Below are positions 1 to 64,000 of a stretch of 64,000 nt of DNA, in pieces. Positions within the stretch are counted from its first letter, which is position 1; each line of letters begins with the position of its first letter. Both the position numbers and the translations under genes were made by a program. Origin of the DNA: Haplodiscus bocki (taxonomy: Eukaryota); NCBI GenBank assembly GCA_965655095.1, contig OZ296652.1, positions 83,762,001 through 83,826,000 on the forward strand, given 5' to 3'. The notes below the pieces were generated by a model. It did not search any database. It saw only the letters and a list, made by a program, of their open reading frames with translations, and was not told the DNA's origin.

Positions 1-50
1 TTGTTCAAAAAAAACTATTTTCTGACAAGAAAAAGACATTTTTAGGGAAG

Positions 51-962
51 AACCAATATTTCAATTGATTTTGCAAGTAACAATTGTGAATCAGCTGATA
101 ATAGGTTATTATGGGTGATAGTTAGGAACCAGAAATGAACAAATTTTCATTGAAAGTGATTGATATTTAAGTCAGCAAAACCAGTCTGAAAAAAAGAGAA
201 ACGACACTAGCCATTGAATATTTTTCCTTTTCATATAAAATATGGAGGCGGAAATAAAAAAATGTAAAATTGCAGCTTTCATATCGGGGTTTGAGGAAGC
301 ATTTTTACTATTGGCGACTATCAGTAAAATATGCCACATTTATCTGATCAATATACAAGCGGCGCTGTGACTGGCCGTCCTCAACTTACTTATTCATAAT
401 ATGAAAAACTTCTGAATTCGTCCAATTTTTTAACAAAAACAGAAATCTACAAAAATTTGAAATTTCATGGAGCGCCTTAGTTGAAAGTGCATGTCAGTTT
501 TGTAAGATTTTACATGTTACTAAACACGTTTTGAATGATTTTAGTTGATTCAAATTAAACTTTTCATGCCACAATCATGTCTGCTGCTGTGATACAATTA
601 AAGTTTCCTCAAAAAAATTTTATAAGATGAGGTGGGGTTTTGAAGGATGCTTTCAAAATTTTGCAGAGGGAAAACAAACAAGACGCCTGCCAGACTCCGG
701 GATTTTTTCAGCATTACAAATTAAGGAAGAACGTTAGACGAAATTTTATCGACAGTAACCAAAATTATCAACTGATTTGCGAATAACAATTGTGAATCAG
801 CTGATAATAGCTTACTATAGATGAATGTAATTAAGAACAGGAGATGAGAAAATTCTAATTAGAAGTTAGAATTCTAAAATGGCAAAACGTGTCTGAAAAA
901 AAGGAGAAAAAAACGACCGTAGCCATTGAATAATTTTCGTTTCCATATAAATTTGGAGGCAA
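51..962 (+). repeat. Diverged ~200-bp direct repeat pair (51..253 and 757..962)
   Basis: Shared TAACAATTGTGAATCAGCTGATAATAG, GTCTGAAAAAA, TAGCCATTGAATA and TGGAGGC. Confidence 0.8.
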
Positions 963-3900
963 AAAATTTTGAATTTTTGGAAGTTTTTGAAAACAGCTCA
1001 GTTAATTTTACATGTGACAGACAATTTTACATTTTTTGCCGCGCATTACAATAGAAACAACACAGAGTAAGTTTACTAGTACCCACGCCCACTCATCAGT
1101 TAGCAAACAATAGCTGAACGGTCAAAGCGTCAACAAGAGAACAAACATTAGCAACTGTGAAGTAGTAGTCAATGAGTCAAAAGAAGCAAAAAATTTTTTA
1201 AAACTTCTTTCTTTTACTTGAAAACCTAAACAGACTTTTGCTGCAGCAGAAAAAACATTCAAAATAAATGTATGCTAGAAGTCTGAATTGTCTATGTTTC
1301 ATAATCTATTTGCCTGCGCACAATAATGCACCATAAAAAAATCATGCAAATTCAACTAAAGTGGTGGTGCTAATTGTGCTAAGGATTAGAAAATATTTCA
1401 TGGGTATGGCAAAACTAAAAACTCCTATTATTCAACTTGAACAAAAAAAAACAGAAAACAAAAGCTAAAAGTGTTCCTGCTATTCTCTCTTAATTTTGTG
1501 CTGGACCCATGGACTGAAGCGCTCTAAGTTTTGTAGCTTTTTTTCAATTTTAGAAGTATACTTGGTAGCCAAACGGTTGTGCATGAAGGCTTCTTAAATA
1601 GCAGCTGTAACCAACAATCATAAGCCCGGGTGAACCTGACATGCAAGTCATACTCTGCACCATAACCTGCCATACAAAAAAACAGCTTATGATAATACCA
1701 TAAGTTTCCTGTTTTTTTTAGTGTTCATAGTAAGGAAAATCTGTCAGTCATAAACATTTTTAGCCAGTTAATGACTTTAATGTTATTTTGTATGGTCATC
1801 CAATGGTTTTTATGTTTTTCTTGAATTTTTGTTTCGACAAACAATTTCCAATTTCTTATTGACATAGTTCCGAGTAATTCAAAGGTCTTGAAATCTTCAA
1901 GACCCAAGGAGAAAGCCCTTGAGCAGCTTCCGGTGTTTAATTTCCCGCGTTGATGCTAGGAAAGAACTACTTATACCTTTGTCGTAGTTTCTCCAACTCT
2001 ACATCACTTTAGACTATATTTTTCGGAAATGGGATTTCACTAGATCTCTTTTTTAATTCTAGGCAACCAAAAATGAACGTAGATGGCATTTATTATGTTC
2101 CCCAATCATATTAGTGCCAGAAGTTTTGAACTTCACACTTTAATGTAATGGATTCTATGAGTTTTTTAACTCAAATTTTTGTTCACTAGAATACGTTATC
2201 ATAATCTGATAAAATTCGCGCATGGTTTTTCATATTATAGTTATACTATGGTACAGTGTATAACTTGCATGGAATCATAGTATAGTATGGTCTTTTTATA
2301 ACTTGCATGTTACCATAAACTTCTATGGTACTTTCTATGACTTTAATGTTTTCATGGATCACCATATATGACTTTCTATGATTTTCATGTTTTTTGTATG
2401 GTGGTAAACCCGGAAGAATACATTACAGTTTCTAACGCCGAAAAAAAACAGTGACTGATTGTCGGGTAACGATAATAATGTAGTTCAAAATTCGGAAACC
2501 CTGTAGTACAATAGCTCGGATTCGCGTCAGTCACAATTCTTGATCTCTTTCAAAATTTGCACTGAATGAGAGTTTAAATATGTTTAGCCAGGATTTTGGG
2601 ATATAAGATGAAAATAATTTTATGGATCTGTGTTTTTAATGGAAATAACAATTCAAGCTAATGGACAGCACATGTTTTAGACATTTTTTCTTTCAAAATA
2701 CGCCTTCTTCCCAAATTATTGTTCTAGTAATTTATTTATGGGCAGGATCCTTCTAGAGATCGATGTTTCACAAAATTCAAAGTCATGCTCCTCCCTTCGC
2801 GTTTCCAAATCAATAAATGGAGCAATTTCTCAGTTGCTGCTCGTTTGTCCTATCTGTGTCATCTATAAGCGACTCCCCCCCCCCCCCCCCCGACCACATA
2901 TGAAAATATACTATGTATTCCTTTTACGCAAAATTAAATCAAAGACACGTCAAGAGAGGAAGACTTCATATTTTTCAAAAATGATTATTTGAGCTTATTA
3001 TGGGGCAGAAAAACAAAAGCTTGCCAAAATGAATCAAAATACTCTAATAGGCTGAATAGATGCAGATTAATGTTTTTTTCTTGTTTTTTTTTTCAAGAAA
3101 ACGGTCATCGTGCATTTCCTCCGAATTTCGTTCAGGTTAGAAATAGATGAATTTTAAATATCGAACTTTATTGCGAAAGAAAAATTAAATCCTCAAAAAG
3201 CGCTGTCGCTCAGATTGTTCAATTTTCAGCCTTGAAATTTTTCCCAACAAAATTGCACATGATTAATTGATCTATACCAAAAAAAATACAGTTTTAGAAA
3301 GGCGTGACAGAGACATCTAACTGTAATATGTTCTTCGGTCTTTTTTTGTTTTATCGACTGTCAATCTTGGAAAAGCCGGTAAGTGAAGGTCCTTCTATTT
3401 GAATAATGAAATTAGGTATGAAGACTAGACTCTAATCTCATCTTCGCTTCAGTCCTTCATTCACACTGCATCCATTTTGCTCAGTGTCAATGGATTCTCC
3501 GGCAAAATGAGGCATCTCCAGAGAATTGGAAATTTCCAAAAGTGGAAAATGTTACGTCATGTCTTTCAGCCTTGCAATTTTTTCTAACTTAACATTTCAT
3601 AGATTAAAAGCCTTACTTTAACCCCCTTCTATTCAATCAATCTGCTAAAAGCGAATTTTTTTTAATCAAAAGAAGAATAAATTTATCACATGTCGGAGAA
3701 GCCTCGGGCAAACTTATCCTTGTTATCAACTCCTCTAACCTTTCACCTTTTTAATTCCCTTTTCTAATAACGACCACTAACTATTACTGACTATCCACTT
3801 CCCGCCAGTTCCACTGCCGCCGTAGAAACAGCCTCCACCCTTAGTCGCGTCGCTAGAAAGAGATTTCACTTAAATTTTTATATCAAGCCCTCAATTACAC

Positions 3901-5788
3901 TGGACTCTCGGTAATTGTACTAACTAGGTGTACTTTCTTAACATCGCTCACCAGCAGCGCGTATTATCTTGAACAAAAACGACTCGCCTGGCACACATAC
4001 TGATAAAATGGATGATTCTTGGCTCTTGTGTAATACCACGCGACCTAGTTATTTACCGCGATCGATATTTAACGCTTGTCTTTGATTGTCCAGAAAATGC
4101 CCCAAAATTTTGCATATAGCAAAATTCATTGAGTGGAATGCGAATTCAAAATATTCATCAGTTATCAAGGCTGAACGCTTGCTCAAAGTATATTTAGTCA
4201 GCGCTTTTTAGAAGAAAATCCGTACAGCTATTACAGAGGATTTTTTGAGTCCTCTGAAATTGTCAAAATTTTGAAACTAAAATTTTACAAATTAACCTCT
4301 ATGAAGCTTCAGTGGGTAACTAGAGGAGCAACTAAAGAAGAGCGCTAAAATGACACACAGTTTAAAAATGTTCCTGATAACTCGCTTTGCTTGAATCGAA
4401 AATTTTTCCAAAGGTGTGAATCGAATAAGTCAATGAAACTTGGACATAGCCTGGACAGGTTTTCTCGGAGAAAATATATGAACATTTCTGTTCATTTCTT
4501 TTGATTTAATGACTTTTTCGTTTAGAAAAACAACAACCAAGTGAAAGTAAACGACTCTTGTCCTGTTTTTCCCCACCCACACAATTTTGTTTCAAATTTT
4601 GAATGTAATTATCTTTATAATGGATTATTCTTGGCCGTATCATTCAACAGTTCTTCAAAAATATGAAAAAACCTTCACAAGTTTTGGGATTATCTATTTG
4701 AAATTCAATTAATTTGAATGAAGACTCGGCAATGTGTGTGTGAGTGGGGGAGGAAAAGATTCCAAACGAAAGTGTGCCCTAAGCGGCCCATCAACTGTGA
4801 GCTGCTGTCAGCGTTTTGTTCTTTCCGCCTTGTTCAAAAGCATAGCGAACTAAAAATGTGCTTCATTTTTGGAGTTTTGAGGGAAAGGGAAAGCCTTGTA
4901 ATGAATAATAATATATAATTGGCAAAGATATCATTATTTATTCCAATTTGAATGTATCTTACTTGAAAAATACTCTTTCGAGTGCTCATGCAAAAAATTA
5001 AATAACTAGCAGAATTTCTATCTAAGAGAGAAGTTTTTATGAACATCGAATGCCTGCAGACATTGAGCACTGTGGAATTCATACATTTCTACTGAATTTT
5101 CCCTATAATTTGACATGCATTGGCAACAGATACTTGTAAGAAAAGCAACAGTTTGCCAGATAAGTTTTTCGATTCCATAATTTTTCGAAATTTCGTTTTT
5201 AAGCCCGTTACCAATTGCCCGGCTTTTGTAGTCACACGTCAACGGATGTATATGGTTACACAAATATCCAAAAATAGAGTTTATCAACATTGACAAAGCC
5301 GGATCTGGGCTTCAAGGTTACTTCCATTTTTGGAAAAAAGCATCATTTATGGAGCTGGTGATCTATCATTTTTTTATTCTTGGTAGCTTCTTTTGAAATG
5401 TGACAAAGCAGAAAAGCCGAATGAATCTGATTTGACTTTCAGTCAAAGTTGCAAAATGACAGCTTCGGAACTGGGAAATAATTCACAATTCTTGCATGTG
5501 AATTCACAAGATATTCCTCAAATTGCCTTCAAACACAACTTGCGTAGCGTTCGTTAAATTATCTTCACATTCGGCTTTGTTCCCAAAGGCATTGTTTTCG
5601 CTGAATGATTTTGACAGATCCTCTAAAGAATGTTATTAACATGCCAAGTCCTTGAAGGTCAATAGTTTATTGCTATTTTCACATTAAAGCCCAACCGTTT
5701 AATATCATTTCACTCAGCAAAATTATTCAACCATCATTTCCAACTCCAGAGAAAGCGGAGCGCAAGGGAGAAGATTGAAAGGAACAAA

Positions 5789-5852
5789 ATGAACATTTTA
5801 TTCATCTTGTTTGTTTTACTAACGACCTCAGAAAAGATATCAGCCAAGAACT
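5789..5852 (+). CDS. nAChR-like exon 1 (signal peptide MNILFILFVLLTTSEKISAKN-S)
   Basis: AAAATG start, hydrophobic core, then a consensus GTAAGT donor at 5853 in phase 1, the phase needed by the acceptor at 34321. Confidence 0.65.
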
Positions 5853-8800
5853 GTAAGTATACATTATTCCTTCGCAACACGATGGTAAAAAACTTGCGAA
5901 GCCGGCATGCATCCATCGAAAATAGCCTTAGGGTTGCTACATTTTCTCAACCCTTGAAGAATTGCTGTCTTGAAAACGTCGGTGAAAATAAATATCGAAG
6001 TAAAAAGACTGGCTAAGAACTCAAGGTTTAGAAAAACGAATCTTGAATTCCTTTTGCATTTTTGTAACTTTGTCGTACATACTTCCTTTTTCCATGAGTT
6101 GCGCCGTGTTAAATTGAAATTTCCAGCAACCAATTTGATATTTTGAAAGTTTGAGTTAACTGTATGTTTAAGTTTTATTTATTAGACTTATGAAGTTTAT
6201 AATGTCTCGTTAAAAGGGTTATATGCAGCAAACGGGCGAAAACGTAACTTATTCGGTGTTTTAAGGGCCAAAATTAAGATCCTCAAGCTGTCTATATTTG
6301 CATAGCCATATCGCTATATAGTGCTCTACTAATATCCGCAAAAAAGGTCTTCAACTACATGTAAACCACAACTATAAGGAAAAATATTTCACAAATTTTC
6401 AACAAGGATCTAGCACCTGAAAAGGTTTCAATCTTTTGTCCTACAACCACACCTTTTGCAGAGTTCTCTCGTTACAGAGTATGCTTTATCTATTTGAGGA
6501 AAAACCATTTGATCATGAAAAGTCCCCTTAACCTTACGACGCAAGCTGGAATGTCAATGTTGAATTACATGCAATCCCTTCCTTCATAAAAATGCTTTGC
6601 AGTTCAAAGTTTTGTCACTCTGATGAAATCCCTCGGTGGGTCAAACCAAATCAATGTTTGAAAATACTTTGGAGATCACCTCCAAAATTATTTGGTCGTC
6701 AAAGTTGACAAAATTCCTTGAATGCAACCTCCAGAGTATGATAAAAAATTTCGAATGGCACTTGTGGGATTAATTTCGCTCTCTTTTGATAAGTGGGTTC
6801 TTTTTTTCTCAAAAAATATCCGTTTTCAGACGTAAAAGCAACAAATCGGCATTCCTGAAAATGTTTCTCAAAATTGGAAAAACTTTCAAATTTCTCAAAA
6901 GGCCGAAAAAAGTTAAAAGTTTATAAATCTGTTTGGAAATTTAGTTTTAAATGTAAATAATTGAACTTTTGTTTCAGTGTTTTGTTATCTTATCAGTTCT
7001 TTTCAGTACCCTAGTTTCTCCGGGGTCAAAAAATACAAATTTGGTTCGAAAAGTTTTCTGCTGGACTATACCGTTCTGTGATCCCCACCTTGAAAGAATG
7101 AATTGAATTGTTTCACGTCACTTTCATCGAAAAATGAAAAGTTCAATTCCCTCAATCAGATCTCAATTGAAAGCCTCCTACTTGTACAAGAACATTCTTT
7201 CAAAATATCCTTGGTTCCGTTTTCCTGCGTTAGCATCCTGATAGACCGGCAACGCGAGAAAAAAGCCATTAGTTTTGAAGAATCAACTCTTTCAAATTTT
7301 TAATCTCCCCAAAATTACTGGCTTGATTTGTTGAACCACGGTCTCAATCGAAAGTTTTCAACTAGTGGCAACCCATTCCGTTGAAAAATCGTCATTTTTG
7401 ATCACCGCATCAGAATCCTGCTAGTGCTATTAATATTGATTTATCTTGTTATTCAAACTCATATTTCTCCGTAACGGCAGGCTTGATTTCTTGCAACAAG
7501 GTCTCAATCGAATTCATTACAGTTGTTCAAGAGGATTCCATTTCAAAACGGTTTTTTTTATCCTTTGATGAGAATGCCGATAGTCCGAGATTCCAAAAAG
7601 TGCTAAAAATTATGGTTTATCTCGATTTTCAAACTCTTATTTCTATGTAACTACAGGCTGGAATTATTTCTCCGAGGTCTAAATGCAATGCTTTATGTTT
7701 GTGACAAACCATCCGATTAAAAATAAACGAGTTTGTTCCTTGCATCATATTCTCCACTATACGATGAATCCAAAAAATGATATCAAGATTGATTTATCTC
7801 AATACTCAAACTCATCCTTCTTCGTACCTAGAGGTTTTATTTCTTCCACCAAAATCTGAATAGAAAATTGAAGTCCCGCAGAGGTAGATTTGTTTGAAAA
7901 ATCATTTGTCTTGATCCTTGCATCAAAAACCTAATAGTCATCAAATTCCAAAATTGACATTGATTTTGATGTATCTCAATGATCAAAGTCATCTTTATTG
8001 ATAACGAATGGTTTGAATTCGTCCATGCACGTCACTACCGAAATTCTGATTTTGCACAAAAAAAATTTGATTGAAAAATCTTTAGTTTCGGTGCTTGCTT
8101 CAAATGTCTTGTAGTCTAAAGTTTCCAAGTGTTGCTATTAATTTCGATTCATCCTGAGGATCAAACATTTCTTATCTTCAGAACTGCAAGCTTAAGTGTT
8201 TTCTTCAAGATCGCATGCGACAATTCTTTTTTGCGGGAGTGTTTATTTGAACAACTACTCCTTTATTTGTTTGTGCTGGAATCTAAATAGTCCGTAAATC
8301 TGATTTTTTAGTGTTTGAGGACTTTTTGATTTATATATTTTTATTTTTTTCCTCGCGTTAGATTTTTGTCAGTTTGAAGACGTCCAACAAATTTTAATAC
8401 TTTTGACGTTTTTTCGGCATTTCACTTCGTATTCTTCAATTTCCGCTGAATTGATTTTTTGTTCCAATATCTAAATCTACAGTATTCTGTTTTTGCTGAC
8501 TATTTGAATGAAAAAAAGACTGATTTTCTTCTTTGCATCGGAATCCTGATGGTCCCGGAATGCCAGGGTGCTAATAATATTGATTGATTTTTTTAATCAA
8601 TCTCATAGTTCTCAATAACTAGAGGCTTGATTACTTCTACCAAAGTCACTATCAGAAATATGCTTTTTTTGACGAGTATTGGGTTTGAAAGCTATCATTT
8701 CAGATGGTGTATAGAACTCATGATAGTGTATTGAACTTCCAAGAACGTCTTCAATATGGACCCTTTTTGATTTTCAAGCTTGGGTTCCTCGAAAACATAT

Positions 8801-11800
8801 GACTTCATTCCATCTTTCAAGATCGCAATCTGAAACTGTTTAATTGTGTTGGAATTTTAAAAATCCTCCATTTTCTTCTGTGCAGTGGATTCGTGATGTA
8901 ACAAAAACCCCAGAATGTGCTCTCAATCTTCACATGCCTCGTTATATATATTCATATTTCTTTAGCTCTATCTGCTTTTTTCTCTGTGAAGGTATCAATA
9001 GATCAATCGATAGCTTTATACTTAAGGTGACTATTTGTTCCTAAAAATCATAAATTTTGTTTTCTACATAAGGATTGGATTCTTGGATGGCTAAAAGTGA
9101 GAAGACTACTATAAGTTAAGACATATCTCGATATTCCAACTCATTTTCATCAAATGTTACGGCTTTGATTTATTTAGTCAAGATCTGATATGACAGTGTT
9201 ATACTTTTAGATGACTCTTAGGATAAACAGTCTCTTTTTTATCCTTATATTAGAGTCTGGTTGGCCCAAAAATGCAATGACATCCGTTTAATATACCTTT
9301 TTTGTCGGTTATTTAACTCATAATTCTCCAAAGTTACCGGCTTGAATTCTTCCAACAAGTTGTCCGTCGAGTGCCGAGTTTTTTTGTCAATGACAGAATT
9401 CATGGTAAAAGTGATTTGCTGCATGTGCGATAAGTCATTTTTTCAAGCCATTGACAATAAATATCGCAGTGCGACTGCGCCACTTGTTTTATTTTCCGTC
9501 AAAAAATTTTTGACCGTAAAATATTCAATTGGGTAGTGGAATTCTTCCCCTTTTTCTCAAATTGCCCATTACACCCGGACTTCATGCTGCAGAGTCTTTG
9601 GTGGCTTTTTACTGTACATCTGTGCGGTGGCACTGCAGTTAGGTAGCCAACCTCCAGCTAGTTCAAACCCTACCTCCGGCCATATTTTTTACATGTTCTC
9701 GTTAACGCTTCCTTACTTTTTCATAGCAAAAAAATGGTTTTTTTGACTGGATTAAGTAACAGGAAACTCGAGAAAACGTTTGGACTATTGATGTTTCGTT
9801 GTTGAAATTGTTGAAAATATGATTTTCGAACTAGGCACAATAGTGGTGAATCAGCGGCTTTAACTATCTACTGAAAAAAATGCTGCGCGAATGGTGGCAA
9901 AAACTCGGAGAAAAAACTCTTTTGAGATTTCGAGCCTAACAGGCAGCATGGAGTCTGGCTATTCTTGGCTTGCCTGTTACACATTGGCCACGGAAAAATT
10001 GCAGTTCCACCGCGCCTCTTGTTTGATCTACGCATGTTGTAGAATCACCAATGACAACATGCGGGAGTTGTTCATTTCCGCGAAGACAGTTTCGCTTCAT
10101 TAAACGTGTTGCCTGCCTCAGATCTCAATATGTCTCCCATCCGAATATAGAAAACATGACTTTTCATGCTAATCGATAAACGTCTGAACCATTGAAAGCT
10201 GGTTGTACATCAGCATGTGAAAACGAAATTCGAAAAATTCCTGGTGGTGGTGTTCTTGGCAGTATAGTGGCGTTAGCGACGTAATTAAAACTCAATCTGA
10301 GAACCGACATTTTTAAGACGAGCAAAAAATTGAAGAAAAGAGAATCAAACGCACAGGTTATCTAACAAACAGGAAATAGTTTCAACAATTTTTCTAGCAA
10401 ATCAAACGAATCTTCTCCATGCGCTAAAATTTTCAGTTCAGTTCGTATACTTTTTTCGCCCCAGTTTTACCATTTCCGGTTGCGTACTGTGTCAACTCGG
10501 AATTACTTGCTCAGAAAATCTTTCACTTACGCTCATCCACGTCCTAGCGGACTTCAGTAGCGTAGTGATATTCGCTATAGATTATCTTGTACTCTGGCTT
10601 ATATTTTAAATTTTATCCTGAACCAGTGGCTTGCTTCCTTCTTTCAAGCACACAAGCAGCAGTTTGTTTTTTGTAGAAAGTTGTTTGTGTGGTTCCTCAC
10701 ATGAGACATATGTTGGACCAAAAATGACAAAAAGTTAACTCAGTCGTGATTTCTTTCAGTATTCAAACTCACTTTTAATCTAAACAACCGGCTTGATTTC
10801 ATCGATCAGATTCTCAATCGACAGCTTGCTACCTATAGATGGCTTTTCAATAAAAATAGCGACAATTTCAGTTTTCAGTGTTGAATTTTCGATCAATCAC
10901 ATTTGCGCCACAGTGGGGCAAAAATTTTCCAGTGCCGCTGCGCATCTTGTTACCATGCGTGGTTATTTATAACCTGAGGACAACCTCCAGTTCGGTATGT
11001 AGACACTTTTCGCTGTGCTTTTGCCAACTCAATGTCACTTTTCTCAGTCGAGTTATTTCTCGCTCAAGTTTAGCATATTCCCACCTGATTTCTTCAGTGT
11101 AGTGATTAATCGCAGAAAAAGATGTTTGTAGAACAACGTTCCGGGTATCAAACCATATACCACTAAAATTTTGATTGAAAAAACAAAGTGTAAGAGGCAA
11201 AAGTAAAAAAAGGTAAAAAAATAACTGTAACTAAACTTATGAAAGAAAGATTTTGACTGCACAGAAACCACTGGCTAGATAGTTTCAATCAAAAATATTT
11301 TTCAAAATAATTTTTTATTGCAGATTATTGATGACTTGAAAAAAAATCGAAAGTTATATTCCTTGAATTGGGTTACTTACAAGTCTAAGATGCAAAAAAC
11401 GAAAAAATTGATGTTTTTTCTGCGAAGTATATACTATTGTTCTCCCAGCAGCCTTGTTTAGATTTTTCCGTCAAAATTTCAACTGAGAACACTGTAGTTC
11501 CAGAAAGTTTTTGATAACTGTACTTTTCTTTTGGTTCGTTGGATTCGGAAACTGACAAAATGAAAGTACAAAAAAATGAGAATGGTAAAGTTTTTCCATG
11601 AAATTGGAAATAGTTTTCCGCCAAAGGTACCCTCGCATCTTCTCAACGGAAGCCTTACTCGCTAAACATTTACTTCACAGTTCTGTGCGAATAAACGGAA
11701 AAAGTATCAACGGTTTAGCTCCAGTCATCAGTACTTTTACAGGTGATAACACTAAACGTTTTTTACTACTAATCTTCATCGACACTCAAAATCGTACTTC

Positions 11801-14800
11801 TCGGAAACTAGCAGCTTGCTTTCATCCATCAAGACGTCAGTCGAGAAATTCTCTACTCTGAGGAAATCATTCAGTTACTTTGTATTCATCTACTACTTGC
11901 ATCCAAGAGCTGTTCCAGATTTTGCAAAAAAATCTTGAAGTTGTGGCACCTGTTGACAACCATTTTTTTGGTCAGAAATACAGTCCAATTTCTTTCCTTC
12001 GATGTCTCAATTGTTAACCTCTGACTTGATAAAGTTCTTCAAGAGTCAAGTCAACGTTATTCTTCTTGAAATCACAATTTTGAGCGCTTGCAAAAGCGAA
12101 GTTTTCAAAAATCTTTTTATTTTTCATCGACAATCAAATTCTCTAAACCACCAAGTGGAGTTTCGTCTATCAGGAAATCAATCAGCAGCATTTTCACTGT
12201 GCCAGGTTATTCGATAATATTATTTTGTTTTGTTTTCTCTGAATCCGATAACTGATAGACTGAACATGACCAAAGATGCTATTAGTTTTTGGAAAAATCG
12301 TTTTTCAGAGTCAAGTTCCTTAAGAGTACTGGCTTGATTTGTTCCCTCGATATCTCATTGGCTGATTCTTCAGCTGCAACAAGTTCATGAACAGTTATAT
12401 CATCATTGTAACTCCTCGTATTAGAGTTTTGAGAGATCGCTGAAACCGGAGTTTTAATTTAGGATTAATTTTGATCGATTATTGAAATCATTTTTCCCCA
12501 GAAAATCGGCCTATTGTCTTCCGTCAAGAAGGCAATCGAATTTTTTTTCGTAGAGTGGAACAATTAAAAACTATCTTTTTCCGAGTCATTCTTGTGTTCT
12601 CGACCAAAGAGTTTTGGATTTTCTGACAAACGCAAATAGCAATTGTTTTTCTTGATTTCTGAAACCATGGAGTGATTTCATTCTTTCAAGGTTACCATTG
12701 GTTATTCTTTCCCTACAAGATGTATTCCAGAAAAAAAATCATCAAATTTGTCCCCCAGTCTCTCAAGTCTGATAGGCCCATTTCGGCAAACACTGAGATT
12801 AATGATCGTCTTCCCCAATTTTCGAAGTCATGTGGTTTGAAAACTATCGGCCTGAATTCTTCCATCAATGTCTTTTAAGTCAAATTTTCTTTTGTAGAAT
12901 GGCAGTATTTAGGTACGTTTTTTGATTTGGTTCCTTGTTTCAAGAAGCTGATTGCGTGACAAAGCCGAAACTTGGATTACGTAATAAGTGTTCTCAAACT
13001 TCCCGCTTTTCCAAGATTCTCGCAAGGGACACTTCTCAGTCGACGGTCTTCCCAATATTTTATTTTCGAACTGTTTTCTGGGTCCAATGGAAGGAAGAAC
13101 TGCAATTGGATTTGGTTGACCCGTCTTCAACGTTTAACTTTAGCTGAAGCGCAGGAAGTTATGTCAAAAATATTTGATGATTTTTCGATCAACCATTTTT
13201 GGCCGACAGTAGACAAAAAGTATCGCAGAGCCGCTACCTTTCTTGTTACATTCGGCTTCGACTATTCAAAATCAGATCTCAAAGTAGTGCAGATGCAATT
13301 GCTTTCAGGTGTAACTAGATTTTGAGCAAAAATCGTAGCATGGCGATTTTTGGCAAAAATTTTAACTGTCATGATGTGCTCGCTGTGGTTCAAGAGCAGG
13401 TTACAAGCACATCAAGACACATTGAATAAAGTTTATGTCCGCAATGAGATCACTTTGTGCTCTGGCTTTTAGAATAGATCTTTTTCAAACATATTGGCAA
13501 CATTACCGGCGTCTGATCAATCCGCCGATCGACTTTTTTGACATTTTTGCTTTGGTTTTTGTTTTTTTTCGCATATAATCTTAAAAATGAACCTCTCACA
13601 GCTGAGGGAAATCCCTGGTAACAGAGTGATGATTCTCTCTAGCCACTTATAATTGTTGCGAGACCTACCTTGGTTGGAAGAGTTCACCCAGGCGGTGTTC
13701 TGCAAGTCAGACAATTTTAGCGACAGAGATATGGAGCAAAAACAAGCGAGAATAGAAAGTGTTGTCCAAAAATTTCTGGCAATCGCTGGATAAGTTGAAT
13801 TGGAAAAATAACTAGGTCAAAAAGAAAAAGATTCTCGAAACAATATATAATGGAATATCTGGGCAGGAAATACTTCTGAGAGCAAATTTTGGAGTTTCAC
13901 TTCATAAGTGGGCTCTGCAAATTCTGTGAAAAGGTAATTAATTTTTTACAGAAACTACTGAAAACTTCAGGTGTTGATGGCACAGGCAACGTTGAAGGTG
14001 CAACTCTCGAAGCAGAAGTAATACTTTCAAGTTGTTTGAAACATTGAAACAATCACTCAGACCGGATGCCTTCCAGAAAGACCCGGATCGCACAAACCTT
14101 AATGAGAAAAATTTCATGTACTTCGGCAGATTGACTAAGTTTTCTTCCTGGTAGCCCGGGCTCATCATGCATGGCGTTTTACCACAGTGATTCTGTGATG
14201 AGTCTCTTCCTGCTCTGGATCATTTAGATTACTAGAGTGGTAGGTCGAGAACACCGCTTCGGGACAGGGATCGCCTAAGGAACTATCTCCAGTGGGTTCC
14301 CGATTTTCTGAGCCGCTGTTCCTGGATGTTCCCGGAACAGCTACGGAACAAGTCCGAACTTGTGGGCTCAGAAGAAATTCATCAAGCTTAGGCAAAGCGC
14401 CTAAAATACGTGACTCCGTCCGGCTGAATTCTATGGAAAATTTTTTAGTGACCCTCCCTTCAATTTCTTCAGAAACCTAGGAGATGTACTCTTGAGCCAT
14501 TCCTGGACCAAGTGTATTTTGTGACTGACTTTTCCTTGTATTTTCAGGTGTTTCACTCGAAACTGCCGCTAATTCTCTCTTATTCCTCAAAGTTGCCATG
14601 ATTCTGAGGGAAAAGTTCAGTCAGTTCTGAAGACTGAATTGGGTTTTTATTCTCATAACAAAAGTGAATATCTCCTCTTATTATGAGGGAAAAGTATCAA
14701 CAAGAGCAAACAGTTAATGACTTCAAAAAATGAGTGTGATACCAAAGGCTACAAATTATTTTTAAAAAAATGGTACTTTCGTTTCTTTTTTTTATACCTT

Positions 14801-17800
14801 TTCCTTGGTGGGAAACATACTTGTTTACACGCCAACTCAAGGTACAAATAGAGAAAAGTACTTTAAACATATTCTCTATAAAGGAAAAATGCCGACTCTG
14901 GCGGGAAATAAACACCTCTCCGTCCATTTCTTCCATCATGGACCGTCTCTTTCCATCTTTCGACGGAAAAAAGTACAGATCCAATCCGTCAGAAATGGAC
15001 ATCAAAGTGGTTATTCCTGCGCCGACACAATAAATAATAACATAAACAAAAAATCAAACAGGTTTTCCATAAGAGGAAATTGATCAAAATACACCGAAAG
15101 TGATTAAAATACACAAAACAAAGTACATATAAATGATGGATAAAGTTCATGTTTACATGTGGTTACATACTGCATTGATTAAATCCACTGCTGGGAACAA
15201 AATTAGGTTTTTTCCTAGTCCGTTCCACGTTTCTATTAGGTCGCGCCTCACTTTGGCTGGAGCGTTCCGGAACGACCACGTAACCGCTTGTAGCACTGCT
15301 CTCCACAGTGCTACTGAGGAGAATGAATCAGGTGGCTACGTAATCGTTCCGTGTCCTTCCAAAGTGTCACAGCATAGTAGCAGAGCGGATTGGCTGAAAT
15401 TCCAGTGACGTCACCAGATTGGTTACGACGGAACTCATACGGAACAAATATTCACTTTTGAAGTCAAGCTCTGTAATAATAGCTCTATTAGTTATTGAAA
15501 ACTTGTTGACACTGTCAATCTAGATTTAAATTACTGCACAAGTCAATTAAAAAGGTGGATTTATAAAATATTTAGTTAAATTAAATATAAAAATAGCACT
15601 TAATAATAATATAAAAATACAGTAGGGAAAATAAATGAATATCCGTTTGTTCCGTAGTTGCTCCGTCCCAATCTGGATCAGGTCATTGGAATCACACGTA
15701 TAAGATACGTGTTTTTTACATGAAGTACATATTATGGAACAATACGTAACTACTACATATCGTTTACATGAATTACATATATGTGCACAAAGTTGATACG
15801 CAACTACTACGTATCATTTATATACAATTGATGAAAAATAATGTGCTATATGTAAGTGAATAAAATTATGAGTTCATTGGCATGTAGATGTATAGTTTTA
15901 GTGTTTGTAGAGTTTTAGTCCTTAGTAGACGGTCCTGGAATGTCCTTTGTTGGGAGAATCATTTATCCGCAGGCTTCGCAGACATGATGCGACAGATTCT
16001 TTGAGCATAATCTTTCACAAGTTTTCAAATTATTCGAAGCATGCATTGCAAGTGAAGTATATTGAAGAAAGATTCTTCGAACGTTTCTTCAGAGTTCGAC
16101 AAAAGTTTGCAGAAGACTGAATGCAGGAAGCCAAAAGAAAGACTCCACAACATTCGATGATTGATAAGACTCAAAAACGAACAATTTCCCAAGGTTTCGA
16201 AATTTTCGTAAAGTTGAAGGATTATTGCAACTGTGTTCAATTTAAGCAGACATTAGGAGCGACAAGATTAAACGTATGGACGTTATAATTTGGGGGTTGT
16301 AATCTCTGAAACAAAAAAAAGATTCATCATAGAACAACCAGCGTGGTCAAGTACGGTACCATCGCGATGAGCACTCACGTCTGTTACGAGATGTACCAGA
16401 CTGCGGTACGATATTCATTCAAAATGACACAATTCCAGAGAATTCTAAAGAAGCATGTCTTGGCATGTAGCTATTGGTAGAATGGAAAGTGATAAGGAGA
16501 GCAAATTAGGAGGATATACCACTTTTCGTGCAAAAGAGATCCATTCGAAAGCTGACGGACACTCCGAAATGGAACAAGAAACTAGAGACAAACAGAATAC
16601 CACCAAAAGGCAAACTGAGACGTCAGATGTTTGCAGAAAATTTGCACGGAAAAAGTCATTTTCGCTGGTTTCAAGTGTTTCAGCACTTGAATTGAATAAA
16701 CGTCTGCAAAAAAGTAAGTGTCCACCATGAGAGTCAAATGAACGATCGGTTTTGACGAAGACGCAAAGAAAACCCAAAAAGGAGTAGTTGTTGGCGTCAG
16801 AATGATTACTTAGCTCTGTTTCAGTCATGAAATTCATCAATTAAATGCGAATCAACTAAATTTAATAGGAAAATCGAACTGTTGACAAAGGTTTGCTTTT
16901 CCACGAGAATCCTGTAACAAGCCTTTGAAGTTCATTTCAATTCATCAATCGAACAAAGAAAACTTATCATCCATGGTGAGTTGTGATCAACTATTGTGAC
17001 ATCAAGAAAAAACTAAAGATCTGTAAATTCCTCAAACCCTCGGTTTACCAATTCACAACTTGACCCAAGAGGAGACATTTCGTTTCACCTATCAGGCCAT
17101 TTGCGCTCGGATTTCTAAAATTCACTTTAGCTGCGGAAAAGTTCTTTTGAAGAACAAGGACACATACGAACAAACACGAAGTTGCAAAGTTGAGAAATCC
17201 GAACGTGTTAATTCGACACCTGAAAGTAAGTTTTAGGGAAAGCGAATTTTCGTTTCAACTTCACTCTAGAATATCGTTGAAGCAAAACTGACTTTAAAAA
17301 AATTAATTTTAGAACTTTGACCGTTTTCCTTGAGAAATTGACTTACACGCAAATGCCTTACACGCAGTGTCAAATATCCCCCCTCAAAACTTTCACTTTC
17401 TTGGAATGTGACCTTGCCAGGCGTGTTTTTTGTTTGGTGCCAGATTGCGACTTAGGCCTAAAATTTTTGGACAGTTGCTGACAGTTACTGGAATCTGAAC
17501 GGTGAGATTATTTGGTTCCTTTCTCAACAAGCTGACAACAACAAAACCACTTGAAACAACAAGATAACCTAATAACGTAAGCCTAATTTTAGCCTATTAT
17601 GTGATATTTGCGGTTTTGGAGCGCTTTTTAACCACAGTTTTTCCTGCTTAGAGCACTGGTTTTTAAATATTATTCGCCAGATTTACCATCATCGTTACAG
17701 TACCCGACATCTGTTGCACTATCCTCAAAGCCATTATTTGTATTTTTTGGTCAGTGGCTCTCCAAAAACTGGCTACCGGTACGTACACGATTTTGTCAAA

Positions 17801-20800
17801 AAAATTTTCAGTCGGCCATCCGAAAGTAATGGATACAGAGTAAGATTTCAAGACCATTCCACCTCCAGCTCTTTTTTCACTGCTTTTGCAACGCTTGTAA
17901 TTTCAGCTAGTTTGTTACATTTTCAGAAACATAAAGCTCCCGTCAAGAAATAAAATTTCGATCTGCAATTTTTTAACATTCAAAGTTCAATTCAATTTCA
18001 TAGCAGTTGCATCAACATTTCTTTTCGTTTTGGCATTTTTAAGCTAATTCTAAAAACTCTAAGGACCTTTTTCGAAGTAAATATGAAGCATTAGTCGCTT
18101 TTGTGTACCCTAATTTCAAAACTTTTTGCGTAATGTAGGGAAGCAACTATATTAGTCGTCGTATCTAGGAATATAAGCAAGTGATTTGTGAATGGATTAA
18201 TTTTATTTAATAATGATGAGGCTGAAGTGGTAGCCGAAAATCTCCTGAAATTAGGTTTCAATGGTTCCTCATAGTTTTGACTCATTTAATACTGTGCAGC
18301 AAATTCATAGTAATAACTAAACAACTTAAAGCGTTAACATTATTTGAGAGTAACGAACATAGCCGCAACCATTTATGCTGTACTTTTTAGAAATTAAATA
18401 TGATAATGGACTGTTAAATCACAATGTAGCTACCAGAACTGTCATGCCCGCAATATTAAGTTATCTACATACCCTTAAAACTATGTCTATGTTCTATAAG
18501 TATGAAGCAATTCTTGCAAATACGGTGTTAATGCAAGCTAAAAATGCATAAAGGTATAAATGCAAAATGTCAGATTACTTCGTTCCCCCCGAACTGAAAG
18601 CAATTATATATAATATATTACACTATGTAGTGTGTATAAACAAGTACTGCTTAGTATTTTACAAATTAGCAGCTTCATAAACACCAAAACCAATAGTGCA
18701 GAAATAACAAGAAATGTGAAACTCTGACTGAATCTTGAACGTGAAAAAAAATATTGAGAAAATAACAATCACCTGTAAATTTCGTCAAATAACTTGCATC
18801 ATTACAGGTGCCCTCTGTAAGGCAACAAATCCACTGACCAGATTATTAATCGAATGCATGAGTAGAATCTACATGACATCAGAAAACATCCGTCTTCATG
18901 TTTTCGCCTCAGAATCCATTCTGCAGCAGTTAAACATAAGAACTCTCAACAGAAGAGAATAGATGATTGTTAGAAAAAATCGAACACAATTATCGACTTG
19001 CGAGAATTCATCAGAAACATCGGTTTTCATCCGTCAAGGACGGGGAATGGTGAATAGCCCCCCCCCCCTGTAACCAGTCTACCAACTGAAACCGATGGAT
19101 AAACACACACGACCAAAAATGTGAAATGACTCATCAGTTTTGATCGAAAGGCGGACTTACTTCAAGGTTCACACATTTTCCGATGTCTGAAACTACTAAT
19201 TGACTCAATAGTGCTAAACAGACACTTTCTGCATTTTTTGATGGGCCGAGAGATCGTGCAGTTACTTTATTTTCCTTTCTTATATTTCTTTTTTTAAATC
19301 ATTGCAATAGCTTGGGCTTTCTTAATTTGGCTTTTACAGTTTGTCGCTGCAAGATTTCCCGTTTCGTCCGCTCATTTTTGGAGTCAATTACTTCTCCTGG
19401 CCTGATTCAAGTGTTCCTTAGAGCTTCTGAGGTATGGAGAAACCTCTTCGACGTCTGCAGTTTCTGGGAAAGGATGACTTCGATGTTGAGGAGTAACGGT
19501 CTGAGGGGTTTGATTTCGTGAAAAATAACTGAATGCACTCAACGGAAGAGACAATGCGCACCCGAGAAAAAGTAAAAGATTTAGGAATAAGTGGTGCAGT
19601 GCCTGGACACTCGTTCAATTATAAGTTCTGGGATGATGTACTTAAGGCTTGACTATGTATTCCGGACCACTTTAACAGCACTGAAACACCAAGGTTGGCA
19701 AAGGTTTAGGAGAATTTGAATACACTGCACGTGGAGTCTGCAGAGAGCACGGTGAACTATCTCACCCGAACACAGTTCGTTAGTAAGCAGTTGGACCTCA
19801 CCAGTGAGATAGCTTCTGAAAAAGTGTCGTAGTTCTTGATTTTCTTTAATGCTTGCCATTAAAGAATGACCATTTCAAAATCAAACTATGAATGACCTTT
19901 CATGCACTGAAAGTTGAGTCGCTGAAATAAAAAAAAGGCTTTTAATATCTCTGAATTGTCTCGTAACTTGCCAATTTGCGCTGGGTGATGCAAGAAAATT
20001 GTTACTTTGTACAACAGGATATCAGGCGCAGAACTTCCATCGCGTAAGACTAAAAAATACACTTTTCGCAAAATTGGTGACATGCAAGCAACTTGTAAAG
20101 CTCACCAGTGCGGTCGAGAAGCTACATTTTTCATTGAAATCCTTTTTTTTCAATTTCGAAATGGGCACTGATTGATACTGGAGAGCTACATCTGACCGAG
20201 GTTTAATATTTCTTTGGCAGCAATAGTTAAAATTTCTACTTAGTAATCAATGTTGTGGGGTGAACGATCATGATTTGGCAATGATTTTCGATTTACGGAA
20301 TTCTACACTGTTCTGACATCTCTAATTGTTAACTAACTAGAGTCCCACCGAACGGTAGAACGCTTCTCGAAATGTTTTTCTGAAAAGCTGGACCATTCAT
20401 GCACGAAAGTTTTTGGGTGCAGCTCTTTCAAACGCCATGGAGCGCATCAAAACGAGAAGGCTGAAAAAGACACCAAATACACTTTTATCATCTCATCTTC
20501 CGATGACTCATCTTCCGATGACTCGCAGCCCTACTTTTTTCTCAATCCGCCACTTAAAAACATAATTCTCTTGCAGTGTGGAACTTGGTACAAATGCTTC
20601 TGAGTATCTATTTCTAACCACAGTCACACTTAGAAAGCTTGCAAAACAGGTTCAAGAGCCAAAAACTACTGTACTTGAATATTGTGTTCGACATTCCTGT
20701 TTGACCAAAAGAGTCTAGGTTAAAATCATTCATTTTCCCGTGGTTTCCAATTTCCTAGAAATCTCCAAACGTGCGATTTTCATATCAAATATTTCACATA

Positions 20801-23800
20801 TGTGAATTTACCGGAAAACTTGAAAGTATTTGTAAACTATCGGCAAACTCTTCTTCATAATCGTATTCAAAACCTTCACAAAAAATATTTTGGCAGTCCT
20901 TGCCAAAGCATCTTTGGAATTGATAAAATTGCACCACATTGCAAAAATGGTTATTTCTTGAAATTAATAGTTTGATGGTGATCCCTACTGCCTGCAATTG
21001 TCTTTGTCAATGTGACTTGTTACAACAACCAATATTCTTGCAGCCTTACAGAATAACTGATACTTTTTCACAAAATTCTATCCTTTGTCTGTGAAGCCGG
21101 ACTGGTCGGCTGAAGAAGACTACCTTCTGCGGGAAACAGCCAGAACATCACTTGGTCCTCCGACCTAGACACGAAAACTAAACAAGGAAAACTAGTTAAA
21201 GTGCTGGTTTCCGGAGAAGAATGCTTTTCGATTCCCTCAAACGCAGAGTTCGTTCTTGTTTGTTTTCGAAAAAGTCTTCGTTATCGGAGCAATTTCTTTA
21301 CGATGAGCTGTTGATAAAGCACCTAATACTGTGTTAAGATGAATTCAAGGCCAGCATAGTTCTATCCCAGCTTGGGTTTCCACACTCACGTTAAAGACGC
21401 AAAATATAAGCTGCTGTATATCAAGGAGACAAGACGGCACCATTGCCAAAAAAACGGAACAACTTGATCCATTTTTCCGTCTCAGCTCAAATAACTAACG
21501 GAAGACTAACCAAAACAGCAAAAGAACGCGTACAGACCTTTGAAACCTACAAGAAACGAATTGCAGCCTTTTTGCTTACTCAATGTTTCAATACGCCTAA
21601 CATCCACAAAGACCTCGGAAGATTGATGCTAGATATCAAGCAAGTGACCCAGAAAAACTCCAACTTTCGAACTGCAAAGATAAAAACTTCCAAGTTGCAG
21701 CATAATTGTGGAACATGAATCCAATCAAAAAAGTTGAACTACAACTGCTGCAGGTCGTTTAAATGTACAAAAGAAACAGGTTTAATGATCCAATAAAACG
21801 GATTTTTGCAGGAGAAACTAATCGTAGAAAATGTGAAAATATCAACAGGGAAATGTTACGTGCATGTGTGATCCGTCATAACAGTTTTTTCTCGTTTGAG
21901 AACTTCATTGGCATTAAATCACGATCACGGGTAGTTATCAGGTATATTGGCAACTTCACAACAAATGTTCTCGTTCCCTTCGGTACTCTTTGGTAACCTT
22001 GTTCTTTTCTGTCAAAGGGTTGAAAACACAGATTTTCAGCGTTTTTTTTAATTTTCAGCGGAACAAACAAGAACTGTTTACTGTGATGAGTACCGATCAA
22101 ACCTGTTAGAAACTGACGCAAAGCAAGACGGCGAAAACTGGTGAGAAACGGAGCCGTGCACAACGTTGCCTTGGCAAAGCCTAACCTTGAAAATGAGTTG
22201 GTAATGTCCCAACCTATTAAAACTCAGGAAAGGCATTTCAAAACGGGAAGCGCCTATAGCTGCAATTATTTAAAGGACACAAACAGCTCGCGGTTCTGAA
22301 GCTCAGGGTGAACTCTTGACCGAAAATGACGAAGAATTAGTCGGAAAATTGACACGAATAGTGCCGTGATGAAAAAATTGCGATTTCAGTAGCTACTTAG
22401 GAATTTTTCACAGGAAAATAAAAAACGTGTCTAAAATCGCAATTCAACTAGGGTCTACATCAATAAGCCAAAAGCGACTTACAAAGTTTCCACTGCCTAG
22501 TTTTTTCGAAACTTATACCAAGTGAATTTCCTTTGTGGATTTGTCTACGGCTTCATTTTTAACAAATTCAATTTGCGGTCCTCAGAAAGGTTGATTTATC
22601 TCAAGGTTTGTCTCAAAAGCGATGCTGTGGAACTGATTTCCTAAAAAACATTAACAGAATCTAACTACCAAATCGTCTAGAGAATGATTGAATATTAGAA
22701 TGAAAAAAAGACGTTGTGTCTTGCTATCATAGGTCCAAGCAATTAGAACGCCACTAAGTAACAAAAACAATTCAACTGTTCAAATAAGCAAACTTTCAGA
22801 AGCATCGATTGATTATTTAAGATCGTTCGTGCAGTTAGATGGGCCTGTAGACGCATGGTATTCTTTCTTGCTTTACTGCAAAGGCGAAAGACTTGACTGA
22901 GAGAGAGTCAAGGAAGCAGTGAAAAGTACCCAACTTGCGGGGAGCCGAGTTGTTTTTACGGCGGACGTCGGGGAAGTTTTTCAACGTACGTAGTCGGAAG
23001 TTCCGATTAAAATATCTCAAAGATTCTCTCAGTTGATAAATTCCTTACTTTGCACCAGATTAAGAACAACCATTTGTCTATTTTTTTTCATACGTTAGTG
23101 TGTGTATTGTTACACGCCTGGACAATCATAAGCTGTATTCATGTCTATTATTCATGAAATTCTCTGATCGTAACTGATTGAAAAACATCAACGGCGAATT
23201 TTTTTGATTCAGATGCTTCACAACAGCATACGGTGCAAGCGTTTGCGCTTAAAAATTTACTTCAGTCGAAATTAAAATGAAACTTCACACGCTGTTACGC
23301 AGAAAAAAAACCGGCAACAACTTTGTCACGCAGAAAACTTCGCAGTCGAAGTTCAGCAAAACTGCAATTAATGTTCATGTTGACTCCCTGCTTGCAAACT
23401 CTCTTTTCAATGCCAGGGATTTGCTTGATGAAGCTCGAAACTTTATACAGGCCTAATGTTCAGCAAAGTAATGTTTTTCTCAGCAGTTATCAGTTTTGAA
23501 GACAAAACGTAAAGGAAGGTACAAATGCACGCACCTTTAGTTTCTGGCTTCCGAGTAACTTTTGTTTTCGTAACGCAAGCAACTGCTCTCATGACTGATG
23601 ATATTCAACAAACATGCAAATTAGAGCTTTTGACGTCAAGCAGCCCCAGTAAACACAAGTTAACCGGAATAAAGTTGATCTCTACATCATTACAAAAGGA
23701 ACGGTCTCGTTCCCAATAAAACCCAGAGTCATTATAAAAAACTTTTTGACAACCTGTTTTTAGTACGCTTTAGATTTGCCACTGCAGGAAAAATGGGCCT

Positions 23801-26800
23801 ACTGCTTGGCTCAGATATCACCGATATGTTTTTCCGGACAATCGATTAGGTGACAGCGGAGTCGTCATTCGAGTGTCAAGGTTCAATTGGGCCGTGTCTT
23901 TACTGGTGGAATAGACATCTGACAATTGCAACAACAATCTAATGTTTTTATTCAAGAATTCTTGAATATTGATCAATTGGGAATAGTCACACATGCATAG
24001 TTGAAAAACCCGCAAAAGTTTCATTTGTGTGATGATTCTGCACGCATGGTTGCTAGCACTACAATTAGTAAACAATTTGTTTTCGATTCTAACGCAAAAA
24101 CAACAAGAAGCTTGTCTTGAAATAGTTCTTTATCTGAGTTCAACAGAACGTGCACGACAGATTTTTCAAACTTCTTAGAGGATTTCTTTTTTTCATGTAG
24201 CAAGGAGTGCTGGTGCTGGCAGGGCAAGAGTGGTTGTGCAGTTTCAATTGAAGGAGGAAGAACGTTACCTTAATAGTTTTTTTGCCGTTTCAGTCGCGAT
24301 GGCAAAATCGAGATGCTCCTGGTGACTTGCGACTTGCGTGGTATATGTAGTCAGACGGGCATGTTTTGTCTCACTGGGCTATTGCTATATTGCGAAAATT
24401 CGCTACTAGAAGGAAAACAATTGGTAGTGAGAGTTTTCTTCAGGATGATTTCCTCGACAGTACTTCGTCAGAAAAAACAGGAACAAAACTGCCCAGATTA
24501 GTTGATCGCAACACAAATACGCGGTCAACATGACTCAAGATGGTGAATTGTGGCTTTTCTGATTATACTTTGTTTTTGCATCTGGAGTACTGTGAATCTA
24601 ACAGTATTTTGGATTTCTTAGTTAAAAATCACATATATGAAGTCATTAAAGGCTGTTTGCAGTCCTTCCGTAGACCAGTTTAGTTTCAAGTTTTCTCGGG
24701 CTAGTTCTGACAAAGCATCAGAAATTTGAGCAAAATTACCAAATTGTTTCGCTTTCGTTGATTAGTTTTCTTCAGATACCATCAAGATCAAACCTATCAT
24801 GCAACTAAAATGGCAAGTGTTCGCCCAATGGGATGAAAAATTTGGAACTCTTAGACTTGTATTCCAAATGGAAATCGAAGCTAAACGAGTACCACAAAAC
24901 CCAAATGAAACGAAATGTTTTTGATTACGAAAAAAATTAAAGGATTTGCATGTTTTTTTTGATGCCTCCGATGTTTGGTGAGACTTTTTTCATCTTTTTT
25001 GTGGCTCAATGAGCTAAAGAGGCGGTTTGCTGCTTTACTTCGGGGCAGGGACAAAATTGAGTCACACGAAATGCAATGGATTTGGTGGCCAGAACTTTGT
25101 GCCTGCTTACATGACTCATAAATGAAGGAATCAGTTGTTGAAAGGCTACTAAACAGGAAGGTGATTCTCCATGAACAAATTGTCTTGATGAATTGAACCA
25201 TTGTTTAAATTGAGCCAAACGCCTACCCGACCTTATGGACAAAGTTTGTTACGGACCCAGTGTTGCATCTTCCGGAAAGATTCCACACGTCACGGATTCT
25301 CGCTTTAGAACATTAGAATCCTGAGTAACGCACTTCACATAGTACTCATACCTCAAAATTGCTGTTTTTGGCGTTTTGATGAAGCGGTTTTATCTAGTTA
25401 GTCCAAGTTCCCCCTCCAACCACGTCATGATCTTCGAAGAGCAACTGAGGTTATGAACCACCTTTTTCAAGGATCAATTGTATCATTGCTTAAGCTAAAG
25501 GTGACACTTTCTCTGATCCGATCATTCTAGCTAACAGATTTGTTTTTGATGAAAACAGTTTGTGTTGTTGCAGTTGTGAAACGCCTATTAGGACGACAAC
25601 TTCAACAAAATCAGCCACTTTTCAAATCTTTACCACAGAGTAGAGGACGGAAACAACTCAGTTTCTCCTGAAACGTGACAAAAGAAAAAATTTTGAGCAG
25701 CATAAAACAACATTGAAGAAGGAATCGGATCTGAATAGAAAACTTACAGGTTGTGTTTTTACAAAATCTTATGGGGAAATGTTTTGTGCGTTGGTAGCCA
25801 CTGTGCCAATGCAGAACTTCCAGATTAAATCAAGTTTTTCGGAAAGCTACCTCAGAAGTAAAAGGTATAGCCCAAATTTTTTTTAAATGACTCCTCACTC
25901 TGTCACATTAAAAAATGCCGCCAAAATCGTTTTCGCTTCCGGACATTTCCCTGCAGGAAACGTTAATAACCGGATGTGTACGGGTTTCTCGGTGAATGTG
26001 TACCAGTCCTAAGTAGATGCTTTTCTATGAAGAGACTTTTATCAGGAAGAAAGTCATTCCAAGATGTTGGTTCGGATTTTGATGTTCGATTTTTCTGCAA
26101 GAAAAAACAAAAAACACCACTAAGATCTTTTCGGTCTGCTCATTTGATAGGTCGTTGGAGCTTTGCATCTTTCCCCAACGAGGAAAACTGCAGCAAATGT
26201 TGACACGACCAGTCTGATATTGAGTGCCCATTGGACAGACATTCGATGGTTTTTGCTCTTTTTTTTGGAAGCACTGGAAAACAGATTGTGTTTCTTACCT
26301 CTAAGAAAAACATGAATGTTTTTTTGGAACCGGGAATTCAAAAGTATGAGTTTTGGTCCACGTGGGCGACGACAATTATGCTTCACAACAAAGTTTTTTT
26401 GGCGCAAACCTCCAAGCATTACTACAAACATCCTGAAAACTTGATGCGCCTCGACAATGTCAGAACGCCAACTGTAGAGTCCAACAATTTTCCTTCAAAT
26501 CGAAGTTTCATTTGAAAACAACTTGAAACCATTTTTGGTTTGAGTTCTTTTTCGGTTCCCTGAAACAATCGAGTATTTCACTTCATGTTGTCTTTATTGC
26601 TAAAGAAATGAGGGGGCTGTTTCCTCTTCGGTATTACTGAAAACTTTGTTCAAAAATATTTCGATTTTAGCGAATATACAAAACTGAGAGTGTGGGCTTC
26701 GAATCGACCGTTTCAAGTATCGAAAACGTTGTGTGAGTAAAAGAAGAGTTTCCTTCAGGCTTTTTTTCAAAGTATATCTGGAACACATCAAATAGAGCAG

Positions 26801-29800
26801 AGTAGGAATATACGTGAAAGGTATAAAACTATAAACATAAATGAACCTGACACTCTCCTCACACAAATTCACTGGACACCGTCCGTCAAGTAACTTGGCT
26901 GATTTCTAACTTTTGTGGATCTCCTCGTGACCTTCACTGTTTGTCGTGGCGATGTTGCTACTGGCGAGTTTAACGATTCCATCACAATTGAAAACTTAGA
27001 GAGTCCATGCAACTCCTCTGCCGTTGGCGTTTCCACTGTGCTTCCGATCAGTGTAGGGTCAGAAGGCAGCTCGTGTAAGTGTGGTGTTTTATGTGTAGGC
27101 CTTGACTCAGTAAAGAGGATCCAAGTTTGGGTCAAACACGTGACTTCATGGTAAATTTACCGAATAAGATTGATGATAATCAGACGTGGCGGTATCTTTC
27201 GAATTCTGTACCGGAGCGGAGATATCACATGCCGAAACAATACTTTCATTTCCTGCGGTTTTACGTACCAAAAGAGTTCGAATGTCATCACATGCATTAC
27301 AGTGACCTTTGTTGTGGGAGGATAGGTTTTCGCAGGAACGAATTTCCACAAGCGAACAATGTTTCCGGCCAGGAGCCATTCGGTTACCGCAACCTTTTGG
27401 ACAGATTTTTGGGCTTATTTGAACGTTCTCGCATCTGGCGTTTCATTTGTTGCGGTACAAAAAAGGTCCTTAGAGATGACATTGTTTCACCGAGTACGAG
27501 TTTCCAGTGCAGTGGAGGTAGATTTCGCGATTCTAACAGGCATGGATTTAACACCATTTTACCGTTCGTTCGGTCCGTCGCACTGTATATGGGACGGAGC
27601 TATTTTCGTTAGGGACATACATATCTCGTGGCGGAATTGGCTATATCCCTTTTAATTAAACTGCGTTCCGTGGTCTGAAGGCAGAGATTGGGGAACTAGA
27701 AAGTTACAAAAAACGATGGTAGGTGAACTTGATGATGGGGCGCGAACTGATATCACTTGGGATAAATGCAATGGGAAAACGACTGTTTTCGCCAAATATT
27801 TTCATTATGTATTTGTTTCCGGACTTCAAGGAAGGCGTCTCACGGCCAAATATCTGAATGGATAATCTTTCGAAAGGCTGCAATGATTTGATTAGCGTTC
27901 GAGGTGCCTTTACTGGGTAAGGTGGTTTAAAGTTTGCGCGACTGTCATTTTAACATCCTCGAGGCAGCATGGCAAACACAAATTATTGCCAGAGTCGAAA
28001 TATTCCTGGGTGTGCTAGTCGGTCGAGAATAGGGTACACAAGGGTTTAATTTGAGACGTGTGCAACGCGTGACATGGCGTCAGCACTGACATTTTCCAAA
28101 CCTCCCTTGTAGTTTATCAAAATAGGACATTCTGATCACTCCAGTTGCCATCGACTTAGTTTGTCGTTTTCTACCTTTCATTTGTAACAGAAAGCCAACT
28201 GTTTTTTGGTCGGTTAGGACTCTCGTTGTCTCAATGTCTCGATGAAACCTGAGTTTTTTCTGCATGACTCGACGATTGCCGGAGCTTCTTTTTCCACAAT
28301 CTAGTGTCTTTGTTAGGGTTGATAAGGCTTGTGAAAAAGACTTTAAGAGACGGCCATTTTGTGATAAGGTGAGCCAATATCATTTTTTGATGCGACGGTT
28401 TCCAGGAGTAAGGTTCCTGAAATCGTGAAGGGGGATGGTGATGCGGTTTTTCATACCTGCATCTTCAGGCCCTGGATTATAGAGATAACGTGCTTTGGCA
28501 CGGAAAACATTTTTGTTCCAAAAACTAAGGATGCGCTTTGAGTTTCTCGGAGGGTTGATTGAGCCCTTCGACGTGATGAGCATAGATTTCAAGCAGTCTT
28601 TTTTTTTCATCAACTGGCATGGCGAATGCCATTAGGTATGACAAACGATCAGGATGAGGCTTCTTTGATTGAAAAAAAACACGAAATATGGCCAAGCATC
28701 CTAACTAATTTCAATTCGAAAAGGCATTTTTCTCGTGTTCAATTCCATGTCAAGGTTTTTTAGCCGAAGCGTCAAAAAACATTTTCAGGTTTTCTTCGTG
28801 CTCGTTTCTGGTTTCACCACCGACGATGAAGTCGGCTAAATAAGGCTTTGCTCCCGTCAATTTTTTTCCTGGCATCAAATCGTCCCTAATTCTTTGAATT
28901 GTCGGGAGGGCATTTGTTTCACCTAATGGTATTTCGCTAAACTGATACAGTTTCCTACCCGCGGCGAATGCGGTAAGTTTTCTACTTACCGGTAAACTTT
29001 CTACACAAGCGTTCAACAGAATTGGGTGATATGACGTTTTCATGTACAATTTGCTGATTAAAAGTTCTTTTGGGGAATCAACAAGAATGCTGGACCTATA
29101 GGTAAATGGGTAAACGTCCACTGTACTATACTTGTTTATGGTCTCGGAATAAATTCCAACCTCAGGTGATTCGTGACTGTGGACCACAAACGCTTGGACG
29201 CACAATGGAGAAGCGGACAGCTCGATGGTGCACTGTTCCAGGAGTCTAGCATTCTTTTGTCAATAAACTCCGAGTCCTGCTTTCGATTATTTCTATTCTG
29301 AGTAGCGATCGATTTCGACGTACATACTTGATGGAAGATCTCCGGCGGGTCGATCTTCATGGCGGGATATTCATTGCGCGTTTGCATGAGAGCAGCAGAA
29401 AAAAGAGATAACACTAGCGGAAACTTTCCTCCATGAAAAACCCTGCTGACTTCGTCAGGTTGCTGAAAAATGTCCGAACCAATTTGAAAATCCACCACAA
29501 CTCCGTGATTACCCAAAAAAGCGCTGTATAGTAGTACTATCCAGTCGAAGCCAAAGTGTGGCACAGGCAGCGAATTCAGAGTTTTCGTTTTTTTAGAATC
29601 GTGTGAAACTTTTTTGTGCTCGTTTGTGGAGACCCATGATTTTCACCTCCAGCAGTGATAAATGAGTCGGTTCAGCTGGAGTTCATGAGAGCTTGTATTC
29701 AAGCATGCTTCTGGCCAACGAGAGTATTCTTGAATACACCATTAGAACTGATTTCGTCTGATTTCATTTTTTTGCGCACGAGACAGCCATGGACTTGGAC

Positions 29801-32800
29801 TTTTCACCTGCTGTTGCTTGCATTGCGGCAGTAGTGATTCTACATGCGCATACCCAGCAGGGAATTCAATACTTGAGATTTTTGGTATTGGTATTGAGCA
29901 CTTTTGGTATTGGAATTGGTATTGGTATTGAGTCAATACCTGGGTTAGTGAATGGTATTGACCCAATCGTGAACTGGTATTGAAAATACGCATGTACATC
30001 AAAAATGGTCTTATCTTACCCCTAATGAAGGATTTGTGCTCTAAACAGCCAAAATAAGCATGAACATGAAAAAATGAGTAAAATCGATTTTTATTAAAAT
30101 TTTTTGCTGATTACGATAGAAATAAGCATGTGCATCAAAAAGTGACCTGTATCGATTTTTATTAAATTTTTTACTGATTACGATGGAAATAAGCATGTAC
30201 ATGAAAAATTGACTTGTATCGTTTTTAATTAAAATTTTTCAGTGATTACGATGGAAATAAGCATGTACATCAAAAATTGACTTGTATCGATTTTACTTAA
30301 AATTTTTCACCGATTACGACCAAACGAAGCGTGTATCGCCAAAATGACCTAATATGTTATTTAATCGAAATTTTACGCTGAATATGAAGAAAATATCTTT
30401 TGTTCAGAATTTTTTGGTGAATGTAACGCAAATGCTTAGAGCTTCAAACTTCCCACTGCTGAAAAGATATTTATGCTTAAACATTCAATTAGAGAATCTT
30501 TTCATTTTTCTTCAAGAAAACGTTTCTGGCGTGATGTGCAGCAGTCATACGACATTGTAAATAATTCTTAGAATATCTACACAATGAAAATAGGCGTTCT
30601 GGGTCAACACTGGCGGGTTTAAATGTAATCATATAGGCTTCAACTCTAAAGTCATCTGCACATATTCGACGTTCAAAATCAGCTAATGTTATTTCTGTCC
30701 CAAGATTGTAACCATGATCGTTTTGAGCGTTCTCTTCGTATATAAATTTCTCCTTTACCTTGTCGAAGAAACTTCCACGCTTCTTCAGAAGAGCTTCAAC
30801 GATATCATTTCTATTTAGCCATTTATCCAAGACTAACTGAGCATCAATTGACAAATTTCTTACCCGTGCTTGAAGATATAAAATTATGTTTTTAGCCGTA
30901 TGAACAGATGCATCCTTTGCTTGTAGCCGCATTGTGCATTCCTTAAAGGGCAGAAGGAGCTCAATAATATTATCTAATGCTGCCCAGTCGTAGTTTCGCA
31001 AATCATTTTCAAACATAATTTGCATATATCGTTTAAGATCTCGAAAGCGAACCAACATGTCAAATACTGAATTCCATCTCGTCGCATTACTGCAAATAAT
31101 CTTTAATGGTGATTTTCTGACAACCTCTCCGTCTGTTTGTTCATCATTCTGACTATTTAAAAATTCCAGCTGTGCTTTTTCAAGGGCTTCGGCGTTTTTT
31201 GTTGAACTATGTACCTTCTTGCAAAGGTTCCGAACAATCTCAATGACATGGCGAAATTGGCCTACAGCAACTTCACGCTCCTGATCTTGATCTTCATCGT
31301 CTTCATCATTTTCGTCAAAAATTAAATCCGATTCTGGGTTTGCGCAAATAATTCTTTTAACACATAAATTAACTACATGCGCCAAACAAGGAAATGAATA
31401 CCAACCAAATAACTCAGAAACGGCCTGTACGTCAGCTCCACAATCAGTAACCGAAATTGTTATGTCACTAGGGGTAAGGCCAAAAAGTGCTAATTGTTTC
31501 CGAAGATAGGTTGCAATTTCTTCCGCTCCACAGAAGTGTTTATAAGGAATTAAACCAAGACAAATGTCGTGCAAATCAACGTATAAATATACACCAATAA
31601 ACTTCTTCCCATCCTGTGAGGTCCACTTGTCAAACGTAATTGTTAAAAGCTGTTCCTTGTTTCGCGACTCAATAATTGATTTCAATTTTGAAACAATGCA
31701 ATGATATTTCTCATCTAATGCTTTGTTCATAGAGTGATAAGTAACGCTTCCAAATCCTAATTCACGAAACATACTTTGTAAAGCTTCGCTTTTGGCAACA
31801 GCTGTAATAGGAATGTTGTCCTTATACACAAGCTTAGAAACAGTGTCCATTCCTTTAGGCAAATTAAGCTTGGGACATTTTTTAAAACCAATCTTGGGCT
31901 GATTTGTAGGTGCTTTCCGCTTATTGGATTTTGCACAGGAATCCGCATGTTTTGAAAGACCACTTGTTCCGAAATTCGGGGCCTTGACCAAAGCATCACA
32001 TTTAATGCATTTTCGCCACTCAGTCTGTACATCGTCCTTAAATTCCAGCAAAAATAACTTGCACACATTGCTTGAAGTCTTCTTATTGACTCTATATTCA
32101 ACGACTGGAAGTTTTGGATTTTCAATTACCGTAATTTCATCAGAAATCGATTGAACGCTAGTACTGGAACTCATCAAAACTCATCTAAAACGCAAAAAAT
32201 ATTAATTTTCCAAAGTAGAATTTGGTTTTAAAATCAAGCAAAATAAAATAAAATCTAAAAATATTTTTTATTTTCGTAAAATCAGCTTCGAAAATTTGTA
32301 ATGCGGAGTTTGAAAAATTCAAATTCAATACCACTTTTGTGGTATTGAGCCCTCTGGTATTGGTATTGAGGGGTCTAGGTATTGGTATTGGTATTGAGGG
32401 TCAAAATTTTGATAGTATTGGTATTGGTATTGGTATTGAGGGCCCAAGTATTGACTTTTGGTATTGGTATTGGTATTGGTATTGCAATCCCTGATACCCA
32501 GTGTCCAACTCTCCCGCACTCCAGACATTTGCTGTTTCTAGCGGGACATTTTCGGCCTTTTTGTTCCCCGGGGCTAGAGTAAATGCATCGACTTATTGTT
32601 GCCTTGTCGGTTGTTTTTTTGACCTTCCTTCAACTGCAACAACTGACTCACTCGGACGGTCTGCGAGCGTTTGTCAATTTGTGGTGAAGGATCGGCTTAC
32701 GTCGGCTGACAACTAGTTGCTCTGGCTGGGGTAATGCATTTTTCCAGGGGAGCTTCAGCGTCTGAAAACTCGAGTAGCCTAGCCCCGATGTTGTCCAACT

Positions 32801-35800
32801 TGATTCCAGCTAAAAATCAATCTCGGAGGAAAACATTTTCATGTAATTGAATTGCCGTTGGGCTTTCGCATCGCTCAACTATTAATCGCAGTTATTTGCA
32901 ACTGCGCATTATTGTCTTCACTTTGTTGAGCCGAAACACTTGATGTCATGGATAAATAACTGACGGCTTCTCAATCTTTGCGGCCAAGAGCAATTGCCTC
33001 ATTGAGTGTTGTTGCCCGTGCAAGTATAGTGAATAGTTCAGATCTTGCGTATAGTTGAGGTAATGTCATTTCATGGGCATGCTCCGTGACTTCATTGATC
33101 GCTAATCCATCGGTAAAAGATGGCTTTCACGAAGTCCATTGTTCTTGACGAGTTTGACGGCAAGTCCGGAGGTTGGAATTTCATTTCAATTCGTTGAATA
33201 AAATTGTGTTTGTAAGGCATTAGTTACTTTGAGGCGTTCATTCAACGTTTATCTGGAACACAACTATCAGATTAGAGTATGAATATACGTGAAAGGTATA
33301 AAGCAATGAACTTAAATAAACTTGATAGATATCAATGAAATACTTGAAAATTCAGTTGTAATTTTTTTCCACTTAACCATAATCCTGCTTAGAAACTGCC
33401 TAATGAATTGTGTGGCAGTTTTCACCAAAGCATATTTGGAACAAATAAAGTTGTGCCAAATTGCCTAACTTGGTTCCTTCATGAAGTTAATTGTTTTTCT
33501 GCTGATTTAAAACGCCTTCAGTTGTCTTTGTTATTGCGATTTGAAGTTAGCCACCAATAATGTTCCAGGCTTGAAGAAAAGTCACCTTGTTAAAATCTCT
33601 ATTTTTTGTCTGTAAAGTCAGACGTCCGCCGAAGTTTGGAATATACGTTTTGAGGGAATTGGGAGAACATTTTTTGTTTGTAATTATTTGGCTTTATCAA
33701 TAATCATTTCTAATTTGACTTCTGCAGTCAATTGCCTCTCCGGCTTGAGCTTTCAAGTTCTATTTTCAATGTTTCCAGAGTTCCGTTTAAATATGGAAGT
33801 GAAGTTGAAAATTACGAGTTGTGGAATTTGAATTTCCAACAAGATGCCCGGCGAAATCCGGGATCTTTTTCCTTCCCAAGTTTGGCAAAAAACAAACAAA
33901 ATTGTTCAAATTTACAAAACCAAACTTCGGTGTCGCGATACTGTAAAGTTGCGAAATATGTTCGAAAATTGCCTCGAAACTTAACATTACGTTTTTTTAA
34001 TCAACTAATTTTTGGCACGAATCATGTTTTTGGCAAAAAACTCAATAAAGCACTGTACGGCACATTTGGAACAATTTGGTGGAAGAGAAGATAGCCTGCA
34101 GTTTTTTTGCTGATCGTGCAATTGGCGTTTTCTTGAAGAAAATAAGCTGAATGTTTAATTAATTATTTTGATACGAAATGTGTGCAAGGAACCTGAAAAT
34201 GGTGTTTATAGAACATTATTTCGATTGTAGCCAACAATCTGTGCTTTTAATAACCTGAGATCCTTTCAAGTATAACTTTTGGAATCCTTTTTCATTTTTC
34301 GAGGCTTTTAAACTTTAACAGCTTTAACTAACGAAGAAAGACTGTATCACCATTTGTTCAACGAGCAAGATTATTCAAAGTGGACTAGACCTGTGAAGAG
34401 ACAACAGCATAAAGTTGAGGTGAATCTCACTCTAGAGATGCTGCAAATAGTTCTTTTGGATGAGAAGGAAGAGTACATGAAAGCAAGTGTGTGGCCAACT
34501 CACTCCTGGTTTGACTCTTATTTGAAGTGGAAGCCCGAGCAGTTTGAAAACATTACAATTATCAGGGTCCCTCGAGGTCGAGCATGGAACCCCGATATTG
34601 TTCTCCTGAACAAGTGAGTAGCAAAGCAACTACAAATGAATAAAGAAAAAAACGATCAACTTTTTTTACTCATGCGTTAGAGCATCATCAATCTAAAAAC
34701 TAAAAAAATATATGAAGCATATGAACATATCGAATTTGTCTATAAGAAATGCAATTACAAATGTTTCGTGGATCCGAAACACATTCAAATATTGCATGAT
34801 GTACTTTTAGCATTGATGGAAAATTTGAAGTTTCTTACGAATGCAATTTACTTTTGAGCTGGGACGGTCGCATACAATGGATGCCTCCTTCAATTTACCA
34901 CAGCTCATGCTTAATGGACGTTCTTTATTTCCCTTACGATGTACAAAAATGCCCCATGAAGTTTGTTTCTGTGACTTACGATGAGTCTCAGTTAGATGTT
35001 AGTAACTTGGATTAGTGGTCCGGATTAGAAAATCTTCGGTAATGTTCATTTGTGCATTTATGTTCAGATAAAATGCGAAACAAATGTAATTTTCGATCCG
35101 TTTGCCTTCTCGCCTTCTGCTGAATGGCAAGTAATGTCATCTCCGTGTGTGTGCGACAAGTCTTCGATGCCTGGAACTGATCTATATCACTCAGCCATGG
35201 TTTGTGAATTCAGACTACGCCGCTTGTCGCTATATTACACTATCAATTTTGTTGTTCCTATCGTGATACTCACATTTTTGGCTATTCTTGGATTCTATCT
35301 ACCTTCGGAAACGAATGAGAAGATACCTCTGTGTACATCCATACTTCTGTCTGTAACTATGTTGCTTCTAATAGTGGTGAAGAATTTTGTACCTCCCACC
35401 AGTCTCGCTTTGCCTCTGATTTGCCAATACTTGCTGTTCAGGTAAATTGTTCACTTTTAAATATTTACGTACGAAAAACGTGTGCAGAACTATTTAATTT
35501 GAAAAATTCATGGAATTTGCTTGTTTGCGTTTTTATGCTCTTTGGCTTCGGATTTCAAATCCCGACTTCATGATCTTTCGAGCTAGCTGTAAAGTTGGTG
35601 TTTTACATGTTAGAATTTGATGTGTTTAATAAGTGTTTATCAAAGAAAGCCCTACTAAAACTGGTTTTTTGTTCAATATCACCGCAAACGCCCGTAAGGA
35701 ACTACGGAATAACCTTCCGTGAACAAAAACGCGTCCCTTTTTGGTAACTCATGTTTTTCTCAGGCAGTGTGGAACGTATGAAATGCATTATTGTCCAAGT

Positions 35801-38800
35801 TAACCCAGTGAATTTCATACGGCAAAATATAGTTATGGCCCCTATATTAAATCCATTTATTTCGAAAAGCAACATTTGTCAAAAAGTTCACCTCTAAAGA
35901 TGTAACTGAGGCAAAACTTGACTGGTAAAGAACTCATCCAAAACAGTAAAATTTTGAAAATCTCAAACAGTCACCCTTCAAAATTCTGCACTTTAACTTC
36001 GACAGTCCAACGCGAACAACAAACATTTTGGGTTTTTTACCGAGAAAAAAAACCAAAATTTTATTTTTTTCTCTTCCTCAAAATTTTCAAAAATCTTTGA
36101 AAATCATTTTCAATCATGGTTTTCCTGAAATCTGGCAATATATATAGAAAAGTTTACGCGGGTGGATATTCGGGTTTTGTTTACAATGTCCAGTTAGGAT
36201 GGTCCAGATTTTGCTCCATGTTCAAAAAATTATGGTCCAAACTTTGACACAAATGAAGACGCTGCCGATTTTAGTTTCCGAATTTCTGAAGTGCGTCTTC
36301 CGTTTATTGAAATTTTCTTTGGGGGTTTCGTTCCATTTTCGGTTAATTATGATCCAAATTCTGCAACACTTGCATATGATTTCGATTTCACGCAATTTTC
36401 GAAACAAATTTTGTTTTCAACTTTAAACTGAATTCTTTCTCTTCCTTGCATAGTCACATCTTTTCGAATACAATTTTTTCAAATGCCATTTTTAGAACCA
36501 TGCGGTTAATTTTCAGCTCGAAGTAAAGAAAACCTATAAATTTTTCACAATGTCCTTTCTCAAAATGCTCTTCTGGAGATTTGAATGCAGTTTTGACAAC
36601 CCTGTCGAAATTTTCACCTAAAGTCAATTTTCGTTGCTTCCTATGATTTTTCGATAGTTTTGTCTTCGTTAGAAAATTGAAAAGTGCGCTATTTTCGGTC
36701 AATTTCTTCAAAGATGTCATAGTATAGGTCGTTTATTTCCACATCTACGGCTCCAAATTACCTGAATTTTGGACAGGGTGAAGGAGGAGACTTCGATATC
36801 TCACACACTATATTTTTGTTGCGGTGCGACACTTTTTTATGTTTTCGCTGCGGAAGAAACTTTACTGTCGAGCTAATTTGTTGAGTTTCGATATGAGACT
36901 TGTCATATTTTAAATCATTATTTTCCTCATTTCGGTCTCCAAATGGCCTGAATTTTAAACAGACTTAATGAGAAGACTCTGTTTCATCAGACACTAAGTT
37001 TTGGTTGTCGTCCGACATCTTGCCGATGTTTTTTCTGTGAATGGAACTTGAAAATTGATCTAGTTTTGTCGGCCTGGATGCGAGATTTGTCATATTACAA
37101 GTCATTAGGTTCCCCATGCGGGGCTCTGCATTGCCTGATTTTTTGACAGCTTAACGAAAAGATTCTCTTTTATCACATCCAAGATTTTGATTGCAGTCCG
37201 ACAATTTTTCGATGTGTTTCTGTGCGAAAGAAACTTGATAATCGACCTTCTTTGATTTATTCGAAGTTTTCTGTGAGCTTCAAATCCTTTAGTTTGACAC
37301 CTAGAGCTTCAATTTACTGTAAATTTCGAAAAATTTTCAAATAAAATCTCGAATCTATCAGATACTTAATTTTAGCTGAGGTTGCGAAGTTTCGAAATGT
37401 TTTTTTTCCTGCTAACAGCTCTTAAATTGATTTTTTCCATATTTTCCGTCAATTTTTGATATTTGTATTGGAAGCAAGTGCAATTACGAGAATTTTTTTT
37501 CGTTTGCCTTGGCATACAAAAAGTAACAATTTTTTAATCTTTTTCGTTTTCGTTGCTGAGAAATTTTTTTCGTTTGGCCTTTTGAATGAAAAAGTCCTCA
37601 AAATCGAGATTGTTTTGGTGTTCGGGAGGTATTTGTTAATTTGAAATCATTCTCTTGGATCTTAGATCTTCAAATTCCTTGCAGCTTCCTTAGCTTTACT
37701 GAAACAGTCCCATTTTTGAGATATTAGCTTTCGGTTTCGGTGTCAATGTTTCTCGATACGTGTGCTCTGCGAAAAAGTTATCAAATTAGTTTTTCTGAAC
37801 TCATTTTGTCAGTTGGGGTTTTATTTTTTGGTAGTAATTCCATAAAGGACCCACATTTTGCACAGGATTGAAGGAAGAGATTAGTCGATTGTCTTTTACC
37901 GTTTGGGTGCGCTGACAGAATACAGAACTTTTCTTTGGGTTTTTTTAAGCAAGAGAAATTTCAAAATCGAACTATATTCATCACTTTTGATTTTTTTTAT
38001 CATCGATTTTGTCGCTATAACTTGGACGATGAGCTTTAAAATGGTCCAGATTCTCACTTGGAATAACAAGAGGCCTTCAGTTTTTATCTTTTAGGTGTTG
38101 GTTCAGGTCAGACATACTTTTTGCTTTGATTTCCGGGGATAGAACGTGATAATCGAAGATGTAATGATATTTTGAACTTTCTCTCAAATTTTATTCTTTC
38201 AGGGCAGATACTTCTGAGAACTGGCAATATCCTAAGTTATTGCAACAAAGACGACACATTTTTATGCCAAATGATTTTGGGTCAGTAGTTTTTCGATATA
38301 TTTTTACGAGACCAACTTCCAGATCGGGATTTAATGGCCAATGGAAAGTTTTGTGATCTTTTTGTCCTATATCTCTCTTAGTGGAAGCGAGGACTAAAAT
38401 GGAGGCTGATTTGGCATTGGAAAGAGAAAGACGCTCCGTTTATTTTGCAAACCATGTTTCAGATGCAGTCAGTTTTTTTTGATAGGTGTTCTCCGAAAAC
38501 GATTAACGTCGATCGATTTTGAATTCATTTTGAAAGCTTAGTCAAGTTCAAATCCGTTTAGCTCCGAGGTCTCATTAACAAAGTGATGGCGCCATTTCGT
38601 TTTTTGGGAAGATCTTGGAGCTAGCCTAGCACTGAGCCGTCAATGCGTATGTATGATTCCTGTTCGTGACCTGCGAAAAATGTTAATCATCAGTAATTAC
38701 ATCTACACCTTGGAACGCATGTTTCCTTAACTGCGAACTTGAATTCTTCCATCAAGGGCTCAATCGACACCTCTCTACTTGAAGAGGACTATTCAATGGA

Positions 38801-41800
38801 GAAGTGATAGATTTTGGTCTTCGCGTTGGTATCGTGGTAGTCCGAAAATGCCAAAAGTGTAATAATTTTGGCATATCCCTTTTTTCAAATTCTCATTTCT
38901 CTATAAGTTTTTGTTTCACTTCTTCCATCAAGTGTTCACTGGACAGCTCTTAATCTGTAAGAGGGTCTTCGATTTGGAATTGCTTGATTTTCTCAATCAA
39001 CAAGCTTTTCATGACAGGCTGAAAATGCCGAGAAGCGCAATTGTTCATGTGATTTTGTCGATATTCAAATTCATAGACTTCTGAAGCTTTTTGCGATACG
39101 ACACTGCTTGAGCAATTGTATTAAACTATGCCGTAAACTAAATATAGTAGAAAAAAGAATTAAATTTTGAGACAGGAATATAAGGGCTTGAATTCTTCGA
39201 CAAGGTCTCAATGAAAAACCACTCGTAGTTTCGATGAATCATATGTACACCTCCTTGATCCAGAATACCAATGTGCAACCGCGCCTCTTCTGACTGCTTT
39301 TGTGCAACATTCCAAGATTTTTGGTTCAATCTGTGCCGCAGAAGATTGTGATGACGACCGCAGAAGATTATGATGACGATTTGGCAAGTTTCCAATTTTT
39401 TGCTGACCTGATCTACCCACTTTGTTTTCTCTCAATCGACAGATTTTTAAATGTAACTTCTTTGAACTGCAAGATTTCTTGAAGATTATGTTCCGATTTC
39501 TAATTTGGATGTTCAAACTATTGCTGCAAATGCATAGGATGTCGATTTTAGTCAATTTTCCGCGCGCTTCTGAAACTGATAAATCAATTGTCTTCATTTA
39601 CGCTATAACCAACCGCTTTTCAAATATGAAATCCTGTGAGTCCAAAATTGCATGCGAGCTTTTTTTCCACTTTAGGAAAATTATGGTCCAAATATTGCTA
39701 CACTCGCGTATAATATGATTTTTAGTCAATTTTGCTGGTGCTTTTTCTACACTTCCAACCCAATTCTTTTCATCTCTATCTCATTTACACCTTTTTCTTT
39801 ATAATTTTTTCTTTGGAGCGATTTTTTGAGATTTTCTCTACAAATGTTTCAATTGATGTATGGTTTTCTCAAACAATTCTACCCATGCATTCGATGTCTT
39901 TTTTCTTTTTCCAAGTGCTTTTTCATTTAAACTAATCACCCAATTCTTTTTGTCCGAGGCTTAATCCGAAGCCTATTACATAGATTGATATGCTTGGACT
40001 TCTTTCTTTTTTGTTGGAGCGATTTTGTTGAAACGGTCTGAACACTGCTACGAATGCATATGATGTTCAGTTCAGCCTTTTTTACTTGGGTTTTTTTTCT
40101 GTTGAACTACCCACGCAATTCTTTTCCATTACGACGGAATGTAAATCAAAAATACGTAAATTTCTATAACTGGAGTAGTTTTTCTATTTCAATCTCTAAA
40201 ATTGTTGTTGTAAGAATGGCTTGTCGGTTTGCCTCAATGTTCAAAATGCTTTGCTCCGTAACCGCCCATTCAATTTCTTTAATTCGGCTCCAATTAGATT
40301 TCATAGTTGTGTTCAAATTAAAACGGTTTGTTAGTTTTGAAAAAAATGGTTCAATTCGATACTTCAGCGATTTCTAACATCAGTAGAAATTTTTTAAGCA
40401 GCCATCATTTGCCTACCTCCGTTGTATGCAAACGCATTTTTGGCTATTAATTTCAGTTGTCATTTTTTTCTGACGAAATGAATACTGGGAGCAACTCATA
40501 TCGGCAACAAGATATCAGACAGTTGTCCTATTAGCCCAAAAAATAAAGAAGTAACGTTTGTTAGAATTTCGGAGTTTTTTAGGCTTTTCTGGTGTGTACA
40601 TAGGCTTTTTCGTAAGAATTAAGAATTATTTCGATTTTTTTCCAAATGCAAAGCTGCGTGTGAGTTCAAGAGTGACCATATGCGAATCGAAAAATTGAAA
40701 TAATCGAGATCATTCCAACTTTGGAAATGGTTCCTCGAAATTATTTCCGACATAATATCCGTCTTTCTTAGGTGTTTTTGTTTGGTTTTCTTTAGTCGGC
40801 GCTTTTTAGAATAATAGTGCACGACTATAACGGACTTTTTGTTCGTTAGAATCGCTGCTAAATGCCTCAGTTTTTAGTTGAGCTAAATGTTCAAAAGGAA
40901 GGCACCAAAGCAGTGCAATTGCTGGAAAGAAGGCGTATATTGGGTACATATACGAAGTAATTTCAACCCGGTAGCAACTTTTTTTTGTGTTGCCTTCCCT
41001 ACCTTTGACCAAATTCAAAGTTTTTTAAAATGATAAACCAAAAATGTTAGTGATAACCCTCTAGCTTATACCGAAAATATTCAAAATGAAAAAGTTTATT
41101 GTTACGCCCCTTTTACGCCTTTTGACTGAAAGGAAGAAAAGATTTTTTTTATTGGGAACCGAGGTATGTATAGTGTTGTTTTATCCAGTCCAAAACTTAC
41201 ATTTGTGACGTCATTAGTCTAGTCGTCTAGTTGAAACGGTCAAAAAGGACCTTTTTAAAACATTTTGGCAGGTATTCGTTTGTTTTCGTGTTCTGAAACT
41301 TGCAAATTTTTTAAATATTCGTCTGAAGAGTGAACGACAGTGTTCTAAAAGGTAATGTTTCATATAATAATGTTTTGAATATGAGAAAGTGTGTTTTTCA
41401 TGAGGTCCGGTGCTTTTATTAGGTGAAGCTGTTGTAAATTGAATGATTGGGTGCTTCATCTACAGAATTCTTACTCGAAGATCTAGTTTTTATAACTGCC
41501 TTCGGTGCAACTATTTTTGCACATTCTGACTGAAAGGAATGCATAGTTTTTTATTCAGTCCAAAACTTACATTTTGTGACCTTATTAGTCTAGTCATCTA
41601 ATTTAAACGGTCAAAAAGGAGCCTTTTTGAAACATCTTGGCAGGTACTAGTTTATTTTCGCCTTCTGAAAAATGCAAAATTTTTAAAGATTAGTTTGAAA
41701 AACGAACAACAGCGTTCTAAAAGGTAATGTTTCACAAAATAATGTTTTGGATATGAGACTGTGTGGGAAGTGCATTAGGTGTCTCAGAAAAACGTTAAAT

Positions 41801-44800
41801 GTAAAAGTTTCGACTTGTCAAACTTTGAAGTGGTTAATATTAGTAAACAAGACCTCGGAATTTTTCTAGTCGGCACATACAGGCTTTCAGTTATCAAAAC
41901 TGACACATGCGCTGAATCTCATTGTGAGAATTTAGGTTCAGATTATGAAAGTTGTGTACTTTTATTTGACTGAAATTAGGCAACTGTCTTTCTGATATTT
42001 CAATTAAGTTATACACCCATATGCACCTACCAAAGGACCAGAAACAATTTTTTGTGAAGCTCCCACCCCTAGCATATTCCGAGCCTTGCGGGCAGCGGAG
42101 ATTAACCAAATTTAATCGTACTTGACAATAACTAAACCTCGTCATCTGTTGAGGTTTAGGTCTTAGACCATTTCTGGGTTTTTTAAATGGTGGGGTTTCT
42201 GGACGAGAAGTGATAATGACGAGGAACCTCATTGCATCATAGTGATTGATGTTCAATACAGTAGGGTTTTAAAAGAATGGAGCTCCTATGCATAAATTGA
42301 CCAACTTAAGACATCATTATCTCTGAAACTATTTGAAATCGTTACTTTTGGTAGGAAGAAAAGTTTCTTAGATTTTTATCTAGTTTACATTCGTTTTTGT
42401 TCCAAAATTTTACGACCAATACAGCAAAAGTTAGAAATGGTCATTTTTGGACAAAATTAATAAAATTTCGTGTATTTTTGATCTTTAAAGCCCTCAATGA
42501 AATTTTTTTTCGACACAATTTGTACGTAAATGTTCACCTAAAGGTTGTGAAACCATTAATATCTTTCGTTTTCAAAAATTTTTCAATTTGCGCATAAAAT
42601 GGCTGTGTTTATACAACGAACTTTTTGGTTACATGTTTTAAGATAGGTTTTACGATTTGTATTTCGAAAATTTGCGAATTCTATTTATATTCAAAGTATT
42701 TCGGCAATCAAAATATATCACAGGATTCTAGAAATTCCGGGGAATTTTTATGGTACATAATTTTTCGAAAAAGTTTTTTCAAACTTGGTCAAACTTCAAA
42801 AAAACGACAGAGATAACCAAAATTGGCAAATATTAACCAATGAGATTGCGAATTGAGAGCAAATGAGATCCTATTGGCTGAGAAGCGTCAGCGAACGCTC
42901 TTTAGCTCCATTCCTTTAAAACACCACTGTACTTCGTTATTTTGTTCAGCATGATCATGGTCTCATTCAGTATAATTGCAACAGTTGTGGTTCTGAATTT
43001 CCATCACAAGCCACCTCTCTCGACAGTGATGCCAAAGTGGGCCTACAGGTTTTTCGTGAAAACTCTCCCAAAGTGGCTTGCAATTGGTTCTCATCCTCAC
43101 TTGCCCCATTCAACTTCTGCTTCTGAACGGCTTGCTAGTGCTGCCAAGAAAAATGACCTTGTTATCTCCAATTTCGTGCATTTACGTGACACGCGAAGTT
43201 TTTGTTACGGTGAGTCCGTTACCCCAAAAGTTTTGGCTGTCGTCCAAGTTATAAACATGGTCGCCTCGCCTTTTATTGAATCCAGTCATTCATCGTTTTA
43301 TTGTGCATCTATACTTCATGAATCATTGCGAGAAGGAAGTTCGAGTAATGTGAAGTGAAATTGAGGTTCATGATAAAACGATGAAATAGGCGAGTTACTT
43401 GAATCATGTTTGCCATGGTTTTTTCCTGGGTCTTTTCCGCATCTTCACCCCTCGAATTGCGGTGAGTTGAGTCATAGCTTTCTGAATTAACAATTTGAAT
43501 GAGTTATTTCTACTTTACAATGGTGTGAGTCACTCATGAGAATTACTATAACCAATTTGACCTTTTTGGCATAACTCATAGCACAAAAAATAATCGGGAA
43601 TAGTATAAAAGTCAGTTTTAGGCCTTAAGCTTATAAACTTAATGCCTATAGATATTATTTTATCCCTTTTTTTCTTCGCCCTCTTTTCACTCATTTTCGC
43701 AAGTCAATTCGAAACTGCCCTGCTGAGCGATGAAGTGAAATAAGCAGAAAAAAATTAAATCGCTTGACTTTATGGCTTTTTACATCACGATTCACTCTTT
43801 GTTTTCAAGTACTTGTTGTAATTGATTCAAGTTTTCTCAACTTAGTCATTTTAATTAGCATCCTATTTTCCGCTCTTTTTATTATTAGCAGTCAATTTTT
43901 TGATAGTTTCGCTCAATTAGGTAGTTTTACTATGCTGAGTTCTAGGATCCTTGATGCGTATGTTTTGCCAATGTAAATATTTTGGGGGAAATATTCGTTT
44001 CGCAGAAAAAGGGAAGATTCTGAAAAGACCCTCTTTTTTCTTCTTAAGTTTCTTTAGCTTTTTCACAATGAAATGCATAAGTCAATTTAGAAGACTACTT
44101 GGGAAAATGTCACCGCATTCCGAATATTTTAATTTTTGACAATTCACTAAAAACGTATACTGAGTGTGGGCTGTGATTTTGAAGAAAAGCTACTTTGGTC
44201 GGGTTTTTCAGCGCCGACTGAAAACTGGAGTAAACCCTTCCTGTTAAATGAAATTTCCTTCACAAAATATTCATCACCTGTTGGCTTCACTTACCTATTT
44301 TTTCGCGGTGGCGTTAAGTTGAAAAGGGATTGCTAGGAGCTGCATTTGTCTGATTATGCTAAAATTGGAACAAATTAGCTACAGCAAGACTTATATGTTT
44401 TCAAGATTACAATAGCTATTGTTAGACAAAAATCGTTTGAGTCTTCTGAAGTTTGATTCGAAATAATCTTCAGATTAATGGTTCAATAGAAATTCACATG
44501 TTTTAACAAACGTGCATTCAATTCAATTGATATCACTATTTCAAAACCCCAAAATGCTTATCTTATTTTTGTCAAACGAAATTTTATTCTTCAGAAAATG
44601 CTAATTTATGCTGAAATTTCTCTCACTTCTGCAAAATATGAGAAGCTGAGCTCCAAAAGTCTCCATTTTAGCTTAAGCGACGCTTTTTGAAGAAATTGTG
44701 GAACGTGCCATAAATATAATACATCATCGTTGGAATAAGGTTTCACACAGAAGCTGATAAAATAGTTTAACCATAATTATATCTCTGTTGCGGATTGAAC

Positions 44801-45715
44801 AATCAACGTAATTTTAGTCCCAACAGGCACAAGCGCTACCCATCTGCTGAGTTGTTGTGAAAAGCTGATGAATGAAAACGTGTTTCAAAATGATTACCCG
44901 AACCCAGCTGATGAATCAATGTTGCAGCAAATGTTGCATGAGCTTCAAATTCAGCCATCCGATCTGAGAGAAGGTGCCGATGCTGTGACCTATATAAGTG
45001 CTCGCTACATAAAGAATGATCTGTACAAAAAGGTTGGACTTCTTGCTCATTCGAACTTTCCAAAATTGCTGTTTACTTAAAAGTCAGCTTGAAAAAGTCT
45101 TGAGGTGGCTCATAAAAAACGAACAGTTATACAACGTTGCTCACATAATTTAGCTATGCTAACACTATGGCAATCATGCTCATATGGTCTTTTGGTACCT
45201 ATTGTTAAAAAAGAGTCTCCAATATTTTTTGTAAAATAATAATGATAAAATTCAAAATTGAACAATGCTTGATTATAAAACGTGGCCAAATGCAATCCGG
45301 CAATGGGAGGAGACGGCAACATAATCATAACTTCTTCGTCTATGCATAACAAAATGCCTCTTCATAGCAAAAGAACATTGTTCCTGGCTCAAGGGTGCTT
45401 TTTTCATTAAAACAGCAAGGAAAATAGAATGCGACACGGTTTTTGTTGGTCATGATTTTGACGTTGCAATTTCGAGGTTTTTATTTCTCAAGTAAGTATT
45501 AATTTGTGGCAATTTTTGTTCAGATTAGAGACGAGTGGCATTTATTGGCAAAAGTGGTAGATCGGATTCTGTTGGTGATTTATACCAGTGTTATTGTGGT
45601 TGGGTCTCTGCTCATCTTCTTCCAAGTTCCAAGCTTGCGATCTGATTCTCTCAACTACATGCAAAACTCCTTTTCGTCTGTCCCTCAAAAAGTCAAATCT
45701 ACCTTTACCTCCTGA
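5789..45715 (+). CDS. Cys-loop ligand-gated cation channel, nicotinic acetylcholine receptor-like non-alpha subunit; join(5789..5852,34322..34613,34811..34997,35068..35441,42950..43209,44818..45032,45524..45715), 527 aa
   Basis: Manual splicing: all introns GT-AG, phases (1,2,0,2,1,0) match, total 1584 nt. Motifs: EERLYHHLF..RPV, WNPDIVLLNN, Cys-loop CLMDVLYFPYDVQKC, M1 YYTINFVVP..FYLP, NEK-M2, PPTS, M3, MPKW, MA helix, EW..AKVVDR-M4. No vicinal CC in loop C. Exon 1 link is inferred. Confidence 0.9.
7150..9490 (+). mobile_element. HINE/DINE-1-like non-autonomous Helentron with a degenerate ~175-bp internal tandem array
   Basis: Motif GGCTTGA(A)TT..GGTCTCAATCG..TCAAACTCAT recurs near 7320, 7480, 7655, 7830, 8010, 8190, 8620, 9160, 9340; ends in hairpin CGCAGT-GCG-ACTGCG then CTTGTT (9465-9488). 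5' boundary uncertain. Confidence 0.6.
10720..10951 (+). repeat. Truncated copy of the ~175-bp-array HINE-like family
   Basis: TTCAAACTCA..ACCGGCTTGATTT..TCTCAATCG, then CAGTGCCGCTGCGCATCTTGTT end motif. Confidence 0.55.
12220..13247 (+). repeat. Copy of the ~175-bp-array HINE-like family
   Basis: Units near 12330, 12505, 12690, 12850; end motif CAGTAGACAAAAAGTATCGCAGAGCCGC..TCTTGTT. Confidence 0.55.
14194..15029 (-). mobile_element. Solo-LTR-like unit (836 bp) containing a gag-N-terminus-like reading frame (14599..14194, one internal stop)
   Basis: TGTG...CACA termini; frame MATLRNKRELAAVSSETPE...YIS*VSEEIEGRV...LPKLDEFLL...EETHH runs to the terminal CACA; no TSD found. Confidence 0.6.
15030..15454 (-). 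repeat. Second LTR-like/promoter-bearing repeat next to the solo LTR
   Basis: TGTTCCGTATG start on -; CRE palindrome GTGACGTCAC (15405-15414) between two CCAAT boxes; TAGCACTG/CAGTGCTA hairpin at 15291-15313. Confidence 0.4.
19530..21950 (+). mobile_element. Heavily decayed Ty1/Copia-like remnant
   Basis: Scattered motifs in Copia order: ESAESTVNYLTR (gag), knuckle-like relics ~20000-20100, ALIDTG (20165), ETART (21130), RNxLDP-like (21455), NFIGI (21900). No LTRs found. Confidence 0.4.
25480..26480 (+). mobile_element. Decayed non-LTR (LINE) RT remnant
   Basis: DPIILANRF, SGHFP, PVLSR..KRLL and GVPQGSVLGP/ADD-like relics across frames. Confidence 0.3.
26730..26852 (-). repeat. 3' LTR of the Gypsy element
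   Basis: TG...CA termini on -, preceded by a polypurine tract (26853-26860). Confidence 0.82.
28750..29205 (-). pseudogene. Gypsy reverse transcriptase fragment
   Basis: RT motifs recognisable; catalytic YLDD reads YLAD; flanked by frameshifts. Confidence 0.85.
29984..30390. repeat. ~68-bp tandem repeat (5-6 units) inside the hAT, downstream of the transposase
   Basis: Units start AAATAAGCATG(T)ACAT(C/G)AAAAA at ~30052, 30120, 30187, 30255; degenerate units at 29984 and 30322. Confidence 0.9.
30489..32174 (-). CDS. hAT transposase, 561 aa from the ATG at 32174
   Basis: BED finger (CIKC..GTSGLSKHADSC), catalytic TFDKWTS and VTDCGAD, CxxH (CLAH), TRWNS, C-terminal PASVDPERLFS carrying the catalytic E; no stops or introns. 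Confidence 0.95.
   Translation of the reverse strand: MSSSTSVQSISDEITVIENPKLPVVEYRVNKKTSSNVCKLFLLEFKDDVQTEWRKCIKCDALVKAPNFGTSGLSKHADSCAKSNKRKAPTNQPKIGFKKCPKLNLPKGMDTVSKLVYKDNIPITAVAKSEALQSMFRELGFGSVTYHSMNKALDEKYHCIVSKLKSIIESRNKEQLLTITFDKWTSQDGKKFIGVYLYVDLHDICLGLIPYKHFCGAEEIATYLRKQLALFGLTPSDITISVTDCGADVQAVSELFGWYSFPCLAHVVNLCVKRIICANPESDLIFDENDEDDEDQDQEREVAVGQFRHVIEIVRNLCKKVHSSTKNAEALEKAQLEFLNSQNDEQTDGEVVRKSPLKIICSNATRWNSVFDMLVRFRDLKRYMQIMFENDLRNYDWAALDNIIELLLPFKECTMRLQAKDASVHTAKNIILYLQARVRNLSIDAQLVLDKWLNRNDIVEALLKKRGSFFDKVKEKFIYEENAQNDHGYNLGTEITLADFERRICADDFRVEAYMITFKPASVDPERLFSLCRYSKNYLQCRMTAAHHARNVFLKKNEKIL
32341..32483. repeat. hAT subterminal (GGTATT)n clusters; matching clusters at 29884-29980
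   Basis: Blocks of 1, 2, 3, 4, 1 and 4 hexamers separated by short spacers. Confidence 0.9.
33205..33327 (-). repeat. 5' LTR of the Gypsy element
   Basis: Ungapped manual alignment to 26730..26852: 94/123 identical; ends ..CACA on -, followed by a gag-like reading frame. Confidence 0.8.
34322..34613 (+). CDS. nAChR-like exon 2 (N-terminal helix, loop D, loop A)
   Basis: tttaacAG acceptor; LTNEERLYHHLFNEQDYSKWTRPV...VWPTHSW...LKWKP...WNPDIVLLN; GTGAGT donor at 34614. Confidence 0.92.
34811..34997 (+). CDS. nAChR-like exon 3 (loop E, Cys-loop, loop B); not in the ORF track
   Basis: cttttAG acceptor; IDGKFEVSYECNLLLSWDGRIQWMPPSIYHSSCLMDVLYFPYDVQKCPMKFVSVTYDESQLD; GTTAGT donor at 34998. Confidence 0.93.
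35068..35441 (+). CDS. nAChR-like exon 4 (loops F/C, M1, M2, start of M3)
   Basis: gttcAG acceptor; AEWQ...RRLSLYYTINFVVP...[55 protein letters not shown] donor at 35442. Confidence 0.93.
36740..37420. repeat. Degenerate ~186-bp tandem array (at least 4 units, weaker units to ~38500)
   Basis: CTCCAAAT..CCTGAATTTT..ACAG..GAGAC..TTTTG.TTG..G.CCGACA recurs near 36745, 36930, 37115, 37300. Confidence 0.65.
38700..39290 (+). repeat. Copy of the ~175-bp-array family in nAChR intron 4
   Basis: CTTGAATTCTTCCATCAAGGGCTCAATCG at ~38738; GGCTTGAATTCTTCGACAAGGTCTCAATG at ~39185. Confidence 0.55.
41120..41765 (+). repeat. Tandem pair of a ~240-280-bp interspersed repeat; third copy at ~56585..56847
   Basis: CAGTCCAAAACTTACATTT..TTAGTCTAGTC..AAACGGTCAAAA..TGGCAGGTA..TTCTAAAAGGTAATGTTTCA in both copies; homologous blocks at 56.6-56.8 kb. 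Confidence 0.85.
42950..43209 (+). CDS. nAChR-like exon 5 (rest of M3, MX, intracellular loop)
   Basis: ttttgttcAG acceptor; MIMVSFSIIATVVVLNFHHKP...MPKWAYRFFVKTLPKWL; GTGAGT donor at 43210. Confidence 0.88.
44818..45032 (+). CDS. nAChR-like exon 6 (intracellular loop, MA helix)
   Basis: In-phase acceptor AG at 44817 (alternative at 44826); LREGADAVTYISARYIKNDLYKK resembles the MA helix; GT donor at 45033. Confidence 0.78.
45524..45715 (+). CDS. nAChR-like exon 7 (M4, C-terminus)
   Basis: tttttgttcAG acceptor; IRDEWHLLAKVVDRILLVIYTSVIVVGSLLIFFQVP; TGA stop. Confidence 0.9.
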   Translation: MRDEWHLLAKVVDRILLVIYTSVIVVGSLLIFFQVPSLRSDSLNYMQNSFSSVPQKVKSTFTS

Positions 45716-46231
45716 ATCTTTCCTTATAAAACTGACAAAACATTCCTTTTCATGATAGTAATTTCTATGAATTGCTAATATATGCTTTCTACTGCTCACA
45801 AATTTGGAATTGCAAAGCTTGATAATTCACTCATTAACTCTCTGCTTTTTTAAATATCAACTGTTTGCTGCCGTAGGTTGACTTGGATCCACCAAAACAG
45901 AAGATCCATGTAACCGGAATTTGTGCCTACTGAACCTAGCAATGATTGGAACAGAATATGGTCCAAGTTGTCATACTGAAGCAGCTGCAAATAAGGAAAT
46001 CCATCTCATGTACAGCTGCTTAAAGACCAGGCTTGAGTCCTGGTTCGGTACATTGCTAGATCCATCGTAAGAGGTGATAGACATGTTTGTTTTCTTTGAC
46101 GTGAATCTTTATGTTCCGATGTCGAAATGAATTACACTTTCGAGTTGACCGGAGCAAGTCATTACGGCCGACGTCTCCTTTTTCCACTCGGTCAAAACTC
46201 GCTTTTTTGGAAATTCTGAAGTGTTCCAAGA

Positions 46232-46305
46232 TTTGATTGTGGTTCGAACCCACAATCTCTAACTCCGGAGGCGTTTGGCTGACTGGTTGTACCATCTAAT
46301 CCGGC
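46232..46305 (-). repeat. tRNA-derived SINE-like head (Pol III A/B boxes)
   Basis: TGGTACAACCAG (A-box-like) and GGTTCGAACC (B box); no full cloverleaf. A similar relic lies at 9620-9685 (+). Confidence 0.3.
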
Positions 46306-47759
46306 AGGCTTAATGACATTACTCGTATAAATGAATAAACAGTCGTGTTTCTTGCGTAATTGAAGAAAATTTTGGTTTACTTAAAATATAAACGTGCTTT
46401 ATCTAGTTGCTACCAATCGGATTTTGGCCGTTTTATGGTTTTGGTTTTACCATTTGTGAAAACTGACGAGCAGAAAATATTATTTAGTGACAGGGACTGT
46501 ATTTTTCATGATTTTTTGGTAAAAAATTACCAGTTGTTACTGGAAATTTAAAATGATTTTACTTGTGCTAATCGATGGTTAAAACTTTCTCAATGACTAT
46601 GGGTCATATGTGGTCCATCTAGCACTTTTCAGCTAGTCATGGTTGAGAAGTTCTGCGGAGTACCTTGGATTGTATATTCTGTTTATAATGCGTCAAAACT
46701 TTGATTTGAAAATGAAAAGTTACGTTTTTAGGACTATTAAAAACTTTTTTTGCGAAGTATTTGAAGTACTCTGTTCTATTTTTCTTAAGGCTATTTCGTT
46801 TACTTTGCGACCTCGTCCAAACTGAGGAATTTCGTGCGACTTTTGAAAATTTTCCAAAATGCAGCAGAGATGCGTGTGAGAACCAGGAGTGACCATGTGA
46901 GCCATCTTAGTAGCGGTCAGAACGCTCAAATCGAAGAAATTCCGAAACCCTTTCCGACTTGGGCGACTGTTTTTCATTGTTCGCTAGAACAGTTTTTCTC
47001 TTTGATCATTGGTTGTACTTGGTTCATCTAGCTCTGATTTAACTGAGTTATGTTGTAATTCGTTTGCGGAAAGTCTTGACTTTATTTTTTGAAATTGGAA
47101 AATCTTGTCTCTCGTTGTTATTAAAATCGTTTTTCTCATCGACCATTGTTTGCCTTGGGTACATCTACTGCTCATTCAACTACCTGGAGACTATAAGTTA
47201 TGCCATGTAGCTTGCATTGTTTGTGCTTTTCTGTGTTGCGCAGGGCCTTGAGTTGATTGTGAGAAATTGAAAACCTTTATTTTATCGTTGTTCGTTGAAA
47301 TAGTTGTTCTCGTTGGCTCTTGGGTGCATTGGTTACAATTAGCGCTCTACCAACTACTGGGAGCCTAGAGGTTGTGCCAAGAAACTTGGATGGTTCATGT
47401 TTTCCGAGAAGTATTGACTAGAAATTACTAATCGATGGCGTATTTTTTTTCGTTGTTTGTTGAAATCGAATTTCCTGTTGCTTTTTGGTGGGATTGGGTC
47501 GATCTAGCGCTAACAGTTGTTTTCACATGCGGTGCTCGTCACTCTTTATAAATGCAGTGACAAGCGGTTGCATTGCGTGCACTCTACTCATGTCCCTTTC
47601 GAATACTTTTTGGTTTTCCAAAGCTTCGAGTGAAACGACAATGACTTGATTTGAACGTTAAGTTTTTTGTTTTGATGAGGCTTCAAGTGAAACGAGGATG
47701 ACCTTGTGTCGACGCTTCTTTTTTTTGGCAGATTCAGTGACATTGACATTTTTTTTTGA

Positions 47760-48890
47760 AAATTCCCTTTATCCGAGCACCCATGGTACCTCCCGAGATA
47801 TTTCTTCTGAATCAATTCGAGTAGATTATGGGCTTAGGTTTTGCGGAAAAAATTCTCCGGCAATTTTTCGCCCTCGTGGTCTTTAACGTCGACACAGCGT
47901 GAAAAATCGGAAACTTTTACCAGTGAATTGGTTATTTTTGAACTCTGGTACCTGTGAGAAATGCCGTGCATCTCCCTAAACTATGTGAATGATGTCATAT
48001 GTTTGTCTACTTCTTCCGTGGTACCATCCGAAGTTGCAAAAAGTTTTACGACAACCGAAAATTTGTCCGAAACTTGAGGTTTTTTAGTCAGAAGAGTTTT
48101 CACAAACCTTCTCTGCATTGCCCACTTAGCTCCAATCCTGAGGCAATTTCGCGCCTATCTCTCAACGAAATTTTTTTTCAAGAGTCGAAGTTACATATCT
48201 GCTCAAACTTCGATCAGATGAAACTTTGCGAAAATCATCAATTTGAGCCGAAGGTACTCGAATTTAACATTTTTGGATTGCATCTATTTTTTATGCCAGT
48301 ATTAATCACCTGCTGGACCATAGGGGCCCCAATGGTGTAGTGAAGTAAGTTGGCAGAAAGCTGCTTGTTTTCGCACATCATGATATGGCCGAAAAACTTT
48401 CCTAAAGCGGAAACTGTTGAAAAAAGGTTTTACCACATTATGTTCATACCACGTGAAGCTGACGTTTTTCAATCACCATATTGTCGCTAAATTTTACGTC
48501 AGGTTTTTTTTCGGACCCTTTCAAACGCCTACAGTTTGCAGCTGCAACAATTTTTTCTTGTGTGTTTCTCCGAGAAAGAAAGGCTGCAGTTGTTCATTCG
48601 CAACCCGCAGTTGTTCCTATTTGAGGATGTAAGTTTTTGCAGCTACAGAACTGGCCTTTTCTTGTGCATCATTTGGATTGCTGAGGCTTCTTTGGGGTTT
48701 TTTATTTCGAGGCCTGTGGGTAACTCGAGTAGCGCCTTTTTTTCTTTCAAATTTCGTGACCGATTAAATTTCTTTCGGCCCATATCTTCGAACCCATGGT
48801 ACCTAATGGATTTTTTCCGATTCAACCCTAGAACACTCTGCGCTTGATTTCAGCCCGAAAAGTTCTCTGAAAATTTTTCGCCTTCGTGTC
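47760..48890 (+). repeat. Diverged repeat pair (~47760-47880 and ~48765-48890)
   Basis: ACCCATGGTACCT...AATTTTTCGCC(C/T)TCGTG shared. Confidence 0.6.
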
Positions 48891-49049
48891 AGCGAAAATT
48901 TTACAAACCTTGTCTTCGTAGCCGGCGTAGCTCCAAGCATACGGCAACACTGCTACCATCTAAAAACAAAGTGTTTTCAGGGTCGAACTTCTGTTTAAGC
49001 TGATTTTATGAATAGTTGAAAGTTTCTATAGAAACGTTCATTGCTGCCG

Positions 49050-49900
49050 AAAGTCGTCTAAATTCAAGCTTTCTTTCAAAGATGTACGTTTTTCTTGCCA
49101 ATTTCAATGATCAGCTTTCTCATAGAGTAGAAAAGATAGCAGCGAAGCATGCTGAAAACAAATTACAAACCTCTGAGTTGCTTCAACGCGGGCGAAATTT
49201 TTCTGGGCCGCAGAAACCTAAACAAAAATAGTTTTCCTCATGGGTTTTTTTTTAGTTTTTAAGGTAATGAAGACATGTTCCAAATGTCGGCTCGTTGGAT
49301 GATAAGTCCGATCCTTTTGCAGACTCATTTTTATCGTTTGAGGTTGCTTTTGAAGCCCTTCGCCTTCTGCGTGTCTTCTTCAAACATGAATCTGTTCAAA
49401 ATTGTTTTGCACTGATGGAAATTTTTTTTCCACGGTTAGAACTTTTTGCAGCTGGTGTTCCGTTTAGAACGCTGCCAGTTTTCGGGGGATTTTTCTCGAA
49501 ACCCAAATGCAACGCTTTTTGAGCCTATGTTTTTGTACTGTTCGTGACAGAAATCTTAGTTTGTAACTGAGAAATCGAATTTGTCTTCTTTCGCTTCGAT
49601 CGCTGATAATGTTGTTCCTGACGGTCAATTGTTTGATTGCCACATCGAAAGCTTTTGTGACTTCGTTCGGCCGGCTTGGAAGTTTTGGGATGTAGCAGAG
49701 GCAGTTGTTATTGCACTTTAACTGCTTGGTCTCAGAGTATTCGATTGAAAAGGTAAGAGTATTCATCTTGTGTTTTCAATGAAAGGCTTGTTTCTTGGTT
49801 ACTATTAAAGGGATTGCGCCTATCTAGCGTTCAATTGACTACCCACTGGTTCGGTGGAGTATTAGACATTGTCTGTTCTATATATTTGTTTGTCTAATGA
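49050..49900 (-). mobile_element. Decayed Gypsy RT remnant resembling the 26.7-33.3 kb element
   Basis: QAF..HK, IEYSET, VAFG, NGTPA and SNLKR relics in RT order. Confidence 0.4.
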
Positions 49901-52900
49901 GTTTCTCCAATAGTACATACACATTTATTCGCTGTTACAAAACGTGTCGTACAATTCGGCGATTTTATTTTACGCCGTTGTTATTGCGCCATTTTTCATT
50001 CCATCTTGTTCACTGGGAACGTAACTGCTTGGTCATTTTAGATCATAAAAAATCTGATTTTCCTGACGGGTGAGGGATTGTGTAGTGTAAAAATTGTGTG
50101 CGACCGAGAAGTGAATTCAAATCCAAGTTCAGTTGTTTTGTATTTTAATGTCTCCTATCTCTAGGAATTAGTTGCGCAAGTTTCTGCGTAGCGAAGTATC
50201 GCGTCTGTGTTGGACTTGCGGCCAGCATATGTTACGGAATGGCATCGTAAGTCGTTTTCCGATCCTTTCAAAGCTGGCGTTGGCTTTTCAGTTTTCACCA
50301 ACATGCTAGTGAAAATTCGGCGGAAAATTGGCTTCGCCTGCCTACTCAGCCTACTTTGCTATGCAAGCGTGGCAAAGGAAGCTTTGAATTTTTTCAACCA
50401 CTAGATAGTGAAATATGCAATGCGTCTAATTGGATTCTTCTGCTTTTGTCGGCCTGTTAATCGCTTGATGTGGATTTTTTTCAAATCTTTTTCAGTGCTC
50501 TTTTGAACATCCTCATTTTAGAGAACTGCGAAGCAAACTGGTTTTCCCGTATCATACTCTTCGCGCAAAATGTCTTGACTAGTTGTTTGAAATTCGAAAT
50601 TATTTTACTTGCGTCATCTTTCGAAATTGTTTTTTTTTCGAAGGCTACGTGTTGGGTTGCTACCATCTAGTGCTCTTTCAAAAACTCGACATATGGGGAA
50701 TTTGCCAAGAAGGAGGCAAATCACCTTCCGTACGTTTCATACTGTGCGCATGAATTGTTTTGACTTGTTTTGAATCAGAGATTCATGACAAGAATGACCA
50801 GAGTCGGTGTCGCCCGTTTGGCTCAAAATAATCATGGGATGGATTTGATTTTGATGTTTGAAAGAATTGCACTTTGGTGTACTTCCTGGTTTGAAATATA
50901 GGAATATAACACTTGAGCTGTGATTCGATTCAAATACCTTTCGGTTCAGTTGATTTTATAAAAGGGCATCAGTTGTCGATTCGTTCCAAAACTTTTCAAG
51001 AATAGGCACATATTTTTTAATTTCCGGTAAAAAATGTTTTTGCGGAAAAGTTTTGATGAATTCGTGTTTTCAGCCTTTCAGTAAACAGTCGATTTTCTAC
51101 GGAATCTCGGGCGTTGGCAAACCTCATTGGCGGAAGGTGGAAGTTCAAGTGGCTCTTTCTCAATGGAGCACCAGGTACTACATTGATTTTTTCGAAACCA
51201 TAGTCTTTGTTCTGGGAACAAACTCAGTATACCAATAGAGGTTTTCAGTAAACCCTCGAATTTTTTCTGTTTTGGTTATATAGCAAGGAAAAGCGTACCA
51301 AAAGAGATACTCAGTGACTCGATTATTCCCCTCTCTATTTTCCGCTAACATTCGGGAATTGGCAGAATTATTTTGCAGAAATCTGAGTGCCGGTTCTTCG
51401 AGAGGAAACATGGTGGGTACATTTTTTTTCCAGTCCATAGTTTCTGCTTCGGAAATTTCAGCTCATCAAAAAGGAAATTTTTAAGTCTCATTGTCCGCCG
51501 CTCAATTTTCGCCAATATTTCCTAATTGGTTTGCCTGATTGGTGAAATTTCGAGTGGAGGATATTGAAAGAGAAACCAAATATTACAATTGATCTTCCGA
51601 AACCATAGTTTTTGTTGTTGAAGAAAACTTAAGAATACCGAAAGAGAAGCTCAGTAATATCTCGATTTTCAGCCCATAGTAGAGAAGTTCAGTATAAACC
51701 CTCGAATTTCCGCCAATGGTGGTGCAGACTCTTTTTGCGAGTGCATTGGTAGCTTTTCGTCGGTAGGACTCAGTAAGTTTACGGCGTTGAAGTTTTTACC
51801 AATTGGGTTGATCCGAAGTGAGAAAAAGATCTTACAAAAAAATTAGTCACCGTTATGGTCGGCTTTTTTCAAAACGCCGACTGAAAAAAGTCATCTTTGC
51901 GGAAGCGGTATTGGGGGAAGTAGATTCTTCGAAGCCGCGTTGCTTGCTTGAAGGTACACGCCATGTGGCGGAAAAACATTTCTTGGCAAAAGTTTGTTTT
52001 GGCAGGTAAATGTTTTCTACAGAGGCAGGTTTTACAGTAGTGTTTTCGATGTGTTCTCAACAAAGTATCTTGAGGCGCTTGTATTTCGTAATTTTTTACT
52101 TGAATACATCTTGAAGATTCCACTCGGATTGAAACGATCTAGTGCTCATTCAAAAGTCGGCATTATGGAGAGTGCAGAGAAGCAGGGATATCCCTACCAT
52201 AGTTATACACTGAATTATGTTGACTTGTATTTTACATTTTGAAAGTTGCAACCGTCCAGCGCTCGTTCAAAATCCCACAATGTGGAGATTTTACGGACTG
52301 TGCAGTAACGGGGATATCCACTTTCTACATGTCATTGAACAATGTTTTGACGAGATGTTTGTAGTTTGATTTTTTTGTTGCATCATCTTTGGCATTTTTG
52401 CGAAGACAACGGCGTGATTGCGGCCAACCATTGCTTATTCTGAAGACCTAGTTTTGAAGCATCTGGTTAGTTGCAGAGATAGACTCATTTGCACATTCTG
52501 TTTAGAAGTTCCAACAATTTCGGGCTTTTTGGTAAATTTTTGCTCGACAACTCTCTGGTGGATTCCGGCCATCAGGCAATCATTCAAAGAAACCTTCACA
52601 TGAATAATCAGTGAAGCATTTTTATAGCCTTAGACTTTTTGACGGTTTTTCCTATCTTATTTGAAATTTGAAAGGTGTTCTTTTTCGGTTGTCTAATTGT
52701 TTTGTCGGCAACTAAGGATGGCTTCGCGGCCATCTAATGTCTAACTTGAATTCTGTTAATTAGTGTTTCTTTTGAACATGTGTTTTGTCCCATCCTTTTT
52801 CTTCAGTAAAATTATCTGTAACGAAGAGTCTGAAAATCAAATGAGCAGTTTGTCCGGGGGCAATTAGTCTGTGCCGTTTCTCACTTTCTTCTCAAACATA

Positions 52901-55004
52901 TCCGAATTTCTGAGGATACCGCCAGAAGACTTGAAGAAGTCGACTTTTTGGTGTGACTCATGCACAGGGGTGGATTATTAAGAAAAAAAATTGCTGAAGT
53001 AATGTGGCTTTCAGAGACTGCTCAAAAGGTGGAAAATAAGGCTGTGAAATAGAAATGAGACGCTTTAGTTTTCGTCGTTTTAAATTCCATGTAAACAAGT
53101 TATCGAGGGTTTAAGTGACACAACTTCTGACTTTGCCTCTCAAGATTTGTGCTTATAAAATTGAGTTCAAAAGCTTGAAACTCTTGATAATTTGTGGTTT
53201 GTACACCCATCTTCTGTAATATTGATGTCAATATTCCAAACACAATCACTGAAATTTACAAAATCTTTTTTTTCGACTGTGCCATTTCATTTTTCAATTG
53301 GAATGCAATTTATGTATTAATGATTTTTTATCGCAGCCCTGTACTGGCTGTGGCTTATACGTAATGAAATATGGCACTGGAGGGGTTAGAATCGGTTGAC
53401 AGAACATCAATAACCTGAGATCCGTTGACGGATCATCAATTACCGTCACTCATCAGATTAACTGCAAGCAGTGATGATCATTGTGAGCAAAGCTTGTGGA
53501 AGCCAGTTGATGGAAATTATCACCAGTAAAACTGAACTTTTCAAAATCTTGTGATGTTTAAAAGGGACAGAACACAACGAATGCATCCAACATCCGAATA
53601 ATTGTTCCAAGTAGACGCAAATGGAAATTTTCCTCAGCAGAACTAGGAAATTCCACATGCTGACTAAATAAGTTTGTTACAAATAGTGCGACAAAAGTAT
53701 ATTAAACCATGCCATTCAATGGAAATGTCAGTCTGCAATGGAAAAGCCATTATCCGCATAGTGAATGTTTTGAACGCGAAAATTGGGGAGTGTCTGTCAC
53801 CGATTTGAAATGGACTTTAAAAATCGAGATTGACAACAAAAATGTCCAGTTACCATCAAGTAGGATTTTTCATTCTCGCACGCCTAACTGACCGGCAGTA
53901 GAATTTCACCATTCAATTTCAATCCGTTTTGGAAATGCGAAGCGCAAAATGTTTGGCATTGCAGTTTTCATGAAGAAGTTGATTGCGAAATTTTTTCATT
54001 CCCCTTTATATGTCTCTTCTTGTGGCTGCCAAATAATGTCTATGCTCGTCTATATCATCACTGGTATTTATTTTTGAGACGGTTATGGGCAAGAAAGTCT
54101 CAAAAAGTTTTCATTCTCATATTTTTCTTAATCCATAAAATGCTATCATTTATTTCTAATCGACATTATTTTTGATGTGAATAATAGAAGAATCTGAGAG
54201 CAACGCAAAGTCGGCGCTGCCCATCTCTGGAGCGCAAAAATTGTGGTAAACCATAGAAGGAGGTTATCAAAAAAGAGGTATCGAAATTTTTTTTTGTCTC
54301 TGGAAAATTTAGTGAGGGTGCTTTCTGGTGTTTCTGAAAGTTTTAAGTATCGAAAAAGTTTATAAGGAGGTGGTTATCACTATTTTTCGTCGAAAACTGT
54401 TTTGTCCCACAGTACTGAAAAATTTCGTTGATGGGACTTTTTGCAGTTTGCATGCTTTAAAATGATGTGCCAGCGAGAAATGAGGGTAAAAGTAGACAGT
54501 TCGTTGTGATCTTGAAAAAATACAAAGGAATACAAGAGTTGGTTTTGTATTTCATAAAGCGTCGATAAAACAGACTTGTTTTCATGCTAATTTCTGAATG
54601 ATTACCAGCATGTTCCGTCCATTGCCAACTTTCACGTAAAGGCTGCAAAATATGGTTATCAGTTAATTGGATAGGCATCTGGTGTCATTTTCAGTTGTGA
54701 ATGAAGATAATTGAGTTGTGAACAACAGATTTGGAAATTTGTTTGTGGCCGTGATCATCGATCGAGGAAAGAGTCCAACAAAATATTAGTTTTATGTTCT
54801 CTTGCTGGTAAAATTGGTCTTCTTGTTGTTTTTATCCAGCACAAAAGTTTAGTCATGTTTTTCAACAATTATGAAACTGGAACTGTGAAATTTTCCGATT
54901 ATAATTTTTGAAATTTTTAACATCTGGTGCAGTATTTATACTGCCTTCTCCGAAGTTAGCTTCCAAATCATTAAATTTCAATGCCGTTAGTCTAGCTAGG
55001 AAGC

Positions 55005-55895
55005 ATGGATTCAACTTTGAAGGGTGACATTTACTGCATTCTGAATGGAGTTTGTTTCCTGATGGCTGCTGCGTTCACAAGACACTCACATGTTGCAAAC
55101 CCGGAGCATTTTTTGTTCGCAAGAGTTCTCGCTTTTCTAGTCGGAGGTTTAATTTACTGCGTCTCCTCTAATGAGCTCGGGAAACTATTCACAGATCACA
55201 AGTTACTTGGGTTCACATGTTTGAATGGGTTTTTCACAGTGAACATGAACTTGACATACCTCTTAACTTTGAACCACTTGGCTACCAGCGATGCCTACGT
55301 CATCAATAGACTGCGAATTGTTGTTACCGGAATCTTGAGCGCGATACTATGCGACGATCCTTTTGGCATTTACAGCATATTCTGCACTTTTCTAATATTG
55401 TCCGGAGCTGTGCTAATTGCTGAGCCGGCTGCCCTTTATTCTTCAGCTGAGCGCAGTTACAATATTTCATACTCAGGTTACGTAATCATCTTTGCTGCTG
55501 TGTTTTTCGGTGGGGCCAACTCAGTGACGCTAAAATTAGCTCATAAAAATGACTGTTACGTGACGTCATCACAATTTATACTCTCATTTGGGGTGATGGG
55601 ATTGCTGCAATACGTGCTGTCGGGGTACATACCCGAAGATGTGTGCGAAATGTTTCTGACCGATTGGTTCACCTTGTCACTTCATGTGATTATTAGTGTG
55701 GGCACTCTTATGTTCTTCAAAAGATGTCTTGACTATATATCAGCTCAAAGATTTGCGATTGTGTCTTGTATCATCATTCCTATTTCCTACATCATCGATG
55801 CCCTCTTCATCTCTTTCACGATACGCCTGACCTCAATGATTGGAGCTGCTTTCGTCTTCGTGGGTGTGTACCTCTATGCTTCTCCGAACAAATAA
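55005..55895 (+). CDS. EamA/drug-metabolite transporter superfamily protein (SLC35G-like), 296 aa, intronless
   Basis: About 10 hydrophobic segments in two halves; LATSDAYVI..VVTGILSAILCDDP resembles the EamA/SLC35G motif; C-terminal ISYIIDALF..TSMIGAAFVFVGV. Confidence 0.8.
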   Translation: MDSTLKGDIYCILNGVCFLMAAAFTRHSHVANPEHFLFARVLAFLVGGLIYCVSSNELGKLFTDHKLLGFTCLNGFFTVNMNLTYLLTLNHLATSDAYVINRLRIVVTGILSAILCDDPFGIYSIFCTFLILSGAVLIAEPAALYSSAERSYNISYSGYVIIFAAVFFGGANSVTLKLAHKNDCYVTSSQFILSFGVMGLLQYVLSGYIPEDVCEMFLTDWFTLSLHVIISVGTLMFFKRCLDYISAQRFAIVSCIIIPISYIIDALFISFTIRLTSMIGAAFVFVGVYLYASPNK

Positions 55896-57859
55896 TCAAA
55901 GATAACCTCTCAAGCTCAATAAGGGAAACTTGCTATAAATTTTACAAATCTACATAATTTGGCCTTAGCATGATTTACCCTTTGCTGTTAATTTAAATAT
56001 TGTATAAATGAATAATATGCTTTGGTTTTGAAGTGCTATTGTTGGAATAATCTATTTTTGGTTCGCAGTTTTGACCAAAAAAAAAGTTCAAAAACTTGAG
56101 ACTCCTAGCAGGGATGGAGAATCATGGCATAAAACATTGCATGTTTTGAAATATAGAAAGAGAAGCATTTGCAGTTGGTTTTCCCTAAATTCAATTGCGT
56201 TCTCTGAAATTTTGCTGAATCAGCTGCTTGCAACGACCCTCAAGTACATGTACCATTCATATAAAAGTCATTTTTGCTCATCGTTGCGTCAGCCAGAGAG
56301 CTTGAACTTCATTGTGTAGCTTTTGAAAAGTATTGATTAATCCATCAGTTGAAGGAAATCTGTTTTAAATTAATTTAGCATCGATTTGAACTTAATACTG
56401 CAGTTATTGTGCAGTACTGCTAAAATAAACGCATAATTGACAACTATCAATTTCAAATATCACCTAAGCTATACAGTTTTCCGAAGATGTCCTTACTAAA
56501 AGTTACTTAGAATTTTATATAGTTTACAAACGTTTTTATTCGGACCTTTCACCAGCAGTGTTACAAAACTTAGGTGCGTATTTATTACACATTCTGACTT
56601 GAAGGAAGACTGTGTATTGGAAACCGGCTTATGCTTAGTTTTTTATCCTGTCCAAAAATTGCATTTTGTGGCGTCATCAGAGAGTAGCAGTGTAGTGAAA
56701 ACGATCAAAAATGACTTTTTTGAGACATTTGGCAGGTAGTTGTCTGTTTTCGCGTTGTAAATAGTGCTAATTTTGTAAACATGTGGTCTGAAAAATTGAA
56801 CAACAGCCTGCTAAAAAGACATCAATGTTTTGAATATGAAGCACTGTTCATTTCCGCGTTTTTTCGTGTTCAAATTTTAAACCTTGGTATCCCATTTGCC
56901 AAAACCTAAAAGACATTATTGGCAGATTAAATCTTCGAGTTGAGGCACTATGACAGGTGCTTGTCTCAATTCGAGTTTTTCGAACAAACTTTCGATTGGC
57001 ATCCAGTGTAGTAATTCTAAACGTGTCAATCAAATCTCCAATCGATTATGTTTTCAAAGTCTCTCAGGACCTTCGATGTGTAATTCTACTGATAAGTCAG
57101 AGTTTGTTAGAGTTCCCCTTCGCTTCTGTGTTCGAATTATAGCCTCGATCGAAATGAGGCAGCATTAGAATTTAAGCTTCACAAAAAAATGGTAGAAAAA
57201 TCTTAGAGCCCGCATGTGAATAGAAGCCACGCAACAAAATTGGAATCCAGACAAATTGAATCCAGGCCCTAAATGTTAGTGCACCTTTCTGGACATTATA
57301 TCCACAGAGATACTGGCCCAGAGGTATTTATAAAATTATATGATAAAACACTTGGAATTAGTTAGATTTGCAAAATCAATCGAAGTTTTCATCATTGGGC
57401 GAATAATATTTGCGTATTTATCGTAATTAGCCAATAAGATTTCTCAAGTTATGTATTTTTTGAGTACCTTGATTCGTTTCTTTTCATCAGGAAACTAGCG
57501 AACAATGTACTACTGTTTTTATTGTAACCCCACGTGGATGGCTGGCGGAATATAGGAAAGGGCATCATTTTTCTATGATGACTTGTCTAGACGGCATGAG
57601 TTTCGAAATTGAAATATGCCACATTTTTGACAAATCCCGATGGTCATCCAAAAAAAGGTTCTGTGAACTTTACTACGCTGATAGATTTCTATAACGAATT
57701 ATACCTGATCCAGGAGAAGGGTACCTACTCAAAACTATTTTGTTATTTTCCGTCGTAATATAACGAAAAGAAAGTTGTTCTGAGTGTGTAGACCTTTTTC
57801 TCCGGTGATTTGCCAATTCTGGCTTCGTCAACTAAAGAATTTTCGAGAAAAATATTCGT

Positions 57860-58020
57860 TCAAAATGCTCCGCTGGACACGTAGAATGCATTTTTGACAA
57901 CGCAGTCGTAAATTTTTCACTCAAAGTCCGAAAAAATTGTATAAATTTTTCAGAAAAGTTTTCGCTTTAAATGTTTTCCTGGACACAAAGAATGCAGTTT
58001 TGACAACACCAGATTTTTCT
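57860..58020 (+). repeat. Minisatellite-like repeat CTGGACAC.(T/A)AGAATGCA.TTTTGACAAC (2 units; related copy at 36563-36630)
   Basis: Direct sequence match among three sites. Confidence 0.7.
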
Positions 58021-58426
58021 AAATTGCCCAAAAATTCATAAATCTTTTTTGTTAATTATAAAAAATGTAATATTATAAATTATTGACTTTTTTCGGCTTT
58101 TGGTATCAGTTTTTTCCGCTATTTTGGTTCCTCAGGAACCAAAAATAACTTCGGAAATGTTTTTGCTGCAACAATTCATTCTATGATACTGGCATGCCAA
58201 AAAAGCAAAAGGTTTTGAGTTTCTTTGATGTTCACTTTTCTGGAGCTCACTTTTCTCCAAAATTACATGGTTCTTTCATTAAGGTCTCAGTGGACAACTT
58301 TTTACTTAAAGAGGACTTTTCAAAAGACAAGCCATCATTTTTTTTCTTTGCATCTGAATGCGGACTGGTTGAAAATGCCCTACACCCCTTTGACGGAAAT
58401 ATCGCAGTAACCTGATTGTAACCTTC

Positions 58427-58870
58427 AACAAGATGGCCGGCTGCCGTCGGCATTTTTTGCGCCTTCCCATTTTCGTAAAGAAGGCTTTTAAAAAGATGTT
58501 ATTTTTCTCGCAAAAAACACTCATCATATTTTCTAATTTTTCCAACATTCAAAATTTTTTGATTTCTTGCCAAAAACCCTGATAATTAGGACGGTAAAGA
58601 CATTTTCATGAAATAATACCAATTAATACACATTCTACAGCAAATTTGCCACCTGTAGTGATTTTGAAAAAATTCAAGTTTTTTTGAAAAAACTCATCTC
58701 TTTTTTCAAAAAGACCCAAATTTTGAACGTTTTGAGAAATCTTACTGTTTCAGTCACATTCGACGGCAAGTTTGGTACAATTTGGTGAATAATTGTACGT
58801 TGAGTAACGTGAACAAAGGAACTAACTGCCGATGTGGCGTGAAGGCAATTGGCAAACATCGGGTAAAAAA
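58427..58870 (-). mobile_element. Short (~445 bp) HINE/DINE-1-like element with both ends visible
   Basis: AACAAGA + hairpin GCCGGC-TGCC-GTCGGC at one end; inverted repeat CCGATGT...ACATCGG + GTAAAAAA at the other. Confidence 0.55.
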
Positions 58871-59440
58871 CGTCGGATACCCATTTGAGCGGAAGATTTT
58901 GCTTCCATATTTTATGATATGGCGCAAAATAAAAAAGCAGTGTAAAAGTTTTATTTGTTTTCAGTTTCGTAATTCAACTTAATCATTGGCAAAATCTTTA
59001 ATTGAGTCCAAGTGGAAATTGTAAATTCTTCACATTGAAATTTTGAAATGCGAAGTGATTGATTCGTGCCTGAACTCCTGAACAAAATCCTGAATAATGA
59101 ATTGCTCATCAGATGGCAGAGTGGAGAAGTCAAGATCTTAAATAACATTCATTATTACTTACACCAGGTTGATAGGATTACGTGAATACTCCGTTGAAAT
59201 TGACCGTGGGCGTTCAATAAATTGACCATTTTAAATTTTGTAAGCGTTAAGTATGAAACTCTTTGTTTTCGTTCATTTTAGCGGCAACTTGGTCAATTTG
59301 CATTATTTTGCGAAAATTTGTATAGTTTTTATAATTGGAAAAACGATCATGGTACGTTAAATTGGTCAACATTCATCGGAAACATTTTCAGAAAACGATC
59401 TGAAACTGTCAAATTATCTCCCGATACTACTCCACGCGGG

Positions 59441-60343
59441 ATGGCGGCTGGCGGAACTTCCCTTGAAATACCTTTAGATAATCTACAGTGTCAAGTTTGT
59501 TCCTGCAATGTAGTCGATCCCCGAAACCTTCCGTGTGGGCATTGGTTTTGTGGACCATTCAGAAGTTGTCTCACGAGTATGATAAGGGACAATGGAAACG
59601 TGGAATGCATTGCATGCAAACAAATCTTTCGCAACCTTGACATTAATGCTCTTGAAGTTAACGAGAGGGTTCTTAGCAAATTACATTTTGAGAACTTGAC
59701 AACTAAGTTGAATAGTATCATTTTAGATGGCTATTCGTGCAACGAACATATTACTAGCATCCTTTCTTATTTCTGTGAAAATTGCTCTGTGAAGCTTTGC
59801 AATATCTGTTGGCATAAACACAACGGTTCGCACAAGGTCATTCATATTAATGAGAAAAGGAAGCAGCTCTTGGTAGCATTATTGGAGACAGTTCAAAGAA
59901 AACGACAGTTGGAAAAGTATCAGAAGTTGACGAATAATGTGGAAAATTTGAAGAATTCTTTAGAGGAAGTTTCTGGGTTTTGTGAAAAATTCAGTGAAGA
60001 CGTGAATGCGAGCGTGGCCGCGTTGCAGAATTGCGAAAAGCAATTCCACACTTTGACAGCTAAGTCATCGAATATGGATGCAAAGCATATGAAAGAATTT
60101 TTCAATGACATTTCGGGCCACGTTGAGAGATCGAGCAACCAGACTGTGAGGTCGAGTTTGGCTGATTTAAAGGAAAACAGCCGCCTAAAAATGGGAGAAG
60201 TGTTGGACGAAATGAAGCATATGGATGCTCATGATCGGAAAAATCAGCCTCATAGCATTCACGGTTTGAAAACCTGCTTTCTGAATTTGAAGCATTGTAT
60301 TTCAAACGATAGAATTCACTCATACCATTATTTTAGGGAATGA
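59441..60343 (+). CDS. TRIM/RBCC-type E3 ligase (RING-HC, B-box2, coiled coil), 300 aa, intronless
   Basis: CQVC-x11-CGHWFC-x5-C-x12-CIAC RING; CNEH..YFCENCSVKLCNICWHKHNGSH B-box; heptad-rich helix follows. First ATG of the ORF is at 59441. Confidence 0.88.
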   Translation: MAAGGTSLEIPLDNLQCQVCSCNVVDPRNLPCGHWFCGPFRSCLTSMIRDNGNVECIACKQIFRNLDINALEVNERVLSKLHFENLTTKLNSIILDGYSCNEHITSILSYFCENCSVKLCNICWHKHNGSHKVIHINEKRKQLLVALLETVQRKRQLEKYQKLTNNVENLKNSLEEVSGFCEKFSEDVNASVAALQNCEKQFHTLTAKSSNMDAKHMKEFFNDISGHVERSSNQTVRSSLADLKENSRLKMGEVLDEMKHMDAHDRKNQPHSIHGLKTCFLNLKHCISNDRIHSYHYFRE

Positions 60344-62599
60344 ACCTGAGAAGTTGTTCCATGATAAAGAAGAAGCTGTGTCGAAACCGTTCACCAAACA
60401 ACCTCTGAAAAGATCTGAAGATGTTAGTTTCTAGAAATGTTATTCATTTGGAGAGTTAGGGATTTAGTTAGTCGCTACTGTTTCTTTTTTTTTCGATACG
60501 TTCGCACCTGGCATTTGTGCCTACATTCTAATGTTCTATTTTTGTTCATGGGCTGTCACTTTCCTGCAAATATTTTCACTCGCTCTCGCGTATTTGCCAA
60601 AACTTGTTCGGGTGGCCTGTCTTACAGCGTGAACTCTTGTATTATTTGAATTAACTGTGTTATTTCAATTTCTGTTTGTTTTAATCAGTAATTCTGGTAG
60701 TCCCGTGGCCTCTTTGATAATCAGTTATACTTGCTCGATTTGTTCACAAGTATTCCGTTGGCGCAAGTGTTGCGAAGCACTGATTCGCCTGTGTAAAATA
60801 CTGAATTTTCTTGAGTAAAGAATCCGAAACTATGGTTCCAGGTTTCCTTCTAAAAACACCTAATTTTTTTGGTGATACCCCAAGTTTTCCCTCTATTACT
60901 GCGGAACTTTCGCCATTTTAACGGGCATGCTTTTTAGCTGAGATGAAATTACCATAGAACTCGATTATACGACAACCTCGACAAAGTGATTACAGTTTTG
61001 CCATTTTATTGTTTAAAAAAAAATTCTTAACATGGCATAGCATTGTATTGTTTAAAATTGGATAATCATCATGGCAGCGCTAGCTCATTAAGGATTTTGT
61101 TGCTTTTGGTTGTGGATTGAGAACTCGCATTTGCTGTCAATTTTGGAAGTGCCAGCAAGCTCGTCTTACTGCTTTCTGCCTTCGATTTTTTTGTCGATTT
61201 CCTTTCCTTTATTCCCCCCCCCCCCGTTAACTTCTTGATTGCTAGAGAGAAAATCAAATTTCAAAAATCGTTCTTTAGCACAAAACGCCCTAAAATGATC
61301 CGTTCCCCTAAAGAACCTCATGTTTTTGATATCATATGATCAATGTTCAATGCATTTGAATTTTATTTTCGAATTTCACAAAAAAAAATTGGATTCCTGC
61401 TGTTGAGGGAAGTATCCTTACCTTAATAATTTAAAGTTCGGTACGAATATCTTCTAGCCGCGTTTTTTTTGTTAACCCATTTCAAAATCCGTGGAGTAGC
61501 CTGTTCAATAGCTTTTTCTGTTAATCTTGTCGTTTATTTCGGACTTCAAAACATTAGCCGCGACTTTTCCGAAGTACTTTTTTCAAAGATTATGGTTCGG
61601 ACTGCTACCGTCAACTATTACTCAATTATTCTCTGAGTGGCAGAGCTTGCATGATCCGTGGTTTTACATGAATTTTCTCGACTTGTTTTTCGAATTGCAA
61701 TAAAGTTTTATTAGCATGCTCTTCTGAAGGGGTTTTCTGAAAGACTCGTTCTTGGATTAGGACGATCTAATGCGCATTTGAAGCCTGGCAACGTGGAGAT
61801 TATGCTTAGTAGAAAGGTTGGAATGTCCCCACTTTTCCGCAAAATAACAACTTGTTATTGAAATATCCTAATTGTTTCAACTATCGGGCTGTCTTCAAAA
61901 TGTTTTCCTGGAACACTACCCATACTGCTACTATCTACTGCTGATTTGAGTACTTGCAACTTGATAATTCTGCTGAGTGACAGTGGGTGCTTGTTGTATT
62001 TTTCTGAAATAGCGTAGTTTCCTGTGGGAAACTTCAAAAGGTGTGTCTACTTTTTTGTCTGTGAAATCTTCTAAAGATAGTCAATCGGCAAGGCCACTAT
62101 CTAGTGCAATCTCGAATGCTACCGTGTAAAATGGCTACTCTGAAAATTTATTGAGCAACACAACCCTTGTTTTGACGATGACCGCCAAACATTATAGGCT
62201 GCTTTTCGAAATTTGAGATGGTATCACTTTCGTTCTCCTTCGATCTCTTTATTTTTCCGAATTTTTCTGAAAGTTTGACTGTTTCCGTTGTCAGTTCCTT
62301 TGATCCCAAATCTGATCAAACATAAATGTTCAAAGTTTTTTTTTCTGATCTCCAAATTTCCAAAAGAGTTGAAACTCGTTTCTGATCGTATCTGAAGGTG
62401 TTACAAAAATTTCCAGTACTCTTCCAGTAAATTAAGGATTTCGATCCTTTTTGGTTCCCATTTTTCCGGACCGCTTAGATTCTGTGCTCGCTTGCGAAAA
62501 AGTGTAATGGAACAGGATCCTCCACCAATGCTTTTTCCGATCAATTGAAAGCTAGCATTGGAAGCTCAGCTGTTCACAATTGCGGTTGTTGAAATGTCG

Positions 62600-64000
62600 T
62601 CTAAAATCGACTGGGGTTGCTCCATCAGGTTGCTTTGCAAGCGTGATCAACGAAGAGTTTTTAAAGCAGTAGGGATTGATTTATGAAGAATGTCTATCGT
62701 GGGATATTTTCAAGTCGAGTTTTGACAGTAAAGTCATTTCTCAATCATTTCCCATAGACAATCACTTTTCGAATTGCGTTCATTTGTAGCTAAATATAAA
62801 GCATGAAAGTAGAAAGTGTCCGGTGTCAAAAACTTCCGTTTTTATAATTTTTTGTGCAGAAAAACTCCACAGCGTTTTTCTATTTTCAATGAATCATTAG
62901 CGGTGTCTCTTTCAAGTTTGTTCTCAACGACTAACGGTTGTATTATAATCATCATCTGCTCATTGGAGGGCGCGCAATATGGAGAATTTGCAGAGAAGCA
63001 GGAATGTCCTGCTTTGGAGACGCTTTCCTTGAAAGATCTTGCCTTGTAATTTGAGTTTTCAAATTTTCCCCAAAGCTGTGGGGCCGATTGCAACGATGCA
63101 CTGCTTTTTGAACTGCCTGGAATATGGAGAGTCTGCGAAGATGCGGTAAGGTTCCACTTCATACATTTGGATCAAAGTATCCTAACTTGTCTTTCCCCAC
63201 TCAATTTTTTTCGTTGGGTATCCTGTTTCAAAGTCCTTTTCTTGGAGAGTCGTGGTTCCATTGTGGCTGTCCAGTGATCATTTCAATTCCAGCATTTTGG
63301 GTTTGAATACCTTCCAAGGGAAATCTCTCGACTTTTAATTTCCGTTTTGAAAATTTCAATTTGGTTTTCTCGACGACTATCCGTTGGATTGGAGCGACCT
63401 CGTGCTCATTTAAATGCGTCCTTTCTAGAGATTTTATGGGTAGAAGGTAGTTTTTTTCTTGAATTTTTCTGCGCAAATTATCTGCACTCGTACTTTGAAC
63501 TTCGCAAATTTTGTATTTGCATCTTTTTTCAAAGCTGTTTTTTCAGAAGACTACTAACTGCAGTGCGGCCATCCAGTATTCACACAAAAGACCTGAGTTA
63601 TCCGAAATTCTATGGAGCGTCAGTGATATCTTGTGTGCTAGTTTCCTCGCGAAATGTCTTGACTTGTCGTATGAATTTCCGACCAAAAATGCTAGTTTTT
63701 TTTCACCTGTTTTTTCCCTAGAGACTGAGGCTTTTCCCGAGTATCTAATGGTCCTTCAAAAGTCAATTGAGTGGTAACTTCTTGTTTTTTGCGATGTCTT
63801 CAAATTGGGGGAGTATTGAAATTCTTCTTACGTTTTCAAAATTTTTCTCACCGTCTGAGAGTTACTTTGCGGCTGTCCATTGCTTTACTTGAATCCTGAT
63901 GAAATTATTTGCTTTTGAAACGCTTCATCTTTCGTTTTTTCTCTCACTCGAAACATTTTTCTGTTATTTTTGCTGAAGAAACGTGTATTTGAATCAAGTA
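62600..64000 (+). mobile_element. Decayed Gypsy pol/RT remnant
   Basis: PGIWRVCED (~63116), HFGFEYLP (~63293) and GFLDD (~63363) in RT order across frameshifts. Confidence 0.45.

Follow-up and report, generated by a model that had tools for sequence, protein, structure and literature searches.

A divergent nicotinic receptor-like subunit of the acoel Haplodiscus bocki with an eroded principal acetylcholine-binding face and conserved extra extracellular cysteines

A 64-kb stretch of Haplodiscus bocki DNA (hereafter "the window", meaning the whole stretch that was analyzed) contains, at positions 34322–35240 of the + strand, sequence resembling the extracellular domain (ECD) of a nicotinic acetylcholine receptor (nAChR) subunit. 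The original prediction for this interval held that the aromatic residues of the acetylcholine (ACh) site are eroded and that extra cysteines are present. It left two readings side by side, namely a structural non-alpha subunit or a lineage-specific receptor for a ligand other than ACh with a disulfide-clamped loop C. The question raised by this locus is thus what kind of receptor subunit can be expected from a gene whose binding site departs from the known pattern while its extracellular domain gains cysteines.

Starting at a splice acceptor and ending in the pre-M1 segment, the interval comprises the extracellular-domain exons of a split gene. The complete Cys-loop receptor gene consists of seven exons spanning 32583–45715 on the + strand and is canonically spliced, with GT-AG at each exon junction and a reading frame that remains open through all seven exons. 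The putative exon 1 (32583–32658, +) provides the start codon and the signal peptide MHRLIVALSVVFLTFLQLQQLTHSD and ends at a phase-1 donor (GTCTGC). It was the sole nearby upstream ATG-to-GT candidate with the right phase and a signal-like hydrophobic core, and the first exons of the orthologs described below have 58–67 coding nt and the same phase. A transposon-rich stretch ends ~80 bp 5' of the proposed ATG. Exon 2 (34322–34613, +; 292 nt), which is bounded by AG and GTGAGT splice sites, encodes the N-terminal helix, strands beta1–beta4, the loop D Trp and the loop A Leu. Exon 3 (34811–34997, +; 187 nt) encodes loop E, the Cys of the YEC motif, the Cys-loop and the VSV of loop B. The ECD part of exon 4 (35068–35441, +; 374 nt) carries the IKC motif of beta8, loop F, the CxC of beta9, the loop tip MPGTD and the beta10 Cys; the membrane part of the same exon adds the pre-M1 RR, M1, M2 and the start of M3. 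Exon 5 (42950–43209, +; 260 nt), which contains the remainder of M3 and the start of the intracellular loop, is preceded by a 7.5-kb intron that interrupts M3. The frame runs across this junction from LLF into SMIMVSFSII...NFHHK and aligns to the orthologs. The M3 intron of the closest relative (locus L003) measures only ~390 nt, compared to 7.5 kb here. Exon 6 (44818–45032, +; 215 nt) covers the intracellular loop and the MA helix, and exon 7 (45524–45715, +) the end of the MA helix, M4, the C-terminus and the stop codon, with IRDEWHLLAKVVDRILLVIY aligning to the M4 of the orthologs. The predicted product has 531 aa, or 528 aa if the alternative in-frame acceptor of exon 6 at 44827, 9 nt downstream of 44818, is used; the 527 aa given in the original prediction came close to both lengths but matched neither. 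The exon sequences agreed with genomic contigs from two samples with zero differences. No RNA run was found to cover the stretch; the four runs aligned to it were genomic contigs that lack splice joints and thus confirm the exon sequence only. For the following analyses the exons were searched one by one, with the orthologs P0151 and P0157 standing in for the full-length protein, and the joined 531-aa model was used for alignments and trees.

Already as single exons, exon 2 (E = 1.2e-23) and exon 3 (E = 2.8e-19) matched the Pfam family Neur_chan_LBD, and exon 4 matched Neur_chan_memb (E = 2.3e-14), all three exceeding the gathering scores and lying far outside what chance would give. The closest PDB match was the human muscle delta subunit for exon 2 (E = 3e-21) and beta2 for exons 3 (E = 6e-17) and 4 (E = 4.5e-24), the latter followed by beta4 and delta among solved structures. 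Modelling of the ortholog P0151 with AlphaFold (pLDDT 78.8, based on a 53-row alignment) gave the standard subunit fold, with helices at residues 236–259, 267–289 and 297–326 and a long C-terminal helix in the M4 region, and the H. bocki exons align throughout. A Foldseek search with this model retrieved 8ssz_B, the beta2 chain of alpha4beta2, as the top match, and muscle-type chains were also among the best matches (E ~1e-36). The Cys-loop, C156-LMDVLYFPYDVQK-C170, has 13 residues between its two Cys and contains the FP(F/Y)D core.

The M2 segment, NEKIPLCTSILLSV, is of the cation type, with Glu at −1' (codon position 35317), Leu at 9' (35347) and no Pro-Ala-Arg motif; an anion-channel reading was rejected because of the Glu at −1'. 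Residue E269 was matched in 140 and L279 in 111 of the 142 aligned sequences from the nearest representatives. M2 would thus line a cation pore that combines the −1' Glu and the 9' Leu with a beta2-like Lys at 20' (35380) and an unusual Pro at 2' (35326). This Pro occurred in only three of the 142 aligned sequences, and an extra residue after 20' was confined to the clade of this gene and its orthologs. As the two features are almost unique, the pore may behave in an atypical way. The elements that couple binding to gating were read as intact (FPYD of the Cys-loop, pre-M1 RR, 9' Leu and the Pro-Pro of the M2–M3 linker).

The binding-site loops agreed with what had been read from the interval at the outset. 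Loop A reads PDIVLLNN, with the usual Tyr replaced by Leu121 (codon 34606–34608), and this motif spans the exon junction 34613/34811. Loop B reads KFVSVTYD, so that the usual GSW is VSV (34965–34973) and the Trp position is taken by Val177 (34971–34973). Loop C (SPCVCDKSSMPGTDLYHSAMVC) lacks YxCC and any vicinal Cys pair, and the loop D Trp is retained in the motif ASVW (codon 34492–34494). At the place of the alpha-type vicinal Cys-Cys we found SPCVCDKSSMPGTDLYH, where an acoel alpha subunit (P0165) has YSSCC. The principal aromatic box is replaced by Leu121, Val177 and a Ser/Lys region, with Tyr225/His226 alone near the TyrC2 position. The principal face has lost three of its four aromatic positions and retains an aromatic residue only near TyrC2. 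Judged by its residues, the principal (+) face of this subunit cannot form an ACh site, because Leu stands in place of TyrA and Val in place of TrpB, and the vicinal Cys are missing. The complementary (−) face is near-canonical, with W83 in loop D and with L137, Q145 and M147 in loop E, which align to the loop E positions of alpha7 and beta2; W83 is a Tyr in the ortholog from Convolutriloba macropyga. A near-canonical (−) face combined with a lost (+) face therefore points to a complementary or structural role.

All seven extracellular Cys expected from the original prediction were found. They correspond to model residues 134, 156, 170, 188, 212, 214 and 231 and are encoded in the YEC motif (34842–34844), the Cys-loop pair (codons 34908–34910 and 34950–34952), the IKC motif (35074), the PCVC motif (35146 and 35152) and the MVC motif (35203). 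The five extra Cys all lie within the region from beta5' to beta10, and all five are kept in four of four species, which argues against the possibility, considered at the outset, that they are not conserved in orthologs. Among the 141 nearest representative clusters, the first beta9 Cys was seen in this clade only and a Cys at the beta10 position in three sequences.

In the P0151 model, DSSP assigned beta9 to residues 209–215 and beta10 to residues 222–234, separated by a six-residue turn. Within this hairpin C209, the first Cys of the CxC (residue 212 in H. bocki), faces the beta10 residue C228 (here 231) in register. A cross-strand beta9–beta10 disulfide below the short loop C is plausible because these two Cys are in register in the model. 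The clamped loop C that had been proposed for this protein is thereby plausible too, the support being the strand register and not S–S distances. The five extra Cys probably form two additional disulfides and leave one Cys unpaired, according to a disulfide map that was inferred from the secondary-structure register and in which Cys 134, 188 and 214 have no assigned partners. Seven is an odd number, and therefore one Cys would be free or would bridge subunits. The extra disulfides are predicted to stiffen the ECD, with one of them stapling beta9 to beta10 under the shortened loop C. In glycine, GABA-A-like and GluCl receptors, a loop C disulfide also bridges beta9 and beta10 and flanks the loop tip. 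These receptors, however, belong to the anionic branch, and the bridge predicted here would sit about six residue pairs below the tip.

Orthologs were found in Symsagittifera roscoffensis (P0001 and its full-length isoform P0151), in C. macropyga (P0154/P0157) and, as a fragment, in an ENA assembly (P0184/L003). An exhaustive search of representative sequences with exon 4 yielded 3504 relatives, of which a single representative cluster, among 1.84 billion, fell below E = 1e-30. This was P0001, which is 86% identical to exon 4, and the next relatives drop to ≤50%. Word searches added the C. macropyga ortholog (query P0151) and P0184/L003 (query exon 4). Such word-index protein searches were nearly blind, with 4, 6 and 1 proteins retrieved for the full-length ortholog, for the paralog P0155 and for exon 4, respectively. 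NCBI names P0001 "alpha-3-like" and P0151 "beta-4-like", and the orthologs of both named species carry the name "beta-4-like". S. roscoffensis and C. macropyga are acoels of the family Convolutidae, and by sequence the orthogroup has so far been found only in acoels.

In coding sequences rebuilt from the respective loci, the four species agree on lengths of 292, 187 and 374 nt for the ECD/TM1–2 exons, C. macropyga having one extra intron that splits the 292-nt exon into 146 + 146 nt. None of the four species deviates at any of the seven Cys, at Leu in loop A, at VSV in loop B, at the MPGTD tip of loop C or anywhere in M2. Amino acid identity between the orthologs was 79–94% in the ECD and ~96–100% in M1–M3; the intracellular loop is poorly conserved (~41% identical to the convolutid orthologs). 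Exon DNA of L003 is ~79% identical to that of this gene, and the protein 94%. Synonymous sites were saturated in nearly every pair. The sole pair with estimable dS, S. roscoffensis versus C. macropyga, gave omega values of 0.045 (ECD) and 0.014 (M1–M3). As judged from these comparisons, the gene is intact and under strong purifying constraint.

Neither a second copy nor tandem paralogs were detected in the 64-kb window by tblastn with the three ECD/TM exons, and word searches, which are of low sensitivity, found one gene per acoel genome examined. The count of paralogs that the original prediction had called for did not show an expansion of the chemotactile type: the gene is single-copy and has one ortholog per species. 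The nearest paralog found was an "acr-3-like" protein of S. roscoffensis (P0155; 29% identical), which resembles the H. bocki protein in having Leu in loop A and no Trp in loop B but lacks the Cys pattern. Since the S. roscoffensis protein P0165 is a canonical alpha subunit (VLYNN, GSWTYD, YSSCC), alpha partners exist in the acoel lineage.

In a careful maximum-likelihood analysis of 37 sequences, the three full-length orthologs formed one clade (support 100/99) whose stem measures 2.05 changes per site, and the H. bocki protein branched outside the pair formed by S. roscoffensis and C. macropyga. The clade was part of a polytomy together with beta2, delta, alpha2–6-type, ambulacrarian and acoel alpha sequences. 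Forcing it into a clade with the vertebrate beta2 and delta subunits cost 2 log-likelihood units and was not rejected (AU test; p = 0.40). A highly supported joining of the ortholog clade to P0155 in a quick tree was flagged as long branches meeting, and it dissolved in the careful tree.

Among well-characterized subunits, beta2 and beta4 (CHRNB2, CHRNB4) share with the H. bocki protein the absence of vicinal Cys in loop C, the −1' Glu, 9' Leu and 20' Lys, the LC motif of M2 and the loop D Trp. However, they keep the loop A Tyr and the loop B Trp (VLYNN, RSWTYD), have Thr at 2' and lack the five extra Cys, and overall identity is ~33–35%. Muscle delta-like subunits resemble the protein in the very features in which beta2 and beta4 differ at the principal face, as the loop A Tyr and the loop B Trp are absent; they also have a Cys at the position of the YEC motif (SYSCNV) and IIDP at the start of loop F. 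In contrast to the protein studied here, delta carries a long insertion in loop F and lacks Cys at the positions in beta8, beta9 and beta10. In the beta1 subunit, loop A reads VLLNN, as it does in the H. bocki protein.

Cephalopod chemotactile receptors are built on an nAChR scaffold, have lost the ACh-binding aromatic residues and form a large expanded family of contact chemosensors. Likened to them by description, the H. bocki gene differs in being single-copy and in having strict one-to-one orthologs and a canonical complementary face. Another case of a divergent invertebrate receptor is Alpo4 of Alvinella pompejana, an orphan nAChR-like protein which lacks the loop C vicinal disulfide, is phylogenetically isolated and has no known ligand (PMC10338036). 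Its aromatic cage (F103, W159, Y199, Y205 and W65), however, is intact (PMC10338036), unlike that of the H. bocki protein.

Taken as a whole, these results favour the first of the two readings from which we started. The gene probably encodes a lineage-specific non-alpha subunit, complementary or structural, of a cation-selective heteromeric nAChR; this structural non-alpha alternative is the better supported one, given the matches to non-alpha structures, the kept (−) face, the cation pore and the existence of an acoel alpha subunit. Such a subunit would co-assemble with an alpha-type partner, either contributing its (−) face as the complementary half of an ACh site shared with this partner or taking up a structural position that binds no ligand. 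For the second reading, a chemotactile-like receptor for a ligand other than ACh, we obtained no positive support, and the single copy and the lack of a tandem expansion do not resemble what is seen in that receptor type. A broader version of it, an orphan lineage-specific receptor outside cholinergic signalling that assembles as a homomer or with paralogs only and responds to a non-ACh ligand, or to redox state or metals via the odd Cys, comparable in principle with cephalopod chemotactile receptors or with Alpo4, is possible but unlikely. It would account for the strong purifying selection on an ECD which, despite the loss of the whole principal aromatic box, includes five unique Cys and an invariant tip of loop C, and for a long stem branch that predates the acoel radiation; moreover, orphan nAChR-like receptors of invertebrates are documented (PMC10338036). 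However, large tandem sensory expansions are unlike a gene with a single copy and one ortholog per species, both the (−) face and the residues that define a cation pore are canonical, and vertebrate muscle non-alpha subunits with a similar loss in loops A and B (VLENN and FSSLKY in delta-like subunits) are ordinary ACh-receptor subunits all the same. We consider it still more doubtful that the protein forms an acoel-specific orphan pentameric channel in which a rigid ECD with three disulfides, a stapled loop C and an unpaired Cys create a new ligand, redox or metal site above a distinctive pore with the 2' Pro. Counting against the first reading, the (+) side is under a constraint, seen in the invariant MPGTD tip and the unique belt of Cys, for which a purely passive structural subunit would have no obvious need, and the clade joined none of the named non-alpha groups in the tree.

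The unusual pore could also belong to a non-conducting or dominant-negative modulatory subunit that would assemble with nAChR subunits but, in place of adding a binding interface, would mainly lower conductance or regulate trafficking through the 2' Pro and the longer M2–M3 linker. The rarity of this Pro (3/142), the restriction of the extra residue after 20' to the clade and the ~96–100% identity of M1–M3, which suggests that the contribution to the pore is special and under constraint, are in line with this explanation. We regard it as improbable nonetheless, as the gating-coupling elements read as intact. A pseudogene or an artefact of assembly or annotation is effectively refuted. Such doubts could be raised by the inferred exon 1, the transposon-rich stretch ~80 bp upstream of the ATG and the 7.5-kb intron inside M3. 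Against them stand the open frame with GT-AG throughout, the contigs of two samples that are identical over the exons, the exon structure shared with NCBI-annotated orthologs and omega far below 1 in all comparisons. The pseudogene reading was rejected on the grounds of the intact frame and the low omega.

With the non-alpha subunit as the preferred reading, the gene product is best described as a divergent but recognisable subunit and not as a new receptor class, an annotation that is well supported. We place it within the known kind of nAChR because NCBI already annotates the orthologs of the two named species and because invertebrates commonly have divergent non-alpha subunits; for example, in counts from a paper on the lophotrochozoan expansion, 99 of the 132 nAChRs of Crassostrea gigas are non-alpha (PMC6896357). 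Our literature search on nAChRs or ligand-gated channels of acoels found no paper. Acoels hold a contested, possibly early-branching position among the bilaterians. Our results suggest that a non-alpha subunit in the style of the muscle type, with a fully eroded principal face, is also found outside the vertebrates, and they are compatible both with an independent origin and with an ancestry shared with the vertebrate non-alpha subunits. The conserved belt of extra Cys is not common to any nearby family. If the disulfide map is confirmed, this protein would offer a naturally occurring stapled hairpin at loop C within the cationic branch of the family, which would bear on the mobility of loop C and on subunit assembly.

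The gene for the probable non-alpha nAChR-like subunit is interrupted within M3 by an intron of 7.5 kb (35442–42949, plus strand), whereas the intron at this position measures only ~390 nt in L003, the ortholog locus most closely related to the window, and ~370–950 nt in the two convolutids, Symsagittifera roscoffensis and Convolutriloba macropyga. ORF fragments recur within the intron of the window gene, for example as the similar peptides encoded at 41218–41352 and 41602–41724, and this repetition suggests that transposons have inserted here. Gene span also differs among the orthologs: the C. macropyga gene covers 37 kb, the S. roscoffensis gene 18 kb and the window gene 13 kb. The C. macropyga ortholog contains an additional intron (7333/7748 of its locus, L001), which divides the 292-nt exon into two exons of 146 nt each.

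A transposon-rich stretch (29850–32501) ends approximately 80 bp before the putative start codon, and a GGTATT-rich tandem repeat with 21/42-nt units lies at its edge (32340–32478). The stretch includes a 562-aa ORF on the minus strand (30489–32177), for which the Pfam search returned no match at E ≤ 0.001. Genomic contigs from a second sample (run X3) were identical to the window in the exons and diverged into dissimilar sequence at 34258, directly upstream of exon 2, and at 34657, within intron 2. These breaks probably reflect structural variation among individuals that lies in the introns.

Two further plus-strand ORFs were found in the window. One, of 296 aa (55005–55895), is uninterrupted and apparently intronless, and Pfam identifies a pair of EamA-like transporter repeats in it (E = 3.8e-12). 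The other encodes 341 aa (59318–60343), and its Pfam matches were a B-box zinc finger barely over the cut-off and a sub-threshold TnsA C-terminal domain.

A word search with P0155, the “acr-3-like” protein of S. roscoffensis, retrieved no near relatives. This protein has Leu in loop A, the Trp-free sequence FTTLEFD in loop B, and CxxC in loop C. P0155 is a second, highly divergent acoel non-alpha subunit.
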